Shown: piece by piece, positions 1-64,000 of the stretch
Layout: every line of letters starts with the position of its first letter
How positions within the stretch are numbered: position 1 is the stretch's first letter
NCBI GenBank assembly: GCA_017617125.1
Contig: JAFZWY010000008.1
Location: 153,858 to 217,857 of the forward strand
Direction: 5' to 3'
From: Bacteroidales bacterium
GTDB lineage: Bacteria; Bacteroidota; Bacteroidia; Bacteroidales; ML635J-15
Length of the DNA stretch: 64,000 nt
Made by a program: the position numbers and the translations under genes
The notes under the pieces: model-generated
What the model was told of the DNA's origin: nothing
The model's database searches: none
Seen by the model: the letters and a program-made list of their open reading frames with translations, nothing else

Positions 1-350
1 TCTGCATCAGCCCAAAGCTGTTCGAGCTTGTAGAACTCGCGTGCTTCGGGTAGGAAAATGTGTACAACAACATCTACATAGTCCATCAATATCCACTCGC
101 TGTTTTCGAAACCTTCTTCTTTCCATGGCCTTTCCTTTAGTGTGCCGCGTGTCTGGTATCTGATGTAGTCGGCTAGCGTATTGGCATGGATAACCGAGTT
201 TGCCGTGCAAATTACAAAATACTTTGTTATATGGTTTTCAATGGCTTGCAAGTCCATATTGACGACATTTTCGCCTTTCTTGTCGAGAATTGCCTGATTG
301 ATAACTTCAAGCAGCTTCTGGGTGTCTTCTATTTCTGAAATTTTAATCAT
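1..350 (-). CDS. rsfS: Ribosomal silencing factor RsfS (3' end runs off the window edge)
   Basis: Not in the ORF track. Manual translation from ATG at 350 gives MIKISEIEDTQKLLEVINQAILDKKGENVVNMDL...FVICTANS...WILMDYVDVVVHIFLPEAREFYKLEQLWADA, with the typical RsfS/Iojap motifs. Confidence 0.93.
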   Translation of the reverse strand, partial: MIKISEIEDTQKLLEVINQAILDKKGENVVNMDLQAIENHITKYFVICTANSVIHANTLADYIRYQTRGTLKERPWKEEGFENSEWILMDYVDVVVHIFLPEAREFYKLEQLWADA

Positions 351-531
351 TACTTATATAAAAATTAGGGGACAAAGATAAGGAAAAATTTGAATGTTTC
401 AAGTTTCTGGTTTCATGTTTCTTGGTTATTGTCGTGTCGTGGCGCGCTGCGACTGTACAAGGTTCAATATTCAATAATTGTAGCGACGCAATGCGTTGCG
501 CCGGTTTGCAATGTGGTACGTTAAATGATTT

Positions 532-558
532 GTAGAGACGCGCCATGGCACGTCTCTA
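532..558. repeat. GTAG-type REP-like palindrome
   Basis: GTAGAGACG-CGCCATGGCA-CGTCTCTA hairpin; related copy at 63280-63307; degenerate copy near 480-500. Confidence 0.7.
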
Positions 559-665
559 AGATTCAGGAGGTAACGTTCGATGATTTGAAAATTTGAAAAT
601 TTGATGATTCGAAGGTTTCAAAAAAATCAATCTACAATCCGAATACGCCAATCGTAAATTATTAT

Positions 666-673
666 TAATTTTG
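666..673 (+). promoter_or_regulatory. Bacteroidota -7 promoter box (TAATTTTG)
   Basis: Matches the TAnnTTTG consensus, 16 bp upstream of the ATG at 690. Confidence 0.6.
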
Positions 674-689
674 CGCTCAAAGTTTTGCA

Positions 690-1529
690 ATGTCAGAAAA
701 GAAAAAACATAAGTTTTGGAGGTGGCTTACAAGGCCTTACCAGTTTGTGATATATCGCGAAGGTAATTTCGAGGTGCTGAAGAAGTTCCACATGAACAAG
801 ATCATATTTTCGCTAGTCATTGTGGCTATGTTTGTGATTTTCTTCGCGATTATTTCTGCTCTGGTGGTATATACGCCGCTTAAGTACCTCGTGCCGGGAT
901 ATCCCGATCACAAGACTTTGGAACAGATACGCGAAAATGCAATACGTGTCGACAGCCTGTCGACGGAGCTCGATGCGCGCGAGGAATATCTGAATATGAT
1001 CCGCGACATTATTTTTTCGGAAGTTCCAATCGATTCCGACTTCGCAGTTCCAGTTGCAAACCTTACCGAGGAGCAGATTCGCGAGTTCAACGACCCCACA
1101 AAGCCGCGACAGCGCTACGACGAGTCGGAGAATGTGAACGTGGTAAACAAGAATGACATTGTGCCGAATCTTTTTGTGCCGCTTAAAGGCATGATTGTTA
1201 ATGGATTCGACAAGACTAAGAGGCATTTCGGTGTCGATATTGCACCGACGTCGGACGATGCGGTGTTTGCCGTCCTGCAAGGCATTGTGATTGAAAGCAA
1301 CTATACTATCGAAAACGGCTATTCCATAATCTTGCAGCATCCGAGAGGCATCATTTCTGTGTATAAGCATTGCGCAAGTCCGATGGTTAAGGAAGGACAG
1401 AAGGTTCGCCAGGGAGAACAGATTGCCTTGTATGGAAATTCGGGTGAAAACACAAGCGGACCGCACCTGCATTTCGAACTGTGGCAGAACGGAGAGCCGC
1501 TTAATCCAAAGGATTATATTGAATTTTAA
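690..1529 (+). CDS. M23 family metallopeptidase with N-terminal membrane anchor
   Basis: HFGVD, YKH and GPHLHFE zinc-binding motifs; N-terminal TM segment; sits upstream of dxr as is common in Bacteroidota. Confidence 0.9.
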   Translation: MSEKKKHKFWRWLTRPYQFVIYREGNFEVLKKFHMNKIIFSLVIVAMFVIFFAIISALVVYTPLKYLVPGYPDHKTLEQIRENAIRVDSLSTELDAREEYLNMIRDIIFSEVPIDSDFAVPVANLTEEQIREFNDPTKPRQRYDESENVNVVNKNDIVPNLFVPLKGMIVNGFDKTKRHFGVDIAPTSDDAVFAVLQGIVIESNYTIENGYSIILQHPRGIISVYKHCASPMVKEGQKVRQGEQIALYGNSGENTSGPHLHFELWQNGEPLNPKDYIEF

Positions 1530-2704
1530 TGGAAAAGAAAGTAAAAAATATAGCAATTCTCGGTTCTACCGGCTCAATAGGAACTCAAGCTCTCGACATT
1601 ATACGCGACTATCCCGACAAGTTCTCGGCTGAGGTGCTTGTCGCCAATAACAATGCGCAGTTGCTTATTGCACAGGCACGCGAGTTCGAGCCCAATTTTG
1701 TGGTGATTGCCAACAAGGAGAAATATCCCGAAGTGCGCGATGCTCTTGCCGACTTGCCTATAAAGGTTTACGCTGGCTCGGAATCCATTCTCGATGTCGT
1801 AGTGATGGACTGTGTCGATATGGTTTTGGCGGCAATGGTTGGATTTGCTGGACTTCTGCCGACAATAAAGGCTATCGAGGCTGGGAAGGTGGTTGCTTTG
1901 GCAAACAAGGAGACGCTTGTGGTTGGCGGCAAGATTATATGCGACAAGCTGAAGGAAAGCGCCACGTCGTGTGTTTTGCCTGTCGATTCGGAGCACTCGG
2001 CAATTTTCCAGTGCCTGCGTGGCGAAAATATCGATGATGTTGAGAAACTGATTCTTACAGCATCGGGCGGACCGTTTTTCGGGAAAGATGTTGAGTTCTT
2101 GAAAAATGTTACAGCCGAGCAAGCGTTGAATCATCCCAACTGGAAGATGGGCAGCAAGGTTACAATCGATTCGGCATCGCTGATGAACAAGGGTTTTGAG
2201 GTTATCGAGGCGCATTGGTTGTTTGGTATTCCTGCCAACAGGATAGAGGTGCTTGTGCATCGTCAGTCGATAGTGCATTCTATGGTTGAGTTTTCCGATG
2301 CGTCGATAAAGGCGCAGATAGGTGCACCGAGCATGCGAATTCCTATTCAATATGCTTTCGACTATCCAAACAGGTCGTATTCGCCCAAGAATCGTTTTTC
2401 GTTTCTCGAACACGGATGCAATCTTACATTCGAAAAACCTGATACCAAAACGTTCCGCTGTTTGCAAATCGCCTACGATTGCATGTTGAAAGGTGGAAAT
2501 GCACCGTGCATAATGAATGCCGCCAACGAAATAGCCGTTGATGCCTTCCTAAAAGGCCGTATTGGTTTTATGCAAATTCCGGAAATAATAGAGTCTACCC
2601 TTGAAAAATTGCCTTTCGAGAGCAAAATTTCCATTGAATCGTGCTTTGCAACTGACAAGGAGGCTAGGCGAGTGGCCGAAGATCTTGTTGCATTTAATAG
2701 ATAA
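1529..2704 (+). CDS. dxr: 1-deoxy-D-xylulose-5-phosphate reductoisomerase
   Basis: GSTGSIG, LANKE, PVDSEH, TASGGPF, HPNWKMG and NKGFEVIEAH motifs. Confidence 0.97.
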   Translation: MEKKVKNIAILGSTGSIGTQALDIIRDYPDKFSAEVLVANNNAQLLIAQAREFEPNFVVIANKEKYPEVRDALADLPIKVYAGSESILDVVVMDCVDMVLAAMVGFAGLLPTIKAIEAGKVVALANKETLVVGGKIICDKLKESATSCVLPVDSEHSAIFQCLRGENIDDVEKLILTASGGPFFGKDVEFLKNVTAEQALNHPNWKMGSKVTIDSASLMNKGFEVIEAHWLFGIPANRIEVLVHRQSIVHSMVEFSDASIKAQIGAPSMRIPIQYAFDYPNRSYSPKNRFSFLEHGCNLTFEKPDTKTFRCLQIAYDCMLKGGNAPCIMNAANEIAVDAFLKGRIGFMQIPEIIESTLEKLPFESKISIESCFATDKEARRVAEDLVAFNR

Positions 2705-2796
2705 TGCAAAATAGCATTTAATAACCCCCTTTTTTATAAGTTATAAATCTGTATCTTATTAGTAATAAATAAGTTGAGTGTAATTGTATTAAAAAG

Positions 2797-2884
2797 ATTC
2801 CGCTGAAATCTATATTGAATATTAGCGGAATGTGTGTTTTAAAGTATAGATTCCGCTGAAATTTGAAAAATATTTTGGCGGAAT
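2797..2884. repeat. Direct repeat copy 1 (two ATTCCGCT-N19-(A/G)GCGGAAT palindromes) upstream of the ATPase gene
   Basis: 80/88 identical to 4358-4445 by manual alignment. Confidence 0.92.
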
Positions 2885-2927
2885 GTTGAAAAATATTTTT
2901 ACCTTTGTGGCATAAAATAGAATTAGT

Positions 2928-4346
2928 ATGAATGCAATGATTGTCGGTCGAGAGTTGGAATTGAGACAGTTGGCTCGTTACTACGGGTCCAAACAGTCGG
3001 AATTTGTAGCAGTTTATGGTCGTCGCAGGGTTGGAAAAACCTTTTTGGTCAGGAATGCTTTCCGGAAAATTGATTTCCAGTATGCAGCAATGATGAATGC
3101 TTCTAGACGCGAACAGCTGGTCGGATTTGCCAATGCTTTGCGAGAACAAGGTCTTGCCGATGTCGCCGAAATTGCATCGTGGCAGGAGGCTTTTGGCGAA
3201 CTGAAAAGACTAATAGTTGCCTTGCCAAAGTCACGCAAAAAAGTCATTTTCCTTGACGAACTGCCTTGGATGGACAAAACTGATGCAGTTTTTATGTCTG
3301 CGTTCGAGCATTTCTGGAACAGTTGGGCATCGGCACGCAAGGACATTATGCTTGTAGTTTGTGGTTCTGCCACATCGTGGATGATGGACAAGCTGATAAA
3401 CAACCGCGGAGGTCTGCACAACCGAATCACATTGCACATACGTCTCGAACCGTTCACGCTCAAGGAAACAGAACTTTATCTGAAATCACGGAAATTCCGC
3501 TGGGGGCGGGCGATGATTGCCGAATGTTACATGATTTTCGGTGGCGTGCCATATTATTTAAGTCTGCTTGACCCAGCTATGAGTCTTGCAAAAAATGTAG
3601 ATTTCCTATTCTTTAGGCAGAACGCCATACTCCGAGGTGAGTTCAACAACCTTTATGCGTCGCTGTTTACAAATTCCAAGTTGTATATAGGTATTGTTGA
3701 ACTGCTTGGAACAAAGAAAAAAGGTCTTTCGCGTGACGAGATTGTCAAAGGGTTGAAGTTGGCTGATGGAGGAACATTCACGAAGGCTTTGGCTGACTTG
3801 GAAAACTGTGGTTTCATTCGTTGCTATACGCCATTTGACAAGAAAAAGAAGACCGCTTTGTTCCAACTGGTTGATTTTTACACATTGTTTTACTTGAATT
3901 TCATTTGGGAGCGCAAGATTAACGAAGAAGAATTCTGGTCGAAAAATATGCGGTCTTCATTGCGCAATGCTTGGATTGGGTATGCGTTTGAACAACTATG
4001 TCTGGCGCATGTAAGGCAGATAAAGCAAGGACTGGGCATTTCGGGAGTAATCACAAATGTATATTCGTGGCGCAGTAACAAACAAGATGGCGGTGCACAA
4101 ATCGACCTTGTCATTGACAGGAACGACAATTCCATAACGCTATGTGAGATGAAATGGACGAACAAACCTTATTCTATAACTGCCGCCTACGAGAAAAATC
4201 TCAACAACAAGGTTGAAACTTTCATTGAAGAAAACGAAACTGGCAAGTCTGTATTTCTTACAATGGTAACTATGCAGGGTGTTTTACCTAATTCTCATTC
4301 TCAAATTTTAGATAATAATTTGATATTAAACGATTTATTTGTATAA
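2928..4346 (+). CDS. AAA-family ATP-binding protein with wHTH-like middle region and C-terminal PD-(D/E)XK-like domain (ATPase_2/DUF234-like)
   Basis: Walker A GRRRVGKT, Walker B IFLDE, VCGSA, GGVPYYL, and C-terminal QIDLVI...LCEMKW. Confidence 0.85.
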   Translation: MNAMIVGRELELRQLARYYGSKQSEFVAVYGRRRVGKTFLVRNAFRKIDFQYAAMMNASRREQLVGFANALREQGLADVAEIASWQEAFGELKRLIVALPKSRKKVIFLDELPWMDKTDAVFMSAFEHFWNSWASARKDIMLVVCGSATSWMMDKLINNRGGLHNRITLHIRLEPFTLKETELYLKSRKFRWGRAMIAECYMIFGGVPYYLSLLDPAMSLAKNVDFLFFRQNAILRGEFNNLYASLFTNSKLYIGIVELLGTKKKGLSRDEIVKGLKLADGGTFTKALADLENCGFIRCYTPFDKKKKTALFQLVDFYTLFYLNFIWERKINEEEFWSKNMRSSLRNAWIGYAFEQLCLAHVRQIKQGLGISGVITNVYSWRSNKQDGGAQIDLVIDRNDNSITLCEMKWTNKPYSITAAYEKNLNNKVETFIEENETGKSVFLTMVTMQGVLPNSHSQILDNNLILNDLFV

Positions 4347-4357
4347 TATTAAAAAAG

Positions 4358-4445
4358 ATTCCGCTGAAATTCATATTGAATATCAGCGGAATGTATGTTT
4401 GGAAATATAGATTCCGCTGAAATATGAAAAATATTTTGGCGGAAT
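4358..4445. repeat. Direct repeat copy 2, just after the ATPase stop codon
   Basis: Same palindrome pair and the same 53-bp spacing as 2797-2884. Confidence 0.92.
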
Positions 4446-4457
4446 ATTTAGTTGCTG

Positions 4458-4952
4458 TTATTCGAAAAACTCTTCCGACCAGCCGTGTCCCAAATCCCAA
4501 TGTACATCTACTACAAAATCGAAATCTGACGGTAGATTGAATTCATCCTCAAGGGTTTCGCGAAACTTCTCTATGTCAATGCTATTAAGCCAGTGACCGA
4601 CGTAAACTTGGAATTTGCCGTCTGCTTCGTTTTGGAAAATTCTGCCACGCGGTATCATTGTGTAGTTGCTTTCAGTATAGAATATTGACGAAGTGTCTCC
4701 TTTTGCTGTAGCGCGATGATGCTGCTTTTGCCAATAGGTTTTGTGCAATTTGTTGATAGTGGCTTTTCCGTTTATGAAAATAGCTTTGTCGGCATCTGTT
4801 TTTTCAACTCCGAACAAAGAATTGTCAGCAATGTCGTACCAGAAAATGCCAACCTTTGGTTTCCCATTGTCCATAAATCCAGACATGATTTCGATGAGTT
4901 CATCATGTTCTTGTTCGTCAGTGTGTTTTATGCCTTTATCGTCAGTAGTCAT
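4458..4952 (-). CDS. Hypothetical protein (164 aa)
   Basis: ATG-started ORF with protein-like composition (VGIFWYD, HKTYW, IPRGRIF, HWDLGHGW); TAATTTTG box upstream. Confidence 0.7.
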   Translation of the reverse strand: MTTDDKGIKHTDEQEHDELIEIMSGFMDNGKPKVGIFWYDIADNSLFGVEKTDADKAIFINGKATINKLHKTYWQKQHHRATAKGDTSSIFYTESNYTMIPRGRIFQNEADGKFQVYVGHWLNSIDIEKFRETLEDEFNLPSDFDFVVDVHWDLGHGWSEEFFE

Positions 4953-5003
4953 TTTGAATGGAAATAATCTTTTGCAAAATTAGCAAAAAGTATGATACGG
5001 CAA

Positions 5004-5033
5004 CAAAAAAAGCCGCAATTACGCGGCTTTTTT
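5004..5033. terminator. Intrinsic terminator downstream of glyA
   Basis: AAAAAAAAGCCGC-AATTAC-GCGGCTTTTTT hairpin with A and T tails. Confidence 0.8.
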
Positions 5034-5051
5034 ATTGTGATTTTCAATTTT

Positions 5052-6332
5052 CTACCATGCGAAAAGCGGGTAGTTTGCCATCATCTTGTTAACTTCGGCA
5101 CGAACCTCAGCGATAACGGTTTCGTTTTCAGGATCGCAGAGAACGCGGTCGATAAGGTCAACGATAACAGCCATCTTGTCTTCCTTTACGCCACGGGTTG
5201 TGATAGCCGGGGTTCCGAAACGCAAACCTGAGGTCTGGAATGGGCTGCGGGTATCGAAAGGAACCATGTTCTTGTTGGTAGTAATGTCGGCAGCAACAAG
5301 AGCCTTTTCAGCAACCTTACCGGTGAGTTCCGGGAACTTGGTGCGGAGGTCAACAAGCATAGAGTGGTTGTCGGTTCCGCCGCTGACGATCTTGTAACCC
5401 TTTGCCATGAAAGCATCAGCCAAAGCAGCAGCATTCTTCTTAACCTGCTTCTGGTATTCCTTGAATTCTGGAGTGAGAGCCTCGCCGAAAGCAACAGCCT
5501 TAGCAGCGATAACGTGCTCCAATGGACCGCCCTGGCAGCCTGGGAATACTGCAGAGTCGAGCAATGCCGACATCATCTTTACTTCGCCCTTTGGAGTCTT
5601 CTTGCCCCAAGGATTCGGGAAGTCCTGGCCCATCATGATGACACCGCCACGAGGACCACGGAGGGTCTTGTGAGTAGTTGTAGTTACGATGTGAGCATAC
5701 TTAACTGGGTTTTCGAGCAAGCCGGCAGCGATAAGACCTGCAGGGTGCGACATATCAACCATAAAGATTGCACCGATTTCGTCGGCAACCTTGCGGATGC
5801 GAGCGTAATCCCATTCGCGGCTGTAAGCAGAAGCACCAGCGATGATGAGTTTCGGCTTGTTTTCGCGTGCAACGCGTTCGAGCTGGTCGTAATCGACGCG
5901 ACCGTCGCTTTCCTTTACGTTGTATTCCAATGCCTTGTAGTTGATACCCGACATATTTACTGGTGAACCGTGTGAAAGGTGTCCGCCGTGTGCGAGGTTA
6001 AGACCGAGGAAGGTGTCGCCAACATTGAGGCATGCAAGGAAAACAGCCATGTTTGCCTGTGCGCCCGAGTGTGGCTGTACGTTTGCCCAGCAAGCGCCGA
6101 AGATCTTTTTCAGTCTTTCGATAGCGAGGGTTTCGCTCTGGTCAACAACTTCGCAACCACCATAGTAACGCTTTCCTGGATAACCTTCAGCGTACTTGTT
6201 TGTCATTACCGAACCCATAGCTTCCATTACCTGGTCGCTAACAAAGTTTTCCGATGCGATGAGCTCGATGCCCTTCATCTGTCTTTCTCTTTCCTTCTTT
6301 ATAAGGTCGAAAATTTGTTCATCTCTAACCAT
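5052..6332 (-). CDS. glyA: Serine hydroxymethyltransferase
   Basis: [29 protein letters not shown] and [13 protein letters not shown] motifs. Confidence 0.98.
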
Positions 6333-6590
6333 GATATTTTATTTTAATATGTGTTTTAAAAATTTTCGGCAAATGTAATAATTATTTGTCACATCGCAGA
6401 TTAGTTTTCTTATTGTTTTTCAACATAGATGGAGTGGGTGAGAAATGTTTTATTCCAACAATTTCAAAAGCCAGATTCGTAGAAGTTGCATATCAATAAA
6501 AACGTTATGCAACCGAAGCTGGGGCAGAAGAGTGCCTGATATTGCTAATTGTTTGAATTATAGTAAATTGGGTTTGTTAAGCTTCTTTCA

Positions 6591-6640
6591 AAAACGGAAT
6601 AAGTGGTAATTTTTGCCCTTAAAAAAATGGAATAAGTGGT
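6591..6640. repeat. Pair of 17-bp direct repeats, 33 bp apart
   Basis: AAAACGGAATAAGTGGT (6591-6607) and AAAATGGAATAAGTGGT (6624-6640). Confidence 0.75.
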
Positions 6641-6847
6641 TTTTTGTTTTGCAAAATGTCACTAAATAATAATGTAATTGGCGACGTCATCGAGATGTAT
6701 AGATTGGGGGCGTATGTTATTGCAGCAAAAAAGATATATAATTGTTTAAAAGTAAAAGAAGCGAAAAGTTGTACTCGTAATAGAAAGTGTGTATTTTTGT
6801 ACCCTAAATAATTACTACTTAATCCGGGATATATAAGTGCTAATTTT

Positions 6848-8923
6848 ATGAACGAACGCTTTTTCTATCGAAATTCCATACGAGATTTTCTTCTACAAAA
6901 TGAACTTGAAATATTTGGTATCATAGCTGGAAATGATGAGTATGATACAGGGGATACGCAAAAGATTGCATGGAAAGAGGAAATAAAGCTTTTAAAGAAG
7001 GTGTTAGCATCATATAAAAGCGAAGATGGCTGGGTAATTTTTGAATATACAATACCACGTTTAGGAAAGAGAATAGATGTAGTGGTTTTGCTGCGAGAGC
7101 GAGTGTTCATTCTTGAATTTAAGGTTGGTGAAATGAATTTTAACCATCAAGATGTAGATCAAGTGATGGATTATGCTCTTGATTTGAAGAATTTTCATCA
7201 AGGTAGTGCTGATAGATTCATTGTCCCTATTTTGGTTGCAACTGTCAGTAAGGATTCTTCTGCAGAACTTAAGTTGTCGCATTATAATGATGGCATATAT
7301 GAACCATTAAGGACAAATTCTGAAGGATTGTCAAGCGTCGTAAAAATGGTTCTAGAACAAGACATTCCGGAATATGCAGGCGATGTTCCGATGAGAGACT
7401 GGGTAAAGAGTCGATATGCTCCTACGCCAACTATCATAGAAGCTGCAAGTGCATTATATTCACAACATAGTGTCGATGAGATAACTCGTCATGAAGCAGA
7501 GGGAGAACAATTGGATAGGACAACAGAATATGTTCTGAAAGTTATTCACGAAACGAAATTACGTGGAGGAAAAAGTATTTGCTTTGTGACGGGAGTTCCG
7601 GGGGCTGGAAAAACATTGGTAGGTTTAAACGTAGCTATTAAACAATTGTCGCATGAAGAAGGGGAGAAGCCTGATTTGGCAGTATACTTGTCTGGGAACG
7701 GACCTTTGGTAAGTGTGTTGACAGAGGCTTTGGCTAGAGATCGTAAGCGACAGAAAAACGAACAAGGAGAAAAATATAACATAACTGATGCTCGTCGAGA
7801 AGTAGGTCAATTTATACAAATAATTCACCGATATCGTGATAATATGCTTCAGAAATTGCGCACACCAATCGTTGGGAAAAAGATAGAAATTGATCCGCAA
7901 AAAGAACTTAAAGATAAAACGGCTGGATATGCAGAAGTGGAAAATATTGCCATTTTTGATGAGGCACAACGTTCATGGGATCAAGAGCATATTTCGAGTT
8001 GGCTAAAGCGTAAGAAGGGAATACAGGATTTCCCAATGTCAGAAGGAGAATTCCTGATATGGTCTTTGGACCAAAGAAAGGATTGGGCAGTAATAGTTTG
8101 TCTTGTTGGAGGCGGACAGGAAATAAATACTGGAGAAGCTGGCATTGGCGAATGGATTAGATCAATGAATGAAACCTTCCCAGAATGGCGAGTATATATA
8201 TCTAATCAACTAACGGCAAAAGAATATGCAGAAGGTAAGATTGAAGAGTTGCTCTCTAAAAATCCTAATGTATTATATTCAGAAGATTTGCATTTAGCCG
8301 TTTCTATGCGTTCTTTTAGAGCTGAGAGTTTGTCGAATATGATACACCATTTGTTGGATTGTGAGATTAACAAAGTTATAGAAAATTATGCAAAAATTAA
8401 AGATCGCTATCCCATTGTATTAACAAGGGATATTAATGTTGCAAAACAGTGGTTGAGGAACAAAGCAAGGGGTAGTGAACGATACGGAATGTTAGTTTCT
8501 TCAAAAGCATATAGATTGAAACCGTTAGCCATAGATGTAAGGTGTAAGCCAGATACTGTACATTGGTTTCTTGATGATATTGATGATGTGCGTTCATCAT
8601 TATTTTTAGAAGATGCTGCAAGTGAATTTGATATTCAAGGATTGGAACTAGATTGGACATGTTTGGTCTGGGATGGCGATTTACGATATAATGATGGAAA
8701 ATGGGAATTTTATGAGTTTAATGGTGGTAATCGATGGAATCGTATAAATAAAGAAGAACGAAAACTTTATCAGCTGAATGCATACAGAGTTCTTCTTACC
8801 CGTGCTCGTCAAGGAATGGTAATTTGTGTTCCTGAAGGAAATAATGATGACAATACAAGAAAATCTGAATTTTACGATGGAACGTATATGTATCTAAAGT
8901 CAATAGGTTTAGAAGAAATTTAA
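6848..8923 (+). CDS. DUF2075-type (Schlafen group 3-like) helicase with N-terminal PD-(D/E)XK-like nuclease
   Basis: RIDVVVL...ILEFK nuclease motif; GVPGAGKT Walker A; IFDEAQ Walker B; QGLELD and YRVLLTRAR helicase motifs; AT-rich DNA. Confidence 0.82.
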   Translation: MNERFFYRNSIRDFLLQNELEIFGIIAGNDEYDTGDTQKIAWKEEIKLLKKVLASYKSEDGWVIFEYTIPRLGKRIDVVVLLRERVFILEFKVGEMNFNHQDVDQVMDYALDLKNFHQGSADRFIVPILVATVSKDSSAELKLSHYNDGIYEPLRTNSEGLSSVVKMVLEQDIPEYAGDVPMRDWVKSRYAPTPTIIEAASALYSQHSVDEITRHEAEGEQLDRTTEYVLKVIHETKLRGGKSICFVTGVPGAGKTLVGLNVAIKQLSHEEGEKPDLAVYLSGNGPLVSVLTEALARDRKRQKNEQGEKYNITDARREVGQFIQIIHRYRDNMLQKLRTPIVGKKIEIDPQKELKDKTAGYAEVENIAIFDEAQRSWDQEHISSWLKRKKGIQDFPMSEGEFLIWSLDQRKDWAVIVCLVGGGQEINTGEAGIGEWIRSMNETFPEWRVYISNQLTAKEYAEGKIEELLSKNPNVLYSEDLHLAVSMRSFRAESLSNMIHHLLDCEINKVIENYAKIKDRYPIVLTRDINVAKQWLRNKARGSERYGMLVSSKAYRLKPLAIDVRCKPDTVHWFLDDIDDVRSSLFLEDAASEFDIQGLELDWTCLVWDGDLRYNDGKWEFYEFNGGNRWNRINKEERKLYQLNAYRVLLTRARQGMVICVPEGNNDDNTRKSEFYDGTYMYLKSIGLEEI

Positions 8924-8934
8924 CAATTTATATC

Positions 8935-9192
8935 ATGGATAATAAGTATTCTGATTTGTGGAGTTTTATCGCAACTAATCTTCCTAATTATAGTTCGCGC
9001 GATGACGTTTTAAGAAGTGATATTTTGTTTCGATTTCTTAACAATGAAGATGTTGATGAATCTGACAAACAATGGATAAAACAAGAATTTGGGAATGATA
9101 TTAATTTAATTAAACAGGAATGCTTTCGGTTTGATCTAAAATTTCTTTCAGAATCATTAGAGTCGTACTATTCACGTCTAGCACAGATATAA
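8935..9192 (+). CDS. Hypothetical protein (85 aa)
   Basis: ORF fits tightly between the helicase (11-bp gap) and the Nudix gene (1-bp gap). Confidence 0.7.
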   Translation: MDNKYSDLWSFIATNLPNYSSRDDVLRSDILFRFLNNEDVDESDKQWIKQEFGNDINLIKQECFRFDLKFLSESLESYYSRLAQI

Positions 9193-9193
9193 A

Positions 9194-9589
9194 ATGGTAG
9201 TTGTAGCAGCCATTATTCATGATAATAACAATCTAATTTTCGCAACTCAACGTGGTAACGGAGATTGGAAGGATTGGTGGGAATTCCCTGGCGGAAAAAT
9301 TGAAGCAGGAGAAACTCCAGAAGTTGCTTTAAAACGAGAGATTTTGGAGGAATTGGATACAAAAATTGCCGTTGAAAGATTTATTGATACAGTAGAATGG
9401 GATTATCCTAAATTTCATTTGACAATGCATTGTTATTGGTGTGAAGTTGTCGAGGGAGATTTATCATTATTGGAACATGAAGCTGCACGATGGCTTTCAT
9501 TTGAACAACTATATAGCGTAAAATGGTTGCCTGCCGATGAGGTTGTTATAGATAAACTAAAAGCTCAACTATCAGCAATTTCCGAATAG
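9194..9589 (+). CDS. Nudix hydrolase, MutT/NudG-like (d)NTP pyrophosphohydrolase
   Basis: Nudix box WEFPGGKIEAGETPEVALKREILEEL; C-terminal WLPAD. Confidence 0.92.
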   Translation: MVVVAAIIHDNNNLIFATQRGNGDWKDWWEFPGGKIEAGETPEVALKREILEELDTKIAVERFIDTVEWDYPKFHLTMHCYWCEVVEGDLSLLEHEAARWLSFEQLYSVKWLPADEVVIDKLKAQLSAISE

Positions 9590-9611
9590 TTCAATCATTT
9601 TTTTTCTCGTC

Positions 9612-9679
9612 CCAAATCACATTTTCCCCCAAAGCAATAGGTTTTCAAATTCGAATGCGGGGTGGAAAATAAATGGAGA
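9612..9679. repeat. ~70-bp upstream element, copy 1 (before fic)
   Basis: CCAAATCACATT...AAAGCAATAG...TGCGGGGTGGAAAATAAATGGAGA, shared with 10856-10925. Confidence 0.85.
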
Positions 9680-9747
9680 GCTATTTATGAAATATTATGT
9701 ATTTTTGTGCGATAAAAATGCCGATCCTGTAGCGATAAATAAATTGT

Positions 9748-10785
9748 ATGACTAATGAGAATAGAAACATATTGCTAAAATTGCTTGAGCAACATCAAGA
9801 GTCGGGCATGTCGGAGCAGATAGACTACAACAAATTCTATTTGTATTCCATTATCACGCATTCTACGGCTATAGAAGGCTCAACAGTAACTGAAGTCGAA
9901 GCTATTTTGCTTTTCGACGAAGGCATTACAAGTAGCAAGCGCACAGTGGTCGAGCAGATGATGAACCTTGATTTAAAGGCAGCATACGAATATGGGATGC
10001 AATGGATTGTGCGTCACGAACCAATTACGGTCGAATGGCTTGTCCTGCTTGCATCAAAAGTTATGGCTCGCACCGGTAGTGAGTATCATTCTGCAAGTGG
10101 AGACTTTTCTGCTGCAAAAGGTGAGTTGCGCAAACTGAATGTTACTGCAGGATTTGGCGGCAAGTCGTATATGTCGTATCAGAAAGTGCCAGCTCGTCTT
10201 GAAGCTTTTTGCGAAGAATTGAACAGACGGAGAAAGGCAATTGACGTGTCGGATGTGAGTGCTATATACGATCTTAGTTTCTGGGCTCATTACGAATTGG
10301 TGACCATTCATCCGTGGGCAGATGGAAATGGCAGGATGAGTCGTCTGCTTATGAATCTGCTCCAGATTGAGTTTGGTGTTTTGCCTACCAAAGTGTTAAA
10401 AGAAGACAAGGAGGCATACATACAAGCACTAGTGGATACTCGCGAAAACGACGACATAAATATTTTTCTCGATTGTATGGCTCGCCTTCACATTGCTCAT
10501 CTTCAGAGCGATATAAAGCAATACGAGGTGGCTTTGCAAGATGAAGTGGACAGGAAAGGTGGACAGAAAAAGCAAAAGGTGGACAGAAAAAGTGGACAGA
10601 AAACACGTGATGCCATTATCGCTCTCATTTCTAGCAATCCGCACATTACTACCGCCCAAATGTCTGAGTCGCTTGGAATCAACCGAAGTGCACTTTCAAA
10701 GCATATCAAGCGTATGCAGGAAGACGGTATCATCCGTCGTGTAGGACCCGACAAAGGCGGTTTCTGGGAGGTGATTAGCGATTGA
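9748..10785 (+). CDS. Fic family protein with C-terminal winged HTH
   Basis: Fic motif HPWADGNGRMSR; inhibitory-helix-like HSTAIEGS; C-terminal HTH ending RVGPDKGGFWEV. Confidence 0.92.
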   Translation: MTNENRNILLKLLEQHQESGMSEQIDYNKFYLYSIITHSTAIEGSTVTEVEAILLFDEGITSSKRTVVEQMMNLDLKAAYEYGMQWIVRHEPITVEWLVLLASKVMARTGSEYHSASGDFSAAKGELRKLNVTAGFGGKSYMSYQKVPARLEAFCEELNRRRKAIDVSDVSAIYDLSFWAHYELVTIHPWADGNGRMSRLLMNLLQIEFGVLPTKVLKEDKEAYIQALVDTRENDDINIFLDCMARLHIAHLQSDIKQYEVALQDEVDRKGGQKKQKVDRKSGQKTRDAIIALISSNPHITTAQMSESLGINRSALSKHIKRMQEDGIIRRVGPDKGGFWEVISD

Positions 10786-10855
10786 TGTATCATTGATCCG
10801 CAAGCACAAAGCATTGCACCGCGAGTGTAATTTTTTGAATCCTTCAAATTTTCAT

Positions 10856-10925
10856 CCAAATCACATTCCCGCCTAAAGCAATAGTTTTTTGCAATTTCGA
10901 TTGCGGGGTGGAAAATAAATGGAGA
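10856..10925. repeat. ~70-bp upstream element, copy 2 (before the RhuM-family gene)
   Basis: Last 24 bp identical to the 9612-9679 copy. Confidence 0.85.
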
Positions 10926-10969
10926 AAATCGGTGGAATTTTTGTATCTTTGTGAGCAAAATAGGAAGTT

Positions 10970-12037
10970 ATGACACTGCACGAAATACAAACTCGCAAGG
11001 AAGACCTAGGAGAATCGCCAAAAGAGAAGTCTATGATGATACGAAATAGTACGGCAGAATTTCTGATATTCCAGGCACAAAATCAAGCAGATGGAGTGGA
11101 AGTGTTTTATCGTGATGAAACAGTTTGGTTGACACAAAAGTCCATGGCGTTGTTGTTTGATGTGGATAGGACTGTGATTACAAAGCATTTGAAAAATGTT
11201 TTTGATTCTGGAGAATTGCAACAAGAATCAGTATGTGCAAATTTTGCACATACTGCTAATGACGGCAAGACATATTCAACTAATTTCTATAATCTTGATG
11301 CCGTCATTTCCGTTGGTTATCGTGTGAATTCCACCCGCGCTACGCAATTCCGCCAGTGGGCAACGGCTGTGCTTCGGCAATTCGCAATCAGAGGCTATGT
11401 GTTGGACAAGAAAAGACTGGAAAACGGGGCGTTCTTGTCGGAAGACTACTTTGAACATCTGTTGGCTGAAATTCGGGAAATTCGCCTTAGCGAGCGACGG
11501 ATGTACCAAAAGGTGACAGACCTTTATGCAACAGCTGTTGACTATAATAAGGAGGCTCCAACTACACGCCAATTCTTTGCAAAGGTCCAAAACAAATTGC
11601 ATTATGCCATTCATGGACATACCGCTGCAGAACTGATTTTTGAACGAGCCAATTCAGAAAAGGAACACATGGGATTGACAACATGGGAAAATGCGCCAGA
11701 TGGCAAAATTGTTAAGACCGATGTTTCTATTGCAAAGAATTATTTGAAAGGACAAGAACTTGAAAGTCTAGGAAGAATCGTGAATGCTTTCCTGGATCTT
11801 GCAGAGGATCGTGCAAAGCGTCACATACCAATGACAATGGAAGATTGGGCAAAATACATAGACCGTTTCTTGATGATGGATGACCGTAAATTGTTGCAAG
11901 GCAATGGAAAAATATCAGCCGAAGAAGCAAAAACGTTTGCTGAATCGGAATTCGAGAAATATCGCATTGTACAAGACCGCTTGTTTATGTCTGATTTTGA
12001 TAAGGAAATAGAAGGTCTATTGGGAGAAAAGGAGTAA
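10970..12037 (+). CDS. Virulence RhuM family protein
   Basis: ETVWLTQKSMALLF, YNLDAVISVGYRVNS, ATQFRQWA, EIREIRLSERR and VQNKLHYA motifs. Confidence 0.9.
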   Translation: MTLHEIQTRKEDLGESPKEKSMMIRNSTAEFLIFQAQNQADGVEVFYRDETVWLTQKSMALLFDVDRTVITKHLKNVFDSGELQQESVCANFAHTANDGKTYSTNFYNLDAVISVGYRVNSTRATQFRQWATAVLRQFAIRGYVLDKKRLENGAFLSEDYFEHLLAEIREIRLSERRMYQKVTDLYATAVDYNKEAPTTRQFFAKVQNKLHYAIHGHTAAELIFERANSEKEHMGLTTWENAPDGKIVKTDVSIAKNYLKGQELESLGRIVNAFLDLAEDRAKRHIPMTMEDWAKYIDRFLMMDDRKLLQGNGKISAEEAKTFAESEFEKYRIVQDRLFMSDFDKEIEGLLGEKE

Positions 12038-12122
12038 AATTGCCAATAAAAACAAAAATCCAAAATCGTAAATCTAAAATCGTAAATAATATTGTATCTT
12101 TGCACACCAAAATTGATTTACG

Positions 12123-14555
12123 ATGAAGATTTCATACAACTGGCTTAAGAATTATGTGGCGTTCGACGAATCGCCAGAGGAATTGGCAAAAATATTGACA
12201 AGTGTTGGACTCGAAGTTGATGGTACTGAAGAAGTTTCGTCAGTAATCGGCGGACTCAAGGGATTTGTAATCGGCGAGGTTTTGACCTGCGAGGCTCACC
12301 CGAATTCCGACCATCTGCACGTTACAACTGTCAATGTCGGTGGCGAAGAACCGCTGCATATTGTCTGCGGTGCTCCAAATGTTGCTGCCGGACAGAAGGT
12401 CGTAGTGGCAACCATAGGCACTAAGATTTACGCCAAGGACGGTGTGTTCGAAATCAAGAAGTCGAAACTGCGCGGCGAACCGTCGGAAGGTATGATTTGC
12501 GCCGAGGACGAGATGAACATCGGCACTTCGCACGACGGAATTATGGTTCTGTCAGCCGACGCCAAGGTGGGTACGCCCGCTTCGGAGTATTTCAAGGTAG
12601 AAAACGACACCGCTATCGAAATCGACATTACTCCAAACCGTATCGATGGTGCTTCGCACATTGGTGCCGCCCGCGATGTGGCTGCCGTAAAGGGTATAAA
12701 ATACAATATCCCCAAGGCCGAAATCACCGAGAATCCAAAGAATGAAATCAAAATCGACATCAAGATAGAAAATACCGAGGCTTGCCGCCGCTATATGGGC
12801 ATCTGCCTTACTGACGTGAAGGTGCAGGAATCGCCCGAATGGCTGAAGAACCGCCTGAAATCGGTCGGCTTGAACCCAATAAACAATATCGTGGATGTCA
12901 GCAATTTCGTATTGTACGAAACTGGAAATCCGCTTCATACATTCGATGCTGACAAGATTGCCGGCAAGCAGATAATCGTGAAGAATGTCGCCGAGGGAAC
13001 TCCATTTGTTACTCTCGATGGCGTTGAGCGCAAGCTTTCGGCCCACGACCTTATGATTTGCAATGCCGAGGAGCCAATGTGCATCGGCGGTGTGTTCGGC
13101 GGTCAGAAGTCGGGCATTTCGAACGAAACAAAGAATGTTTTCATTGAGGCTGCATATTTCAGCCCTGTTTCTATCCGCAAGACTTCCAAGTTCCACGGCT
13201 TGAAGACCGACGCTTCGTTCCATTTCGAGCGCGGAGTTGACATCAACATGGTGCCTTACGCATTGCGCCGTGCCGCAAGCCTGATTGTGGAGATGGGCTG
13301 CGGTCGTATCGCTTCCGAAATTACCGATGTGTATCCAAATCCAATCGAACCGGCAATAGTAGATTACAATATCGACCGTGGCAATGCGCTCATCGGCAAG
13401 GAAATTCCCGAAGCCCGCGTGCGCGAAATCATCGGTTTGCTCGATATGAAGATTCTCGAGGACAAGGGTCGTGACCTGAAGCTCGAAATTCCAACCTACA
13501 GGGTCGATGTAACCGGCGAAGCCGACGTGGTTGAGGACATCATGAGAATCTACGGCTACAACAACATCGAGGTTCCAAACCATATTTCGTTCAGCATCAA
13601 CTACCCCGAAAAGCCGGAACCGCAGAAGATGATGAACCTTGTTTCGGACGTGCTCACAGGCATGGGCTACACCGAAATAATGTGCCTCTCGATGATTTCT
13701 GCAGATGACATTGCAGAGAACAGCGAATATGCAAACCGCATCGTGAAGATTTACAATCCGTTGAGCCGCGAACTGAACGTTATGCGTCCGTCGCTGCTTT
13801 ATGGCGGACTCAACAGCATAAAGGCAAACCTGAACTACAAGAACGGCGACCTAAAGTTCTTCGAATTCGGCCGTACCTATTATTATAATGCCGAGAAGCA
13901 GATTTCCGACATCACCGCATACAGCGAAACACAGTACATCGGAATGTGGATTACAGGCAAGCGCAATCCGCTGAGCTGGAACCTGAAGGACAATCCTACC
14001 GACTACTTCATGCTGAAGTCGGGAGTGGCTGCAGTGCTCAAGAAAATTGGCATTGACATGTCGGCATTGAAGTTCGAGGTTTCGTCGGACGAAAAGTTCA
14101 GCACTTTCCAGTCGTTCAAGCTGAAGGACAAGGAAGTTGCCCGCATCGCCGTTGTTTCGAAGGCCTTGCTCAAGAAGATGGACATCGACCAGGATGTTTT
14201 CTATGCCGAAATCAACTGGGATGTGCTTCTGAAGTTCGCCAAGACTCACAAGATAGAGTACCAGCCGATTTCGAAGTTCCCGCGCGTACGCCGCGACCTC
14301 GCTTTGCTCATCGACAAGTCGGTAACCTACGCACAGCTCGAGGAAGTTGCTCGCAGAACCGAGCCTAAGCATATTGTCGAGGTTGGTCTGTTCGATGTTT
14401 ACGAAGGCAAGAACCTGGAGCCGGGCAAGATTTCGTATGCTTTGAGTTTCGAACTCGAGGACACCGAAAAGACGATGACCGACAAGCAAATCGACAAGAT
14501 CATGCAGAAGCTCATAATGTTCTATGAGAAGGAACTTGGCGCCAAGGTAAGGTAG
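12123..14555 (+). CDS. pheT: Phenylalanine--tRNA ligase beta subunit
   Basis: MKISYNWL start, HPNSDHL, IVCGAPNV, ITPNRID, FERGVD and C-terminal anticodon-binding FPRVRRDLALL. Confidence 0.97.
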   Translation: MKISYNWLKNYVAFDESPEELAKILTSVGLEVDGTEEVSSVIGGLKGFVIGEVLTCEAHPNSDHLHVTTVNVGGEEPLHIVCGAPNVAAGQKVVVATIGTKIYAKDGVFEIKKSKLRGEPSEGMICAEDEMNIGTSHDGIMVLSADAKVGTPASEYFKVENDTAIEIDITPNRIDGASHIGAARDVAAVKGIKYNIPKAEITENPKNEIKIDIKIENTEACRRYMGICLTDVKVQESPEWLKNRLKSVGLNPINNIVDVSNFVLYETGNPLHTFDADKIAGKQIIVKNVAEGTPFVTLDGVERKLSAHDLMICNAEEPMCIGGVFGGQKSGISNETKNVFIEAAYFSPVSIRKTSKFHGLKTDASFHFERGVDINMVPYALRRAASLIVEMGCGRIASEITDVYPNPIEPAIVDYNIDRGNALIGKEIPEARVREIIGLLDMKILEDKGRDLKLEIPTYRVDVTGEADVVEDIMRIYGYNNIEVPNHISFSINYPEKPEPQKMMNLVSDVLTGMGYTEIMCLSMISADDIAENSEYANRIVKIYNPLSRELNVMRPSLLYGGLNSIKANLNYKNGDLKFFEFGRTYYYNAEKQISDITAYSETQYIGMWITGKRNPLSWNLKDNPTDYFMLKSGVAAVLKKIGIDMSALKFEVSSDEKFSTFQSFKLKDKEVARIAVVSKALLKKMDIDQDVFYAEINWDVLLKFAKTHKIEYQPISKFPRVRRDLALLIDKSVTYAQLEEVARRTEPKHIVEVGLFDVYEGKNLEPGKISYALSFELEDTEKTMTDKQIDKIMQKLIMFYEKELGAKVR

Positions 14556-14705
14556 TTTCTGCACCTTGTGCGTAAAGCATTGCATTGAATATTTTTACTT
14601 TTTGTGTTGAAAATAGGGCTAATCATCTGATATATACAAGTGTATATCGGCGATTGCCTGTGAAAAAATATTGGTCAAAATTTTTTCTAGTTGACAAAAA
14701 AGATA

Positions 14706-14713
14706 TACCTTTG
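14706..14713 (+). promoter_or_regulatory. -7 promoter box of rho (long 5' leader follows)
   Basis: TACCTTTG matches TAnnTTTG, ~160 bp upstream of the ATG. Confidence 0.55.
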
Positions 14714-14875
14714 CCAGCGATTGATAAGTAATCAATTCGTTTCTGAAGATTAAAAATCACAATAGAAATAATTTCACGGCCGCTTGTAGGGTTTGAAAGT
14801 TGTTACTTATTTGATTGATACATTACCCCTGAGGGGAAAAAACAAAATTACGATTAAATTTTATAACATTTAATA

Positions 14876-16705
14876 ATGAAGAGTTATTCAGAATTGAACG
14901 ACAAATTGCTGCCCGAACTTAGAGAGTATGCAAAAGGCTTGGGTATCAAAAGAGTTGAAGCATTTAGGAAACAGGATTTGATAAGGAAGATAATGGATGC
15001 TGAGGATCCTGACTTTGAAGAAGATATTGATGACGATGATGATCTCCTTGTTGGAGTTACCGATATAATGGCTCCTTTGCCAGAAAGAAACACACGTTCT
15101 CGCGAAATCGAAGACGATGATGATGACGAAAAGGATTCGGAAGATGGCGCAGATGATAATTCGCAGCCCAGAAGGCGTCAGCGCAGGGCAAGGATTCAGT
15201 CGCCAATAATGACTACACATTTGGATGAAACCGGTGTCGGTGCAAAACTGGTATTCAACAATCAGGAGAACCAGAGAGTCCAGAAGATGAATGCCGAGCC
15301 AGTCGCAAGAGTGTCGGGCGATTCGGTTTCGAAGGTAGAGACTATAAATTTCCAGCAGAATAATAGTGGCGGCTATCAGCAGAACCGTCAGCAGGACAAC
15401 AGGAAGCCTTTCCAGCGTTTCGACCAGCAGCGCAACAACCAGCCGCGCAACGAAAACAATAACAATGGCGGTCAGCAGGCTCAGCCACGCCAGCAGCAGT
15501 TGCCACTCGACAACGACAACCATCAGCAGGCAAATGCTCCGCAGGCTCAGCCAGTAGAGGAACCAAAGCCAAATTACGACTTCTCGGGAATAGTTACCGT
15601 AACAGGTGTACTCGAAATAATGCCCGAAAACTACGGTTTCCTCCGTTCGTCGGATTACCATTACCTGAATTCTCCCGATGACGTATATGTTTCGCAGTCG
15701 CAGATAAAGCTTTTCGGTCTCAAGACCGGCGATACCATCGAAGGTTCGGTTCGTCCGCCAAAGGAAGGTGAGAAATTCTTCCCGTTGACTAAGATCATAA
15801 GCATAAATGGTTTGGATCCGGCATTGGTTCGCGACAGAATTCCGTTCGACCACCTTACACCGTTATTCCCGACCGAAAAGTTCAACATTACCGGCAAAGG
15901 TCATGCAACGCTTTCGACCAGGGTTGTCGATTTGTTCACTCCTATAGGAAAAGGTCAGCGTGGTCTTATAGTTGCTCAGCCTAAGACTGGTAAGACTGTC
16001 TTGCTTCAGGAAATTGCAAATGCAATAGCAGCAAACCACCCCGAAGTTTACCTTATCATATTGCTTATCGACGAACGTCCCGAGGAAGTTACCGACATGG
16101 CACGTAACGTAAACGCAGAAGTTATCGCTTCTACTTTCGACGAACCTGCAGAACGCCACGTAAAGGTTGCAAGCATAGTTCTCGAAAAGGCAAAACGTAT
16201 GGTGGAATGCGGTCACGATGTGGTTATTCTGCTCGACTCCATCACTCGTCTCGCCCGTGCATACAACACCGTTGCTCCTGCTTCGGGTAGGGTTTTGTCG
16301 GGTGGTGTCGACTCCAACGCACTTCACAAGCCAAAACGTTTCTTCGGCGCTGCTCGTAACATCGAAAATGGCGGTTCGCTCACAATTCTTGCAACAGCAC
16401 TTACCGAAACCGGCTCCAAGATGGACGATGTGATTTTCGAGGAATTCAAGGGTACGGGCAACATGGAACTTCAGCTCGACCGCAAGCTCTCGAACCGCAG
16501 AATTTACCCTGCTGTGGATGTTACAGCTTCGAGTACACGTCGCGAGGATTTGCTTGTAAATCCAGACCTTGTAAACCGCCTGTGGGTAATGCGCGAGTTC
16601 CTTGCCGACATGAATTCGGTGGAGGCTATGGAGTTCATCCGCGCACGCCTGCCGCAAACCCCGACCAACGAGGAATTCCTCCTCACAATGGACAAGGGCT
16701 TATAA
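14876..16705 (+). CDS. rho: Transcription termination factor Rho with long acidic and Q/N-rich N-terminal insertion
   Basis: [55 protein letters not shown] and FKGTGNMEL motifs. Confidence 0.98.
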
Positions 16706-16778
16706 AGGTTTCTAAAATATTATTATATTTGCAAGTCGGGAATTTTTCTCGGCTTGCTTTTTGTTTTATGATAATTAT

Positions 16779-18734
16779 ATGAAGAAATTATTTTGCATAT
16801 TGATTCTTTCGCTCATTTGCGGATTCGCTTTTTCGCAGAACGAGGAATATCATACCAAGTCGAAGGCTGCCATAAAGAGTTTCGAGAAGGCTGTCGCATA
16901 CTACCAGAATGGTAAGACCGACCAGACCGTAAAATTTGCCTTGCAGGAGGTCGACAATGCAATCGCCAAGGATCCGATGTTTATCGAAGCATATCTGCTG
17001 AAAGCGGAAATATATGATTTCCTCGGTGATATAAAGTCATCGATTGCCTATTACGAAAAGGTTGTCGAACTCGACGCTCATTTCGACTACGGCATAACGC
17101 TCAAGCTCGCCATGCACAACTATGGCATCGGCGACTATGCCTCGGCAAAAAACTACATCGACTTTTTCTACGCCAATGCCGATCTCAATGTCTACAAGAA
17201 GTTCGACACCGACCGTCTGCGCGAGTACATAACTTTTTCGGACAGTGCCGTGCGTAATCCTGTGAACTTCAAGCCTCGCAGCGTAGGTAAGATAAATACC
17301 GAATGGGACGAGTACTGGCCGTCGCTTTCAGCCGACGAGGAAATGCTGGTGTTCACAAGGCAGATTCCGCTCAATCCCAACAATCCGTCGCGCAGCCAGA
17401 GCAACATGAACGAGGATTTGTTCTATGCCTACCGCAACAAGCAGACGGGCAAGTACGATGGCGCAGCTCCGCTTCCAGGCAGAATCAACACCGAGCTCAA
17501 CGAGGGCGCACAATGTATTTCGGCTGATGGAAAGACCTGCGTAATAACGGCTTGCAACCGTCCCGACGGCAAGGGAAGTTGCGACTTGTACATAATGTTC
17601 TGGGAAGGCAAGCAGTGGTCGCAGCCGCAGAATATGCGTTCGGTGAATACCGAATCGTGGGAGAGCAACCCGTCGCTGTCGTCGGATGGAAAATACTTGT
17701 ATTTTTCGTCGTCGCGCTCGGGTGGCGTCGGCAAGACCGACATCTGGCGCGTGCAGATCGACAGCAGGGGCAATGCCCTGAAACCTGCCGAAAACCTTGG
17801 CAAGCAGATAAATACGCCTTACGAGGATATTTCCCCGTTCATACATCCCGACTGCAAGACCTTGTATTTCGCATCGAAGGGACATCCCGGACTTGGAAGC
17901 TATGACTTGTTCTTGGCAAAGACCGAGGATGACGGTGCAACCTGGTCGAAGCCAAAGAACCTTGGCTATCCGATAAATACGTTGGGCGAGGAGAGAAGCC
18001 TTATTGTGAACGCAAAGGGCGATCTTGCAATGTTCTCGTCGTCGAGTACCAAGCGCGACCTGGACATCTATTGCTTCGAACTTCCGCCCGAGGTGAAGCC
18101 GGTGACTGTTACGTATGTAAAAGGTTACATATACGACTCGAAGACCAACGAGAGATTGAAGGCAAAATGCGAAATGCTCGACATAGAGAGCGGCGAAAAG
18201 CTGGTGGACATCTACTCTGGCGACAAGGACGGCGAATATATGGTATGTCTGCCAATCGACAAAGACTATGCCTTCAATGTTTCGCGTGAGGGCTATCTGT
18301 TCTATTCCGAGAACTTTTCGCTCACCAACCTCGAGCATCCCGAGCAGCCGTACATCATGAATATCCCGTTGCAACCGATAGAAAAGGGCGTGACTGTGGT
18401 TCTGAAAAACATTTTCTTCAAGACCGACAGCTACGACTTGCTGCCCGATTCGTACACCGAGCTGGGTAAGGTTGTGGAGTATATGAATGCCAATCCGAAG
18501 ATGAAGATAGAAATCGGCGGTCATACCGACAACGTTGGCACCAAGGCCTACAACAAGACCTTGTCGGAAAATCGTGCGAAATCGGTTTACAACTACCTTG
18601 TGTCGCAGGGGATTGCGAAGGAACGCCTGTCGTACAGCGGATACGACTTTTCGGTTCCGATTGCCACCAACGACACCGAGGAGGGGCGTGCGCAAAACCG
18701 TCGTACCGAGTTTAAGGTTGTTAGCATAGAATAA
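16779..18734 (+). CDS. OmpA-family protein with TPR and PD40 repeats (PorE-like architecture)
   Basis: Signal peptide from ATG 16779; TPR-like helices; PD40 repeats (PSLSSDGKYLYFSS, PFIHPDCKTLYFAS); OmpA C-terminus GHTDNVG...LSENRA...NRRTEF. Confidence 0.88.
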   Translation: MKKLFCILILSLICGFAFSQNEEYHTKSKAAIKSFEKAVAYYQNGKTDQTVKFALQEVDNAIAKDPMFIEAYLLKAEIYDFLGDIKSSIAYYEKVVELDAHFDYGITLKLAMHNYGIGDYASAKNYIDFFYANADLNVYKKFDTDRLREYITFSDSAVRNPVNFKPRSVGKINTEWDEYWPSLSADEEMLVFTRQIPLNPNNPSRSQSNMNEDLFYAYRNKQTGKYDGAAPLPGRINTELNEGAQCISADGKTCVITACNRPDGKGSCDLYIMFWEGKQWSQPQNMRSVNTESWESNPSLSSDGKYLYFSSSRSGGVGKTDIWRVQIDSRGNALKPAENLGKQINTPYEDISPFIHPDCKTLYFASKGHPGLGSYDLFLAKTEDDGATWSKPKNLGYPINTLGEERSLIVNAKGDLAMFSSSSTKRDLDIYCFELPPEVKPVTVTYVKGYIYDSKTNERLKAKCEMLDIESGEKLVDIYSGDKDGEYMVCLPIDKDYAFNVSREGYLFYSENFSLTNLEHPEQPYIMNIPLQPIEKGVTVVLKNIFFKTDSYDLLPDSYTELGKVVEYMNANPKMKIEIGGHTDNVGTKAYNKTLSENRAKSVYNYLVSQGIAKERLSYSGYDFSVPIATNDTEEGRAQNRRTEFKVVSIE

Positions 18735-18735
18735 A

Positions 18736-19446
18736 ATGGCATTGGAAAGATTGAATATTGCTGTAGTTTTGGCTGGCGGAAGCGGTCGTCGCATTGGTGG
18801 AGACTTGCCCAAGCAGTTTTTGCAGGTGGGCGGAAGGCGGATTGTCGAATATTCGATTGATGCCTTCGAGAAAAATGTTGGCATTGACGAGATTGCAGTG
18901 GTCGTAAACAAGGATTTTATTCCGCTGATGGAAGAAATAAAAGCCGCAAGCTCGTGGTCAAAACTGAAACATATCCTGAATGGAGGCAAGGAACGCTATG
19001 ATTCAAGCCTTTCTGCAATTCGTGCATACGAAGATACGGATTGCAATCTGATTTTCCACGATGCAGTCCGTCCGATGGTTTCGCAGAGGATAATTTCGGA
19101 TGTGGTTTCGGCGCTCGAGACATATGATTCTATCGCAGTTGCTGTACCTGCAACCGATACCATTGTGAAGGTTGACGGGTCGGGGCGTATGATTAGCGAG
19201 ATATTGCAGCGTTCGCAGTTGCGTTGTCAGCAGACCCCGCAGGCATTCCGCCGCGAGACTATTGCCCGTGCGTACGAACTGGCACTTGCCGACCCGAATT
19301 TTGTTGCAACAGACGATTGTGGAGTAGTTTCCCGTTATCTTCCCGAAGAAAAGATTTTCATTGTCGATGGCGATGATTCAAATATAAAGGTAACCTTCAG
19401 GAAGGATTTGGAAATGGTGAAGGTTCTTCTAGATGAAATGGCCTAG
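18736..19446 (+). CDS. ispD: IspD/TarI-family cytidylyltransferase
   Basis: LAGGSGRR, PKQF, HDAVRP, QTPQAF, TDD and NIKVT motifs; could be TarI-like given the neighbouring genes. Confidence 0.75.
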   Translation: MALERLNIAVVLAGGSGRRIGGDLPKQFLQVGGRRIVEYSIDAFEKNVGIDEIAVVVNKDFIPLMEEIKAASSWSKLKHILNGGKERYDSSLSAIRAYEDTDCNLIFHDAVRPMVSQRIISDVVSALETYDSIAVAVPATDTIVKVDGSGRMISEILQRSQLRCQQTPQAFRRETIARAYELALADPNFVATDDCGVVSRYLPEEKIFIVDGDDSNIKVTFRKDLEMVKVLLDEMA

Positions 19447-19553
19447 TTTTCCAAAAATGCAATTATTATACTGAAAATCTTTATTATCTTTGCCAATTAT
19501 ATTATTTTGAAATAGGTATAATATCATATGTTTGGATATTCTATATAAAGATT

Positions 19554-20144
19554 ATGAAACTTACATTAAAAAATACTAAAAGCGAGATATTTGAAGCCTA
19601 TGAAAGACTTCAGAAAGAAGTGCAGGAAATGAAGAAAAAATCCTCGGCCGGTGTAAAAAAGCAAGGTTCGGAAGATGATGAGATAATTGGTTACACAACT
19701 GGTGTATATGACTTGTTTCATATTGGACATCTGAATCTTTTGAAGAATGCCAAAGGTATGTGCGACAAGTTGATAGTAGGAGTTACGGTGGATGATTTGG
19801 TAGCATACAAGGGCAAGCAGGCTATGATTCCATTTGAGGACAGGATTGAGATTGTACGCAGTTGCCGTTATGTAGATGCTGCGGTTCCCCAGTATGATAT
19901 GGATAAGCTTACTGCATGCAAGAAACTTGGTGCAAAAGTCTTGTTTGTAGGTGATGACTGGTACGGAACCGACAAGTGGAAAGAATACGAGAAGAAATTC
20001 AAGAAGGAAGGAATAAGAATAGTTTATTTCCCATACACAAAAGGAATTTCTTCAACAAAAATAACGTATACATTGCAGCAGGTTCGTGGTTGGACCGACG
20101 AATCGGCACAAAAGGCTCTCAAGATAAATAATGAGGATAAATAA
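19554..20144 (+). CDS. Glycerol-3-phosphate cytidylyltransferase-like (TagD family)
   Basis: GVYDLFHIGHLNLL (HxGH), VGDDW and YTKGISST motifs. Confidence 0.85.
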   Translation: MKLTLKNTKSEIFEAYERLQKEVQEMKKKSSAGVKKQGSEDDEIIGYTTGVYDLFHIGHLNLLKNAKGMCDKLIVGVTVDDLVAYKGKQAMIPFEDRIEIVRSCRYVDAAVPQYDMDKLTACKKLGAKVLFVGDDWYGTDKWKEYEKKFKKEGIRIVYFPYTKGISSTKITYTLQQVRGWTDESAQKALKINNEDK

Positions 20145-20146
20145 TT

Positions 20147-21187
20147 ATGGCAGATAAAGATTATTGTTTGAGTTCATATATGGCCTTCAGGTTTATTGAT
20201 GCTGATGGCAAGGACTTTTATGAGGGAATGCAGCACAAGAATATTGTCCGGATTCCCGATTCTGAGAAGACTTTTGTGCGTACTTCCGAAGAAATAGGTA
20301 ATGCAATTGAGAAGCTGCTTTTGCAGTTTAAGGGCAGAAAAATAGGCATTATGCTATCTGGAGGAATGGATAGTGCGATTGTAGCTTCATATATTGGTGG
20401 TGGAGAAGCCTATACGTTTAGATTTTTGGGCGGTGAATTTCAGAATGAAGAACTAATGCGAGCTGAGTATTATGCCAGACGTTGTAATCTGAATCTGCAT
20501 TATGTAGATATCTCATGGGATACAGTGCTAAAGCATGTGGATGCCTGCATGAAGTCTAAGTGCGCTCCAGTGCATTCCATTGAGCCTCAAATTCTTCAAG
20601 CGGCATTGCAGGCCCAAAAAGATGGTGTGGAAATTATGCTTATTGGCGATGGTAGCGATTATGTTTTCGGCGGTATGGATAAGTTGTTGTCGAAAGATTG
20701 GGATTTCGATGCTTTTGTCAAACGTTATTATTCCATAGACCCAGAAGAAGTGTTGAGGAATCCCGTTGATATGTCGTATGCTTTCGAACCTTTCCGCAAG
20801 GACAATAATAAAATAGATTTTCTTGGGTTTATGCAGGGGCTAATGATAACGGAAAGTTATAGCTCGTACAAGAATGCCTTTTCTGTAGCTGGTATGCCGT
20901 ATTACGATCCGTATGCAAGGTTGAAGATGGCGGAGCCGTTGGATTTGAACCGTATAAGGAACGGAGAACCAAAATATCTTATTCGCGGGCTTATGAGTAT
21001 GCGTTATCCTGAAATTCCTATACCCGACAAGAATCCTATGCCACGACCGGTGGATGTGTATTTTGCCGACTGGAAGGGTCCAAAACGCAAAGAATTCAAG
21101 GAAAATCTTGATATGACAAAGTTTACTGGTAATCAGAAATGGCAGTTGTGGTGCGCCGAGCGTTTCTTGAATATGTTTGAGGACTGA
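20147..21187 (+). CDS. Asparagine synthase C-terminal domain protein (PP-loop)
   Basis: LSGGMDSA PP-loop, GDGSDYVFGG and EPKYLIR; no N-terminal glutaminase domain seen. Confidence 0.75.
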   Translation: MADKDYCLSSYMAFRFIDADGKDFYEGMQHKNIVRIPDSEKTFVRTSEEIGNAIEKLLLQFKGRKIGIMLSGGMDSAIVASYIGGGEAYTFRFLGGEFQNEELMRAEYYARRCNLNLHYVDISWDTVLKHVDACMKSKCAPVHSIEPQILQAALQAQKDGVEIMLIGDGSDYVFGGMDKLLSKDWDFDAFVKRYYSIDPEEVLRNPVDMSYAFEPFRKDNNKIDFLGFMQGLMITESYSSYKNAFSVAGMPYYDPYARLKMAEPLDLNRIRNGEPKYLIRGLMSMRYPEIPIPDKNPMPRPVDVYFADWKGPKRKEFKENLDMTKFTGNQKWQLWCAERFLNMFED

Positions 21188-21200
21188 AAACCTTGATGTA

Positions 21201-22508
21201 ATGAAGTCGATAGACAAATCATATATGTATCAGCTGCGCTTATTGTGGGCGTATAAGGATTTGCTACGCAATCATTTCAAACCTATTACAAACTGGTACA
21301 TAAGGAAGTTCCGTGCCGCTCAGTTGCAAGCAGCTCATAAACTGCAAGGAAAGGACTGCCTTGATGTCGCCTTCTTTTTGTCTATTCCTGGCATGTGGAA
21401 GCATGATACCTTGTTCGAGGCTATGCAAAAAGATCCACATTATCATCCTTACATTGTGATTACTCTTTATTCGCAATACAAGGGGTTCGAGAAGGATGAG
21501 ATGATGAAAGTGCTTGAGCGAACACGTCAGTTTGCTGAAAGCAAAGGGTATGAATATGTAATTCCATATGATGATAAATCGGGGAAGTGGCTGGATGTGA
21601 AGAAATTGTATCATCCCGATATTGTGTTTTTCACGGCACCGTACAAAGATACTTTACCTCAAAACTTTATATATCACTACAAGGATACATTGACTTGTTA
21701 TTTGCCATACGCCATTACGTCGCTCAATTATTACAAGACCAACTATAATCTTATTTCAACCAATATTGTAGGAATTTATTTCGTTGAGACTCCAATTCAT
21801 AAGGAGTTGGCATACAAGTATTCGCGTAATAATGCCGAAAATGTTGTAGTGTCGGGACATCCTGCGACAGAAGTCTTTCTGAATCCAAACCATTCTCCGC
21901 ACGATGAATGGAAAAAGCAATCGAAGCCTAAGAAACGTGTCATATACGCTCCGCACCATTCCATTGATTTCGACAATAATGCTACGTTTATGGATAATGG
22001 TGAGGCTATTCTGGCTCTGGCCGAGAAGTATTCCGACGATATACAGTTTGCTTTCAAGCCTCACCAACTGCTAAAATTCAAGTTGCAGCAGGTGTGGGGT
22101 GAAGAGAAAACCGAGGATTATTATCGTAGATGGGAAAGCATGGAAAATACTCAGCTGGTAACCGATAGCTACGAGGATTTGTTCCTTACATCCGATGCTA
22201 TGATTCATGATTGTGGCTCGTTTACAGTAGAGTACATTTTTACACAAAAGCCTGTGATGTATTTGTGTAAGGATGAGGATATGTCCGATAAGTTCAATCC
22301 ATTTGGTATCAAGGCGTTTGATTGTCATTACCATGGACTTTCGATTGATGATATTGAACATTTTCTCAAGGATGTGGTAGTAGAAGGTAATGATCCTATG
22401 AAGGTTCAAAGAAAGCAGTTTTATGACGATTATCTGGCTTCAAAAGACGGAGTGCTGCCATCGCAGAAGATGTTGCAGATTATTGAAGATACTATCAATG
22501 GAAAATAA
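21201..22508 (+). CDS. CDP-glycerol glycerophosphotransferase family protein
   Basis: VIYAPHHS, FKPHQLL and SDAMIHDCGSFTVEY motifs; start placed at ATG 21201. Confidence 0.8.
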   Translation: MKSIDKSYMYQLRLLWAYKDLLRNHFKPITNWYIRKFRAAQLQAAHKLQGKDCLDVAFFLSIPGMWKHDTLFEAMQKDPHYHPYIVITLYSQYKGFEKDEMMKVLERTRQFAESKGYEYVIPYDDKSGKWLDVKKLYHPDIVFFTAPYKDTLPQNFIYHYKDTLTCYLPYAITSLNYYKTNYNLISTNIVGIYFVETPIHKELAYKYSRNNAENVVVSGHPATEVFLNPNHSPHDEWKKQSKPKKRVIYAPHHSIDFDNNATFMDNGEAILALAEKYSDDIQFAFKPHQLLKFKLQQVWGEEKTEDYYRRWESMENTQLVTDSYEDLFLTSDAMIHDCGSFTVEYIFTQKPVMYLCKDEDMSDKFNPFGIKAFDCHYHGLSIDDIEHFLKDVVVEGNDPMKVQRKQFYDDYLASKDGVLPSQKMLQIIEDTINGK

Positions 22509-22596
22509 CAACTTGGCGTTTTGCCAAGGCGAAAAGAATATTTAGGTGGTGGCGGTGTCTTATTTTTTTGTAATTTTGCTTTTTTGAATATTGTTT

Positions 22597-23607
22597 ATGG
22601 TGAAAGTTTCAGTAATACTTCCCGTTTACGGTGTTGCTCAGTATATTGAAAAATGTACTGCTTCGTTGCTGTCGCAAACTCTTGACGATATGGAGTTCAT
22701 ATTTGTGGACGACCATGGACCCGACAACAGCATCGAGCTGGTGCAGAATATGATCGCCGACCATCCTCGCAAAGACCAGTTTGTCTTCCTTAAACCTGAG
22801 CACAACTTGGGTGCTGGTATGGCTCGTAATTTTGCAATTCCTCATGCAAAAGGTGAATATATCGCCTTTGTTGATAGCGACGACTGGATTGAAAATGATA
22901 TGTTTGATAGGATGTATGCCGAAGCAAAAAAGTACGACAGCGATTTGTGCTGTTGTCAGATGCAAAAGGTTTACCCCGATGGGCGTCGTGGCGATATACT
23001 GAAGAATCCTTTTATTGGCAATGGCGAAATTTCTGATGAAAAGCGTTCATATTTCCTTACTCACTATGTTTCGCAGTTTACTTCGCTTATATACAGGAAA
23101 TCGTTGATTGACCAGTACAATATCCGTTTTCCAGAGGAACGAAGTGCCGACGACAGTTATTTCGTTTCGTGCGTACTGATGCTTGCAAAGTCGATTTCAT
23201 ACGTTGACGAGCCATTTTATCTGTATCTTATTCGTCCGGGGTCGGTGTGTACCACAAAGGATAGCACGAAATACCAGAAACGTCTGGCCGTTTTTAATAA
23301 GTTGCTTGCATTTTCGAAGCAAAACGGAGTTTACGATAACTTCAAGCCGGAAGTCGATTTTATGTACATCAAGAAAGGGTATCTGTCCACGGTTTTCAAT
23401 TATGTGACGAATTCGACTGATCCTAACAAGGAAACAATAGCTTCCATATATGACGAATTGCTGAGGCAGATTCCCGACTACAAGTCGAATCGCTTCTACA
23501 GGTCTAATTTCAAATTGCGCGCGCTAATGGCATTTATCAGGACATTCCCACGGTCTGCAGTAAAGTTTATTAAATATTACTCGAGGCGCAAAGAATATGT
23601 CGTATAA
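22597..23607 (+). CDS. Glycosyltransferase family 2
   Basis: VSVILPVYGV, FVDD, ARNFAI and YIAFVDSDD motifs. Confidence 0.92.
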   Translation: MVKVSVILPVYGVAQYIEKCTASLLSQTLDDMEFIFVDDHGPDNSIELVQNMIADHPRKDQFVFLKPEHNLGAGMARNFAIPHAKGEYIAFVDSDDWIENDMFDRMYAEAKKYDSDLCCCQMQKVYPDGRRGDILKNPFIGNGEISDEKRSYFLTHYVSQFTSLIYRKSLIDQYNIRFPEERSADDSYFVSCVLMLAKSISYVDEPFYLYLIRPGSVCTTKDSTKYQKRLAVFNKLLAFSKQNGVYDNFKPEVDFMYIKKGYLSTVFNYVTNSTDPNKETIASIYDELLRQIPDYKSNRFYRSNFKLRALMAFIRTFPRSAVKFIKYYSRRKEYVV

Positions 23608-23628
23608 AGATTATAACGTGAAAACAGT

Positions 23629-24864
23629 ATGGATTTAATAATTGGAGCAGGAATAACGGGACTTACTTACGCAGCGCGAACATCTAACGACTATTTGATA
23701 GTTGAAAAGGAAAGTGAGATTGGCGGATATTGCCGTACTCATTATTCGGGCGACTATGTATGGGACTATTCTGGACATTTCTTTCATTTCCAGCACCCGG
23801 AAATTAAGGATTATGTAATGGAAAAGTTGTCTAAGGACGAAGTCCTTAATGTTTATAAATATACACAGATATATTACAAAGGTCGTCTTGTTGATTATCC
23901 TTTCCAGATGAATATACATCAGCTCGAAAAGGAAGAATTTATTGATTGCCTGTACGATCTTTTCGCAGTAAAACGTGAAGGCGATGTCAAATCTTTCAAG
24001 GAAATGTTGTATGCAAAGTTCGGTAAGTCTATTTCCGAAAAATTCCTAATCCCATATAATGAGAAACTGTATGCAACGGACCTTGACAGTCTTGATGTTG
24101 ATGCAATGGGACGTTTCTTTCCATACGCCGACAAAGAACAGATAATATTGAATTTCAGAAATTCCAGGAATCAGTCGTACAATTCGTTTTTCTTGTATCC
24201 TAAACGAGGCGTGATAAAGGTTGTAGAGTCGGTAGCTTCAAGGGTAGATGCTAATAAAATAGCCTTGAATGAGCAGCTCGTTTCTATTGATATCGAGAAA
24301 AAAATAGCCGTAACCGACAAGCGAACAATCCAATACGATAATTTGATTTCGACGGTTCCGTTCCCATGTCTGCTCGATATGGCACAGGTGCCATACGACA
24401 GAAATGTGTATTCGTGCAACAAGGTTGTTGTGTTCAATATTGGCTTCGACAGGAAAGGTGCCGATACGAAAAACAACTGGATATATTTCCCCGATAAGGA
24501 CATAGTTTTCTATCGTGTAGGATTCTATGACAATATTATTGGCCTTGACAAAATGTCGCTGTACGTGGAAGTCGGATTCGCTCATAACGATATGGTGGAT
24601 GAAAAGGCATTGTATAAGCGTGTTCTAGCCGATTTAAAGAAAGTTGGAATCGTCGGTTCGGAACAAGTTGTCGACTATGAATGCGTTGTGATGAATCCTG
24701 CTTATGTTCATATCACACAGAAGTCGGAAACCGACAAGGTTGAAAAGATGAATTTGTTGAATTCGCGAGGAATATATTCTATCGGACGTTATGGAGAATG
24801 GAAATACTGTTCGCTAGAAGACAATATGCACGATGCGTTTATGCTGGCAGAAAGACTAAAATAG
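23629..24864 (+). CDS. FAD-dependent oxidoreductase (HemY/UDP-galactopyranose mutase-like, polysaccharide-cluster type)
   Basis: GAGITG dinucleotide-binding motif, IGGYCRT, GHFFH and GRYGEWKY. Confidence 0.75.
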   Translation: MDLIIGAGITGLTYAARTSNDYLIVEKESEIGGYCRTHYSGDYVWDYSGHFFHFQHPEIKDYVMEKLSKDEVLNVYKYTQIYYKGRLVDYPFQMNIHQLEKEEFIDCLYDLFAVKREGDVKSFKEMLYAKFGKSISEKFLIPYNEKLYATDLDSLDVDAMGRFFPYADKEQIILNFRNSRNQSYNSFFLYPKRGVIKVVESVASRVDANKIALNEQLVSIDIEKKIAVTDKRTIQYDNLISTVPFPCLLDMAQVPYDRNVYSCNKVVVFNIGFDRKGADTKNNWIYFPDKDIVFYRVGFYDNIIGLDKMSLYVEVGFAHNDMVDEKALYKRVLADLKKVGIVGSEQVVDYECVVMNPAYVHITQKSETDKVEKMNLLNSRGIYSIGRYGEWKYCSLEDNMHDAFMLAERLK

Positions 24865-24870
24865 TTGCGT

Positions 24871-25770
24871 TTAGCTATTTCTCAAGAATCCCGCAACGAC
24901 ATTTTTTCGGAGGATTATTATAGCCTTTCCTTTCGAAGGACGAAAACTAATTGCGTAGTATGCCCATAGCAGTACAGAACCGCAGTTTTTGGCAATTTCC
25001 CATATTGCCTTTGTGAACACTCTTATCGGATTTTTCTTTTTGTACCTGATACGTTCGCTTTTTCCAATTCCTATTCCAATTTTTTTTATGTAATCGTATG
25101 TGGTTCTTGATGCAGGTATGAGATGTTCAACGGCAATGTTTCCGAAATAATATATTTTTTGTTTGTCTGCTTTCAGTCGATAGAAGAAGTCTTTTTCTTC
25201 GCCGCCTAGAAGCATGTTCCACTTTCTGCCAAGTTGTGTGTCGAATGTTCCGTATTTCTCAAATGCATAGCGGTTTACGCCCATGTTTGCTCCTACCGGG
25301 TACGACATTCCGTTGAACATTCCAGTTCCTTCGCCTTTGTCTGTGACAGCAAATAAGGGCATTGTCCAGCATGATACCCACTTGGGTATTCCAGTTTCGA
25401 AAACAGGAACGACCTTTCCTCCGAAAGCCAGGATGTTATGATTCTTAAGGTTTTCGCTAAGTGAGCGCAGGTAGTTTTTGCCTACAGAGGTGTCGTCGTC
25501 AAGAAAAATTAGAAATTCACCTTTGCTTTCTTCTATACCTCTATTGCGTGCTTGCGATAGTCCGTTTTGCAGTTCGGTAACAATCTTAATGTTTATATTG
25601 GGATAGTCATGTCTGAACCTGTCGGCTTCATCTAATGTATTGTCGGTGCTGTTGTTGTTGACGAGTACAATTTCGTAGTCGTCGGCAGGATAGTCGTTGT
25701 TGGCAATACGCGACAACGCATCGTACAGGTACTTGGCTCGATTGTATGTGCAGACAATTACTGAAATCAT
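24871..25770 (-). CDS. Glycosyltransferase family 2
   Basis: MISVIVCTYNRA, NNNSTD, GLSQARN, FLDDD and GGEEKD motifs. Confidence 0.92.
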   Translation of the reverse strand: MISVIVCTYNRAKYLYDALSRIANNDYPADDYEIVLVNNNSTDNTLDEADRFRHDYPNINIKIVTELQNGLSQARNRGIEESKGEFLIFLDDDTSVGKNYLRSLSENLKNHNILAFGGKVVPVFETGIPKWVSCWTMPLFAVTDKGEGTGMFNGMSYPVGANMGVNRYAFEKYGTFDTQLGRKWNMLLGGEEKDFFYRLKADKQKIYYFGNIAVEHLIPASRTTYDYIKKIGIGIGKSERIRYKKKNPIRVFTKAIWEIAKNCGSVLLWAYYAISFRPSKGKAIIILRKNVVAGFLRNS

Positions 25771-25777
25771 TTTCCAA

Positions 25778-28267
25778 TTATGCTTTGACAGCGATTTTCT
25801 GTGCCTTTTCTTTCTTGTATTTCAGGTAAATGGCACCTGCAACCAAGATTGCTAGTAAAACAGAGAATGCTATCGAAACAATGTCCCATACTTTAATCAT
25901 CGGAGCTTCGTTTATAAATTCAACCTTATGCTGTCCGGCTGGTATAACCATTGCGCGGAGTATGTAGTTGACACGGAAATATTCGGCTGGTTGTCCGTCG
26001 ATGTATGCTTTCCAGTCGGGCGCGTAGTAGATTTCGGAGAATACAGCCAGTTGTTCCTTGTCGGCAATTGTGCTGTAAACCAGATAATCTGGGTTGTATG
26101 GTTTCTGGTGTGTCATTTCGATGGCAGAAGTAGTATCGCGCGACAGGTTTTTACCTTCAACATAGCTTGCAAACCTCTTGTCGATAATCGCAGTGTCGGC
26201 GGGATTGAAGTCGTTGAGCGCGAGAATCTCTGCATTTGCATCGTCAACCAACTGGCATCCATCAACAAACCATGCACTTCCGAGAGCTGCAGGATTGCGC
26301 TGTACCATGCTCGATCCTTGCTGGTCGGGAACAATGAAGTATCGAGTGTTCAGCATGTTTATTACGTTCATGTTCAGTTCTTTCACCATGTAGAAGTCGA
26401 TGAGGTCCTGATAGCGACGGAATTTTGCCCCGTGGTATCCGCCTATCGAATGGTGGAATGCCGATGTGCGTGCGTCGTTGAACGTGCTTGTAGTTAAATT
26501 CATAACTCGGAAATCCTTGTCGCCGAAGCGTTCTGCGTACTGGTCGATTGTGCTATCGTCTTTTGTAGGCTTCAGTTCGGCTTCCTTTTTCGACATGTAG
26601 CTGTCGTCGTTGAGGTATCTGCGGTCGACTGTCCACAGGTCGAAGATTACTAGCAGGGCGATTACGGCAGTGGTTACGATAATGGCAACTTTTTGTTTCT
26701 TTTCCTTCATGTTGATTGCAAAGAAAATTGTTGCAGCCGAAAGCAGAATTAGTATTATCGATCTCCACGAATCGGAAGAGAACAAGTCCTGTCTGTCCTG
26801 AATGAAAATTTCCTGGATTTTTGGCCAGCCGTCACCGTACTGTGGCGCCATCTGTTCGTCGATTGCACCTGCAAACGAGAAAGAACCAGACATAATTAAT
26901 ACAATAAGTATTATGCCACATGTAATACCTGTAGATGCATAAAGGGCAATTTTCAGTTTTTTCTTGTCGATTCCGTTGTCGAAAATGTTCTTCAGGGCAA
27001 GGACAGCCATCATTACCATTGCTACATTTGCAATTACGAGGCTCATCGACGGGGTGCGGAACTTATTGTACCCAGGTAGGTGGTCGAACAGAAATCCATT
27101 GACACCCATAAGGTTTTTGCCCCACGACAATATTATTGCCATGATTGTGATTGCGAGCAGCCACCAGCGTTCTGGTCCTTTTACAATGAATAGTCCAAGG
27201 ATGAATAGGAATACTACAATTGCACCGAAGTACACAGGTCCGGAGGTAAATGGCTGGTCGCCCCAGTAGAGCGGAGCATTTTTGATTCGGAAGTTCTTGT
27301 AGGTTTCAGATTTCTTGTCAACAGGTTCGTTAGAACCGCCACCGAAGCTTCCGGGAACAAGAAGAGTGTATGTTTCGCCGATTCCGTAGCTCCATGCGAA
27401 GGCGTAGTCCTTGTTAAGACCAACCTTGTTTTTGTCTTGCGAGTGTTCGATGTCGCCCGACAGCGATTCGGGAGTGACGGTAATTTCTGAGCCACCGCGC
27501 ATGGTGTATTTCGAGTATTCGTAACTGGTCATAAGCAGGCGGGCATTGCCACCAACTGCAAAGATTGCGCCTACTATAAGTATGCAAATTGCCGTTCCGA
27601 ACTGTTTGAAGGTCTTGTCCTTTATTGCGTAAATCAGATAAACAATTCCGAGGATTATCACTGATAGGAGAGTGTAGTAGGTAATTTGCAGGTGGTTGAA
27701 CCCAATCTGGATACCAAGTGCAAAAGTAAAAAGTATTCCTCCCCAGATGTATTTTTTCTTGAGAGTCAGTATTATTCCACTGAATATCGGTGCAACCATT
27801 GCCAGTGCCCATGCCTTCGACAAGTGTCCCGCCTCGATAATTATAATATTGTAGCTGCCAAGTCCGAATGCCAATGCTCCGATTGCGCTGAGCCATGGAT
27901 TTACGCCTAATGCAACCATACTTATGTAGAATCCTAATAAGTAGAGGAATATGATACCTATGTTTTTTGACCAGCCGAGCCAGTCGAGGTCCAATATATC
28001 CTTTGCTCTGAAAATAGAATCCTGCGGTTTGTTTGTTATCTGATATGTTGGCATTCCGCAGAACATTGCGCTGTTCCAGTGCGTGTATATTCCTGTCTCC
28101 TTCAAAAAATCCTTTTGTTCTTTAACCATTCCGAGCCAGTTGCGGTCGTCACCTTGGTTAAGCACTTTGTTGGTGGTGACTAACTTGTCAAAAAACAGAA
28201 TGGAAATAAGGAAGAATATTATCACTATTCCTACGTGTGTCAGAACGTTCTTTACTATTGGTTTCAT
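25778..28267 (-). CDS. YfhO-family multi-pass membrane protein (GT-C-like)
   Basis: Many TM segments; WNSAMFCGMP, SIGGYHGAK, FSEIYY...W and NYILRA motifs; start placed at ATG 28267 downstream of a TACCTTTG box. Confidence 0.82.
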   Translation of the reverse strand: MKPIVKNVLTHVGIVIIFFLISILFFDKLVTTNKVLNQGDDRNWLGMVKEQKDFLKETGIYTHWNSAMFCGMPTYQITNKPQDSIFRAKDILDLDWLGWSKNIGIIFLYLLGFYISMVALGVNPWLSAIGALAFGLGSYNIIIIEAGHLSKAWALAMVAPIFSGIILTLKKKYIWGGILFTFALGIQIGFNHLQITYYTLLSVIILGIVYLIYAIKDKTFKQFGTAICILIVGAIFAVGGNARLLMTSYEYSKYTMRGGSEITVTPESLSGDIEHSQDKNKVGLNKDYAFAWSYGIGETYTLLVPGSFGGGSNEPVDKKSETYKNFRIKNAPLYWGDQPFTSGPVYFGAIVVFLFILGLFIVKGPERWWLLAITIMAIILSWGKNLMGVNGFLFDHLPGYNKFRTPSMSLVIANVAMVMMAVLALKNIFDNGIDKKKLKIALYASTGITCGIILIVLIMSGSFSFAGAIDEQMAPQYGDGWPKIQEIFIQDRQDLFSSDSWRSIILILLSAATIFFAINMKEKKQKVAIIVTTAVIALLVIFDLWTVDRRYLNDDSYMSKKEAELKPTKDDSTIDQYAERFGDKDFRVMNLTTSTFNDARTSAFHHSIGGYHGAKFRRYQDLIDFYMVKELNMNVINMLNTRYFIVPDQQGSSMVQRNPAALGSAWFVDGCQLVDDANAEILALNDFNPADTAIIDKRFASYVEGKNLSRDTTSAIEMTHQKPYNPDYLVYSTIADKEQLAVFSEIYYAPDWKAYIDGQPAEYFRVNYILRAMVIPAGQHKVEFINEAPMIKVWDIVSIAFSVLLAILVAGAIYLKYKKEKAQKIAVKA

Positions 28268-28379
28268 ATCAAATCTTGATGTTACAATTAAAATACAAAG
28301 GTAATGCTTTTTTGCTATTGCACAAGTTGTGTTTCCAAGTCCTTTTTTTCTTACCTTTGCAGTCCAAAAATCGTAAGTC

Positions 28380-29801
28380 TTGGAAAACGGCAAGTACATA
28401 GAGTTTGTGTCCGACAAAATATTTGCGGAAGTGTCCGAAGTCGCTGAACGCGAAAATGTTGATGTTTTTGTCATTGGCGGCTATGTGCGCGACCGCTTTT
28501 TGAAGCGTCGGGGCAAGAACGACATTGATATTGTTGTCGATGGCGATGGCGTTGACTTTGCCCGCAAGCTGGCAGCGCACCTTAAGGTGAAGAAGGTTAG
28601 CATTTTCAAGACATACGGCACAGCGATGTTCGTATACAAGGATACCGAACTCGAGTTTGTCGGGGCGCGCAAGGAATCGTACAATTTCGATAGCCGCAAC
28701 CCGATTGTCGAACGCGGAAGCATCGAAGATGACCAGAGGCGGCGTGATTTTACAATAAATGCCTTGGCTATAAGCCTTAACAAACGCAATTTCGGTAAAT
28801 TAGTCGACCCGTTTAATGGTTTGGAAGACCTATATTTCCGTACCATCAGGACACCGCTCGAACCGTCAATAACTTTTTCCGACGACCCATTGCGTATGCT
28901 TCGTGCTATTCGCTTTGCTTCGCAGCTCGATTTCCAGATTCATCCCGAATGCCTTACGGCAATTCACGACAATCGCGAGAGAATCAAGATAATAACCCAG
29001 GAGCGCATTCATACCGAACTTAACAAGATTCTCGAAAGCAAAAGGCCGTCGATTGGGTTGAAGTTATTGTTCGACACAGGCTTGCTCGAAATCATATTCC
29101 CCGAGTTGTACCAGCTTTCCGGTGTTACGGTTCAGGAAGGGCTAGGGCACAAGGATATTTTCCTGCATACTATCCAGGTAGTTGACAATGTCGCAGAAAA
29201 AAGCGATGACCTTTGGTTGCGCTGGGCTGCATTGTTGCACGACATAGGCAAGTTGAAGACAAAACGCTTCGTTGAAGGCACCGGATGGACCTTCTATTCT
29301 CACAATACCGTGGGAGCCAACATGGTGCCGAAGATTTTCACGCGCATGCACCTGCCTCTCAACGAGAAGATGAAGTTTGTACAGAAGATGGTTGATTTGC
29401 ACATGCGTCCCATCGCGCTCGTAGAGGACATTGTTACCGATTCTGCTATCCGACGTCTTATTGTCGACGCTGGCGACGATATCGATGCCCTGATGACCCT
29501 CTGCGAGTCGGATATTACTTCGCGTAACGAGAAAAAGGTTGCTCAGTTCATTGAAAATTTCAAGCTTGTGCGTCAGAAGATAGTGGAAGTGGAAGAACGT
29601 GATTCGCTACGCAATTTCCAGCCGCCAATCTCAGGAGAAGAGATTATGGAATACTTCGGTATTGAACCGTCGCGAGTAGTGGGCGAAATAAAAAATGCCG
29701 TACGTGAGGCTATTCTCGACGGCGTAATTCCTAACGATTACGAAAAAGCCCATGAGTTTATGGTGCAGAAAGGAAAAGAGCTGGGATTGGGAAAGAATTG
29801 A
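28380..29801 (+). CDS. cca: CCA tRNA nucleotidyltransferase / poly(A) polymerase family with HD domain
   Basis: GGYVRD, DIDIV, RRDFTINA, DDPLRMLRA and LLHDIGK motifs; TTG start. Confidence 0.9.
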   Translation: MENGKYIEFVSDKIFAEVSEVAERENVDVFVIGGYVRDRFLKRRGKNDIDIVVDGDGVDFARKLAAHLKVKKVSIFKTYGTAMFVYKDTELEFVGARKESYNFDSRNPIVERGSIEDDQRRRDFTINALAISLNKRNFGKLVDPFNGLEDLYFRTIRTPLEPSITFSDDPLRMLRAIRFASQLDFQIHPECLTAIHDNRERIKIITQERIHTELNKILESKRPSIGLKLLFDTGLLEIIFPELYQLSGVTVQEGLGHKDIFLHTIQVVDNVAEKSDDLWLRWAALLHDIGKLKTKRFVEGTGWTFYSHNTVGANMVPKIFTRMHLPLNEKMKFVQKMVDLHMRPIALVEDIVTDSAIRRLIVDAGDDIDALMTLCESDITSRNEKKVAQFIENFKLVRQKIVEVEERDSLRNFQPPISGEEIMEYFGIEPSRVVGEIKNAVREAILDGVIPNDYEKAHEFMVQKGKELGLGKN

Positions 29802-29836
29802 TAAATTGAGGATTTGAAAATTTGATAATTCGAAGA

Positions 29837-29873
29837 TTTGGCTTACGCCGAGCTAAAGGTTAACTTCGTTGAG
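29837..29873. repeat. Dispersed intergenic repeat (37 bp)
   Basis: TTTGGCTTACGCCGAGCTAAAGGTTAACTTCGTTGAG, identical at 54895-54931; partial copy at 32485-32501. Confidence 0.85.
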
Positions 29874-29895
29874 CTAAAGGTTGAAGATTTGAAAT

Positions 29896-29922
29896 AAAAA
29901 AGGCATCTTGCGATGCCTTTTT
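29896..29922. terminator. Bidirectional intrinsic terminator between cca and ilvE
   Basis: AAAAAAGGCATC-TTGC-GATGCCTTTTT between convergent genes. Confidence 0.85.
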
Positions 29923-29925
29923 CAA

Positions 29926-30951
29926 TTAAATGTTTTCAAGTATTGTAATCCAACCGAACGGGTCTGGAATATCGCCGTACTGGATGCCAACGAGAGTTTC
30001 GTACATCTTTGTCGACCACTTGCCTGGTTTGCCGTCGGGGCAGTAAACGTAGTGCTTGTTTTCGTCGATGTCAACGATTTCGCCAATTGGAGAAATAACG
30101 GCTGCTGTTCCGCATGCACCAGCTTCTTCGAAAGTAGGAAGTTCGGCAACGTCAACAGGACGTCTTTCAACCTTCAAGCCAATGTACTTGGCAACTTCTT
30201 CGAGGCTCTTGTTGGTGATTGACGGAAGGATTGATGTCGATTTTGGTGTGATATAGGTGTTGTCCTTAATTGCGAAGAAGTTTGCTGCACCGATTTCGTC
30301 GATGTACTTCTTTTCGCGGCAATCCAAGTACATAGGTGAGCCGTAACCTGCTTCGTGAGCCTTTTCGAGACCGCGGAAGCTAGCTGCATAGTTGCCACCG
30401 ACCTTCATTGTACCTGTTCCAAGTGGAGCAGCGCGGTCCGAATCCCTGATGATAGCGATTTTTACAGGGTTGAAACCTTCCTTGAAGTAAGGACCAACTG
30501 GTGTAACGAAGATGAGGAATGTGTATTCGTCGGCAGGATGAACACCAACCTTTGCGCCCGAACCGTAGAGCAACGGACGGATGTACAACGAAGCGCCAGT
30601 TCCGTACGGTGGAATGAAGTCGGCATTGAGTTCAACGACTTTCTTTACCATGTCGAAGAACAATTTGTCGTCAACCTGAGCCATGTAAATGCCGGCAGCC
30701 GAGTCTTTCAGTCGCTTGCAGTTTTCTTCCCAGCGGAACAAACGTACCTTGCCGTCCTTGCCGCGGTAAGCCTTCATTCCTTCGAAAGCTTCCTGTCCGT
30801 AGTGCAATGCGGTGGATGCGATGTGGATGTTGATGTATTCCGAATCACTAACTTCTATTTCTCCCCATTTGCCGTTTTTCCAAACGCAACGTACATTATA
30901 GTTCGTCTTTACATATCCGAACGGGAGTTTTGACCATTCTAAATTCTGCAT
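29926..30951 (-). CDS. ilvE: Branched-chain amino acid aminotransferase
   Basis: LHYGQEAFEGMKAY, LYIRP, KVGGNYA, SILPSIT and GTAAVISP motifs. Confidence 0.95.
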   Translation of the reverse strand: MQNLEWSKLPFGYVKTNYNVRCVWKNGKWGEIEVSDSEYINIHIASTALHYGQEAFEGMKAYRGKDGKVRLFRWEENCKRLKDSAAGIYMAQVDDKLFFDMVKKVVELNADFIPPYGTGASLYIRPLLYGSGAKVGVHPADEYTFLIFVTPVGPYFKEGFNPVKIAIIRDSDRAAPLGTGTMKVGGNYAASFRGLEKAHEAGYGSPMYLDCREKKYIDEIGAANFFAIKDNTYITPKSTSILPSITNKSLEEVAKYIGLKVERRPVDVAELPTFEEAGACGTAAVISPIGEIVDIDENKHYVYCPDGKPGKWSTKMYETLVGIQYGDIPDPFGWITILENI

Positions 30952-30979
30952 ATTGTTAAAAATTATTTGTTGTTACATA

Positions 30980-32359
30980 TTATTTTTCCAGGAATGACTT
31001 TATTACACCGAAAATTTCGGTGTTGTCGAGTATAGGAGTTGTTGTTCCTACTGCATAAACAGGGACTTTTGCGCAGGTGTGGGCTGTTGTGGAGAATCCT
31101 ACCGACGCCTTGCGGTTCATAATCTGGCAGAAAGCATAAGCCATTGGATTGATACCGTTGTATTTCGACTTGGCTTCGTCCTTTGCGCGGTTCGATTTTG
31201 CGTTAATTGCAGCGTAAGCTTCGTTTAGCAATGCTTGTTCGTCTGCCGAAAAATCCATGTCTGTTCCCATGAAGTACTTTGATGCCAGGTCGGTATAGTC
31301 TTTCATCGAAACGTTTTCTTCGTTCTTTGTCTGCTTCTTTATTACAGATGCGAACTTCGACATCGACATTTTCTGCTTGCTAAGTATTCCAAAGTCCGAT
31401 TCGTAGCCATTGTCGGCAATGCCTAGCGATACACCGCCTGTTTCGTGGTCGGCGGTAATTATTATCATGGTTTCGTTTTTGTGCTGCAAGTAGAAATTGT
31501 AAGCCACTTCAATGGCATTGTCGAAATCCTCCATTTCACCGATGATTGTGCCGGCATCGTTGTCGTGGGCGGCGTAGTCGATTTTACCACCTTCCACCAT
31601 CATAAAGAACCCTTTTTTGTTGTCGAGATGCACAATTGCGGTTTCCACTATTTCGGCGAGCGAGTTGCCAGGAGCTCCTTCGCGGTCGATGGCGTAAGGC
31701 ATGCTTGCGTCTTTTTCGAGGGTTTCGTTGGTGAAAATAACTTTTGTGTCGTGGCTTTTAAGTGAAGCGATTGCTTTTAGTGATGTAAAAGTCAAGTAAC
31801 CGGACTCTTGGTATATTGTCATCAAATCCTTTTCATCCTTTTTGTTGCCGGTCTGCTTTAGCAGTCCGCCGCCACCGAAAAAGTCGAAGTTGCTTTCTGG
31901 AAGCTGAAGACCTATCTGGTAGTAGTTTTTGCGTGTGGGTTGGTTGGCATAGAACGAAGCAGGGGTGGCGTGGTTCATTGGTGCGGTGCTTATAATGCCG
32001 ACTTTCATTCCCATTTCCTTGGCTACCTTGGCTATCGATTTCGGCTGGCTGCCGGTTTCTGAATAAGCGATTTCTCCAACGTTGAACTTTTCTCCGCAGG
32101 CAATGGCCGAACCTGCAGCTCCCGAATCGGTTATGCGGCGGTTTTTGCAAACCGTGCTGCACATCGAAAGCAATGGCAGTTTGTTGATTGTTGATTGTGA
32201 GAATCCACTTTTGCCTTCCTTCTCTGCGAGATATGCTTCATAAAGGTCGACATCTATTTGCCCCATACCATCACCGATGAACAAGAAGACATATTTCTGT
32301 GCATTGGCAAACGTAATGGTTGCCAGCAATATTATGACAATAATAAAACACTTTCTCAT
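30980..32359 (-). CDS. Alkaline phosphatase
   Basis: FIGDGMG, TDSGAAGSA (catalytic Ser), HATPA, VEGGKIDYAAH and TADHETGG motifs; signal peptide from ATG 32359. Confidence 0.93.
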   Translation of the reverse strand: MRKCFIIVIILLATITFANAQKYVFLFIGDGMGQIDVDLYEAYLAEKEGKSGFSQSTINKLPLLSMCSTVCKNRRITDSGAAGSAIACGEKFNVGEIAYSETGSQPKSIAKVAKEMGMKVGIISTAPMNHATPASFYANQPTRKNYYQIGLQLPESNFDFFGGGGLLKQTGNKKDEKDLMTIYQESGYLTFTSLKAIASLKSHDTKVIFTNETLEKDASMPYAIDREGAPGNSLAEIVETAIVHLDNKKGFFMMVEGGKIDYAAHDNDAGTIIGEMEDFDNAIEVAYNFYLQHKNETMIIITADHETGGVSLGIADNGYESDFGILSKQKMSMSKFASVIKKQTKNEENVSMKDYTDLASKYFMGTDMDFSADEQALLNEAYAAINAKSNRAKDEAKSKYNGINPMAYAFCQIMNRKASVGFSTTAHTCAKVPVYAVGTTTPILDNTEIFGVIKSFLEK

Positions 32360-32612
32360 CGTACATTTATTTGTGTGCAAATATGAAAAAAATAATTGGC
32401 ATTAACTAGAGTTTTTATGAATAGATACTAACAATTGGTTTCTATGGCTGAGCCGTTTCTGAGTTTCTATGTGCTGCGCACGTTTAACTTCGTTGAGGGC
32501 TTCGCCGTTCAGGTTTCACGTTTCACGTTTCAAGTTTCAGGTTCAACGTTTAAAGTTCAAAATTCAATGATTTGAAATCGTAACCATTTTGCGTTATCTT
32601 TGCACAAAAATT

Positions 32613-34457
32613 ATGACAATGGAAAACAATAAGGTTCGCATAATTCCAATAGAGGACTTTTTTCGCAATTCGGAAAAGTCGTCGTTTGACATTTCGCCCG
32701 ATGGCAAGCACATTTCGTATATGGCTCCATACAAGTCGAGAATGAACATTTTTGTAAGTGGCATCGACCTAGGTGAACCCAAGCAAATTACTTTCGAGGA
32801 GGAGCGTGATATTGCTGGTTACATGTGGGCCAACAACAATAGAATCCTTTTTATGAAGGACGATGGTGGCGACGAGAATTTCCAGCTATATGGCGTTGAT
32901 GCCGATGGTACCGATATGCGTCCATATACCAAAATGAAAGGTGTGCGCACCCATATTCTTGACGATCTCGAGGAAATCGACGATGAAATTCTAATCGAGA
33001 CCAATCAGCGCAATCCTGAGATTTTCGACCCGTACCGACTGAACCTTAAAACCGGCGAAATGACCATGCTTGCCGAAAATCCAGGCAACATCCAAGCTTG
33101 GATGACCGACCACGACGGCAAACTGCGAATAGCCTATTCGATAGTTGATGGTGTGGACCAGGAGATGCTCTACCGCGATACCGAGGACGAGGATTTCCGT
33201 CCTGTGATCCGCACTTCGTTCAAGGAAGATGTGTCGGCAATTGTTTTTACCGCCGACAACAAGAATGTGTATGCCATCACCAATCTCGGGCGCGACAAGT
33301 CGGCTCTGGTGCTCATGAATCCTGCTACAGCCGAGGAACTTGAGGAGATTTTTACAAACGACCGCTACGACATTTCTGGTGTAGGATGGTCGAACCTTCA
33401 TAAAAAACTTACTTCTGTTTCGTTTGCCGGACATAAGGATACTGTGCGTCATTTCTTTGACGCTGAGGCTGAGCGCATCAACCAGAGGCTGACAGAAGCA
33501 TTCCCGAACCACAAGTTCGGTACAGCAGCCACCAATAAGGCCGAGGATATGAGAATAATCTATGTCGGCAACGACCGCACACGTGGCGCATATTACCTCT
33601 ACGATGTCAATGCCGACAAGATTAGCAAGATTGCCGACCTTTCTCCGTGGCTGAAAGAGGAGGAATTGTCGTCGATGATTCCAGTGGTTTATACTTCGCG
33701 CGACGGCTTGCAAATCGAGGCTTACCTTACTTTGCCGAATGGCTATACGCTCGAAACTGCGCGAAATCTGCCTACTGTTGTAATTCCTCACGGTGGTCCG
33801 TGGGCACGCGACTATTGGGGCTACGATTCGGAGGTGCAGTTCCTTGCAAATAGGGGGTATGCTGTATTTCAGATGAATTTCCGCGGCTCTACAGGGTTTG
33901 GTCGCAAGTTCAAGGAATTGTCGTACAAGCAGTGGGGACAGACAATGCAGGATGACATTACCGATGGCGTTATGTGGCTGATTGAAAATGGATATGCCGA
34001 CCCGAAGCGAATTGCTATTTACGGCGGAAGCTATGGTGGTTATGCCACCTTGCAGGCATTGGTTAAGACTCCTGAACTTTTTGCTTGCGGTGTTGATTAT
34101 GTAGGCGTTTCTAACTTGTTTACCTTCTTGAACACTATTCCGCCGTACTGGAAGCCAATGTTGGAGATGATGTACGAGCAGGTGGGTAATCCCGAGACCG
34201 ACAAAGAGATGCTTGCCGCCAATTCGCCAGCTTTGAATGCCGATAGGATTGTACGTCCGTTATTTATTGCGCAGGGAGCCAATGATCCGCGTGTCAACAA
34301 GGCTGAATCCGACCAGATGGTAGAGGCTTTGCGCAAGCGTGGCGTGGAGGTCGATTATATGGTTAAGGACAACGAAGGCCATGGTTTCCACAACGAGGAA
34401 AACAGGTTCGAGTTTTATCATGCGATGGAGAGATTTTTGAAGAAATATTTGGAATAA
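32613..34457 (+). CDS. S9 family (prolyl oligopeptidase-type) peptidase
   Basis: HGGPW, GGSYGGY (Ser), NDPRV (Asp) and EGHGF (His) catalytic motifs. Confidence 0.93.
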   Translation: MTMENNKVRIIPIEDFFRNSEKSSFDISPDGKHISYMAPYKSRMNIFVSGIDLGEPKQITFEEERDIAGYMWANNNRILFMKDDGGDENFQLYGVDADGTDMRPYTKMKGVRTHILDDLEEIDDEILIETNQRNPEIFDPYRLNLKTGEMTMLAENPGNIQAWMTDHDGKLRIAYSIVDGVDQEMLYRDTEDEDFRPVIRTSFKEDVSAIVFTADNKNVYAITNLGRDKSALVLMNPATAEELEEIFTNDRYDISGVGWSNLHKKLTSVSFAGHKDTVRHFFDAEAERINQRLTEAFPNHKFGTAATNKAEDMRIIYVGNDRTRGAYYLYDVNADKISKIADLSPWLKEEELSSMIPVVYTSRDGLQIEAYLTLPNGYTLETARNLPTVVIPHGGPWARDYWGYDSEVQFLANRGYAVFQMNFRGSTGFGRKFKELSYKQWGQTMQDDITDGVMWLIENGYADPKRIAIYGGSYGGYATLQALVKTPELFACGVDYVGVSNLFTFLNTIPPYWKPMLEMMYEQVGNPETDKEMLAANSPALNADRIVRPLFIAQGANDPRVNKAESDQMVEALRKRGVEVDYMVKDNEGHGFHNEENRFEFYHAMERFLKKYLE

Positions 34458-34483
34458 ATGGATAATAGTGTCAATTGATAATG

Positions 34484-34525
34484 AAAAAAAACGGAATGTC
34501 ATTCAGAACTTGATTCCGTTTTTTT
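34484..34525. terminator. Bidirectional terminator with a repeat fragment in its loop
   Basis: AAAAAAAACGGAAT-[GTCATTCAGAACTTG]-ATTCCGTTTTTTT between convergent genes. Confidence 0.75.
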
Positions 34526-34545
34526 GTTGGTGTAATATTATATTT

Positions 34546-35481
34546 TCACCTTTTTTGTTTCCCTGTCTGTTTGCCTTTGTACATTTTTTCCATAGAATCA
34601 ATGGTTTCCTTCATGCGGTTACGTAGTGAAGTCGGTTCCATGATTTCAACCTCGTTGTTCATGGTAAGGAGTTCCTGTATCAATTCGTAGGTTGTTTTTA
34701 TGTCGTATTCGAAGATGGCGTATTTATCGTTTGACTTTGCCAGATTTTCCTTTTGCGAGCTATGTAGCGGAAGCGAGCGAAGGTAGCAGTCGCGGTGGCC
34801 GTATTGTTCGCCTTTGTATGCCTTTAGGACAACGTGCTCGACTTTTGCATTGGTAATGCTTATGCCGATTATGTTTTCGAAAGTTTCGTCGGGGGCGATG
34901 TCGGGGAACTTGTATTTTTTGTCGGTAACTTCGATTTCGTTTATTCTGTCGAGGGCGTAGATGCGGTTGCCGACCTGCGATTTGGCGTAAACATACCAGC
35001 GTTGGCGGAACAGTTTTACGCAGATGGGCTTTATCTCGAAATCGCTTTCGTGTTTTCCGAATCCCTGATACCATATATGTAGCACGGTCAGGTCGCGTAT
35101 TGCCTCGATGATAGTTGTCAGGAACTTTTGTCCCGACGGGATATTTTCGAGCAGGATACGTTTTTTCAGTTGCTGGCTATCGCATACGAAGTTGTGCAGC
35201 GACATTGAGTTTAGCAGCCAGTTTTTTGTAGAGTCGGACTTGCTGTCGTCGTAGGTGATGAAGTAGTTGTATTCACCGCATCCCTCGCATTCTATGTCGA
35301 TGCCGAAAATGTCGGCAATGTCGTTGATGTGTCGCAGGAAAGTTCGTTTGCTAAGTTCCAAACCACCGTCGCGTTCGCTGCGTTGCCAGGCTTTGTTTAT
35401 TTCCTTGAACGGAACACTGCCTTTTCTGCGTATGAAGTCAATTAGCCATACATAATTGGAAATCAATGATTTTGTATCCAT
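34546..35481 (-). CDS. WYL-domain transcriptional regulator (wHTH-WYL-WCX)
   Basis: N-terminal HTH LSKRTFLRHINDIADIFGIDIEC; WYL core KLFRQRWYV...RIYALDRI; C-terminal LRSLPLHSSQ...EPTSLR; start placed at ATG 35481 because the ORF-track start overlaps the promoter. Confidence 0.92.
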   Translation of the reverse strand: MDTKSLISNYVWLIDFIRRKGSVPFKEINKAWQRSERDGGLELSKRTFLRHINDIADIFGIDIECEGCGEYNYFITYDDSKSDSTKNWLLNSMSLHNFVCDSQQLKKRILLENIPSGQKFLTTIIEAIRDLTVLHIWYQGFGKHESDFEIKPICVKLFRQRWYVYAKSQVGNRIYALDRINEIEVTDKKYKFPDIAPDETFENIIGISITNAKVEHVVLKAYKGEQYGHRDCYLRSLPLHSSQKENLAKSNDKYAIFEYDIKTTYELIQELLTMNNEVEIMEPTSLRNRMKETIDSMEKMYKGKQTGKQKR

Positions 35482-35510
35482 GTTGCGTTTGTCTTTTTTG
35501 TTTGTTTCTG

Positions 35511-35547
35511 CAAAACTACAAAAAAGATACGACAAAAAATGGCGGAT
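35511..35547 (-). promoter_or_regulatory. WYL box + -7 box upstream of the WYL gene
   Basis: ATACGAC-AAAAAAT-GGCGGAT (35527-35547), 8 bp from TAGTTTTG (35511-35518, minus strand). Confidence 0.75.
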
Positions 35548-35571
35548 GATGGAAATAGTTTGCAAATGTCA

Positions 35572-35622
35572 TTACACATTTTATGAACCATTTTGGAGTG
35601 CAATTTACACATTTTATGAAGA
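35572..35622. repeat. Direct repeat (2 x TTACACATTTTATGAA, 33-bp period) just past the ATPase stop codon
   Basis: 47/51 identical to 37086-37136 by manual alignment. Confidence 0.92.
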
Positions 35623-35629
35623 CTTCGCC

Positions 35630-36961
35630 CTATCCATTATGCACCTCTATCCATCTCTTTAGCAGGAATGCCGTAAAATACGGGAAGGTGTAGAACTTTC
35701 CGTTGAAACCTACATTTTTGTTGCAAAGTTTTATTCCGTACTTTATGTCTGGGTACGAGTCGCTCTTTATCAGATTGTTGAGCGATACGGTAGCAGCATC
35801 CTTGGCTTTCACTTCGACAGGGACAAGACTGTTGGTGTCGCGGACGAAGAAATCCATTTCGAGCTGGGCATTTTCCTTCTTATAGTAATAAGTTGGAAGT
35901 CCCGATTTTACAAATGCTTCTGCAACAACATTCTCGTAAATTGCCCCCTTGTATATGCCAAGGTTTTTGTTTTGGCGCAGGTCGGCAAGCGAATATTCGT
36001 CGAGGCTTGCCATAAGAAGACCGTTGTCGTGGAAATAAATCTTGTACTTTGCTTCGTCGTAGTTGCCACGCAATGGCAATTCGGGGAACGACAGGCAATA
36101 GCAGATGTTGATTATGCCCGCATCGTTGAGCCAGTCAACGCAACCGATGTATTCGCGGCTTCGGGCGTGTGCGGCAACCTTGGTGACTTGGAATTTCTTG
36201 TTTTCCTTTGCCAGAAAGACAGGAATGTTGCGATACACATTCTTTATTTTTGCCTTGTCAATTCCTCGGGCATATTTGGTGATGTCGTTTTCGTAGTCGA
36301 GAAGAAGTTGCCTTTGCATTGCAAGCGTATCGCTATAGTTGCCAGAATTTATGAAATTGCTTACTATTGCAGGCATTCCGCCTACTGTTATGTATTCGAG
36401 AAACTTTTCGCGGAGCACATCCATTTCAAGTTGCGAAAACGGCGTGACTTCCACAAGATGCTGGAAAATGTTCTCTATGAGTTCGGGCGTATAACCTTTT
36501 GCCCACAGAAATTCCTCAAAATCGAGAGAATACATGGTAATGTCGGTTTTGTAGCCAACGCTTACCGAGGTTATTTCCTTGTAGTTGAGTCCCATCATCG
36601 AGCCGGAGCAAATCACATCGTACCGTCCGTCCTGCTTGAAGAACTTGAGACTAGTAGTGCAGTCGGGGTATTCCTGTACCTCGTCGAAGAAAATCAATGT
36701 ATCGTTTTCTATGAATTTGAAGTTAGGGTTTATCAGACTAATCTGCAATACGATTTCACTGGCACCGAATCCGTTTGCAAATATTTGCTTGTATTCGGGA
36801 TTAGTTACGAAGTTAATCTCAACGAACGACTTGTAGGTTTTTCCGAACTGCCGTATCGAGTATGTTTTCCCCACTTGCCTTGCACCGCGCACAATCAACG
36901 GCATTCGGTTGGGATTGTTTTTCCAGTTGAGCAGATATTTGTCTATTTTGCGTTCCATCAT
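35630..36961 (-). CDS. ATP-binding protein, AAA_14 + DUF4143-type (C-terminal PD-(D/E)XK-like)
   Basis: GARQVGKT, FFDEVQ, ICSGS, GGMP, KIYFHDNGLL, GAIYEN and EMDFF...PVEVKA motifs. Confidence 0.88.
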   Translation of the reverse strand: MMERKIDKYLLNWKNNPNRMPLIVRGARQVGKTYSIRQFGKTYKSFVEINFVTNPEYKQIFANGFGASEIVLQISLINPNFKFIENDTLIFFDEVQEYPDCTTSLKFFKQDGRYDVICSGSMMGLNYKEITSVSVGYKTDITMYSLDFEEFLWAKGYTPELIENIFQHLVEVTPFSQLEMDVLREKFLEYITVGGMPAIVSNFINSGNYSDTLAMQRQLLLDYENDITKYARGIDKAKIKNVYRNIPVFLAKENKKFQVTKVAAHARSREYIGCVDWLNDAGIINICYCLSFPELPLRGNYDEAKYKIYFHDNGLLMASLDEYSLADLRQNKNLGIYKGAIYENVVAEAFVKSGLPTYYYKKENAQLEMDFFVRDTNSLVPVEVKAKDAATVSLNNLIKSDSYPDIKYGIKLCNKNVGFNGKFYTFPYFTAFLLKRWIEVHNG

Positions 36962-36965
36962 AGCG

Positions 36966-37136
36966 TTTCACATTTTATGTACATTTTCAACCGCAAATTT
37001 ACACATTTTATGAATATCTGCAAATTTTTCTAAATCATTTATAATCAATATTCCTCACATTTTATGAAGGTTTTTAGTTGTGATTTTACATATTTTATGA
37101 ACCATTTTGGATGGTAATTTACACATTTTATGAAGA
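36966..37136. repeat. Array of five CACATTTTATGAA-type motifs upstream of the ATPase, overlapping its -7 box
   Basis: 16-mers start at 36966, 36999, 37053, 37086 and 37119 (spacings 33, 54, 33, 33); TAAATTTG box at 36994-37001 on the minus strand. Confidence 0.9.
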
Positions 37137-37146
37137 GGAGAGAATA

Positions 37147-37175
37147 AAAATCCCCGCTGGGAGGGGCGGGGAAAA
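37147..37175 (-). terminator. Probable intrinsic terminator
   Basis: CCCCGC-TGGGAGGG-GCGGGG hairpin with a T-run on the minus strand, downstream of the 37188 gene. Confidence 0.65.
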
Positions 37176-37187
37176 GTGAAAATTAAT

Positions 37188-38327
37188 TTATTGCTTCTTT
37201 GTTTCTTCGATTATCTTTTTCCCTAGTTCAATAATTTTGCTTTCAGCAAGTTTTTCCTGTATAACCAATGGAAGTTTTGTTAAACTTTGACTATCAATAT
37301 CAATTTTCAAACTTGCATAATGTCTCCAAATATTACCATGTTTTTCCGATTCTTTTAACATTGGAAACTCATTGTTTAGTATGGCTCTAAAATGATCATG
37401 CTTGTTCTCTACACTACTTTTGACTTTATTTTGAATTTCAAAAACAACTAATATATGGGGGCTCGAATCATTTCCTGGCCTTAGTATTCGTTTATAGAAA
37501 CAGGTCAACATAACATCTTTATTACTTTTGAATATATACTTAACATACTCTTCATTCTCTCCTGTTTTTTCTTTTTTGAGTTCTAATTTTTGGCTATCTA
37601 TATAATTTTTCAATACAGAGTCTTTTTTCAATGTCATAATGTCTGTAATGTATTCCTTAATAACTCTATATACATCATGAACTTTAGTAATCTTCTCTCT
37701 ATTCCCAAAAAAGAAATCGGTTTCGTTTTTACCAATCATATTTGTGTGATTTTTAACGTTTTTATAAAATTCTTGCAATAAATATATGTGATAAGGTTTC
37801 GCTTCTGGCAGATACTCATGGATATTTTTCATAATCTCATTAAGAAGTTCTAAATGCGTAATACTTTGATATCTGTCAAGATTATATTTTGACAGACCTA
37901 ACACTATTACTTCAACATTCTCATAGCCTTTTGCTTCAACACTTTCTTTATACAATTTTAAATCATTATTTAAAGTATGGTACACCTTGTTTTCTATAAC
38001 AATAGCATTACTTTTCTTTTTGTCAGTGAGTAAAATATCAATTCTTTTTTTGTCTTTTACGACATATTCTCGGTCTATTTTAAATTCTTCAAGGAAACCT
38101 TGCTCAAGTTTTGCTGTTTTTTCTAAACTTCGTATGAACAAGTCTTTCATATTGTGTTCTTCTTTGACATTAAAAAAGAAACTATATATGTCAGACCACA
38201 TATTCTCATGGTGCGTAACTCCAGTAATATCCATCAATGAACGTTGCCAACCTTTGTGTTTCGGAATATCGTCAAGTTTTAGTTTATCCAACCATTCTTG
38301 ACATTCTTTTATCTCTGTATCTGTCAT
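37188..38327 (-). CDS. PD-(D/E)XK nuclease family protein (PDDEXK_4-like)
   Basis: HENMWSD, REYVV...RIDILL...IVIENKV motif; AT-rich; start placed at ATG 38327 downstream of TATATTTG. Confidence 0.82.
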   Translation of the reverse strand: MTDTEIKECQEWLDKLKLDDIPKHKGWQRSLMDITGVTHHENMWSDIYSFFFNVKEEHNMKDLFIRSLEKTAKLEQGFLEEFKIDREYVVKDKKRIDILLTDKKKSNAIVIENKVYHTLNNDLKLYKESVEAKGYENVEVIVLGLSKYNLDRYQSITHLELLNEIMKNIHEYLPEAKPYHIYLLQEFYKNVKNHTNMIGKNETDFFFGNREKITKVHDVYRVIKEYITDIMTLKKDSVLKNYIDSQKLELKKEKTGENEEYVKYIFKSNKDVMLTCFYKRILRPGNDSSPHILVVFEIQNKVKSSVENKHDHFRAILNNEFPMLKESEKHGNIWRHYASLKIDIDSQSLTKLPLVIQEKLAESKIIELGKKIIEETKKQ

Positions 38328-38414
38328 AATATAATCAACATTTATTGTGAGTTGCAAATATAATCATTTTGCCCAATTATCCAACATCTTATTGCAAATT
38401 ATAACCGCTTTCGC

Positions 38415-38738
38415 TCATTTTTTACATTCCATTCTAACTTCAAAAAGATCTGGATTTATCATGACCAATTCTCCGATGTTGTTTGGCAAAGCCGACAAAA
38501 ATTTGCCTGATTCCGAAAACATCATGTATTCATTACCAATATGTAATACTACAAATCCTTCTCCGAAACTGCAACCCTTGTAGGAATCTTCCGTCACTTT
38601 TTGTGCGTCTAAAAATACCGATTTCTTTGGTTTGTCGGTATATGTTATACTCATGTAGGGCAAACTTACTGTTTGTGGTTGGTTCATGGAGAAATCCTCC
38701 AACCGAGTGAACGATACTTTAGCTTTCTTAATTGTCAT
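38415..38738 (-). CDS. Hypothetical protein (107 aa)
   Basis: ATG ORF directly downstream of a WYL box + TATGTTTG promoter. Confidence 0.6.
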   Translation of the reverse strand: MTIKKAKVSFTRLEDFSMNQPQTVSLPYMSITYTDKPKKSVFLDAQKVTEDSYKGCSFGEGFVVLHIGNEYMMFSESGKFLSALPNNIGELVMINPDLFEVRMECKK

Positions 38739-38764
38739 AGTTCTATCGCTTTAGTTTTATTGCG

Positions 38765-38801
38765 CAAACATAGAATAATCATACGCCAAAATGTGTCGTA
38801 T
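38765..38801 (-). promoter_or_regulatory. WYL box + -7 box
   Basis: ATACGCC-AAAATGT-GTCGTAT (38781-38801), 8 bp from TATGTTTG (38765-38772). Confidence 0.8.
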
Positions 38802-38857
38802 GATTATTCTTTTGAAAATTATTTGCTGGTTATTGAAATGCTCGTCCATCAAAAGTC

Positions 38858-39535
38858 TTACTTGTAATGAATTTTATAATCCATTTTAACATTTACTTCG
38901 ATATGGAAATCTCTAACATATATGAAGTCTGACAATGCAAACATAGTATGTTCAAACAAATCATGGAAAGGCATAATTAGGTGTAAATCCTTTGTCAAAT
39001 TAGTGTCAAGCCCTTCGTTCCAATTTGGTGTTTTTGTTGATATCCCGATGTAATTGTCAAAAGTTTCTTTTTCTATATTATCCAAATAAAGGCTAGGGTA
39101 TATTCCATAACTATATTCTTGATGTAGGTCATTGTCGGTTAGTGCCTCCCATAAAGTTGATTGGCTATACGCCACTTTGCTTTTTTCTCCAGATAACGGA
39201 TGTTTTTGGGGATAATTAGTATCAAACCATAGACTAGCAACAATATCACGATGTTCATAGTTGATTTTCTTGTGAATGTCGGAAACTAGTTCCCACATGT
39301 TAAGAAAAGCAGCTTTCAAAGCGTCATTAAACGATACAATATCTGACAATAATTCGTTTTCATGTTTCATCAATTCGCCATTGATAATTTGCTTGCGCCG
39401 ATTCATCGAATAATCAAGCACACAGCGCATTCGTTTAGGCTCAATATTGCCGGTGTACTTTTTTTCATACATATCGCAAATCCATTTTTCAAGTCCCTGT
39501 ATTTCTGTAGTTGTCAAAATCTTAACTATTTCCAT
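38858..39535 (-). CDS. Hypothetical protein (~225 aa)
   Basis: Long AT-rich ORF; start placed at ATG 39535, downstream of the promoter/box at 39565-39601. Confidence 0.72.
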   Translation of the reverse strand: MEIVKILTTTEIQGLEKWICDMYEKKYTGNIEPKRMRCVLDYSMNRRKQIINGELMKHENELLSDIVSFNDALKAAFLNMWELVSDIHKKINYEHRDIVASLWFDTNYPQKHPLSGEKSKVAYSQSTLWEALTDNDLHQEYSYGIYPSLYLDNIEKETFDNYIGISTKTPNWNEGLDTNLTKDLHLIMPFHDLFEHTMFALSDFIYVRDFHIEVNVKMDYKIHYK

Positions 39536-39564
39536 TTCGTTATGTAGTTTTACGTTATAGACAA

Positions 39565-39601
39565 CAAAGGAATATGCTATGTCCGCCAAATCTTGTCACA
39601 C
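39565..39601 (-). promoter_or_regulatory. Degenerate WYL box + -7-like box
   Basis: GTCCGCC-AAATCTT-GTCACAC (39581-39601), 8 bp from TTCCTTTG (39565-39572). Confidence 0.6.
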
Positions 39602-39628
39602 CTTACTTTTTTTCATCAAAAAGGTACA

Positions 39629-39656
39629 AAAAAGGCGCACAACAATGCACGCCTTA
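39629..39656 (-). terminator. Probable intrinsic terminator
   Basis: AAGGCG...CGCCTT stem followed by a T-run on the minus strand, after the 74-aa gene. Confidence 0.55.
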
Positions 39657-39680
39657 ATCAAAATCTGGAAGTTTCAGGAA

Positions 39681-39905
39681 TCAGTTGAGTTTTTCTACCA
39701 CGAAGAGGCTAGCGTTGCCGAGGGCATTAGCCTTCTTTAAATCAACTCCGTACTTTGTCATGAAAGCCTTTGCAATTTCTTCCTTTGCCTTTGGGTTGCT
39801 GAACGGAGCAACTGTCGGTGATAAAACTTCTACTGACAATCCCTTCTCAATGTGCACGCCGTTTACATTGCTCTCGTGCTTGGTTGTAATTCTTAATAAA
39901 GCCAT
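39681..39905 (-). CDS. Small Bacteroidota protein (DUF6140-like, 74 aa)
   Basis: MALLRITTK...NGVHIEKGLSVEV...AFMTKYGVDLKKAN; family recalled from memory, not searched. Confidence 0.7.
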   Translation of the reverse strand: MALLRITTKHESNVNGVHIEKGLSVEVLSPTVAPFSNPKAKEEIAKAFMTKYGVDLKKANALGNASLFVVEKLN

Positions 39906-39921
39906 AACTTAAACAATAACA

Positions 39922-39998
39922 GGACTTCTATTTTAAACATTATTGCGCTGCATTCTCCTTTTTTGCCGAAGTCCATTTAAACAGAATCAGAGAAAAAC
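39922..39998 (-). repeat. Conserved leader element copy A (GGACTTC-N39-GAAGTCC)
   Basis: Shares GACTTCTA and TGCCGAAGTCCnTTTAAACAGAnTCnGAGAAAA with 42934-43007. Confidence 0.75.
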
Positions 39999-40014
39999 AG
40001 CCCAGAATTCGGAG

Positions 40015-40051
40015 CAAACATAGAATATACGTATGCCAAAACATGTCGTAT
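40015..40051 (-). promoter_or_regulatory. WYL box + -7 box
   Basis: GTATGCC-AAAACAT-GTCGTAT (40031-40051), 8 bp from TATGTTTG (40015-40022). Confidence 0.78.
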
Positions 40052-40054
40052 GAT

Positions 40055-40438
40055 TTAAGTTTTTCCCATTTCTTCCATCACTTTCTTCTTCATTTCCTCC
40101 ATCCTTGCAAGTCGCTCGTTTGTGCGGTCGTTCTGTTTTTGGTGTGTTGGGTCGAAATGGTCGAGAAGGTCGTAGAACTCACGACGGTGGTTGGGGTAGA
40201 TGATGTGGCACAATTCGTGGAAAATCACATGTTGCTGAAACTTCGATGGCATCTTCGCCAGCGCCTTGCTTAGACTAATTTTTGCAGGAGTGCAACCATA
40301 ACAAAGCCCCCAAGTTTTCTTGTTCTTGCCAATGCGCATTATTGGGTGCGGTATATGAGGAAATTCCGCCGAAAACTTATTCCAGCAATCCTCGAAAACA
40401 GGACTAAGTATTTGATATTCCGTTTTGTTTGCTTTCAT
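40055..40438 (-). CDS. YgjP/DUF45-like zinc metallopeptidase domain protein
   Basis: KTWGLC, VIFHELCHIIYPNHRREFY (HExxH...NH...F); ATGA overlap with the upstream gene. Confidence 0.78.
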   Translation of the reverse strand: MKANKTEYQILSPVFEDCWNKFSAEFPHIPHPIMRIGKNKKTWGLCYGCTPAKISLSKALAKMPSKFQQHVIFHELCHIIYPNHRREFYDLLDHFDPTHQKQNDRTNERLARMEEMKKKVMEEMGKT

Positions 40439-41469
40439 CGCTCCGACTCCCTTTCCCATCTTATGTATTTTTGCTCGTTTGTTATCCGAAATGCATTGTC
40501 GATATTGTTTACAGCTTTTACAGCCTCGGCAAGCATATCTAGTCGCTTGTTGACTACCTCTATTGAACGGTAAGGAAGCGACAACTTAAACATTCTTGCC
40601 TTTTCGAGCTTGATATAGAGCGTAATCGACTGATTGTTTGGCGTGATGTTGTATTCGTAGCCGAGCTGTTTCATCTTTTGTTTTATTAGTGTCTTGACGC
40701 CCATTTCCTTTATCTCATGCGACTTTTTCAGTTTTTCGTACTCGTATTCCCATTGCTCGCACTCATCAATCCAAGCTGGCATAAGATTGTCAATCCTCTC
40801 TAGAAACCTCATATCAATTTCCACTTCGCGAAAACTATTACAGCAATCATTACGCGCATTGATTTTAATCATAATATCCCAGTGGTTGTTTTTTTCTACA
40901 CTAATGTTTTTTAATGATGCGTTTGCTTCTGGGAATTGTTTGTTGAAACTACTCCAGACTAAATTCTTTTTTTCGCGACACCCCATAAGTTGCACATTTA
41001 GTCTATTTGACAATATACGACCAATACTGGTACCGTTTAACACAGACTCGCGTTCTTCTTTCCTGATTTCATTTTCGTATAGAGCAGTCTGCCGAGCCAT
41101 CATATCGGCAAATTCCTTTTCCCATTCTGGCATCAGGCGGTTGGTTTCCTTCATAAATTCCACAATATTGGGGATGTCACTTATATAGAACCAGCCCTTA
41201 TCTTTTGCGCCTATGTACTTTCGTCGTCCTGAGTTGCCAATCCTAAAATCGACATTCTTCATTTCTATTAAAAAGTCTGAATATATTGTTGCTTCAGGGA
41301 AGTATTTCTTTATCGTATCTATTAGATTTTTGTTCTTAACTTCCATTTTTGGAAGGCTCGAATCATTTCCTTGCCGACCAAATAACTCCTTGGCCTTTTC
41401 CCAGTAAAACTCTCTGCGAATTTTATCTGGTTGATACACAACATTATTCACAAAATCCTTAACGTCCAT
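40435..41469 (-). CDS. Hypothetical protein with internal two-fold repeat
   Basis: Long ORF; FPEA...LMPEW and FPEA...LMPAW duplication; start placed at ATG 41469. Confidence 0.72.
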   Translation of the reverse strand: MDVKDFVNNVVYQPDKIRREFYWEKAKELFGRQGNDSSLPKMEVKNKNLIDTIKKYFPEATIYSDFLIEMKNVDFRIGNSGRRKYIGAKDKGWFYISDIPNIVEFMKETNRLMPEWEKEFADMMARQTALYENEIRKEERESVLNGTSIGRILSNRLNVQLMGCREKKNLVWSSFNKQFPEANASLKNISVEKNNHWDIMIKINARNDCCNSFREVEIDMRFLERIDNLMPAWIDECEQWEYEYEKLKKSHEIKEMGVKTLIKQKMKQLGYEYNITPNNQSITLYIKLEKARMFKLSLPYRSIEVVNKRLDMLAEAVKAVNNIDNAFRITNEQKYIRWERESER

Positions 41470-41484
41470 ATCTTTTTTTGTGGG

Positions 41485-41521
41485 CAAAGAAAAAGAAAGC
41501 CTACGCCAAAATCGGGCGTAG
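41485..41521 (-). promoter_or_regulatory. WYL box + -7-like box
   Basis: Perfect palindrome CTACGCC-AAAATCG-GGCGTAG (41501-41521), 8 bp from TTTCTTTG (41485-41492). Confidence 0.75.
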
Positions 41522-41550
41522 GCTGGGAAAATATTAATCTTTTTATACCG

Positions 41551-42918
41551 TCATTTTTTACAACAAGCGTCAATGATTTTTTGATACTCTTTCAACTTTT
41601 CAATAACCTCGTCAATATTGACAATGCCAGTACCAAACAAATTTTCTGGTTTAACAATGGCAATTGTCATATAACAACCAGCACCAAATTTTTGGGGCTT
41701 TATAATCTCTGGATGTCCCATAAGTTCTGCTGTAGAAATAAGATTATTATACCATTTCCACCTGAAGTCGGAACGTTCATCAACATTACAAGATATTTTA
41801 AAACACAATTTTTGCTTTTCAAATTGAAGATACATTTCCCCATTATCGATCTCAGTAAAATGCCACCATGCTCCCAGAAAGCCTCCATTAGGATTAGACA
41901 CATATCCCCAACTGTTTAACCCTAGACGTAGATCCAAATCCATGTAAAAGCCTTGCCAAGCATCCCAATCCCAATTTTCCACGGACTGATTTCTATAACT
42001 CTGAGTTTCTTCTTCTATACATTTAAGATTTGTTAGGTAACTTGAAATGATTGTATTATTACCATGATACATTTTAAGACAATTGATTATATCTACTCTT
42101 GACACTGTCTTGTAGCCAATCTGTATTATTCCTTGTAATACAGATAACGGTTCATTACCAGTTTTTACATATGCATAATACAATTTATTTCTTTTCCCTT
42201 CATACTCTTTTTCAACAATTTTCTTGTATCTTTCAAGCTGATTGTCGTGAATTGAAGAATTTGTTTTATCCTCAATAACAAGGAATGTATCATCATTGAT
42301 TTCAACCCATATATCAATATTATTCCATTGTCGTCCAACGTTTATTGAGCTTATGGCATAATCTTTTTCTCCCAATAACATTCTGACAAAATTTTGTGCG
42401 ACAGAAAACATTTCCTCATCTTTGTCTTTATACTTTGGATCTGCCCATTTGATAATCCATGCAAATACAGCATCCTGACTTAGTTCCGATGTTGCAAAAT
42501 CAAAAATATTTGGAATGTCATCAGATGCTTTTTGTATGTTTCCTTTTGTTAACAAGCGTCTAAGTTCATTAAGCCTAGGTTCAAACATTTCCATATTTTC
42601 ATTCAAAAAATCTCTTAAACCATCTGTGCTTTCTGAATCCTGAATAAATTCATTCAATTTACTTTCTTTGCCGTTTATTGTTGCTATTATTAAGGTTGCC
42701 AAATCTAATACTCGCCAAATAGGCATTTCTTCGCTTTGTCTAGACCAGCGGTCTCCACTATGTCGCCAGATTTTAGCAGAATAATCTTCTTCATTCCATG
42801 AGGCATGGCCCAATGACAAAAATTTGGCATCACCTGCATATGCATCGTTTTCTTCGTAATCAACACTAATTATTGGTTTATGTGATAACCACCATGGAGC
42901 AATCTTTTCTTTTTTCAT
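41551..42918 (-). CDS. DUF6530-like N-terminal domain fused to a PD-(D/E)XK (PDDEXK_4-like) nuclease
   Basis: N-terminal HKPI...SAKIWRHSGDRWSRQSEEMPIWRVLDLA; C-terminal PNIFDFATSELSQDA...IDIWVEIN...VIEDKT...QLERY. Confidence 0.75.
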   Translation of the reverse strand: MKKEKIAPWWLSHKPIISVDYEENDAYAGDAKFLSLGHASWNEEDYSAKIWRHSGDRWSRQSEEMPIWRVLDLATLIIATINGKESKLNEFIQDSESTDGLRDFLNENMEMFEPRLNELRRLLTKGNIQKASDDIPNIFDFATSELSQDAVFAWIIKWADPKYKDKDEEMFSVAQNFVRMLLGEKDYAISSINVGRQWNNIDIWVEINDDTFLVIEDKTNSSIHDNQLERYKKIVEKEYEGKRNKLYYAYVKTGNEPLSVLQGIIQIGYKTVSRVDIINCLKMYHGNNTIISSYLTNLKCIEEETQSYRNQSVENWDWDAWQGFYMDLDLRLGLNSWGYVSNPNGGFLGAWWHFTEIDNGEMYLQFEKQKLCFKISCNVDERSDFRWKWYNNLISTAELMGHPEIIKPQKFGAGCYMTIAIVKPENLFGTGIVNIDEVIEKLKEYQKIIDACCKK

Positions 42919-42933
42919 TGTTTTTTCTTTTCA

Positions 42934-43007
42934 GACTTCTAATTTTACATTCCAATCATCATTTTCCCATCCTCTGCCGAAGTCCCTTTAAACAGATTCC
43001 GAGAAAA
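42934..43007 (-). repeat. Conserved leader element copy B (GACTTC-N39-GAAGTC)
   Basis: See copy A at 39922-39998. Confidence 0.75.
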
Positions 43008-43051
43008 CGACCTCACAAATTTACTACAATTTCCTAATCTTCAAAATCGTC

Positions 43052-43393
43052 TCATCTCCTCTTCACCCAAGTTCTACCGCCATTTGTAGAGTAATACAGG
43101 CCTTTGTCGGTGTTGGCGAGAAGTTCTCTGCCGCCGTCCATAAGGTTTTGGAATGTGCCGCACGAAGTGCCCATGTAGCGTAACGACCAGGAACGGCCTG
43201 CGTTACTGCTATAATATATTCCCTTGCTGGTAACAGCTAGAATTTCAGATCCGTAGGGCAGCAGGTCAACAAAAGTACCGCACGAAGTGCCCATGTAACG
43301 TATCGACCAAACACGACCGCTGCTGGTCGAGTATTCAACGCCCTTGGGCGTTATGCGGAGCATTTCGCTCCCTAAGTTTATCATCTGTGGCAT
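43052..43393 (-). CDS. Small Asp-box/BNR-like repeat protein (113 aa)
   Basis: Three YSxxxGRxW repeats; RYMGTSCGTF occurs twice. Confidence 0.8.
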   Translation of the reverse strand: MPQMINLGSEMLRITPKGVEYSTSSGRVWSIRYMGTSCGTFVDLLPYGSEILAVTSKGIYYSSNAGRSWSLRYMGTSCGTFQNLMDGGRELLANTDKGLYYSTNGGRTWVKRR

Positions 43394-43485
43394 AATCGTA
43401 TTTTTTTAGTGCTTCAAAATTACAAATTAATACTATATATTTTTTGGTTGATAGATGTTTTTTTTATAACTGAAAAAATATCGTT

Positions 43486-43531
43486 CTGCGACAGCAAATG
43501 TCGCATGCACATACGCCAAAACTTGTCGTAG
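43486..43531 (-). promoter_or_regulatory. Tandem WYL boxes
   Basis: CTGCGAC-AGCAAAT-GTCGCAT (43486-43506) and ATACGCC-AAAACTT-GTCGTAG (43511-43531). Confidence 0.75.
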
Positions 43532-43648
43532 GTTTGAAAAATCACAACTTTTTTCTTTATATCTTCGTTTGCAAAGTTTTAACGAAATATTATGGACGAT
43601 GTGGCACGCTTTGTGATATATTTGTTTTCGCAAATTTCTTAAAAACAG

Positions 43649-44491
43649 ATGACTATGAAAAAGTTGGTTTTGTTTGCTGTTATGACCGTTGCGGTTATTT
43701 CTGCTATGGGTGCAAATGTAGAGAGTTTTGCTCCTCAAAAGAATTTGATGAATGTTGCTGTCGCCAACGATGACGGCGATGTTGACTTGTACCTCGATTG
43801 TTTCGAGAATGCCGTGAAAGCCAAGGATATGGAGCTGGCGGCGAAAATCGCTAATGTCCTTTATGGTATGGAGATGAATGCTGAGCAGTTGAAGCGTTTT
43901 ACTGCTATCGAAAATAAGATTTCGAAGAAAGATTACCGTGTGTATCGCGACAATTTGAGGTATTTTGCTTCAAAATCATCGCCTGCGCAGGATGGTTACT
44001 ACGATTTTTATGTTGAGCCTTATGCCGACGACAACACATACGATGACGATTCGTCGTTTGCCGACGATATTGTCAATGCTTTTTCGTCGTTTTTCAACGA
44101 TTTGGGCATAAATGATGCTGATTCTTCCTATTCGTGGCATTATGAGCGACATGATACAATCGATGGTGGCGGCATGTATGATGTATTTGTCGATGCTTTT
44201 AGCAACTTTTTGTATGGCGGTGATGGTTCCGAAGTGCAGAGCAAGTCGGCTGTTGACGAGTCGGAAATGGACGCTTTGCTCGACGACTACGAGAATTATG
44301 TCAATTTGGCAGTAGGGGCTTTGCGCAAAGTGATGCGTGGCGACGAGGCTGCTATGGACGATTTTGAGAAATACAGCCAGGAGGCATCTGCAATATCAGA
44401 CAAGCTGACTAAGGGCGGTGCTAACATGACATCAAGGCAGTTTAAGCGTTACATGCACATTTGGGGCGACATGGTGAATGGTTTGTTCTAA
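43649..44491 (+). CDS. Exported acidic hypothetical protein
   Basis: Signal peptide MKKLVLFAVMTVAVISA; C-terminal MDALLDDYENYV helical domain. Confidence 0.75.
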   Translation: MTMKKLVLFAVMTVAVISAMGANVESFAPQKNLMNVAVANDDGDVDLYLDCFENAVKAKDMELAAKIANVLYGMEMNAEQLKRFTAIENKISKKDYRVYRDNLRYFASKSSPAQDGYYDFYVEPYADDNTYDDDSSFADDIVNAFSSFFNDLGINDADSSYSWHYERHDTIDGGGMYDVFVDAFSNFLYGGDGSEVQSKSAVDESEMDALLDDYENYVNLAVGALRKVMRGDEAAMDDFEKYSQEASAISDKLTKGGANMTSRQFKRYMHIWGDMVNGLF

Positions 44492-44527
44492 AATATTCTC
44501 TATTTTTGCATCGAAAATGCGATTTGA

Positions 44528-45769
44528 ATGTCCGATTGCGATGTGATAATAGTTGGAGCTGGTGCTTCGGGGCTGCTGGCGGCGATTTCGGCTTGCCGAA
44601 GCGGTCAGAATGTTGTCGTGGTGGAGAAAAACGCCCGTGCGGCGCGAAAGCTCATGATTACGGGCAAAGGCCGTTGCAACGTTACCAATTCCGACGACAT
44701 AAAGGATTTCATGAGCAACATTTATCCCGAACCACGATTCCTGTATCCTGCTTTCAAATCGTTTTTCTCGTCCGACATACTTGCAATGCTCGACGAGGCT
44801 GGTGTTGAGGTGGTGCTGGAACGTGGCGGTCGCTATTTCCCTGCATCGGGAAAGGCTGTGGATGTGGTTGACGCTCTTGTGGCGACTGCACGCAGGTCAG
44901 GGGCGAAATTCATGTTTTCCACCTCTGTAACTGGCATTATTGTGGCGAATGGTGCTGTCGCTGGGGTGAAAATCCGCGACGAAAGGGGCGAAAAATCTCT
45001 GTTTTCCGACAAAATTATAGTCTGCACTGGCGGACGCTCATATCCGCTCACGGGTTCTACTGGCGATGGATACGAGTTCGCTCAGAAATGCGGACACTCT
45101 GTTTCGCAGACTCTTCCTGCTTTGGTGCCGCTTGTCGGCAAGGGCGATTTCTTTTCTCGTCTTAGTGGATTGGCGCTCAGGAATATATCAGCATCGCTGT
45201 GGATTGACGGAAAGAAGTCGCACGAGGAGTTCGGAGAACTCGAATTTACTGATTTCGGCGTAACTGGTCCGGTGATTCTGACCATGAGTCGTTGGGCTGT
45301 GATTGCCTTGCACGAAAACCGCAAAGTGCGCCTTTCTATCGACCTTAAGCCTGCTCTCGACGAAAAGAAACTCGATTCCCGTATTCTCCGCGATCTTGAT
45401 GCCAACGGCAAGGCAAAACTCAAGGCTTTGTTCCGCGAATGGCTGCCAATGCAGATGATTCCTGTTTTCATAGCTTTGGCTAAGTTGGATGGCGAAAAGC
45501 TTGCTAGTCAGCTTTCTGGAGACGAACGTCGTAGAATAGTTTCGCTTATGAAGGACTTTGCTTTCGACATTGTAGGACATCGCGATTTCAACGAGGCCAT
45601 TATAACAAGTGGTGGCGTGTCGGTTGACGAAATCAACCAGAAGACAATGGAGTCGAAATTGGTAAAAGGTTTGTTCTTCGCTGGCGAAGTCCTTGATGTT
45701 GATGCAAATACAGGCGGATATAACCTGCAGATTGCATTCTCAACGGGATGGCTGGCAGGTGAAAATTGA
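44528..45769 (+). CDS. HI0933/BaiN-family NAD(P)/FAD-dependent oxidoreductase
   Basis: GAGASG, ITGKGRCNVTN, GGRSYPLTGSTGDGY and GGYNLQIAFSTG motifs. Confidence 0.92.
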   Translation: MSDCDVIIVGAGASGLLAAISACRSGQNVVVVEKNARAARKLMITGKGRCNVTNSDDIKDFMSNIYPEPRFLYPAFKSFFSSDILAMLDEAGVEVVLERGGRYFPASGKAVDVVDALVATARRSGAKFMFSTSVTGIIVANGAVAGVKIRDERGEKSLFSDKIIVCTGGRSYPLTGSTGDGYEFAQKCGHSVSQTLPALVPLVGKGDFFSRLSGLALRNISASLWIDGKKSHEEFGELEFTDFGVTGPVILTMSRWAVIALHENRKVRLSIDLKPALDEKKLDSRILRDLDANGKAKLKALFREWLPMQMIPVFIALAKLDGEKLASQLSGDERRRIVSLMKDFAFDIVGHRDFNEAIITSGGVSVDEINQKTMESKLVKGLFFAGEVLDVDANTGGYNLQIAFSTGWLAGEN

Positions 45770-45789
45770 TTTATAAATAAAAAACAAAT

Positions 45790-46791
45790 ATGATGAGATT
45801 GAAGATGTTTTGTGGATTGGCATTGCTGGCAATAATTTTTGCCTCATGCAACAATCGAACTGCCGAATACATAAAGTACAGCGGACCTACGCAGGGAACG
45901 ATGTTCAACATAACTTACCGCAGCGACACCAACTACAATAGTGAAATCGACCATTTGCTGAAAGCGTTTTGCCGTTCTTTGTCAAACTACGACAGCACTT
46001 CGCTCATTTCGCGCATAAATCGCAACGAAACAAACTCTCTCGATAGCCTTACCGAGGAATTTTTCACAGTTTCGAAAGAAGTTTGGAAAAACACTGATGG
46101 CTTTTTTGACGTAAGCGTTGCACCTATTGTCAACGCATGGGGATTTGGTTGGGTGCGCCACGAAAAGCATATTCCCGACAAAGCCGAAATCGACAGGCTT
46201 CTACAGCATGTAGGATTTGGTAAAGTCGACATTGTAAATGGTAAAATTATCAAGCATGACCCTGATGTACAAATAATTACAAATGCTATTGCTCAAGGAA
46301 TGTCGGTTGATTATATTTCCGATTTTTTGAAGAGCAAGGGTGTTACTGATTTCGTGGTGGAGATTGGCGGTGAAATATATTGCTCGGGCAAGAATCCCAA
46401 TGGTGAGAAGTGGAAAATCGGTATAGACAAACCCATTGAAGGTAGCGGTTACGGGAACCGCAAAGAACAAACTGTCATCCGACTTTCCGTCATGGCCGTT
46501 AACACCTCTGGCAACTACCGCAAGTTTTTGGAAGAGGGCGAGAAAAAATACGGACATTCCATAAATCCACTTACTGGCTATCCTGCCGAAAACGAGATGA
46601 TTAGCGCTACAGTCGTCTATCCCGACTGCATACGTGCCGATGCCTACGCCACCGCTTTTATGGTCATGGGAGCCGAAAGAGCAATGCAAATTGTTGAAAG
46701 TATCAACGGCATGGAGGCCTATTTCATAATTCGCGAAGGAGAAGAAACCAAAACTGTGGAATCGAGCGGTTTTAAAAGGTTTTATGAGTAG
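45790..46791 (+). CDS. apbE: FAD:protein FMN transferase (ApbE family lipoprotein)
   Basis: Lipobox FASC; AIAQGMSVD, EIGGE, TSGNYR, HSINPLTG and ADAYATA motifs. Confidence 0.9.
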   Translation: MMRLKMFCGLALLAIIFASCNNRTAEYIKYSGPTQGTMFNITYRSDTNYNSEIDHLLKAFCRSLSNYDSTSLISRINRNETNSLDSLTEEFFTVSKEVWKNTDGFFDVSVAPIVNAWGFGWVRHEKHIPDKAEIDRLLQHVGFGKVDIVNGKIIKHDPDVQIITNAIAQGMSVDYISDFLKSKGVTDFVVEIGGEIYCSGKNPNGEKWKIGIDKPIEGSGYGNRKEQTVIRLSVMAVNTSGNYRKFLEEGEKKYGHSINPLTGYPAENEMISATVVYPDCIRADAYATAFMVMGAERAMQIVESINGMEAYFIIREGEETKTVESSGFKRFYE

Positions 46792-46806
46792 GATAAATTA
46801 AGCTAA

Positions 46807-47325
46807 TTACTTAACTTTCTGATATATAAGCACATCGGCATAACCATCCTCGGTCTGCTTCCACTGCTTCAGTGTTCCGCTTTGTACAAAGCCGCATTTT
46901 TCGAAAAGAGCAACGCTAACATCGTTGCTTGCATCGATCAGACACCACAACTGTTTTAGCAACAAGGTTTTGAAGGCATATTCCATAACCAGCTGCAAAG
47001 CCTCGGTCGCAATGCCCATGCTACTATGCTCTGGAGATACGATTATCCCCACTCCGCAACGATTGTGCAAAGGATGATACTCGAACAAATCGACAATGCC
47101 CACAGGACGCTGTGATACATAATCACAAATCATAAGGCGCAATTCCTTTGTCGTGAATATGTCGTAGCAATAGTTCTCGATATATTGCTTCAGTTCCCAG
47201 CGCGAATAAGGTGATTTTGTCTCGCTCACATGCCAGAAATCGGAATTATTCTCTATTGTGTACAGGAATTCCAAATCCTCGGGCTCCATCTTGCGTAGGT
47301 AAATCTTCTTTCCTGCTAATTGCAT
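46807..47325 (-). CDS. GNAT (RimL-like) N-acetyltransferase
   Basis: LRKMEPEDL, MGIATEAL and SVALFEKCGF motifs. Confidence 0.85.
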   Translation of the reverse strand: MQLAGKKIYLRKMEPEDLEFLYTIENNSDFWHVSETKSPYSRWELKQYIENYCYDIFTTKELRLMICDYVSQRPVGIVDLFEYHPLHNRCGVGIIVSPEHSSMGIATEALQLVMEYAFKTLLLKQLWCLIDASNDVSVALFEKCGFVQSGTLKQWKQTEDGYADVLIYQKVK

Positions 47326-49265
47326 CCCAGTTTCCTCCACAATTTGTAAACCATAATGGCATCGTGCGATACCTTGTAGTCCTTGGCGTACATGATGTTA
47401 AGCCTGTCGGTAACGTCCTTCTTCACATCACGTCCATATATCATGTCTACGCTGAATACGCCCTTCTTGACCTTTGGCAAAAGGCTTACATCGTTCTTAT
47501 CTGAGCGATACGACACGAAAGTCTTGCCGCCGAAGAGCACCGAGAATAGGTTTGCGTAAGCCTTCAGTTTGCCTTTTACGAACCAGATCAGCAATGGCGA
47601 AAGTATAATCATAAAGAACGAAACCACAATGTCGAACATACGTTTCGAGCGACGATTTTCGGGCTTGTCGATTGCGTTGATGTCAACGTTGTATAGCTCG
47701 CCTGTTGTGTTTATAGAGTTGCTTCCGATGACAGAAAATCCATCGGGACTTGCAATCTTGTAGTCGAGATTGGAACTCGAAAGGTTGAGCATCGTGCGGA
47801 TAATCTGTTGCGACTGAATATCCTTTGCACAGAAAATAAGTTCGTCGATGTGGTTTATCGTGACAATTTCGTCAAGCTGTGTCATATCGCCAGCAAAGAA
47901 CTTGTCGGTAGCGACATCGGGACTTACATACGCAGCAATCTCAATCTTTGTTCGCGACGACATAAGTTGTCCAACCAGCGAGCGGCATTCCTCCTTGCTT
48001 CCGACAACTGCGACTTTCTTGCGCTTGGGCAGATTAACCTTGAAAACTTGCAGTTTCGTAAAGTTAAGCAGCAGTCGTACAAGCGGGATGACTATAAATG
48101 TCCATGCCGTTCCAAGAAGAATCAGCGCACGCGAAAAACGCAAATGCGTCGGCAAGAGGGCATATACAGCAAGGATTACGACAGCCCCGATACCTATTCC
48201 CTTGAAGATGTTTTTCATTTTCACAGGCTTGTCGTAGCCACCCGAAAGCAACAGCGACAGCAGCCATACCGAAATGTACATTATCATTGCTCCAACAAAA
48301 ACATCGTGAGGATATGCGCCCTCTTCTCCGAAAAGGTAGTTTCCCCACAACGGAGTGATTATCAAGAATCCGGACAGAATTAGCAGAGCATCAATAATTG
48401 GTGTTATGGCATTGGTTATGAAACGTCCGGCGATAGCCATTGCTGCACGCAGATATATTGCAAGGTTAATGAAGAAAATCATTAGACCAGCGCCTTCCGA
48501 GAAATGCTTGCGCGCAAAAATCTTCATCGCGTTGTAGAACACAACTACGTAGTTTACACTGCCTTTCTTGGTGCTCTCACCCTTGTAGTGTATGATTGTC
48601 GTCTTGGGGAAATAATAGTTGTTGTATCCGCCAAGCGTAATGCGGTACGATAGGTCGATGTCCTCGCCGTACATGAAAAATGTCTCGTCGAGCAGACCGA
48701 CTTTCTTCAAGGTCTCGGCACGCAGAAGCATGAATGCGCCCGACAGCACATCGACCTTATGAATTTCGTCTTTGTCAAGATAAGTAAGATGATACTTGCC
48801 GAACTTTTTTGACTTCGGGAAAAGTTTCGACAGTCCGAAAATCTTGTAGAAGGCCACCTTTGGCGTCGGTAAACCGCGTTTCGACTCCGGCAGGAAACGT
48901 CCTTTGCCGTCAATCATCTTCACACCTAGTCCGCCGGCATCGGGATGGTCGTCCATAAAGTCGCAAACCGATTTAAGCGTGTTTTCCTCAATAACCGTAT
49001 CGGGATTTAGCAGAAGCACATATTCGCCAGACGACTCGCGTATTGCCTGATTATTGGCGTATGAAAAACCGTAATTTTTCTTATTTTCGATGAGTTTTAC
49101 CCACGGAAATTTCTCGCGGAGCATATTGCACGAGCCGTCAACCGAATTGTTGTCGACGACAAATACTTCCGTGTCACAATGCTTTGCAGCGGCAGCAACC
49201 GAGTTCAGGCACTGCTCCAGGAAATGCTTCACATTGTAGTTTACTATGACGACTGTCAATTTCAT
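47316..49265 (-). CDS. GT2 glycosyltransferase fused to TM and sugar-transferase-like C-terminal domains
   Basis: VIVNYN, DNNSVDGS, LLLNPD, FMYGEDIDL; C-terminal KRMFDIVVS. Confidence 0.88.
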   Translation of the reverse strand: MKLTVVIVNYNVKHFLEQCLNSVAAAAKHCDTEVFVVDNNSVDGSCNMLREKFPWVKLIENKKNYGFSYANNQAIRESSGEYVLLLNPDTVIEENTLKSVCDFMDDHPDAGGLGVKMIDGKGRFLPESKRGLPTPKVAFYKIFGLSKLFPKSKKFGKYHLTYLDKDEIHKVDVLSGAFMLLRAETLKKVGLLDETFFMYGEDIDLSYRITLGGYNNYYFPKTTIIHYKGESTKKGSVNYVVVFYNAMKIFARKHFSEGAGLMIFFINLAIYLRAAMAIAGRFITNAITPIIDALLILSGFLIITPLWGNYLFGEEGAYPHDVFVGAMIMYISVWLLSLLLSGGYDKPVKMKNIFKGIGIGAVVILAVYALLPTHLRFSRALILLGTAWTFIVIPLVRLLLNFTKLQVFKVNLPKRKKVAVVGSKEECRSLVGQLMSSRTKIEIAAYVSPDVATDKFFAGDMTQLDEIVTINHIDELIFCAKDIQSQQIIRTMLNLSSSNLDYKIASPDGFSVIGSNSINTTGELYNVDINAIDKPENRRSKRMFDIVVSFFMIILSPLLIWFVKGKLKAYANLFSVLFGGKTFVSYRSDKNDVSLLPKVKKGVFSVDMIYGRDVKKDVTDRLNIMYAKDYKVSHDAIMVYKLWRKLGCN

Positions 49266-49626
49266 CAGACTGCAAATGTAAGAAATATTTACGATTTACA
49301 ATTTGAAAATTTAGCAGCGTTGAGCTGAAGATTTACTGCATCGTGCTATAGGTTGAAGATTTGAAGGCTTCCTCTGTGCTATTGGTTGTTTTTTTATGCG
49401 CTAACGGCTAGAGAATCCGAGGAATGTTATTCGTTTATAATATTTTGATACACAGTATTTTGAGTTGCGAATAAATAAAAATCGACAAAATCAGACAACC
49501 ATTTTTGTTTTTCTACGTTATGATATAAAGATTTAACGCACAATATTTTTGCATTTTTTGTTTTTTGTTTCAAAAAAATATTGTATGTTTGCTCATTAAT
49601 ACAAGTGTAACTATACATTTAGAAAG

Positions 49627-52170
49627 ATGAAGAAGTTAATCAACATATTGTTTGTGATAATTTGCTGTCTTGCAGTAAATTACGCAAATGCCCAACAACC
49701 GGTAAGGCGTACTTGCGAAAACACCGAACTGGAATATACCGTTACGCATGACGATGTAATGTGCGACGGAACTGAGTCCACTGCGATGGTAAACATCGTC
49801 CACGGAGGCGATGGCGTCCATAATACATTCTTTTTCGAATGGTCCACAGGTGCCATTTCTCAGGTGATTCCTATCTATAGTTCGGGTACGTATTCCGTTA
49901 CTGTAACCGACACCTACAACAATTGCTCCCTATCACAATCTTTCAGAATTGAACCCGCACCTGCTGTAAGTGTAACACTCAGCAAGACCGACATAACCTG
50001 CTACGGAAGAAACGACGGAACTATGACCGCACACGTAATTGGCGGTACTGGTCCATTCTCATACAACTGGTCTACGACCATGCACACACAATCGGTAAGC
50101 AACCTTGTCCCTGGCACCTATTCGGTGACCGTTACCGACGACAACCAATGTACAGCAAGAGCTACAGCTTCGGTTGTTGAGCCGACAAGATTCCTTTATA
50201 CCATATCGCCTAACCAGGGAATATGCTATGGAAACGAAGCCTCGATTTCCGTTAACGCAACTGGTGGAACAACGCCGTATTCGTACGTTTGGAACGACGG
50301 TGCCACAAGTTCGAGCAGAATAGTTTCGCCCGAACAAACCACTGCTTATACAGTAACCGTTACCGATAACAACGGTTGTACCAACAATCCGCAGACAACT
50401 ACCATAGTTGTCAGTCAGCCGATAACAATAACAGCCAGCGCACAAGACATAAACTGTCACGGCACTTGCTCGGGTTCGGCAACAATAAGCATCCAGGGCG
50501 GCATTCCTCCGTTTACTTATTCGTGGGAAAGCACAACCGACTATATCGAAAATCTTTGTCCGGGAAGCTACACCGTTAGCCTTACCGACCTGTACGAATG
50601 TACGGGCGCAACATCATTCGTCATAAACGAGCCCGACACCATGTATGTTGCTACACTTTCGGGGCCGGCAACATGTTTCGGATATGCCGACGGATTTGCA
50701 CAAGCTGATGTTGTCGGCGGTGTACCAAACTACACATACCTTTGGGACGACGGACAAACCGATGCTCATGTTTCGATTGGAGCAGGATTCCACACCGTTA
50801 CCGTAACCGACGCACATGGTTGCACGCAATCGAGCACCACTTTCGTCGACCAGCCCGAAGACATATATGTTACCGAGCCAATTCCTAACGGCGGAACAAT
50901 ATGCATAGGCGAAACTTTCCACTCATACGCCAACGCAACTGGCGGCCTTGGCCCGTACGAATTTGTTTGGACAGGACCAGACGGATTTGTATGGTATGGA
51001 CATAATTTCACTGCATCGCCAACAACTAACTCGACATATACATTGAACGTAACCGACGTTAATGGCTGTACAGTAGCTCCAAAACAAATGACGGTAAATG
51101 TCAATCCTCCTATCGAAATTGTTTCGGTAACACAGGAAAACGATGAAGTGTGCAAGGGCGAAGCTATAAGGTTCAATGTTGAAATAAGTGGCGGAAATGG
51201 AGGCCCTTACAGATTGACATCCGAAAATTTTGGAATAATTAACACTCCTTACAGCCTATATCCGCCAGAATCGGGATTCTACAGATTTACCGTAAGCGAC
51301 GCCTGCGGTTCGCCAACAGCGACCGATTCGGTATACGCTCTTGTTCATCCGTTGCCCGATGTCGGCTTCTATTCCGACAAGACTAAGTCTTGCCCTCCGG
51401 GAACATTCCAGTTCTACGAGATTTCGCCCGACAGCGTACAGCAGACTTATTTATGGGATTTCGGTGAAGATATGACATCGACGGCAAAAAATCCTAGACA
51501 GACATTCGAAGAAACCGGCTCATATAACGTATCGCTGACAATTACTTCCGACTACGGTTGCAGCAATACAAAGACAAAGACCAACATGATAATAATTCAT
51601 GATGTTCCAAGAGCCGAATTCACCGTCGATCCCGATGTGACCAATATGCTTGCAACTGAAATCAAGTTCATAAACTACACTCAGGGCGCAACAACCTGCC
51701 TCTGGGACTTCGGCGACGGAAATACAAGCTTCTGGACTAACGAAACTCAGATTCACACTTATACGAGTGCTGGAGATTACACTGCAATGCTTGTCGCAAG
51801 AAACGAGCACCAGTGTGTCGACACCGCTTACAAGAAACTTAGAATTACAGACCTGTTTACATTCTATGCACCGACAGCTTTCACACCTAACGGCGATGGC
51901 GACAACGACTATTTCTACATCAGTGGAAACGGCATAGACAAGGACAACTTCATGCTCGTTGTTTACAACCGCTGGGGCGAAAGAATGTTCCGTACGACTC
52001 GCTTCGACATGGAAATGCCAGAAAGCATGGGCTGGGACGGTACCAACGAAGGCGATGTCACCAAGGGCGACAAGATTGCTACTACTGGTGCATACAACTG
52101 GGTTTGTAAATTCCAGGACTTCACAGGTAAGCCTCACGAGAAAAAAGGTACTGTCTTTTTGTTGAAGTAA
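49627..52170 (+). CDS. T9SS type-B sorting domain protein with SprB-like repeats and PKD domains
   Basis: GGTxPxxYxW...GTYSVTVTD repeats; WDFGDG PKD motif; C-terminal PTAFTPNGDGDND...YNRWGE...WDG. Confidence 0.9.
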   Translation: MKKLINILFVIICCLAVNYANAQQPVRRTCENTELEYTVTHDDVMCDGTESTAMVNIVHGGDGVHNTFFFEWSTGAISQVIPIYSSGTYSVTVTDTYNNCSLSQSFRIEPAPAVSVTLSKTDITCYGRNDGTMTAHVIGGTGPFSYNWSTTMHTQSVSNLVPGTYSVTVTDDNQCTARATASVVEPTRFLYTISPNQGICYGNEASISVNATGGTTPYSYVWNDGATSSSRIVSPEQTTAYTVTVTDNNGCTNNPQTTTIVVSQPITITASAQDINCHGTCSGSATISIQGGIPPFTYSWESTTDYIENLCPGSYTVSLTDLYECTGATSFVINEPDTMYVATLSGPATCFGYADGFAQADVVGGVPNYTYLWDDGQTDAHVSIGAGFHTVTVTDAHGCTQSSTTFVDQPEDIYVTEPIPNGGTICIGETFHSYANATGGLGPYEFVWTGPDGFVWYGHNFTASPTTNSTYTLNVTDVNGCTVAPKQMTVNVNPPIEIVSVTQENDEVCKGEAIRFNVEISGGNGGPYRLTSENFGIINTPYSLYPPESGFYRFTVSDACGSPTATDSVYALVHPLPDVGFYSDKTKSCPPGTFQFYEISPDSVQQTYLWDFGEDMTSTAKNPRQTFEETGSYNVSLTITSDYGCSNTKTKTNMIIIHDVPRAEFTVDPDVTNMLATEIKFINYTQGATTCLWDFGDGNTSFWTNETQIHTYTSAGDYTAMLVARNEHQCVDTAYKKLRITDLFTFYAPTAFTPNGDGDNDYFYISGNGIDKDNFMLVVYNRWGERMFRTTRFDMEMPESMGWDGTNEGDVTKGDKIATTGAYNWVCKFQDFTGKPHEKKGTVFLLK

Positions 52171-52206
52171 ATGTAATATTGAAACGTAATTCGCGTTTTA
52201 TTTTAC

Positions 52207-53730
52207 ATGAACAGAATCCTGACAATATTAATTTTTGCGCTGATAACGATACCAGTGTTATTTTCCTCGTGCCGCAAGAATATATTCACAAAAGATCCGG
52301 CCGACAAACTTATTTTTTCGTCAGATACCGTACAGTTCGATACAATCTTTACGGGAATCGGCAGTACTACCAAGTATCTTATTGTTAAGAATTCGAACAA
52401 AAACAAGTCGATAAACATTGACCGCATTTACCTTGCACGGGGAAGTGCATCAAAATACAGGCTCAACATCGATGGCAACAAGGCGGAAAAGGACTATCGT
52501 CTCGAAAACTATGCACTTGCACCTGGCGATTCTATTTTCATTTTCGTAGAAGTTACCATTAATCCAAGTACCGACGACATGGTGGAGCAGGATTCCATAA
52601 TTTTCGAATCGAATGGAAACATGCAGGATGTCGACCTTGTTGCATTTGGACAGAACGTAACCTTGCTCAGTGGCCGCATGATAACACAGGATACAACATG
52701 GAACGCCGACAAGCCAGTGCTCATTTATAATTCGGCAATGGTAGACACTATGGTCACACTCACCGTTATGCCAGGAGCAAAGGTTTATTTCCACAACAAG
52801 TCGAGCCTATTCGTAAAAGGAACGCTTAAGTCGCTTGGCGAAATCGACAACCGCGTAACTTTCACAGGCGACCGGCTCGAGGAATACTACCGCTACACAC
52901 CGGGACAATGGGGTGCATACTTGCAAGACGAATATGGAAATACACGCGGAGTATACGGAGGTATACACCTGCTTGCCGGTTCGCGCTACAACGAGATGAA
53001 CAACACCGATATTACCAACGCCCTAATCGGAGTGCAGGTCGACTCTGTTGTAACCGCCGATGCGCCTACGCTGAAAATGAAAAACACAAACATAGAGAAT
53101 GCAAAGATTGCATGCCTTTATGCACTAGGCGCACATATTGAAGCCGAAAACTGCGTATTTGCAAATAGTTCGCAATACACTGTTGCTTGCTGGATCGGCG
53201 GAAAATACTCGTTTGTACATTGTACGATGGCAAACTACTCTGTTGGCGTACGCCAGACACCGCAGCTCTCGCTCAACAACTACTACACCTATCGCGATGC
53301 AAACGGCAACGTTCAGACATCGTACCGCGATCTCGAAGGTGCTTATTTTGCAAACTGCATAATATACGGATACAACAAGAACGAGGTCGGATTCGATTTT
53401 GTAAGCGGTGCTGCCGCCAACATACTATTCGACAACTGCCTGATAAAGTACGAAAATAGTTCAGATCTTGTCCAGTCGGCACCAAGTTCCTTTGTCGACA
53501 ACATTTTCAACGAGGACCCGAAATTTTCTTCAACCGTAAAGCCATACCTATATAATATATTAGAAGTTTCGGCAGCAAGGGATAAGGCCAAAGTTGCCAT
53601 TTCGGAAGCCATACCGCTCGACCACGACGGCATAAACAGGATTTCGTACGACGGCAAACCCGACATCGGAGCCTACGAATATATTCCGGAAGAAGAAACG
53701 AAAATGTTTACTATATTCAAAAGGAAATGA
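52207..53730 (+). CDS. Lipoprotein with probable beta-helix domain
   Basis: Lipobox FSSC; FSSDTVQFDTIFT, PGQWG and PDIGAYEY motifs. Confidence 0.75.
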   Translation: MNRILTILIFALITIPVLFSSCRKNIFTKDPADKLIFSSDTVQFDTIFTGIGSTTKYLIVKNSNKNKSINIDRIYLARGSASKYRLNIDGNKAEKDYRLENYALAPGDSIFIFVEVTINPSTDDMVEQDSIIFESNGNMQDVDLVAFGQNVTLLSGRMITQDTTWNADKPVLIYNSAMVDTMVTLTVMPGAKVYFHNKSSLFVKGTLKSLGEIDNRVTFTGDRLEEYYRYTPGQWGAYLQDEYGNTRGVYGGIHLLAGSRYNEMNNTDITNALIGVQVDSVVTADAPTLKMKNTNIENAKIACLYALGAHIEAENCVFANSSQYTVACWIGGKYSFVHCTMANYSVGVRQTPQLSLNNYYTYRDANGNVQTSYRDLEGAYFANCIIYGYNKNEVGFDFVSGAAANILFDNCLIKYENSSDLVQSAPSSFVDNIFNEDPKFSSTVKPYLYNILEVSAARDKAKVAISEAIPLDHDGINRISYDGKPDIGAYEYIPEEETKMFTIFKRK

Positions 53731-54806
53731 AGAAGTTACCTATAATCGCATCGATAATTATTTTTGCCATAGTGCTTGCAGTTTCGTGTAAGACAAGCAA
53801 AAACAGCACCGACGACAAGTTCAACGAGCAGCTTGTCCGCGATTCGTACAGGATAATGTTCTTCAATACCGAAAATCTTTTCGACACCATAAACGACCCC
53901 GAGAAAAACGACGATGAGTTTACTCCTCAGGGCGCAAAATACTGGACTGGGTTCCGCTACAAGCAAAAACTTACAAATCTTTCGAAAGTAATAATAGGTG
54001 CTGGCGGCTGGGAACTACCTCAGATTGTAGCTCTCAGTGAAATTGAAAACCGCAAGGTTGTCGAAGATCTGATAAACAAAACACCGCTTTATAAGTCCGA
54101 CTACCGCATAATACACAAGGAATCGCCCGACGCTCGCGGAATCGACGTCGCTATGATGTACCGCAAGAAGTATTTTACACCTATTTCAGAAACTTTCATA
54201 CCCGTAAAATACCCGTCGAATATCGGTAGCGGAACTACTCGAGACATTATGTATGTAAAGGGTGCTACAAATCAGAACGATACGCTGCACATTTTTGTAA
54301 ACCACTGGCCTTCGCGCTGGGGCGGACAAAAGGAAACCGAGGAAAAGAGAATTTTTGTCGCCGGACTTGTCAAGCATGCTACCGACTCGATATTCAAAAC
54401 CGACAAGAACGCCAACATAATAATTGTCGGCGACCTTAACGACTATCCCACAGACAAAAGCCTTGTCTACGAGTTGAAGGCGCAGACCGAATACGACAAC
54501 ATAAAGAACGACAAGCTATACAACCTATCGTATTACCTGCAGGAAATAAAGAAGCAGGGAACGCACAAATATCATGGACAGTGGGGTATTCTCGACCAGA
54601 TAATAGTTTCAGGCGCATTGCTCGACACAACCCATACGCTCCATACAACAATCGACGATGCCCACATATTCAATCCCGACTTTATGCTCGTTCCAGACGA
54701 GGGATATACCGGCAAACAGGTTTTCCGTACCTATGTCGGATACAAGTACCAAGGCGGCTACAGCGACCATTTGCCAACGTATATAGATTTGTACAGAACA
54801 AAGTAG
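53727..54806 (+). CDS. Endonuclease/exonuclease/phosphatase family lipoprotein
   Basis: NTENLFD, EIEN, NHWPSR, GDLND and GYSDHLP motifs. Confidence 0.9.
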   Translation: MKKLPIIASIIIFAIVLAVSCKTSKNSTDDKFNEQLVRDSYRIMFFNTENLFDTINDPEKNDDEFTPQGAKYWTGFRYKQKLTNLSKVIIGAGGWELPQIVALSEIENRKVVEDLINKTPLYKSDYRIIHKESPDARGIDVAMMYRKKYFTPISETFIPVKYPSNIGSGTTRDIMYVKGATNQNDTLHIFVNHWPSRWGGQKETEEKRIFVAGLVKHATDSIFKTDKNANIIIVGDLNDYPTDKSLVYELKAQTEYDNIKNDKLYNLSYYLQEIKKQGTHKYHGQWGILDQIIVSGALLDTTHTLHTTIDDAHIFNPDFMLVPDEGYTGKQVFRTYVGYKYQGGYSDHLPTYIDLYRTK

Positions 54807-54834
54807 AGAAAGTTCATGGGCTAAAGCCCGTTTC

Positions 54835-54885
54835 AAAAAAAGGAATGTCATTCTGAACTTGTTTCAGGATCTAATTCCTTTTTTT
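54835..54885. terminator. Terminator with a REP-like element in its loop
   Basis: AAAAAAAGGAAT-[GTCATTCTGAACTTGTTTCAGGATCTA]-ATTCCTTTTTTT. Confidence 0.7.
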
Positions 54886-54894
54886 GTTTCTAAG

Positions 54895-55010
54895 TTTGGC
54901 TTACGCCGAGCTAAAGGTTAACTTCGTTGAGGGCTACTTGTGCTGAGCTGCTCCCTGAGCTTGTCGAAGGGCAGTCGAAGTACGCCGTTCATGTGCTGCG
55001 CACGTTTCAA
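54895..55010. repeat. Mosaic of dispersed intergenic repeat modules
   Basis: Modules shared with 29837-29873, 32469-32511 and 56487-56514. Confidence 0.8.
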
Positions 55011-55272
55011 GTTTAACGTTTCTAGTTTTTGGTAGTAGTACGGATATTTGAGGATTTGATAATTTAAACATTGAACTTTAAACCATCCCATTTTTTTTCG
55101 TCCCTAGCGGCCCATTTAAATCGTCCCACAAAAATATTTTCGCCCCACGGAGAAGATTTTCGCCCCTAAAAACCCACATAATGCCCCCTAACTACAAGGC
55201 TTTGCCACATTTTTAATCCCAACTCAAAAACAAGCTATTCCTTTGCGGCAATTTTTTGAAACGAAAAAGGTC

Positions 55273-56532
55273 ATGAACATTTTAAGAAAAGTTTGGTGCA
55301 GGACATATCAGGGTGCATTTCATATGGCACAGCCACTCCTGCCGTATAAGGATCCGGTCGTAAAGCAAAGCATAAACGACATACCCGAGATTCTACTCAA
55401 AAATAATATCACTAATGTAATTTTCGTCACCGACCAGGGCTTGGTAAAGGCTGGCTTGGCAAAGCGTATCGAAGATGTACTTTCTAGCGCCGGGATTAAC
55501 TTCACCACCTACGCTGACACCGTCCCCAATCCGACAATCGAGAATGTAGAGGCTGTAAGAAAACTGTACTTGGAAAAAGGCGCGCAAGGTTTCATCTCTC
55601 TGGGCGGAGGTTCGGCAATGGACTGCGCAAAGGGGGCTGCTGCTCGAATTGCTCGTCCCAAGAAGCAAATCCCGCAGATGCGCGGAATTCTGAAAGTACA
55701 CAAGAAGTTGCCGACAATAATCGCAATCCCTACCACGGCAGGAACCGGCAGCGAAGCAACCGTAACAACCGTAATCACCGACAGCAAAAAGAATTACAAA
55801 TATCCAATCAGCGACTTCTGCCTGATTCCGCCATACGCAATACACGATTATACATTGACAACCGGACTACCGCAGAAAATGACATCCACCACAGGTATGG
55901 ACGCGCTCACTCATGCCGTCGAAGCATACATTGGCGGGTCGCTCAACAAGACATCGGCAGCTAATGCAGAAATAGCAACACTGCTGATACGTAAATATTT
56001 GTACCGCGCCTACACCGATGGCAACGATGCTGAAGCTCGTCAGTACATGCTCGAAGCATCGTTCCGCGCAGGACTGGCATTCTCGATGAGTTATGTCGGT
56101 TATATCCACGCAGTTGCACATTCGTTAGGTGGCAAATATGGAACGCCGCACGGACTTGCCAATTCCGTTCTGATGCCTATAATCCTTCGCGAATATGGCG
56201 AATGTGTATATAAGAAATTGGCACGTTTGGCACGCAAGTCGGGAGTTGTCACTAGTTTCGAAAGCGACGAGAAGACCGCAAAGCTTTTCATCGACTGGAT
56301 TCAGGAAATGAACGACAAGATGGGTATTCCACGTACTCTCAGCGACATACGCGAAGAGGATATTCCCGAAATGGCAGCCTATGCCGATGCCGAAGCAAAT
56401 CCGACCTATCCGGTGCCAAGACTTATGGACAAGAAAGAATTGGAAAAACTGTATAGGCTTGGAATGGTGGGGAATGCGCAATCGCACCCTGAGCCTGTCG
56501 AAGGGCAGTCGAAGGGGCGAAAGCGCGCTTAA
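55273..56532 (+). CDS. Iron-containing alcohol dehydrogenase
   Basis: GGGSAMDCAK, PTTAGTGSE, GMDALTHAVE, HAVAH and HGLAN motifs; start placed at ATG 55273. Confidence 0.92.
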   Translation: MNILRKVWCRTYQGAFHMAQPLLPYKDPVVKQSINDIPEILLKNNITNVIFVTDQGLVKAGLAKRIEDVLSSAGINFTTYADTVPNPTIENVEAVRKLYLEKGAQGFISLGGGSAMDCAKGAAARIARPKKQIPQMRGILKVHKKLPTIIAIPTTAGTGSEATVTTVITDSKKNYKYPISDFCLIPPYAIHDYTLTTGLPQKMTSTTGMDALTHAVEAYIGGSLNKTSAANAEIATLLIRKYLYRAYTDGNDAEARQYMLEASFRAGLAFSMSYVGYIHAVAHSLGGKYGTPHGLANSVLMPIILREYGECVYKKLARLARKSGVVTSFESDEKTAKLFIDWIQEMNDKMGIPRTLSDIREEDIPEMAAYADAEANPTYPVPRLMDKKELEKLYRLGMVGNAQSHPEPVEGQSKGRKRA

Positions 56533-56677
56533 TGAATGGTTTGGATTATCGTCACCTTCACTTCGGCTACGCTCAGTGGGCGGTTTGAGACGACTATGCT
56601 CAGTGGGCGGGATTAGCGAAGCTCAGTGGGCGGAAATTTTAGAATTTTAAACTAACTTTGCAAACAAAACTTAAACT

Positions 56678-58048
56678 ATGAACATAGAACAGATTGTCGG
56701 CACACAAAGAAAATTCTTTGCAACAAATAAGACATTCGACATAAAATTCAGGCTTGAGGCTCTCGACAAGCTGAAAGCATCGGTAAAAAAGCATGAGACA
56801 GATCTTCTCGAAGCCATTCACAAGGACCTGGGCAAGTCGGCAACCGAATCGTACATGTGCGAAGTAGGACTATTGCTTGAAAAGATAACATACACCAGGA
56901 AACACCTGCGTTCGTGGGCGCGTACAAGGCGTAAATGCACACCGCTGACCAATTTCCACGCCAAGAGTATGATCGTGCAGGAGCCTTACGGCATTGTGTT
57001 GATAATGTCGCCATGGAACTATCCAGTACTGCTAACGCTCGAACCGCTTATCGGTGCAATCGCAGCAGGAAACTGCGCCGTCGTAAAGCCGTCGGCATAC
57101 TCGCCCGAAACTTCGGCAGTAATGCAAAAACTGATTTCTGAAACATTTGACCCAGAATACATTGCCGTAGTAACTGGCGGACGAGCCGAAAACGCCGACC
57201 TTCTGGAACAGAAGTTCGACTACATATTCTTCACTGGCGGCGTAACCGTCGGAAAACTGGTGATGGAAAAGGCTTCGAAGCATCTTACACCAGTAACTCT
57301 GGAACTCGGAGGAAAGTCGCCTTGCATAATCGACCATACCGCCAATCTGCGCATAGCAGCACGCCGTATAACTTTCGGAAAGTTCCTCAACTGCGGACAG
57401 ACCTGCATAGCACCGGACTATGTTCTTGTCGAAAAATCGGTACACGACGAGTTTGTGAAACTTCTAAAAGAAGAAACAATCAAGATGTACGGCGAGGATA
57501 TTTTTGCCAACAAGGACTACGGCAAGATGGTGAACCAGAAGCATTTCGACAGAGTTTCGGGACTTATTGCAAAAGAAAAAGTCGTATATGGTGGTCGACT
57601 GAAAGCGGAAACCTTGCAGATAGAACCGACCATCCTCGACAATGTTACGCCCGACGATGCCGTGATGCAGGAAGAAATTTTTGGTCCTGTGTTGCCGATA
57701 ATCGTAATCGAGAACACCGACGAAGCCGCCAATTTCATAAAGAGCCGACCGAAACCCTTGGCATTGTATCTTTTCACAAGTGACAGAAAGGTGGAAAAGC
57801 AGTTTTTGCGCGAAGTGCCATTTGGTGGAGGCTGCGTAAACGACACAATCATCCATATTGCCACCAACAATCTGCCTTTCGGCGGTGTTGGCAACAGCGG
57901 AATGGGTAGCTACCACGGCAAAAAGACTTTCGAGACATTCAGCCATGCAAAGTCGGTGGTGAAAAAATACACCTGGCTCGACATCTCGATGCGCTACCAG
58001 CCGTACGCAAGCTGGAAGGACAAGCTTATAAGAATGTTTTTGAAGTAA
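56678..58048 (+). CDS. Aldehyde dehydrogenase (ALDH3-like)
   Basis: PWNYP, LELGGKSP, GQTCIAPDY, EEIFGP and PFGGVGNSGMG motifs. Confidence 0.95.
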   Translation: MNIEQIVGTQRKFFATNKTFDIKFRLEALDKLKASVKKHETDLLEAIHKDLGKSATESYMCEVGLLLEKITYTRKHLRSWARTRRKCTPLTNFHAKSMIVQEPYGIVLIMSPWNYPVLLTLEPLIGAIAAGNCAVVKPSAYSPETSAVMQKLISETFDPEYIAVVTGGRAENADLLEQKFDYIFFTGGVTVGKLVMEKASKHLTPVTLELGGKSPCIIDHTANLRIAARRITFGKFLNCGQTCIAPDYVLVEKSVHDEFVKLLKEETIKMYGEDIFANKDYGKMVNQKHFDRVSGLIAKEKVVYGGRLKAETLQIEPTILDNVTPDDAVMQEEIFGPVLPIIVIENTDEAANFIKSRPKPLALYLFTSDRKVEKQFLREVPFGGGCVNDTIIHIATNNLPFGGVGNSGMGSYHGKKTFETFSHAKSVVKKYTWLDISMRYQPYASWKDKLIRMFLK

Positions 58049-58055
58049 ATATTCG

Positions 58056-58682
58056 CTACTTCACCGTAGCAGCAATCCTGAAGCCTACCCATGGCTCCGG
58101 CATACTGATTTCCTTGCCTGCCCAGTTGTTACCAAGTGCTGTGCCGTCCGATGTCATTTCGGAAACATTGCCGACAGTGTTGGCTGAAATTCCTTTGGGT
58201 CCTATAAAGTCAGCTTGTGGCTCTAATACGGTACAAGTAGAAGCAAAAGTCTTCCATTCTGCTTCGGTTGGAAGACGGAATTCGATCTTCTCGAACTTGT
58301 GCTTCTTTCCGTCGTTGTATTTGGAGGTCAACCATTTGCAAAATTCTTCAGCCGACTTCTTGTCGATGTTTACCACAGGATGATTAAAGTATGCCGGATG
58401 TGCGTGATACAAAGTTACAAATGGTTCATAGTAACAGTATTTTGTGTGCCATTTTGCCGTGTCGGGATAACATTTTGCATACAAATCGGTTTTTCCACTT
58501 TTATTAAGGTCGGAAAGGAACATTCCGTATAGTTTGTTGCTTATTTCGTATTTCGAAACATATACCGATTCCGATATTTTCACCAACGATTTTTCAATGT
58601 CCTTCATTTTGACATTCTGTACCTTCTGTGCCGAAACTGCAATGGCAGACATGGCGAACAACAAAATAAATACGCGTCTCAT
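58056..58682 (-). CDS. FGE-sulfatase (SUMF1/GldK-like) domain exported protein
   Basis: YEISN, HPVVN, FRLPTEAEW, GNVSEM and VGFR motifs; signal peptide. Confidence 0.8.
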   Translation of the reverse strand: MRRVFILLFAMSAIAVSAQKVQNVKMKDIEKSLVKISESVYVSKYEISNKLYGMFLSDLNKSGKTDLYAKCYPDTAKWHTKYCYYEPFVTLYHAHPAYFNHPVVNIDKKSAEEFCKWLTSKYNDGKKHKFEKIEFRLPTEAEWKTFASTCTVLEPQADFIGPKGISANTVGNVSEMTSDGTALGNNWAGKEISMPEPWVGFRIAATVK

Positions 58683-58880
58683 ATTTCTATAAATTATAAG
58701 GTTTCGATATAGTAACGGAAAAGATTTAGGAATATTGTAAAGTAATGTTAAATTTTTTGCAGTTTTATTATGTTTTCAGTAGGAGCGCTGATTCTCTTGC
58801 CGGCATGGCGAACAGAAAAATTCCAATCAAAACGCATTGTTCTTGACAAAAAAATTATTTTTGCGCCTCATTTTGTTAAT

Positions 58881-59732
58881 ATGAAACGTAATTATTCAAA
58901 ATCATGCAGCGTTGCTCTTATCGCTGCCATCTATATTCTCGCCACAGTTGCCGGAGTAATCCTGTTTATAAAGCTTAACAGCGTGCTTAATTCACCGATA
59001 TGGGCACTTTTCTGTGCCGATGTACTGGCAACGATAGTGGTATGGCTTTTCGGTCTGTTGTACGAAAACGTCTCGGTTTACGACCCGTACTGGAGTGTTT
59101 TTCCGCCTATAGCATTTCTGCTTTGGGGATTTTTTACGCACACATGGTCGATACCAGTCATTTTGCTACTTGTTGCTTCGTGGTACTGGGGATTCCGACT
59201 CACACGCAACTGGGCCATTACCTTCCACGGCATAGCGCACGAAGACTGGCGATACACGCAATATCGCAATCTGCATCCCGTTGTTTTCCATCTTATCAAC
59301 TTCTTTGGATTGAACATGGTGCCGACGTTGGTTGTTTTTGCCGCCATGCTTCCCGGACTTATGCTTTACGAAGCTACCGAAACCGTCAATGTACTTACAT
59401 GGCTTGGTTTTGTCGTTTGCCTCTCATCGGCTACCATTCAGCTTATAGCCGACAAGCAGATTCACGATTTCCGTGCCGCTCACCCTGGTCAATACTGCAA
59501 TGTGGGACTATGGAAACATGGTCGTCACCCCAACTATTTTGGAGAAATACAATTATGGTGGGGTATTTGGATTATGTACGCCTCGCTAAATGGCTTCAAC
59601 TGGTTTATATGTTGTCCGATAGCAATGACTGCTTTGTTCTTGGGAATCAGTGTTCCGTTGATGGAAAAACGCCAGCTGAAAAACAAACCTGGTTATGCCG
59701 AGTATAGGAAGAAAACGAGAATACTTATATAG
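58881..59732 (+). CDS. DUF1295 family membrane protein (steroid 5-alpha reductase-like)
   Basis: YDPYWS, EDWRY, ADKQ and GLWKHGRHPNYFGE motifs; start placed at ATG 58881 downstream of TATTTTTG. Confidence 0.85.
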   Translation: MKRNYSKSCSVALIAAIYILATVAGVILFIKLNSVLNSPIWALFCADVLATIVVWLFGLLYENVSVYDPYWSVFPPIAFLLWGFFTHTWSIPVILLLVASWYWGFRLTRNWAITFHGIAHEDWRYTQYRNLHPVVFHLINFFGLNMVPTLVVFAAMLPGLMLYEATETVNVLTWLGFVVCLSSATIQLIADKQIHDFRAAHPGQYCNVGLWKHGRHPNYFGEIQLWWGIWIMYASLNGFNWFICCPIAMTALFLGISVPLMEKRQLKNKPGYAEYRKKTRILI

Positions 59733-59949
59733 TTCTTGACTTGTTGTAAATTGTTCTGACGTTTTTCCAGAGAAGAACGCAGCTTTTTCCCTATACAAAC
59801 CTGACCTATGTGGCTTAGATCTGTTGGTGTTAGCTTCGTTTTCATTTTTTGAAAATATGCAGGTTTTTAAATTTTATCAACCTCAAAAAAAAATCAACGT
59901 AATTCACATAAAAGTGGTAACTTTGCACCTTAAATTTAAAGAATAAAAT

Positions 59950-62900
59950 ATGGGTATAATTAGTTTTTTGTCTAAGATGTTCGGTACCAAGTCGGAACGC
60001 GACTTGAAGGCACTGACACCAATACTTAACGAAATACTTGCTCTCGAGGACGAATTTCTCGCATTGTCGAACGACGAGCTGAGAAGCCGTACTCAGGAAC
60101 TTCGCAAAGGTATTCACGAGCACATCAAGGACGAGGAAAATAAGATTGCCGAACTGAAGGAAAAGGCACAAAACCTCGACATTTGGGAACGCGAGGAGGT
60201 GTTCAACGAGGTTGACAAGATAGAAGAAAAAATCGACAAGAAAATCGAGGAGCATCTGCTCACAATTCTGCCGCAGGCGTTTGCAATACTGAAGGAAACC
60301 GCGCGCAGATTCAAGGACAATGCCGAAGTGGTGGTAACTGCTTCTGATTTTGACCGCGAGCTTGCAGCTTCAAACGATTTCGTGACCATCGACCGCGATA
60401 TGGCTATCTGGAAAAATTCGTGGGTTGCCGGCGGTAACACAGTAACATGGGATATGGTTCACTACAACGTTCAGCTTATCGGTGGTATTGTTTTGCATCA
60501 AGGAAAAATCGCTGAAATGGCAACCGGTGAAGGTAAAACCCTCGTGGCTACTTTGCCAGTATTCCTAAACGCATTGACGGGTAGGGGCGTACACGTTGTA
60601 ACCGTGAACGACTACCTTGCAAAACGTGACTCCGAATGGATGGGACCGCTGTATATGTTCCACGGTTTGTCGGTAGATTGCATCGACAAGCACGAACCAA
60701 ACAGCGAGGCTCGTCGCAAGGCTTACGCATCAGATATTACTTTCGGTACTAACAACGAGTTCGGTTTCGACTATTTGCGCGACAACATGGCACTTTCGCC
60801 TGCCGATCTTGTTCAGCGCAAGCACAACTATGCAATTGTCGATGAGGTCGACTCGGTACTTATCGATGATGCACGTACGCCTTTGATTATTTCAGGTCCT
60901 ACACCAAAGGGCGACGACCAGTTGTTCGACGACTTGAAACCTCAGGTTCAGCAACTTGTTGCAGCTCAGAAGGATTTGTTCAACAAGATCTTCAACGACG
61001 CAAAGAAACTTATATCAGAATCCAACCTGAAGGATGGTGGTTTCAAGTTGTTGCAGGCTTACAAGGCATTGCCTAAGAACAAGGCTCTCATTAAGTTCCT
61101 TTCGGAACAGGGTATGAAGGCATTGTTGCAGAAGACCGAAAACTTCTACATGCAGGACAACAACAAGATGATGCATCTTGCAACCGATGATTTGTATTTC
61201 GTTATCGAAGAAAAGCTTAACTCGGTTGACCTTACCGATAAAGGTTTCGACCTGCTTGCAAATTCGACATCGGATCCTAATTTCTTCGTGATGCCGGACA
61301 TTGGTGTTGCTCTTGCCGAACTTGAGAAGGAAAATCTTCCTACTCCGGAGAAATTGCAGAAAAAGGATGAAATTATCCGCGATTATTCAATAAAGTCGGA
61401 ACGTATCCATACTATAAACCAGTTGCTTAAGGCATACACCATGTTCGAAAAGGATGTGGACTATGTTATTATCGACAACAAGGTAAAGATTGTTGACGAG
61501 CAGACAGGCCGTATTATGGAAGGCCGCCGCTGGTCGGATGGTTTGCACCAGGCTGTTGAATCGAAGGAAAATGTAAAGGTCGAGGCTGCAACCCAGACCT
61601 ACGCAACAATTACCTTGCAGAACTATTTCAGAATGTACCACAAACTTTCGGGTATGACCGGTACTGCAGAAACCGAGGCTGGTGAATTCTGGGACATCTA
61701 CAAACTTGATGTCGTGACAATTCCAACCAACAAGCCTGTTGTCCGCAACGACTATGAAGACCTTATTTATAAGACTACAAAGGAAAAATATGCAGCCGTT
61801 ATCGACGAAATCGAGCGTTTGGTTTCGATCGGACGTCCTGTGCTTGTTGGTACTACTTCGGTCGAAGTTTCCGAATTGCTTAGCAAGATTCTTACACGTA
61901 AGGGAATTAAGCATAATGTATTGAACGCTAAGTTGCACAAGCGTGAGGCCGACATTGTTGCCGAGGCTGGTCAGTCGAGTACAGTTACCATTGCAACCAA
62001 CATGGCAGGTCGTGGTACCGATATCAAGTTGTCGCCCGAAGTGCGTGCGGCTGGCGGTTTGGCAATCATTGGTACCGAGCGTCACGAGTCGCGTCGTGTC
62101 GACCGCCAGTTGCGTGGTCGTGCTGGTCGTCAGGGAGACCCGGGTTCGTCTCAGTTCTTCGTTTCTCTCGAGGACAACCTTATGCGTCTGTTCGGTTCCG
62201 ACAGAATTGCAGCTATCATGGACAGGATGGGACATCAGGAAGGAGAAGCAATCCAGCACTCCATGATTTCGAAATCTATAGAGCGCGCACAGAAGAAGGT
62301 TGAGGAAAATAACTTTGGTATTCGTAAGCATTTGCTCGAGTACGATGATGTTATGAACGCTCAGCGTACTGTAATATACAAAAAGCGTCGCAATGCTCTC
62401 GACGGAGAACGTCTTGGTGCCGACATTGCAAATATGATGAACGATGTGTGCGTTTCTGTGGTTGACGAATGCTATGGAAGCTACACATACGACGAGTTCA
62501 AGTTTGAGGTTTTCAAGACTTTGGCAATTGACATCGACCTCGAGGAGTCGAAGTACGATGAAATGTCGCGTAACGAACTGGTTGACTATCTGTACGAAAC
62601 TCTGCGCGAAACTCACAAGCGCAAGGCTCAGCAGATTGCAGAACAGGCATATCCGACTATCAAGTATGTATTCGAGAACAAGGGCAATATGTACAAGAAC
62701 ATTATTGTTCCGATTACCGATGGTGTAAAGACGTACAATGTGGTTGTGAACTTGGAGAAGGCATACCAGACCAAGGGCGAGGAGATCGTTCATGCTTACG
62801 ACAAGACAGCAGTTCTCCGCAATATCGATGAGTCGTGGAAGGAGCATCTGCGCGAGATGGACGATTTGCGTCAGTCGGTTCGTGCTGCTTCGTACGAGCA

Positions 62901-63255
62901 GAAAGACCCGTTGCTGATTTACAAGCTTGAATCTTACAACATCTTCAAGGAAATGCTCGACAAGACCAATCGTTCTATCATTTCGATATTGATGAAGGCG
63001 TACATCCCGATGTCGAATCCGGACGAGGTTAAGGAAGCACATCAGCCGCGCCAGAGGCTGGATACTAGCCGTATGCGTACTGGTCGTGAGGAAATCGGTG
63101 GCAACCATCCGCAGTACAACGACCCGAGCGCAGGTAAGCCCAAGAACGAGCCTGTTCGCGTGGAGAAGAAGGTCGGCAGAAATGACCCGTGTCCGTGCGG
63201 CAGTGGCAAGAAGTTCAAGAATTGCCACGGTGCAATGATGGGAGAGAATGAATAA
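59950..63255 (+). CDS. secA: Preprotein translocase subunit SecA
   Basis: [38 protein letters not shown] and the SEC-C motif [19 protein letters not shown]. Confidence 0.98.
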
Positions 63256-63279
63256 TGGACAATTAACAATGGACAATTT

Positions 63280-63307
63280 GTAGAGACGTTGCGCGCAACG
63301 TCTCTAC
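63280..63307. repeat. GTAG-type REP-like palindrome
   Basis: GTAGAGACGTTGCGCGCAACGTCTCTAC is a perfect 28-bp palindrome. Confidence 0.8.
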
Positions 63308-63489
63308 ATGTTTTTTACCACCTCAACAACCTAAACCTACAAACCTAGAAATTAGAAACTTAAAATATGTTGTAAATCATCTTTAAAAAGTTTTGCGGAT
63401 TGAAATAATTACTAATTTTGCACAAGTCTAAAATGGACGATAGAGAATTTTAAGTAGTTAATTATAAACAATTTAATAAAAATTTTGAA

Positions 63490-64000
63490 ATGAAGGCATA
63501 TAATTTTAACGCAGGTCCATGCGTACTGCCAAAAGAAGCGATTGAATCTACTATCAACGCTATCCGTGATTTTGATAACACCGGTATCGGTCTTATGGAA
63601 ATTTCTCACCGTACACCAGGTTGGGAACGTACAATGGAAGAAACTCGCCAGCTTTGGAGAGACATCCTCAACATTCCTGCCGAATACGAAATATTGTTCC
63701 TCGGTGGTGGTGCTAGCACCCAGTTTATGACCGTTCCGGCTAACTTGCTCAACAAGAAGGCTGCTTACTTGCAGACTGGTGTTTGGGCTAAGAAGGCTGC
63801 CAAGGAAGCTAAACTTTTCGGTAATGTCGAAATCGTTGCTTCGTCGGAAGACAAGACTTACAGCTACATTCCTAAGGGATGGAACGTTCCTGCTGATGCA
63901 GACTACTTCCACATCACAACCAACAACACCATTTACGGTACCGAAATCCGCAAGGACTTCGACGCTAGCGAAATCAACAACGTAATGCTTGTTGCTGATA
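63490..64000 (+). CDS. serC: Phosphoserine aminotransferase (runs off the window edge)
   Basis: Not in the ORF track. Manual translation gives MKAYNFNAGPCVLP...LMEISHR...LFLGGGASTQF...TGVWAKKA...HITTNNTIYGTE. Confidence 0.95.
   Translation, partial: MKAYNFNAGPCVLPKEAIESTINAIRDFDNTGIGLMEISHRTPGWERTMEETRQLWRDILNIPAEYEILFLGGGASTQFMTVPANLLNKKAAYLQTGVWAKKAAKEAKLFGNVEIVASSEDKTYSYIPKGWNVPADADYFHITTNNTIYGTEIRKDFDASEINNVMLVAD

Follow-up and report, generated by a model that had tools for sequence, protein, structure and literature searches.

The question raised by this locus is why a single gene for an ATPase-nuclease should lie between two copies of an array of palindromes, and what these arrays do for the gene that they bracket. 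In the window, by which we mean the whole 64,000-nucleotide stretch of Bacteroidales DNA analysed here, the gene sits between dxr (1529-2704) and glyA (5052-6332, minus strand). It is flanked by a 97-nt direct repeat with 91% identity between its upstream copy (2791-2887) and its downstream copy (4352-4448), neither of which is assigned to a strand. The first-pass annotation had described an 88-bp repeat here, and recomputing 2797-2884 against 4358-4445 gave the same 80/88 identical positions. The two phased palindromes that it reported in each copy were also recovered, with ATTCCGCT-N19-RGCGGAAT starting at 2797 and 2850 and again at 4358 and 4411, 53 bp apart within each copy, and all 8 mismatches mapped outside the four 8-bp arms as it had stated. 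Specifically, the upstream array consists of four half-sites with a period of 26-27 bp, ATTCCGCT (2797-2804), AGCGGAAT (2824-2831), ATTCCGCT (2850-2857) and GGCGGAAT (2877-2884), and those of the downstream array lie at 4358-4365, 4385-4392, 4411-4418 and 4438-4445. Since the half-sites of both arrays alternate in orientation every ~26.5 bp, like-oriented sites recur at 53-bp steps and so face the same side of the helix. The same two-copy layout is present in six other assemblies, and the repeat is therefore not an assembly artefact, a possibility already regarded as the less likely one.

A whole-genome search found the ATTCCGC palindrome only at the window locus. When the whole 2.88-Mb genome was scanned for arrays with at least 3 alternating members, 8 were found, compared with 3 in a random genome; four-member arrays numbered only four, and these were the upstream and downstream arrays of its two family genes. 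The window protein's own paralogue (45% identity) has the half-sites AAGTTGCCA/TGGCAACTT.

The bracketed gene (2928-4346, plus strand, with its ATG at 2928 and its stop codon at 4344-4346) encodes a protein of 472 aa. The Bacteroidetes -7 promoter consensus is TAnnTTTG, on which basis we take TACCTTTG (2900-2907, plus strand) to be a Bacteroidetes-type -7 promoter box. It starts 15 nt past the last upstream half-site and is kept in 5/6 orthologue loci compared; at the other end, 11 nt separate the stop codon from 4358, so that both placements agree with the earlier description. No promoter box follows on the 3' side of the downstream array (4352-4448).

The gene product belongs to PDC-S27 / ATPase_2-DUF234 (COG1672), whose AAA+, winged-helix and PD-(D/E)XK architecture it shares. 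The PADLOC PDC-S27 profile PDLC04984 matched it over its full length (residues 4-471, E 3.4e-194), and Pfam returned ATPase_2 (PF01637; E 2.6e-16, 60.6 bits against a cut-off of 33.2) and DUF234 (PF03008; E 8e-06, 26.6 bits against a cut-off of 22.5). The domain content proposed from the letters alone, an AAA ATPase with a wHTH and a PD-(D/E)XK-like C-terminus, is one on which Pfam, AlphaFold2 and Foldseek agree. The AAA+ domain covers roughly residues 1-235, the winged helix-turn-helix 248-316 (3669-3875, plus strand, from the secondary structure of the AlphaFold2 model) and the PD-(D/E)XK nuclease domain 340-472 (feature at 3945-4343, plus strand), the last with invariant E355, Q391, D393, E407 and K409. 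The model reached a pLDDT of 93.2 for the whole protein and 92.2 for the nuclease domain modelled alone. The Walker A and B motifs are intact, with G31, R32-R34, G36, K37, T38, D110 and E111 invariant in 47 sequences, and the predicted nuclease residues E355, D393, E407 and K409 do not vary across the homologue alignment. In an earlier classification (Steczkiewicz et al. 2012, PMC3424549), DUF234 is tabulated among the PD-(D/E)XK families, in fusion with an AAA+ ATPase. Foldseek related the nuclease domain to NucS (8e-04) and McrC (6hz4_N, 9.7e-04), and the closest folds were archaeal ATPase_2 proteins, followed by STAND proteins including MalT, and Orc1/Cdc6 on origin DNA. Searches with the window protein gave no match in the PDB by sequence at E <= 0.01 and none in NCBIfam. 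The main-text passages on PDC-S27 that we consulted deal with the protein and its discovery only; in them we found no flanking arrays, private specificities or orphan arrays, and within that scope the array architecture of this gene family was not found in print.

For the wider family, we used a non-redundant set of 48 homologue loci (<80% identity) and scored an array where a non-AT-rich 7-mer occurred at least 3 times, as exact words, in the 250 nt upstream. The first-pass annotation supposed that homologues would carry flanking repeats, and for the upstream side this held: 33/48 loci had such a 7-mer, and 22/48 had one at least 4 times, compared with 156/958 and 24/958 control windows far from the gene, while 15/48 loci had no upstream array by the exact-word criterion. 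The downstream side was different. An array copy also stands 3' of the stop codon in 16/18 paralogues of the window genus, but among 35 loci outside the genus at least 2 downstream motif copies were found in 6, one in 4 and none in 25. Per kb, the motif occurred 16 times upstream and 3.8 times within the 150 nt downstream, against 0.21 times inside the gene and 0.28 times in distant flanks. In the 48-locus set, the spacings peaked at 51-56 and 104 nt for half-sites of the same orientation, and at 24-29 and 77-81 nt for those of opposite orientation; the family arrays are thus alternating inverted half-sites with a period of 26-27 bp (52-54 bp between like-oriented sites). The arm sequence differs for every paralogue, 10 in the genome of the relative G029 and 8 in that of G009. 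A search for the DUF234 family in 121 genomes of the phylum had matches in 6 genomes only, with few new loci, and beside these there were no phased arrays but only single compact palindromes. Specifically, one strong compact palindrome lay within ~125 nt 5' of the start in 3/4 distant DUF234 loci; the one distant relative that was compared is 26% identical to the window protein.

The half-site sequence goes together with a single residue of the winged helix. In the AlphaFold2 model the recognition helix comprises residues 282-293, and D280 is its N-cap. All 15 classifiable CCGC-type loci have D at residue 280, whereas none of the 36 GCCAAA-type loci does. In a tree computed with the winged-helix columns left out, D280 arose at 4 separate places. 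An independent-pairs test yielded 4 pairs, of which about 3 agreed in direction and 0 were opposed (p 0.125-0.5), and with only 4 pairs this test cannot reach significance. Co-variation of the repeat with the wHTH had been proposed as a check, and residue 280 does track the half-site type. Private half-sites, this co-variation and genome-wide exclusivity make it very probable, as far as sequence can tell, that the protein recognises its own repeats, as was first suggested, and it is most likely the DNA-binding domain of the window protein that would read its flanking palindromes.

We favour, with a probability of about 55%, the reading that the arrays are cognate operator arrays of the ATPase-nuclease, acting in autorepression and perhaps in looping. 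In 16/23 loci, 15-30 nt separate the end of the last exact arm from a TAnnTTTG box, and with this general box consensus the predicted cognate sites would overlap the protein's own promoter. Because the array is upstream only in those 25 of 35 loci outside the genus, and because it abuts the promoter, its primary role looks like that of an operator. We propose that the winged helix of the encoded ATPase-nuclease would bind both 97-bp arrays, and that its ORC/Cdc6- and STAND-like AAA+ protomers, one per half-site, might assemble cooperatively. The expected position of the -33 promoter element coincides with the last upstream half-site, so that occupancy of this half-site should repress the gene. 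The downstream array would then be a second operator cluster that cooperates with the upstream one and loops out the 1.5-kb gene, although looping between the arrays is conjecture, and a roadblock or insulator may be its role instead. On this reading, the upstream array, promoter, gene and downstream array make up one self-contained accessory module of the candidate defence family PDC-S27, gained and lost as a whole; a recombination event between the directly repeated arrays can remove the gene precisely, with a single array remaining.

The first-pass annotation argued that a downstream copy is unnecessary for simple autoregulation. This argument is weak, because cooperation by looping between distant operator clusters is well known. 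In lambda CI, the OL and OR operator clusters cooperate through a 2.3-kb loop, so a distant second cluster can serve autoregulation. The likeness to the window locus lies in two operator clusters of one autoregulated protein, a few kb apart; the differences are that the protein families are unrelated and that the clusters here are direct repeats bracketing the regulator's coding sequence.

Two further systems resemble the window protein in fold. Orc1/Cdc6 proteins have a similar AAA+ and winged-helix fold (2qby_B 7.3e-08, 2v1u_A 7.8e-07, 1w5t_C 2.6e-08), and their matches, including 1fnn_A, lie at E 1e-06 to 3e-08, which is a likeness of fold only; no Cdc6 or ORC family was among the 7 families hit in the Pfam scan. 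Archaeal Orc1/Cdc6 has inverted ORB elements beside its own gene, around AT-rich spacers. Inverted sites around AT-rich spacers that adjoin the predicted binder's gene are likewise seen here, but the window protein carries an extra C-terminal nuclease, its arrays stand on both sides of the gene and differ between paralogues, and the bracketed gene is accessory and missing in some relatives. STAND proteins, MalT included, also rank high in the fold comparison (6mfv_A 3.1e-09; MalT 8bob_C 1.9e-07), and the window protein may work in a MalT-like mode, as nucleotide-driven oligomers on repeated sites. MalT controls other genes, whereas the only predicted genomic sites of the window protein flank its own gene, and the window protein carries a nuclease.

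A plain operator model has no account of homology breaks at the outer array edges with differing neighbours, nor of orphan arrays, and both were observed in relatives. Between different genomes, the homology of the cassettes reaches as far as the outer array edges on both sides and no further, and the orthologues have three different left and three different right flanks. Between G029 and G009, homology also breaks at array edges in 2/3 orthologous pairs. In addition, G029 holds a single array with no gene, between a left flank as in locus L012 and a right flank as in locus L013; its genome has no orthologue of the window gene, its 10 paralogues being 42-49% identical. A second orphan array, of another paralogue's type, lies 3' of the stop codon of a different family gene. 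Between genomes the arrays are 85-90% identical and the cassettes 82-88%, while the adjoining intergenic DNA is poorly conserved. The array spacers show about the same conservation as the arms. Within one genome, the upstream and downstream arrays are 81-97% identical, against a mean of 88% for upstream-versus-downstream comparisons between genomes, which at most weakly suggests concerted evolution of the two copies. One X2 contig shows a variant downstream array joined to the glyA terminator without orf164, as in locus L008; an Atlas search with orf164 gave no usable match.

These boundaries and orphan arrays speak for a self-specified, single-gene mobile cassette, in which the arrays would be the cis-acting ends recognised by the gene's own ATPase-nuclease, and the protein would promote excision, integration or homing at the array with no classical integrase or transposase. 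We hold this to be rather unlikely, and the same low credence goes to the stronger form in which a selfish or semi-selfish cassette is cut, recombined or homed through the arrays by its ORC/STAND-like ATPase-nuclease. The invariant catalytic residues of the family's nuclease favour it, as does the published account of PDC-S27, whose definition goes back to genes found within other defence operons. The setting is as first described: a Pfam scan of the window ORFs at 690-16705 found no integrase or transposase domain, and no integrase, transposase or recombinase was found among the scanned flank ORFs of related loci. The empty site with one repeat copy that was expected of such a cassette was found in G029, but in the close relatives G025 and G002 the dxr-glyA gap is 84-88 bp and holds a shared terminator only; this site can therefore do without a resident array. 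Further points against mobility are that glyA is the neighbour of all seven cassettes in this clade, that no genome has near-identical copies as an actively copying element would (the maximum identity between paralogues within one genome is 58%, in G029), and that the downstream array is missing in most loci of the broad set. The ~1.56-kb circle or repeat-repeat junction that had been suggested as a check was not seen: the assembled contigs of four public runs contain no circle, go-back or repeat-to-repeat junction, and as rare forms are invisible in contigs, these missing junctions do not count against excision. The joints listed in those contigs have their short sides, 23-41 nt long, within conserved ATPase motifs; we read them as other organisms' paralogues. 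Homologous recombination between the 97-bp direct repeats explains the orphan array without a dedicated activity. The locus resembles REP/RAYT systems in that a single gene is flanked by its own palindromes, with a palindrome type per gene lineage, but the window protein has no HUH/Y1 transposase domain and the palindromes are not dispersed.

A less probable alternative, to which we give little weight, is that the arrays keep an inactive oligomer of the ATPase-nuclease bound to the chromosome, and that infection-linked changes in DNA or nucleotide pools release or activate the nuclease, autoregulation being secondary. The PDC-S27 match points this way, and so do the nearby genes for a Schlafen-type helicase, a Fic protein with a winged helix and a RhuM protein, the resemblance in fold to STAND and ORC proteins, relatives of which change state through nucleotide-driven oligomerisation, and the fact that the arrays bracket solely the protein's own gene. 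Against this, no PDC-S27 member is known to protect against phage, and the sequence gives nothing to tell such standby from plain autoregulation. McrBC offers a comparison for the nuclease: it needs two distant sites, as two site clusters stand 1.5 kb apart here, and the McrC-like nuclease domain is joined to an AAA+ motor and a DNA-binding module. In contrast to McrBC, the window protein is a single polypeptide with a predicted sequence-specific winged helix in place of a modification reader, and its sites bracket its own gene.

The palindromes might instead be single-strand or RNA hairpins (terminators, insulators or unrelated host-factor sites) and not sites of the encoded protein, which we consider very improbable. 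Compared with shuffled sequences, both copies fold much more stably (z -5.3 to -9.7), and in the downstream copy, which lies between convergent genes, two long hairpins (-23 to -25 kcal/mol) form; such strong single-strand folding leaves room for a hairpin role, especially in the downstream copy. However, the upstream array precedes the promoter box, convergent and divergent arm pairs have equal distances (18-21 nt), an equality that hairpins would not need, and the spacers are not self-complementary in many family members. Furthermore, the arm sequence follows the recognition-helix residue, and the arrays are restricted to the flanks of this gene family. Chance similarity, assembly duplication or a generic dispersed REP- or MITE-like repeat has nothing more than the AT-rich context in its favour and is rejected, with a negligible residual probability, by the 6 strand-matches to ATTCCGCT-N19-RGCGGAAT against 0 in 100 shuffles, by the six further assemblies and by the lack of any other copy in the genome.

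By its profile match, the window gene is a candidate phage-defence gene. PDC-S27 genes are among the commonest unvalidated defence candidates: one survey (PMC12988326) counts 4562 of them in bacteria and 3503 in archaea. According to a 2026 NAR paper, validation is pending for most PDC candidates. If the cassette reading were true, it would explain why PDC-S27 genes occur inside other defence operons and at synteny breakpoints, and if the arrays direct gene gain and loss, they would constitute a mobility mechanism without a known recombinase. The arrays provide a predicted DNA target for each copy that can be read straight from the genome, and binding, specificity swaps, autoregulation, looping and cleavage thereby become immediately testable. 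The 8-10 paralogues per genome with their private sites may be a natural set of orthogonal protein-DNA pairs.

A direct repeat of 97 nt (2791-2887 and 4352-4448, 91 % identity) brackets the gene between dxr and glyA (2928-4346, + strand), which encodes an ATPase-nuclease of 472 aa. The first-pass annotation had described an 88-bp repeat, and we reproduced its identity of 80/88 over the same span, with all eight mismatches falling outside the four 8-bp arms as it claimed; it had likewise placed TACCTTTG (2900), the ATG (2928), the stop codon (4344-4346) and the 11-nt gap to the second copy correctly. The palindrome pattern ATTCCGCT-N19-RGCGGAAT starts at 2797, 2850, 4358 and 4411, was obtained in none of 100 shuffles, and is absent from the rest of the 2.88-Mb genome containing the window in a whole-genome search. 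In several loci the repeat unit stretches a few bases leftward (L011, L024, and the window at 2780-2790 versus 4338-4351), where the DNA preceding the upstream array looks like the gene's final codons and its stop. The left-extended repeat of L011 covers 106 nt at 97 % (878-983 versus 2439-2544). This extension could have its origin in tandem duplication or a history of circular permutation.

The protein matches ATPase_2 and DUF234 in Pfam and, over its full length, the PADLOC candidate PDC-S27 (3.4e-194), while sequence searches of the PDB and of NCBIfam gave no match. Across 47 aligned homologues there is no variation in Walker A (G31...G36-K37-T38), Walker B (D110-E111) or the nuclease residues E355, Q391, D393, E407 and K409. 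A confident AlphaFold2 model (pLDDT 93.2, pTM 0.91) places a winged helix, whose recognition helix spans residues 282-293, between an AAA+ domain and a C-terminal alpha/beta domain. Among solved structures, the archaeal ATPase_2 proteins 2qen and 2fna are closest in fold, followed by STAND proteins (Apaf-1, plant NLRs, MalT) and origin-DNA-bound Orc1/Cdc6. When modelled separately (pLDDT 92.2), the C-terminal domain is closest to NucS/EndoMS, McrC and MspJI, with E about 1e-03. DUF234 is classed as a PD-(D/E)XK family in a table row of PMC3424549. The protein family is known and uncharacterised.

We then examined homologues: of 131 candidate stretches, 122 proved to be relatives, and 80 loci were taken from genome contigs. 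Most of these loci carry alternating inverted arms upstream of the gene, about 26-27 bp apart and numbering 3 to 14. Redundancy removal at 80 % identity left 53 loci, and dropping five with short or N-containing upstream sequence left 48. The repeats extend across the gene family: a non-AT-rich 7-mer occurs at least three times within 250 nt upstream in 33/48 loci and at least four times in 22/48, compared with 156/958 and 24/958 control windows far from the gene. At 13 of the 48 loci, including L067, none of 200 shuffles attained the observed count. Spacings peak at 51-56 and 104 nt for the same orientation and at 24-29 and 77-81 nt for opposite orientations. Additional same-orientation peaks at 11, 22, 33 and 44 nt are due to L067, where a plain 11-nt direct tandem repeat of AGTTACCTCAA type (-179 to -124 upstream) takes the place of an alternating array; it is distinct from the GGCCGAAT-type palindromes of the same locus. 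Two further loci show other repeats: at L007 (1240-1445, G000:C5), a paralogue with 22 % identity and a stronger DUF234 match is preceded by AT-rich TTAA-type repeats and palindromes, too AT-rich for the array criteria, and at L024 a long 6-nt tandem run of AAAGTT/CAAAGT type follows the downstream palindrome (~2170-2290).

The arm sequences are private to each gene. The window protein's own paralogue on contig C35 (45 % identity) is also bracketed on both sides, by a different palindrome (AAGTTGCCA...TGGCAACTT, 54-bp period). An unbiased whole-genome scan for chains of alternating 7-mers returned eight arrays. Just four of them reach four members, and these are the arrays before and after each of the two family genes; a random genome of equal composition gave three chains, each with three members. 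Genomes G029 and G009 hold 10 and 8 paralogues, all at 42-49 % identity to the query, and each has a separate arm sequence; no pair of G029 paralogues exceeds 58 % identity. The recognition helix has residue 280 as its N-cap. Aspartate occupies this position in 19/79 proteins, 15 with CCGC-type arms, none with GCCAAA-type arms and four unclassifiable; the 60 proteins with another residue comprise 36 of GCCAAA type, two of CCGC type under a loose rule and 22 unclassifiable. In a tree from which the winged-helix columns were left out, D280 arises at four separate places. Among the classifiable proteins residue 280 tracks arm type, the kind of co-variation of repeat and winged helix raised earlier. 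In an independent-pairs test about three of four pairs point the same way and none the opposite, too few pairs for significance (p 0.125-0.5).

The upstream arrays end close to the promoter. Bacteroidetes promoters have consensus elements at -7 and -33. A TAnnTTTG box begins 15-30 nt past the end of the last exact arm at 16/23 Bacteroidales loci (15 nt in the window). If this consensus holds, the -33 element lies under the last half-site. Three outlier loci with gaps of 69-73 nt have one extra degenerate palindrome within the gap, as seen on inspection. Among distant DUF234 loci, three of four carry, in place of phased arrays, a single compact palindrome about 125 nt or less upstream of the start (L167 2161-2185, L168 2726-2760, L169 467-499), with arms of 12-17 nt and a 1-nt gap; the one such protein compared shares 26 % identity with the query. 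These palindromes fit an ancestral autoregulatory operator.

Most economically, the arrays are read as predicted cognate operators of the protein that the gene encodes. The upstream array would overlap the promoter, and arrays and gene would be inherited, lost and exchanged together as one module. If Orc1/Cdc6 and STAND proteins are a guide, each 26-27-bp unit may bind one protomer, with cooperative, nucleotide-dependent assembly of protomers, and the second array may cooperate via looping or serve as a barrier.

The downstream copy is less general. Among 47 broadly sampled non-redundant loci with both flanks, 35 have an upstream array; within 150 nt past the stop, the same 7-mer recurs at least twice in 6/35, once in 4/35 and not at all in 25/35. 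Per kb, the motif occurs 16 times upstream and 3.8 times downstream of the gene, against 0.21 times within it and 0.28 times in far flanks. By blastn, upstream and downstream flanks match directly in 26/65 loci, versus 0/65 for upstream flank against gene body. For the G029 and G009 paralogues the flanks match in 16/18, with an exact arm in common in 12/18; the downstream copy of L149 sits ~380 nt further on. Bracketing is therefore the norm within this genus, and outside it recurs at a minority of loci. As single strands, too, the arrays fold well, and a hairpin role, above all for the downstream copy, is conceivable if unlikely.

The first-pass annotation had instead proposed a mobile single-gene cassette, and the locus in relatives bears on this idea from both sides. 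In a family-level search of 57 genomes, the ATTCCGC cassette occurs in seven (G000, G008, G010, G011, G022, G026, G027), a single related palindrome in G029 and unrelated single matches in four. Between cassette genomes, homology begins and stops at the outer array edges. The left flank is dxr (window, L008, L009, L013), rplI with a 195-aa ORF (L011, L012) or a 717-aa ORF (L010); the right flank is orf164 then glyA, glyA directly (L008, L012), or a ParE pair, orf164 and two further ORFs (L009). In L009, a ParE-toxin-family ORF and a small upstream ORF (5538-6114) are inserted between cassette and orf164. The latter (4458-4952, - strand), convergent with the ATPase gene and ending 10 nt from the downstream array, has no match in Pfam, PADLOC, NCBIfam or Atlas; it is present in the window, L009, L010, L011, L013 and G029 and absent from L008 and L012. 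In two of three orthologous G029-G009 cassette pairs, too, homology is confined to the stretch bounded by the array edges; when the flanks are extended to 6 kb, synteny with insertions appears on the left, whereas the right sides are unrelated. At one G009 locus (L164 8701-9903), the conserved left flank is separated from the cassette by a PDDEXK_13/REase-ARP nuclease gene and a 172-aa ORF, both missing from that interval at the matching G029 site.

Orphan arrays also favour the cassette. The predicted empty site with one repeat is found in G029, where an L012-type left flank, one array (85-88 % identity, last arm decayed to GGTTGAAT) and an L013-type right flank adjoin, and no orthologue of the window gene exists elsewhere in the whole genome among its 10 paralogues. 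A second orphan (L162 4889-4975, G029:C7) lies directly past the stop codon of a different paralogue, with fumarase next; its four half-sites are of ATTTGGAG/CTCCAAAT type, the adjoining paralogue's own are TTCACCGAAAAA, and the orphan shares homology with the array upstream of another paralogue (L149). Against this, G025 and G002 lack any array between dxr and glyA, their gap of 84-88 bp containing only a shared terminator hairpin. Every ATTCCGC cassette found is near glyA, near-identical copies within a genome are lacking, some loci have an upstream array alone, and 97-bp direct repeats easily delete intervening DNA. We therefore consider a self-specified cassette of a new type unlikely; since the operator reading does not fully explain the array-edge breakpoints and orphan arrays, it stays a live rival.

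Beyond glyA, ahead of pheT and rho, the window encodes a Schlafen group-3 helicase-like protein (6848-8923), a winged-helix Fic/DOC protein (9748-10785) and a RhuM-family protein (10970-12037); these genes, together with the ATPase gene, look like a small defence islet. In the accessible text of the sources, PDC candidates are defined as genes that lie inside BREX, DISARM or type I RM systems (bioRxiv 10.1101/2024.01.29.577857), and abundance and phylogeny are given for PDC-type candidates, with validation pending for most (PMC12988326). The accessible passages on DUF234/ATPase, COG1672, DUF4143, PDC-S27 and guilt-by-embedding do not mention flanking arrays, and supplements may hold locus-level detail. 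A cis-architecture of phased palindrome arrays, private to each gene and often present on both its sides, appears to be undescribed. Judging from sequence, we rate the system as a candidate autoregulated DNA-binding protein with operator arrays, and the array architecture offers a direct experimental handle on an uncharacterised protein family.

Follow-up and report, generated by a model that had tools for sequence, protein, structure and literature searches.

Boxes at a fixed distance from -7 elements point to a putative WYL-regulated DNA-damage or phage alarm circuit in a gut Bacteroidales bacterium

In the genome of a gut Bacteroidales bacterium, a palindromic box lies at one fixed distance from the -7 element of a WYL-domain regulator gene and of about ten other transcription units. 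The arrangement suggests an alarm circuit for DNA damage or phage, and no SOS regulator is known from the order. We consider it probable, though well short of certain, that the 311-aa regulator is a homodimeric factor of the DriD/PafBC kind, composed of a winged helix-turn-helix (wHTH), three helices, a WYL and a WCX domain, which would bind TACGACA-N5-TG(G/T)CGTA and activate the regulon when triggered by ssDNA. The regulon is predicted to extend past the island described below and to comprise the regulator's own gene, five island units and at least four dispersed units.

Boxes and promoters of the island

The window, that is, the whole 64-kb stretch of DNA analysed, holds an island in which the initial annotation had placed seven 21-bp palindromes (35527, 38781, 39581, 40031, 41501, 43486 and 43511), six of them with CAAA starting 16 bp to the left (35511, 38765, 39565, 40015, 41485 and 43495). 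All of these positions were recovered when the sequence was read again. On the minus strand, the six promoters have the order box, 8 nt and nnnnTTTG, the last being the Bacteroidota -7 box, and three of these -7 boxes lack the TA, as had been claimed (TTCCTTTG, TTTCTTTG and GACATTTG). The promoters and the additional box are the following.

35511 to 35547, minus strand: hybrid promoter of the WYL gene; box at 35527-35547 (sense ATCCGCC-ATTTTTT-GTCGTAT), 8 nt, -7 box TAGTTTTG at 35511-35518
38765 to 38801, minus strand: hybrid promoter of the 107-aa gene; perfect box at 38781-38801 (0 mismatches), 8 nt, TATGTTTG
39565 to 39601, minus strand: decayed hybrid promoter of the 225-aa gene; box at 39581-39601 (sense GTGTGAC-AAGATTT-GGCGGAC), 8 nt, TTCCTTTG
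40015 to 40051, minus strand: hybrid promoter of the DUF6140 gene; box at 40031-40051, 8 nt, TATGTTTG, leader of about 100 nt
41485 to 41521, minus strand: hybrid promoter of the 344-aa gene; box at 41501-41521, 8 nt, TTTCTTTG
43495 to 43531, minus strand: hybrid promoter of the 113-aa gene; box at 43511-43531, 8 nt, GACATTTG
43486 to 43506, minus strand: second box (sense ATGCGAC-ATTTGCT-GTCGCAG), which overlaps the 43511 promoter at its -7 box and likely start site

Homologues of the 38781 site were found in four relatives (G020, G027, G035 and G036), and the 41501 site recurs in three (G020, G024 and G027). The decayed box at 39581 has three mismatches to the core, and its homologue in one relative (locus L152) shows a better box with an identical spacer and -7 box. 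The tandem layout of the 43486 and 43511 boxes is kept in nine relatives. In relatives, the second box is conserved as ...TACGACATTTGCTGTCGTAAG.

Genes of the island

The genes that belong to these promoters, together with the regulator gene and the remaining cassettes, are listed below.

34546 to 35481, minus strand: gene of the 311-aa regulator, with wHTH, predicted three-helix, WYL and WCX dimer domains (Pfam, AF2, Foldseek)
35630 to 36961, minus strand: 443-aa ATPase with AAA_14 and DUF4143 (PADLOC PDC-S01, 2e-152), island cargo without a box
37188 to 38327, minus strand: 379-aa PD-(D/E)XK_4 gene (PDC-S26) with its own TTG-N19-TATATTTG promoter
38415 to 38738, minus strand: 107-aa target gene behind the 38781 box, conserved behind a box in relatives (family fam2)
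38858 to 39535, minus strand: 225-aa target gene without a family match (fam9 in the comparison of relatives)
39681 to 39905, minus strand: 74-aa DUF6140 target gene (Pfam, 1e-17)
40055 to 40459, minus strand: 134-aa YgjP-like metallopeptidase (Pfam, 2e-19), overlapping the 344-aa gene by 25 nt
40435 to 41469, minus strand: 344-aa target gene (fam0), with several paralogues in the islands of relatives, each with its own box
41551 to 42918, minus strand: 455-aa gene with DUF6530 and PD-(D/E)XK_4 (Pfam, and PADLOC PDC-S26)
43052 to 43393, minus strand: 113-aa target gene with three BNR-like repeats (weak Pfam BNR match only)

Most of the predicted targets resemble nothing characterised. The 107-aa protein had no match in Pfam, PADLOC, NCBIfam or PHROGs, and the 344-aa protein had none in Pfam, the homologues found being hypothetical Bacteroidales proteins only. 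The gene for the YgjP-like peptidase, which also gives weak SprT-like and WLM matches under the Pfam cut-offs, is probably in one operon with the 344-aa gene. In relatives, the 113-aa gene comes after a 170-aa gene that is absent from the genome studied here. The 455-aa gene has a TTTG-N18-TAAATTTG promoter of its own, as read by eye, and may also be read through from the 43511 promoter. As for the 379-aa PDC-S26 gene, it is island cargo that is not clearly a member of the regulon. A terminator scan placed terminator-like hairpins at 39655-39632, after the DUF6140 gene, and at 37172-37151, near the 379-aa gene. From relative to relative the island carries different cassettes, with GmrSD, McrBC and a truncated FtsZ among them.

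The regulator protein

The gene adjoining the boxes, taken at the outset for a WYL gene, does encode a protein with WYL and WCX domains, and among proteins of solved structure it is closest to DriD and PafBC. Pfam recognises the WYL domain (PF13280, 7.3e-11, 42.3 bits against a cut-off of 21.8) and, C-terminal to it, WCX (PF25583, 1.6e-6, 28.8 bits against 23.9), while no Pfam HTH family scored. The N-terminal wHTH is seen in the AF2 model (pLDDT 77), with helices at 3-20, 25-34 and 45-59 and a beta-hairpin at 61-66 and 72-78; the model also puts three further helices (83-92, 95-108 and 118-130) between it and the WYL domain, but with pLDDT below 50 at 93-100 and 108-115, so that a three-helix bundle is only tentatively indicated. 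Foldseek ranks DriD (8tp8, E 4e-12, with full-length DriD alignments of 299-343 columns) and PafBC (5e-11) ahead of CapW (2e-7) and BrxR (4e-6; BrxR/CapW range 2e-7 to 4e-5). Similarly, a profile search of PDB sequences gives PafBC of A. aurescens (3e-20), DriD (3e-14) and PafB (1e-11), with BrxR (5e-7) and CapW (3e-6) lower (range 5e-7 to 2e-4). The genome has only one other match, on contig C24, a fragment of 181 aa that contains a stop codon.

Across 17 homologues, R46, R50, R161-W162-Y163, D178 and R179 are invariant. R46 and R50 sit at the start of the third helix of the model (45-59), the putative recognition helix, ahead of the beta-hairpin, and have the i/i+4 spacing of DriD R37/R41 and PafB R46/R50; the equivalence to DriD R37/R41 is one of sequence pattern (K-R-T-x-x-R) and helix position rather than of residue-level alignment. 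In excerpts of the published work, these DriD and PafB arginines are described as reading the guanines of CGxC/GTC (PMC10853764, PMC8635444). The position of DriD Glu40 is Leu or Gln here. With regard to ssDNA, four DriD contacts are kept or conservatively replaced (Y168~Y138, Y192~Y163, R204~R173 and W206~Y175), and three others (S172, R178 and R207) lack conservation in the alignment.

Promoter architecture

The box spans approximately -41 to -21, its end being 8 bp upstream of the -7 box, and covers the usual place of the Bacteroidota -33 element. Given this position and the fixed 8 bp, the proximal half-site has the geometry of the PafBC '-26 element', TGkCGT-N10-TA; at the sites with TA, the sense strand of the half-site and the downstream element indeed reads TG[G/T]CGT-N10-TA. 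Native promoters of this genome show a TTG peak 19 nt upstream of TA (10.1%, n=634, against 2.7% in coding controls, n=1642), and in the regulon promoters this -33 position is filled by bases 8-10 of the box. Genome-wide, about 23% of the promoter-like TAnnTTTG sites have a TTG at gaps of 18-20. Most such sites are without a clear -33 TTG, and the missing -33 element is therefore weak evidence for activation.

A logo of 61 unique sites reads TACGACAnatTTTGkCGTA. Its counts overstate independence, as the pattern itself served to choose the loci from relatives and the genomes are related to one another. Adenine occupies base 8 in 59 of these sites. The T-tract of the spacer is oriented towards the promoter, with sense TTTG in 47/61 sites against the mirror CAAA in 11/61. 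The TA of TAnnTTTG is present in 22/61 sites and absent in 39/61.

Sites beyond the island and co-occurrence with the regulator

The initial annotation had noticed no full copy of the box outside the island, which holds within the window but not for the genome, where further copies lie on other contigs. Box-plus-(-7) sites are found at 13312 of contig C6, 45159 of C53, 31062 of C8 and 62554 of C14, and boxes without a -7 box at C36:2655, C34:41060 and C48:6533. The four composite sites precede a gene of the GyrB/ParE family, a DnaQ-like exonuclease gene, a pair encoding a MoxR-like AAA and a VWA/DUF2201 protein, and a gene for a small membrane protein of 105 aa. The topoisomerase gene is apparently essential, and its place under the box does not sit easily with a promoter induced by damage alone. 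A genome-wide scan, as had been suggested, tied the boxes to the -7 box at one offset only: the strict form TACGNCA-N5-TGNCGTA, with at most one mismatch, has 34 oriented matches in the 2.88-Mb genome, of which seven have TTTG at a single offset, and every other offset from 3 to 29 has at most one. The 8-nt spacing is found at 7/7 promoter sites of this genome; targets without homology to one another share it, and so do distant homologues.

The scan of related genomes, also proposed at the outset, showed that box and regulator occur together. All 11 same-genus genomes with an orthologue hold 4-15 pattern matches each (104 in total, against 40 for a backwards control). The 11 same-genus genomes without an orthologue match, all at least 95% complete, hold nine in total against 15 for the control, and nine of them hold none. 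One genome, G002, is exceptional, with eight typical sites and no orthologue found even at E <= 1e-3 in an assembly of 220 contigs. Wherever the region upstream of an orthologue is complete (11 cases), the regulator gene is preceded by a box of this layout. The site at the topoisomerase gene occurs in this genome and in all 11 genomes with an orthologue, and is unmatched in 10 of the 11 without. Among the genomes sampled, the multi-site form is confined to this genus.

SOS context

The independence from LexA that had been put forward agrees with the gene content, as no LexA was found in this genome. Its single S24 match is a 145-aa UmuD-like gene beside umuC; the Y-family polymerase that comes after it has 423 aa. 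At a genome completeness of 91%, the absence of LexA is not proven. According to an excerpt of PMC8565304, both non-canonical LexA groups of Bacteroidetes are absent from Bacteroidales. The recA gene closely trails another gene, and no box was found at it.

Proposed mechanism and alternative explanations

In the model that we favour, a ligand, most likely ssDNA arising from DNA damage or phage attack, would bind to the WYL domain, and the ligand-bound dimer would dock on the box. The docked dimer would then help RNA polymerase and the housekeeping sigma factor to initiate transcription where a promoter has no -33 element and, in many cases, only a poor -7 box. The output would be the regulator itself, the variable island units, which are mostly uncharacterised small proteins plus the YgjP-like peptidase, and the dispersed units. 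A point against an activator is that the box before the regulator gene would then create a positive feedback loop. No such loop is assumed for DriD, for which negative autoregulation has been suggested (PMC9186387).

Alternatively, the same protein and boxes might constitute a repressor of the BrxR/CapW kind, which would block RNA polymerase from a position over -33, or in the case of the 43486 box over the -7 box and the start site, and would be released by an ssDNA or phage cue to de-repress the defence island and a few genes of DNA metabolism. We regard this as rather unlikely, if deserving of serious attention. Genes of defence type occur in the island (PDC-S01 and PDC-S26 in this genome, GmrSD and McrBC in those of relatives), and WYL regulators beside defence systems, such as BrxR and CapW, are described as repressors in the literature, PMC12392091 included. 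A box over the -33 region would suit a repressor equally, the second box overlaps a -7 box, autoregulation with the same geometry suits negative feedback, and the -7 box agrees with the consensus at several targets (TATGTTTG at two of them, TAGTTTTG and TATTTTTG). Nevertheless, by profile and by fold the protein is nearer to the activators DriD and PafBC than to BrxR and CapW, the proximal half-site lies at the exact N10 spacing of PafBC, and the TA is missing from most of the sites in the logo. Moreover, the invariant spacing at non-homologous promoters and the oriented T-tract fit a factor that touches the polymerase better than a pure occluder.

It is very improbable that the palindromes are structural repeats of a cassette array, serving as recombination sites of a mobile island or as intrinsic terminators between cassettes. 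The island is a mosaic that varies among relatives, with a palindrome ahead of each cassette; a contig of another run replaces 38309-40067 by 483 other letters and has a loose end at 41494, beside a box. In addition, the terminator scan found that the extended 41501 palindrome doubles as a terminator-like hairpin for the upstream gene, with a 10-bp stem followed by a T-run. However, only one of the seven boxes is terminator-like, no integrase or recombinase gene is found among the island ORFs, and the box also precedes the regulator gene and, well away from the island, conserved genes of the chromosome. Its register with the -7 box is fixed, it matches the DriD site, and it is gone from nine of the 11 genomes without the regulator. 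That CG-containing palindromes came to lie together by chance in this AT-rich island is hardly conceivable. The box pattern ATACGMC-N7-GKCGTAT gives a weak signal at up to three mismatches, with 12 matches in the window, merely twice the 5.93 expected, a count reached in 2 of 100 dinucleotide shuffles. At up to two mismatches, in contrast, there are five matches, all of them in the island, against a mean of 0.45, and the composite CAAA-N13-TACGNC-N7-GNCGTA at the same tolerance gives seven, five of which are real sites, against 0.38; neither count was reached in 100 shuffles. These tests and the conservation of the sites across genomes led to the rejection of chance.

Returning to the activator, a broader proposal is possible, although doubtful: that the geometry of half-site, 10 nt and TA is ancient and sigma-independent among WYL activators, and works here with the unusual housekeeping sigma factor of Bacteroidota. 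The oriented TTTG within the box, at a distance of 14 rather than 19 nt from TA, could be a displaced -33 element read by sigma only when the WYL dimer is bound, and the 37-bp unit of box and -7 box would be a portable 'alarm promoter'. If so, unrelated cassettes of one genus would have acquired it, among them those of defence nucleases, of a truncated FtsZ with the potential to halt division, of a DnaB-like ATPase and of many uncharacterised proteins, and an order without LexA would gain a DNA-damage and phage alarm regulon of its own.

Comparison with known systems

BrxR and CapW, the wHTH-WYL-WCX repressors of BREX, CBASS and defence islands, share with the regulator the domain family, defence-type neighbours and autoregulation. 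They are farther from it by profile and by fold than DriD and PafBC. BrxR and CapW control one adjacent operon and are not known to control ten or more promoters in fixed register.

DdaA, a WYL protein of Moraxellaceae that activates anti-phage and damage-response genes, was compared by its published motif and targets: the motif CGWCA-N5-TGWCG (PMC12392091) is related to CGACA-N5-TG(G/T)CG here. DdaA is described there as combining the control of DNA-damage genes with that of defence systems, and its lineage has an atypical SOS response. In contrast to the present case, it belongs to another phylum and its targets are recA, CRISPR-Cas and R-M systems.

The site of DriD and the motif of PafBC, as given by the initial annotation, agree with the literature as excerpted (PMC13004042, PMC10853764, PMC8635444). 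The mycobacterial PafBC, which acts by sigma adaptation on a regulon of about 150 genes including recA and SOS genes, has the motif tGTCgg(N10)tA(N3)T (both from an excerpt of PMC8635444). It consists of two WYL proteins, paired as a heterodimer or fused, and reads a single half-site, whereas here one 311-aa gene goes with a two-armed palindrome. PafBC is nonetheless the best sequence-profile match. As in its motif, the proximal half-site, here TG(G/T)CGT, is followed by exactly 10 nt and TA at promoters without an upstream element, and PafB too uses R46 and R50 for its two guanines.

DriD, the SOS-independent damage activator of Caulobacter crescentus, is 17-19% identical to the regulator (Foldseek), and phmmer aligns only the WYL-WCX part (residues 118-293, E 4e-4 to 2e-3), so that the regulator is not a DriD orthologue. 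The phylum and sigma factor differ as well, the promoters here being of the -33/-7 rather than the -35/-10 type, and the targets here are mostly uncharacterised proteins and defence-like cassettes, with recA lacking a box. Yet excerpts of the DriD literature describe the same site consensus, ATACGAC(X)7GTCGTAT, with an AT-rich centre, overlapping the -35 place at a fixed distance from -10 (PMC13004042, PMC10853764), just as the box takes the place of the upstream element here. By the same excerpts, DriD has a site at its own promoter and one target with two tandem sites (bapE, compared with 43486/43511 here). DriD is also the best fold match, and both proteins have two recognition-helix arginines four residues apart.

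Boxes and -7 boxes in the island

The initial annotation had claimed seven copies of a 21-bp palindrome (a 7-bp arm, N7 and a second 7-bp arm; hereafter the box) in the island at window positions 34546-43531, and each was found at its coordinate. The genes have the minus strand as their sense strand; read in this direction, six boxes are followed by 8 nt and then by nnnnTTTG, at the place of the Bacteroidota -7 box (consensus TAnnTTTG). The seventh, at 43486, shares bases with the -7 box belonging to the 43511 promoter.

Box, spacer and -7 box of the six island promoters, named by window coordinate
35527, minus strand: ATCCGCCATTTTTTGTCGTAT cttttttg TAGTTTTG
38781, minus strand: ATACGACACATTTTGGCGTAT gattattc TATGTTTG
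39581, minus strand: GTGTGACAAGATTTGGCGGAC atagcata TTCCTTTG
40031, minus strand: ATACGACATGTTTTGGCATAC gtatattc TATGTTTG
41501, minus strand: CTACGCCCGATTTTGGCGTAG gctttctt TTTCTTTG
43511, minus strand: CTACGACAAGTTTTGGCGTAT gtgcatgc GACATTTG

A chance origin of the boxes is excluded, because two counts in the window surpass every one of 100 shuffles: the box with up to two mismatches has five matches (0.45 expected), and the composite pattern of box and -7 box has seven (0.38 expected). The box alone at up to three mismatches is not significantly enriched in the window (12 matches against 5.93 expected). The observation of boxes with a fixed -7 spacing is real.

Sites elsewhere in the genome

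The window corresponds to C31:153858-217857 of the source assembly (2.88 Mb, 57 contigs, 43.9% G+C). In this assembly as a whole, the 10-position core TACGNC-N7-GNCGTA has eight perfect sites, three of them in the island. With up to one mismatch, 148 oriented matches are obtained, and TTTG stands at the fixed offset in seven, namely five island sites and the sites at contig positions C6:13312 and C53:45159. Two further sites, C8:31062 and C14:62554, carry two mismatches and a full TAnnTTTG. Thus, the remark that no full box had been noticed outside the island needs amending at the genome-wide level, where box and -7 box occur together at these four dispersed sites. The genome scan that had been proposed did reveal a positional link to promoters, as a stricter box (TACGNCA-N5-TGNCGTA) has TTTG at one offset in 7 of its 34 oriented matches and at most once at any other offset.

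Genes behind the four dispersed sites
105-aa protein with a C-terminal hydrophobic tail
623-aa GyrB/ParE-family subunit, below the GyrB and ParE equivalog cut-offs
MoxR-like AAA_5 ATPase and DUF2201 (metallopeptidase/VWA-like) protein
190-aa DnaQ-like DEDDh exonuclease

A perfect box, TTACGACATATTTTGTCGTAG, is also found at C36:2655-2675 (locus L004). A DNA polymerase III alpha-like ORF of 739 aa lies downstream of it at a distance of 239 nt; this ORF has PHP, NTPase and finger domains and is short for DnaE. The L004 site has TTCG rather than TTTG at the -7 offset and is also present in the same-genus genomes G036 and G027. A box at recA was rejected, none being present at this gene in the source genome.

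Co-occurrence of regulator and boxes in relatives

Orthologues of the regulator, with 71-82% identity, were found in 11 of the 36 same-genus genomes drawn. Box, 8 nt and TAnnTTTG lie upstream of all 11 orthologues with a complete upstream region; at a twelfth locus, L014, this region is cut by a contig end. The proposed scan of related genomes yielded, at up to one mismatch, 4-15 sites in each of the 11 orthologue genomes, 104 in total against 40 for the backwards control. Among the recurring sites in these genomes, that of the topoisomerase is present in 11/11 and the tandem 43511-type site in nine, and the 41501, 38781 and C6 types recur in several. With regard to the same-genus genomes without a regulator match (n=11, all at least 95% complete), nine are devoid of any site and G012 has one atypical match. 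G002 is an exception to this co-occurrence: its assembly, in 220 contigs, has eight typical box and -7 sites, the topoisomerase site included, and no regulator orthologue was detected in it even at E <= 1e-3.

Outside the genus, pattern matches stay at the control level in 119 other families (one genome each), and five genomes with a 34-42% identical paralogue have 0-1 matches. On these counts, a regulon extending through the order was rejected and, since the pattern is at control level beyond the genus, the multi-promoter regulon is a feature of this genus among the genomes sampled. The source genome also has a partial second WYL match (C24:3871-4413; 37% identity over residues 117-304, one internal TAG), which looks like a decayed paralogue.

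The layout itself predates the regulon. A scan for distant homologues returned 80 loci, and Prevotella, Bacteroides and Paludibacteraceae are among the names in their record titles. Upstream DNA was long enough at 62 of them; in 46 of the 62, the 21-mer ending exactly 8 nt before a -7 box has four or more of its seven arm pairs complementary, against 7 of 62 for a control shifted by 4 nt. The half-sites vary by homologue group (CTCTGCC..GGCGTAC, ACTGCC..GGCAGT, CTGTATC..GATACAG), which suggests that one geometry serves several specificities. A 39%-identical paralogue family of the same genus (L019, L031-L035) has another conserved 21-mer, ACTGCTTGTTTTTGGCAATG, 8 nt before TACCTTTG; several of these paralogue genes have an in-frame stop.

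Genes of the island and its cassettes

Genes behind the island boxes
311 aa, behind the 35527 box, window 34546-35481, minus strand: the WYL+WCX regulator
107 aa: without family match
225 aa: without family match
74 aa: DUF6140
344 aa: without family match, overlapping a 134-aa YgjP-like metallopeptidase gene
113 aa: BNR-like repeats

Three more genes are interspersed, encoding a PDC-S01 ATPase and two PD-(D/E)XK_4 (PDC-S26-like) nucleases; canonical promoters of the TTG/TTTG-N18-19-TAnnTTTG form, as read by eye, precede each of the two nuclease genes. Searches of NCBIfam and PHROGs shed no light on the target genes without a family match, and a homologue search with the 344-aa protein returned only 12 proteins, unnamed or hypothetical, from Bacteroidales. 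For a 488-aa target in relatives, the protein atlas offers no more than a lead, 'A1S_2505 family phage non-structural protein', with a score of 0.87, below the 0.9 level.

The islands of relatives, five of which were fetched, are mosaics of shared cassettes, each with its own box: the 344-aa family (up to four copies), the YgjP-like gene, the 107/113-aa family, DUF6140, a 170-aa gene behind the tandem box and the MoxR/VWA pair. Among the cargo that varies are two GmrSD genes, McrBC, a 1475-aa HATPase/NOV_C protein, a DnaB_C-like ATPase, a GIY-YIG protein, Nmad2 and a 223-aa protein whose match to FtsZ is confined to the N-terminal GTPase half (TIGR00065 positions 16-210 of 353). This fragment, absent from the source genome, lies directly behind a 41501-type box in two relatives (L056:806-1477, minus strand; L151:8495-9166, plus strand) and is a candidate damage-induced division inhibitor. 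In a contig from another sequencing run, 38309-40067 is swapped for 483 other letters.

Several other elements were observed in the island. Terminator-like hairpins lie at 39655 and 37172. The 41501 box and its flanks (41498-41524, minus strand) give a 10-bp stem with a T-run behind it, immediately 3' of the stop of the 455-aa gene, and this element may double as terminator and activator site. The 13-mer CACATTTTATGAA has five copies in the whole 2.88-Mb genome (window 35575, 35608, 37002, 37056 and 37122, plus strand), all flanking the PDC-S01 (AAA_14 + DUF4143) ATPase gene, with three copies on its upstream side and two on its downstream side; a private operator is one possibility, the repeat ends of a cassette insertion another. 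About 45 nt, GTTTTCTC.GA.TCTGTTTAAA.GGACTTCGGCA, are common to the leaders of the DUF6140 gene (39906-40014, minus strand) and of the 455-aa DUF6530/PD-(D/E)XK gene (42919-43030, minus strand); this stretch has no Rfam match and may be an element of the leader or have been left by a cassette duplication. Over 34300-43800, the only Rfam match was RT-6, which at 20.9 bits (E 0.63) stayed below its gathering score of 46.7 and was taken as chance.

The regulator and its predicted mode of action

A phmmer search of the PDB with the regulator retrieves only DriD chains (E about 4e-4), over the WYL-WCX part. A 17-sequence profile finds PafBC (3e-20), DriD (3e-14), PafB (1e-11) and PafC (6e-8), with the repressors BrxR (5e-7) and CapW (3e-6) ranked lower. 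The fold of the AlphaFold model (pLDDT 77, pTM 0.54) matches DriD best (8tp8, E 4e-12), followed by PafBC (5e-11), CapW (2e-7) and BrxR (4e-6). R46 and R50 in the third helix, R161-W162-Y163 and D178-R179 are invariant in the regulator homologues. In DriD, R37 and R41 read both guanines of each half-site (PMC10853764), and in PafB, R46 and R50 read the GTC triplet (PMC8635444).

Across the source genome, the region upstream of TAnnTTTG is enriched in TTG at distances of 18-20 nt, with a peak at 19 nt (10.1%; coding controls, 2.7%). Regulon promoters have box bases 7-11 at these native -33 positions, with A as base 8 in 59 of the 61 unique sites. The TA of the -7 box is found in only 22/61, and the T-tract of the spacer is oriented (sense-strand TTTG in 47/61, its mirror in 11/61). 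A box-internal TTTG serving as a normal -33 was rejected, as it lies 14 nt from the TA against the native peak of 18-20 nt. As is to be anticipated in Bacteroidota, scanning for sigma-70 promoters gave no information (36 against 30 expected). The PafBC spacing named in the initial annotation was borne out, the proximal half-site reading TG(G/T)CGT-N10-TA with the spacing described for the PafBC motif (PMC8635444), and DriD sites likewise overlap the -35 place at a fixed distance from the -10 (PMC13004042).

It is highly probable that these sites are those of the neighbouring WYL regulator and make up a regulon. A repressor occluding the same promoter place is possible. Taken together, the box in the -33 place, the poor TA, the oriented T-tract, the PafBC spacing and the overlap with the upstream element as in DriD sites favour an activator, which the regulator is thus predicted, with fair confidence, to be; it would replace the upstream promoter contact. 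As for the signal, ssDNA from damage or phage attack is put forward at even confidence. The WYL-activated regulon of the initial annotation is the best interpretation.

SOS context and known WYL systems

The sole S24 peptidase of the source genome is a UmuD-like gene adjoining umuC. The pair (145 and 423 aa; C57:3546-6887, L067) begins 11 nt after a 459-aa ORF, a gap that leaves no room for an SOS box. Both non-canonical Bacteroidetes LexA groups are reported absent from Bacteroidales, and canonical LexA is likewise without a report for this order (PMC8565304). The DriD homologue survey, as presented in PMC10853764, concerns alpha-proteobacteria only, and a full-text literature search found no described WYL regulon for Bacteroidota.

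If the activator reading is true, around ten mostly uncharacterised genes per genome would be expected to react to damaged DNA or to attack by phages. Bacteroidales are a dominant order in the gut, and the unit of box and -7 box would offer a compact inducible promoter for their engineering. To our knowledge, the known WYL damage activators are those of Actinobacteria, Caulobacteraceae and Moraxellaceae; the regulon would extend activation resembling sigma adaptation to a phylum with a different promoter grammar.

What the first reader, a model, noticed from the sequence alone, without database searches (positions are those of the whole stretch)
35572..37136. Second, divergent ATPase-nuclease gene (AAA_14/DUF4143) with its own 33-bp-phased flanking repeats
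SEEN: a TTACACATTTTATGAA-type motif occurs at 35572 and 35605 (just past the stop codon) and at 36966, 36999, 37053, 37086 and 37119 (upstream). The spacing is 33 bp each time except one 54-bp gap. The blocks 35572-35622 and 37086-37136 are 47/51 identical, and one motif overlaps the -7 box (36994-37001). The cassette separates the WYL gene from the rest of its putative regulon, as an insertion would. INFERENCE: this is the same architecture as the 2928-4346 gene but with a different motif. Two cases in 64 kb suggest a general class of AAA-wHTH-nuclease elements, each with cognate iteron-like ends that also serve as an autorepression operator.
Basis: partly seen in the sequence, partly recalled or inferred. 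Interest (0 to 1): 0.8.

Follow-up and report, generated by a model that had tools for sequence, protein, structure and literature searches.

The report
ATPase-nuclease gene with its own repeat array
A very common but uncharacterised bacterial "defence-candidate" gene travels together with its own array of evenly spaced DNA repeats, which are probably the protein's docking and control site and also act as handles by which the gene is gained or lost.

Summary
Seven copies of the TTACACATTTTATGAA-type motif flank the gene at 35630-36961 (- strand): five upstream and two downstream, spaced 33 bp apart with one 54-bp gap.

The gene encodes AAA_14 + DUF4143, which PADLOC lists as phage-defence candidate PDC-S01.

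The pattern is general:
- 10 of 16 DUF4143 genes in this genome have upstream repeats 32-33 bp apart, against 24 of 1337 control ORFs. Each gene has its own motif.
- 64 of 80 orthologues from several phyla keep a GGAWWWTGTGA-type core at 32-33 bp, close to the start codon.

The model shows an ORC/Cdc6-like AAA+ domain, a winged helix and an intact PD-(D/E)XK site. One recognition-helix residue tracks one repeat base, but this is not significant after tree control.

Only about 1.6 kb (terminator, array, gene, partial array copy) is shared with a 98%-identical orthologue in another genome. Three gene-less alleles keep a single motif or a three-unit orphan array.

Best reading: the array is the protein's own operator, and recombination between arrays gains or loses the gene. 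Self-mobilisation is not shown.

This scan has reported the same principle before on other DNA, with a 23-bp period. My literature searches found no published description.

The parts
37151..37172 (-). Intrinsic-terminator hairpin (TCCCCGCCCCTCCCAGCGGGGA plus a T-tract) just after the upstream PDDEXK_4 gene. It marks the left edge of the DNA shared with other genomes; homology starts at about 37175.
   Evidence: Terminator scan; blastn boundary; alignment A2; the same hairpin occurs in G036, G027 and L154.
37053..37134 (-). Distal repeat units 1-3 (motif TTCATAAAATGTG on the gene strand at 37134..37119, 37101..37086 and 37068..37053), 33 bp apart.
36994..37024 (-). Predicted promoter: TTTG (-33 type) at 37024..37021, a 19-nt spacer filled by repeat unit 4 (37014..36999), and the -7 box TAAATTTG at 37001..36994.
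   Evidence: Read directly. The Bacteroidetes promoter consensus is recalled, not tested here.
36966..36981 (-). Repeat unit 5 (TACATAAAATGTGAAA), between the -7 box and the ATG, so probably at the transcript start or in the 5' UTR.
35630..36961 (-). AAA_14 + DUF4143 gene (443 aa; PADLOC PDC-S01). Domains in the model: AAA+ core 1-147, lid 148-230, winged helix 231-312, PD-(D/E)XK nuclease 334-443.
35572..35622 (-). Downstream block of two repeat units (35620..35605 and 35587..35572), a 47/51 copy of upstream units 1-2. It marks the right edge of the shared DNA (about 35575) and lies about 90-150 bp upstream of the WYL gene's ATG.

Best explanation
The unit is about 1.6 kb (window ~35575-37175). 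It consists of a terminator hairpin, five direct repeats, one gene for an AAA+ ATPase / winged-helix / PD-(D/E)XK nuclease protein (PDC-S01 family), and a two-unit partial copy of the array.

The repeats are the gene's own cis-element. Inferred: protomers of the encoded protein bind one repeat each through the winged helix. Sites 32-33 bp apart are about three helical turns apart and so lie on one face of the DNA. Nucleotide-dependent AAA+ contacts would make binding cooperative. Units 4 and 5 sit in the promoter spacer and at the transcript start, so occupancy most likely represses the gene (autoregulation).

Shown: array plus gene is the module that is inherited and horizontally exchanged, while the surrounding genes differ.

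Shown as alleles, with direction and enzyme inferred: the array also acts as a recombination handle. Downstream copies of the array arise from the upstream array. Recombination between flanking arrays removes or inserts the gene and leaves a solo motif or an orphan array. Host homologous recombination is sufficient for this; a role for the encoded nuclease is possible but not shown.

The protein's cellular role (candidate anti-phage nuclease) is inferred only from family membership.
For: (1) Enrichment and phasing in the own genome.
- 10 of 16 DUF4143 genes have upstream 12-mers (up to 1 mismatch) 32 or 33 bp apart. Two more are spaced at 29 bp and one has four copies at 22 bp.
- The same measure gives 24 of 1337 control ORFs. 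Three of those 24 are themselves caused by such arrays: the WYL gene, an AAA_14 gene on C5, and that gene's divergent neighbour.
- Three or more copies occur in 5 of 16 DUF4143 genes against 38 of 1337 controls.

(2) Conservation.
- 18 of 29 homologue loci in relatives and 64 of 80 orthologues at 56-69% aa identity keep 2-5 units at 31-34 bp.
- The orthologues come from Bacteroidales, Spirochaetia, Fibrobacter and Firmicutes, including the isolates Roseburia inulinivorans DSM 16841 and Lachnospira intestinalis.
- In 60 aligned loci the core A....TGTG(A) is near-invariant. The proximal core lies about 15-19 or 47-51 nt before the ATG.
- Paralogous subfamilies have unrelated motifs.

(3) The only constant partner of the array is the gene.
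- Of 15 pairs at 87% DNA identity or more, 14 share only the gene plus 50-350 bp upstream and 0-180 bp downstream.
- No WYL or PDDEXK_4 homologue was found in the 124 other loci.

(4) The protein looks like a sequence-reading AAA+ protein.
- The model has pLDDT 89 and pTM 0.89.
- The best folds are the archaeal AAA+ proteins 2qen and 2fna, CED-4, and ORC/Cdc6, including 2qby bound to origin DNA.
- Walker A, Walker B and D370/E383/K385 are invariant in 75 sequences.

(5) Covariation.
- The base after TGTGA against residue 270 at the start of helix 268-280: E with T 32, D with A 17, E with A 5, D with T 0.
- The winged helix holds 17 of 54 variable columns with z >= 8, against 28 of 224 elsewhere.

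(6) Array-mediated gain or loss.
- G000 and G036 share only ~35575-37175 at 93%.
- Their downstream blocks copy different registers of the upstream array: units 1-2 in G000 and units 2-3 in G036.
- L154 has the terminator, R1-R2-R3 and G036's right flank with no gene.
- G027 has the terminator and one motif.
- A contig of X6 joins 35570 to 37124.
- Up/down exact words of 17 nt or more occur in 6 of 16 DUF4143 genes against 10 of 1315 controls.
Against: - No binding data exist.
- The covariation is not significant once relatedness is controlled. Residue 270 changes only 5 times on the tree, which gives 4 independent pairs. About 3.8 of them go the same way and none go the opposite way; sign test p = 0.125.
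- The motif alignment was anchored on TGTG by my own scoring, which inflates the apparent invariance of that core.
- 16 of 80 orthologues and 11 of 29 genus homologues show no 31-34-bp array by my criterion. Some of these may be start-codon miscalls.
- For pairs at only 80-83% identity, the blastn boundaries may simply reflect decay of intergenic DNA.
- The sign of regulation (repression or activation) is inferred from position alone.
- The gene-less alleles cannot tell deletion from pre-insertion sites. X6 and G027 carry about 15-18 nt after the solo motif that the G000 allele lacks, so they are not simple excision products of the G000 form.
- The X6 joint rests on one contig with a 36-nt side at a 90% likeness threshold.
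Confidence: 0.65

Rival explanations
1. Self-mobilising element. The repeats are iteron-like ends recognised by the encoded ATPase-nuclease, which itself excises and integrates the cassette. This would make it a new kind of single-gene mobile element.
For: - The same 1.6-kb unit lies in different contexts.
- Gene-less alleles break exactly at the repeats.
- The downstream block has a different register in G000 and G036, which implies repeated array-to-array exchange.
- The nuclease triad is invariant and the P-loop is intact.
- Distribution is patchy and crosses phyla, with relatives on 33 plasmid records.
- Flanking duplications recur in several subfamilies: L042-L045 and L052 have 3 units upstream and 3 downstream.
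Against: - Most orthologues have repeats on one side only. The 86% orthologue in G028 has no downstream copy.
- There are no inverted termini and no target-site duplication.
- Each cassette and motif is single-copy in its genome. The motif is private to this locus, and the closest own-genome pair is only 80% identical.
- No recombinase-like fold was found.
- Repeats of 50-100 bp are enough for host RecA-type recombination.
Confidence: 0.12
2. The repeats are operators for another regulator. The candidates are the neighbouring WYL/WCX protein or a host global factor. The ATPase gene would then simply be a regulated target.
For: - Two units lie upstream of the WYL gene.
- WYL regulators of defence islands are known to bind their own promoters (recalled).
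Against: - No WYL homologue lies within 1.5-4 kb of any of the 124 other array-bearing or homologous loci.
- G036 has the identical array next to a convergent DUF2201 gene.
- The motif differs for each paralogue within one genome, which a single host factor cannot explain.
- The motif is conserved across phyla together with the gene.
Confidence: 0.05
3. The array is a conserved promoter or DNA-structure element, for example curved AT-rich DNA or UP-like phasing. It would have no dedicated binding protein, and the downstream copies would be neutral duplication scars.
For: - The units are AT-rich and phased at about three helical turns.
- The proximal unit always abuts the -7 box in Bacteroidales.
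Against: - A specific 10-12-nt core, including G/C positions, is conserved across phyla that have different promoter types.
- Paralogues differ completely in motif but not in phasing.
- Curvature alone would not need gene-specific sequence.
Confidence: 0.1

Closest known systems
PADLOC phage-defence candidate PDC-S01 (COG1373; Pfam AAA_14 PF13173 + DUF4143 PF13635)
   Same: - The protein matches PDC-S01 HMMs over its full length (E 2e-152) and both Pfam domains.
- The family is described as an ATPase fused to a PD-(D/E)XK domain, is very abundant, and is experimentally untested (passages of PMC12988326 and PMC13356809).
   Different: The passages and main text I read say nothing about a cis-element:
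- 'direct repeat' occurs 0 times in the main text of 10.1101/2024.01.29.577857.
- DUF4143 appears in only 4 papers of the library.
Supplements were closed. The phased array, its motif conservation and the orphan arrays are additions to what is described.
Archaeal Orc1/Cdc6 initiators on origin recognition boxes (e.g. PDB 2qby), and the archaeal AAA+ ATPases 2qen and 2fna
   Same: - The fold is the same: an AAA+ domain followed by a C-terminal winged helix (Foldseek E 1e-8 to 3e-6).
- Several copies of a short box are read by a winged helix (recalled for Orc1/Cdc6).
   Different: - Sequence identity is only 10-14%.
- This protein has an extra PD-(D/E)XK domain.
- There are 17 paralogues per genome, each with a private motif directly over its own promoter.
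- There is no sign of an origin of replication.
Plasmid iterons with their Rep initiators, and STAND-type regulators such as MalT on arrays of MalT boxes (recalled)
   Same: - Phased direct repeats next to the gene of the protein presumed to bind them.
- Autoregulation through sites that overlap the promoter.
- Cooperative binding, nucleotide-dependent in MalT.
   Different: - The period is 32-33 bp rather than about 22 bp.
- The loci are chromosomal and single-gene, with no replicon.
- The protein family is different and carries a nuclease domain.
Earlier notes of this scan on other genomes (e1-2150035, e1-1461378, e1-782104)
   Same: The principle is the same: PDC-S01 genes carry a phased repeat array over their promoter, read as a self-operator, and orphan arrays remain after gene loss.
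   Different: - Those cases had a 23-bp period; this clade has 32-33 bp. The own genome also has arrays at 22 and 29 bp.
- This case adds register-shifted downstream copies and three gene-less alleles of one cassette.

Membership tests
PDC-S01 / COG1373 (AAA_14 + DUF4143) | AAA_14 and DUF4143 domains above the Pfam cut-offs, in this order | tested here: met
   AAA_14 scores 86.7 bits (cut-off 27) at residues 19-152. DUF4143 scores 110.7 bits (cut-off 28.1) at residues 224-386.
PDC-S01 / COG1373 (AAA_14 + DUF4143) | Full-length match to a PADLOC PDC-S01 model | tested here: met
   PDLC04786, E 2.1e-152, protein residues 1-437 on model positions 1-435 of 439.
PDC-S01 / COG1373 (AAA_14 + DUF4143) | Intact P-loop and PD-(D/E)XK catalytic residues | tested here: met
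   G26xRQxGKT33, D93-E94 and D370...E383-x-K385 are invariant in 75 aligned sequences.
PDC-S01 / COG1373 (AAA_14 + DUF4143) | Protection against phage | not testable with these tools
Iteron / Rep replication module | Phased direct repeats adjacent to the gene of the presumed binding protein | tested here: met
   Five units at 33, 33, 54 and 33 bp lie upstream of the gene.
Iteron / Rep replication module | Part of an autonomous replicon or origin | tested here: not met
   The unit sits on a 248-kb contig of the assembly (contig length), as a single gene among unrelated neighbours. The same genome has 17 paralogous matches. No Rep-family domain was found.
Insertion sequence / transposon | Terminal inverted repeats, target-site duplication, a transposase or recombinase, and multiple like copies | tested here: not met
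   - Only direct repeats were found; the two inverted pairs are short and lie inside or across the gene.
- The junctions in alignments A2-A4 show no duplication of flank sequence.
- The fold is ORC/STAND-like.
- The closest own-genome pair is 80% identical.
WYL (BrxR/CapW-like) regulated defence locus, with the repeats as WYL operator | Conserved linkage of the repeat array with a WYL regulator gene | tested here: not met
   tblastn with the WYL protein hits only the window's own locus among 125 loci. G036 and L154 carry the array without a WYL gene.
ORC/Cdc6-type AAA+ winged-helix DNA-binding proteins | AAA+ core followed by a winged helix | tested here: met
   Model secondary structure; Foldseek hits to 2qby_A, 1w5t_A and ORC subunits at probability 1.00. 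The TM-scores are low (0.2-0.4), so this shows the same architecture rather than close kinship.
ORC/Cdc6-type AAA+ winged-helix DNA-binding proteins | Sequence-specific binding of repeated boxes | tested here: inconclusive
   The residue-270 / base covariation is strong in raw counts, but p = 0.125 on independent pairs.

The most novel reading that the evidence does not exclude
PDC-S01 genes would be autonomous, integrase-free gene cassettes. The encoded ATPase-nuclease assembles on its own phased repeats and uses them both as an operator and as recombination sites. The [array + gene] unit can then leave as a circle and re-enter at any orphan array or solo motif left in defence islands. This would resemble an integron without an integrase, and it would explain why this family is among the most abundant and patchily distributed genes of prokaryotes. 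Register-shifted downstream arrays and orphan arrays would be the footprints of this cycle.
Probability: 0.12. Interest if true: 0.9.

Novelty: new variant of a known kind. Interest (0 to 1): 0.65.

Why it matters
PDC-S01 is reported as the fourth most common defence candidate across prokaryotes and the most frequent single locus in rumen genomes (passages of PMC12988326 and PMC13356809). No function or mechanism is known for it.

A conserved, gene-specific, phased repeat array gives the family a concrete and cheap entry point:
- a predicted DNA ligand for every member;
- a testable autoregulatory circuit;
- a way to recognise lost copies through orphan arrays.

It also bears on whether these genes are immune genes at all, or semi-selfish cassettes. 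The array-to-array recombination seen here offers one explanation of how single genes without a recombinase are shuffled between defence islands.

Tried and rejected
- Homodimer test. Complex prediction with two copies plus ATP returned 'no answer' (score 0.00). It says nothing either way.
- RNA evidence. The look-up of sequencing runs listed no RNA holder, so there are no expression or transcript-start data.
- Rfam. A scan of 35300-37400 gave only a sub-threshold chance hit. An RNA-family explanation was dropped.
- CRISPR-like reading. I considered it from memory and dropped it, because the 16-nt units and their spacers are conserved between units and between genomes.
- Solved structures by sequence: 0 hits.
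- WYL protein search in relatives. The search with coordinates 34546-35482 failed on frame. I replaced it with local tblastn using 34546-35481.
- Genome-wide 12-mer counts for each paralogue's motif were swamped by AT-rich chance hits. They could not test for regulons or solo sites.
- The one-mismatch motif copy at C1:27068 was not pursued.
- Pattern scan of metagenome contigs for terminator plus motif: one stretch only.
- Literature. I searched for DUF4143; PDC-S01, COG1373 and AAA_14; DUF234, COG1672, PDC-S27 and Hma-embedded; and PABY2304, SSO1545, 2QEN and 2FNA. No paper that I opened describes upstream repeats. Supplements are closed, so tables there may hold relevant details.
Full report
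**1. Observation**

The motif TTACACATTTTATGAA (up to 3 mismatches) occurs seven times in the window. All seven are on the + strand, at the coordinates given. Shuffles give a mean of 1.9 matches, and 0 of 100 shuffles reach 7.

The start-to-start steps are 33, 33, 54, 33 and 33 bp. The blocks 35572-35622 and 37086-37136 are 92% identical over 51 nt.

Across the whole 2.88-Mb assembly the motif is private to this locus. At up to 2 mismatches, six hits lie here. The 7 scattered singles elsewhere equal the 7 hits of the reversed control pattern.

The gene between the repeats, 35630-36961 on the - strand, encodes 443 aa with AAA_14 and DUF4143. It matches PADLOC's phage-defence candidate PDC-S01 over its full length (E 2e-152).

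On the gene strand the layout is:
- a terminator hairpin at 37172..37151;
- units 1-3;
- a 54-bp step holding a TTTG at 37024..37021;
- unit 4, which fills the 19-nt spacer;
- TAAATTTG at 37001..36994;
- unit 5;
- the ATG at 36961;
- the stop codon at 35630-35632;
- two more units.

The promoter consensus used for this reading is recalled and was not tested.

**2. Is it special to this gene family?**

I laid the genome and compared the 16 DUF4143 genes with all ORFs of at least 250 aa.

| Measure | DUF4143 genes | Control ORFs |
|---|---|---|
| Upstream 12-mers (up to 1 mismatch) 32-33 bp apart | 10 of 16 | 24 of 1337 |
| Three or more copies | 5 of 16 | 38 of 1337 |
| Exact word of 17 nt or more shared by the 250-nt upstream and downstream flanks | 6 of 16 | 10 of 1315 |

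Two further DUF4143 genes have repeats 29 bp apart, and one has four copies 22 bp apart.

Three of the 24 control hits are themselves caused by such arrays: the WYL gene, an AAA_14 gene on contig C5 and that gene's divergent neighbour. The C5 gene has units spaced 33, 51 and 33 bp.

Each gene has a different motif.

The window's other ATPase gene, 2928-4346 (ATPase_2/DUF234, PDC-S27), is flanked by 97-nt direct repeats that are 91% identical.

**3. Relatives**

I searched 101 related genomes with the protein.
- Close orthologues exist only in G036 (98% aa), G028 (86%, cut by a contig end) and G083 (62%, a different family).
- All other matches are 42% identical or less.
- 18 of 29 homologue loci show 2-7 upstream units at 32-33 bp, with motifs that differ by subfamily.

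A scan of one genome per species found 593 relatives. The best 80 (56-69% identity) carry record titles from Bacteroidales, Spirochaetia, Fibrobacter, Clostridia, Bacilli and Negativicutes. Most are MAGs, but some are isolates.
- 64 of these 80 have units at 31-34 bp.
- They share a core of the type GGAWWWTGTGA.
- The proximal copy lies about 15-19 or 47-51 nt before the ATG.
- In 60 aligned loci the A....TGTG positions are near-invariant. My alignment was anchored on TGTG, which favours this result.

An intergenic element that keeps its sequence, period and position across phyla with different promoter types is under selection and belongs to the gene.

**4. Who binds it?**

The array's only constant partner is the gene.
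- Of the 15 pairs of loci at 87% DNA identity or more, 14 share only the gene, 50-350 bp upstream and 0-180 bp downstream.
- No homologue of the WYL or PDDEXK_4 neighbours occurs in the 124 other loci.

The AlphaFold model (pLDDT 89, pTM 0.89) has four parts:
- an AAA+ core;
- a lid;
- a winged helix, with helix 268-280 and a wing at 284-310;
- a PD-(D/E)XK domain.

Foldseek's best matches are the archaeal AAA+ ATPases 2qen and 2fna, CED-4, and ORC/Cdc6, including Orc1/Cdc6 on origin DNA. Walker A, Walker B and D370/E383/K385 are invariant in 75 sequences.

The strongest protein-DNA covariation of all column pairs links the base after TGTGA with residue 270. The counts are E with T 32, D with A 17, E with A 5 and D with T 0. 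The winged helix is enriched in covarying columns: 17 of 54 against 28 of 224 elsewhere.

On a tree built without those columns, residue 270 changes only five times. That gives four independent pairs. About 3.8 go the same way and none go the opposite way (p = 0.125). The result is suggestive, not significant.

**5. Cassette boundaries and gene-less alleles**

G000 and G036 share 93% DNA identity only over window ~35575-37175. That stretch holds the terminator, the five units, the gene and the two downstream units.

Both cassettes sit after a PDDEXK_4 gene, but those two PDDEXK_4 genes are only 27% identical. An orf350-like gene lies further upstream in both genomes. The right flanks are unrelated: a WYL gene in G000 and a convergent DUF2201 gene in G036.

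The downstream block copies units 1-2 in G000 and units 2-3 in G036. The downstream copy has therefore been re-templated from the upstream array at least once since the two diverged.

Three alleles lack the gene:
- **G027.** It has the PDDEXK_4 orthologue (71% aa), the same terminator and one motif. After that the sequence is unrelated.
- **A contig of run X6, from another study.** It joins 35570 to 37124, with 18 other letters between. The WYL upstream region therefore abuts the terminator and a partial motif. The same run also holds the cassette, ending at 37173-37175 in another context.
- **Metagenome contig L154.** It carries a McrBC-family gene, the same terminator, units R1-R2-R3 and then G036's right flank. 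There is no ATPase gene. This is exactly the product, or the substrate, of recombination between G036-type flanking arrays.

Other subfamilies show full duplications of the array. L042-L045 and L052 each have three units upstream and three downstream.

Against a general 'two ends' model:
- only 6 of 78 cross-phylum loci share a long word between their flanks, and only 2-3 of those words contain the motif;
- the G028 orthologue has no downstream copy.

**6. Interpretation**

*Shown:*
- The array is a conserved, gene-specific, phased element.
- Array plus gene is the exchanged module.
- Alleles with and without the gene break at the repeats.

*Inferred:*
- The protein's winged helix reads the units.
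- AAA+ contacts give cooperative binding on one face of the DNA.
- Units 4-5 confer autorepression.
- Array-to-array recombination, for which host recombination is sufficient, adds or removes the gene.

Self-mobilisation by the encoded nuclease remains possible but has no direct support. There are no inverted ends, no target duplication and no recombinase fold. The own genome also shows no recent copies: its closest pair is 80% identical.

**7. Literature and earlier notes**

- DUF4143 occurs in four papers of the library. The passages I read call it a PD-(D/E)XK or REase domain of unknown function.
- Passages of PMC12988326 and PMC13356809 describe PDC-S01 as very abundant and untested.
- The main text of the preprint that defined the PDCs never uses 'direct repeat'.
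- Supplements were closed.
- This scan has already noted the same principle on other DNA, with a 23-bp period (e1-2150035, e1-1461378, e1-782104). This case adds the 32-33-bp clade, the register-shifted downstream copies and the three gene-less alleles.

Noticed in passing
window 2791-2887 and 4352-4448: 97-nt direct repeats (91% identical) flank the ATPase_2/DUF234 (PDC-S27) gene at 2928-4346. Each copy holds internal inverted ATTCCGC...GCGGAAT pairs, so a second ATPase family shows the same array-gene-array layout.
   Followed up: partly
window 38858-42918 (- strand): Genes upstream of the cassette are orf243, orf350 (neither has a Pfam hit) and a DUF6530+PDDEXK_4 protein. orf350 recurs upstream of the PDDEXK_4 gene in G036 (45% and 36%) and in G027 (94% and 84%, in two pieces). 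This may be a multi-gene defence-type system with very divergent alleles.
   Followed up: partly
G000:C5:23878-25122 (L027) and C5:25489-28470 (L028): An AAA_14-only ATPase gene with four units spaced 33, 51 and 33 bp lies divergent to a Type ISP restriction-modification gene.
   Followed up: partly
G000: C45:16996-17949, C44:200-1738, C32:113125-114120, C1:25762-27045: Four housekeeping genes also have 12-mers 33 bp apart upstream: a transketolase subunit, a class II tRNA synthetase, a heptosyltransferase and a serine dehydratase. No AAA_14 gene is adjacent. Unexplained.
   Followed up: no
L073 8330-8560 (G027): The intergenic stretch after the solo motif holds four GACCTC-N3-5-GAGGTC-type palindromes, an unrelated repeat family.
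   Followed up: no
L072 6529-8726 (G028:C32): Two PDC-S01 genes lie in tandem. The downstream one has its own 3 x 33-bp array (AAAAGTCGCCCCGAAAAGTGTAT). The 86% orthologue of the window's gene has no downstream motif copy.
   Followed up: partly
G000:C1:27068-27083: A one-mismatch copy of the motif (TTACACATTTTGTGAA) lies 23 nt after the serine dehydratase gene. It may be chance or a solo site.
   Followed up: no
L155 1380-1440 (Ruminococcus albus 7 pRUMAL01): The 55.5% orthologue on a megaplasmid of a cultured type strain has two ATTCRCTC..TGT units 32 bp apart, upstream of a sigma-70-like promoter. This could serve as a laboratory system.
   Followed up: partly
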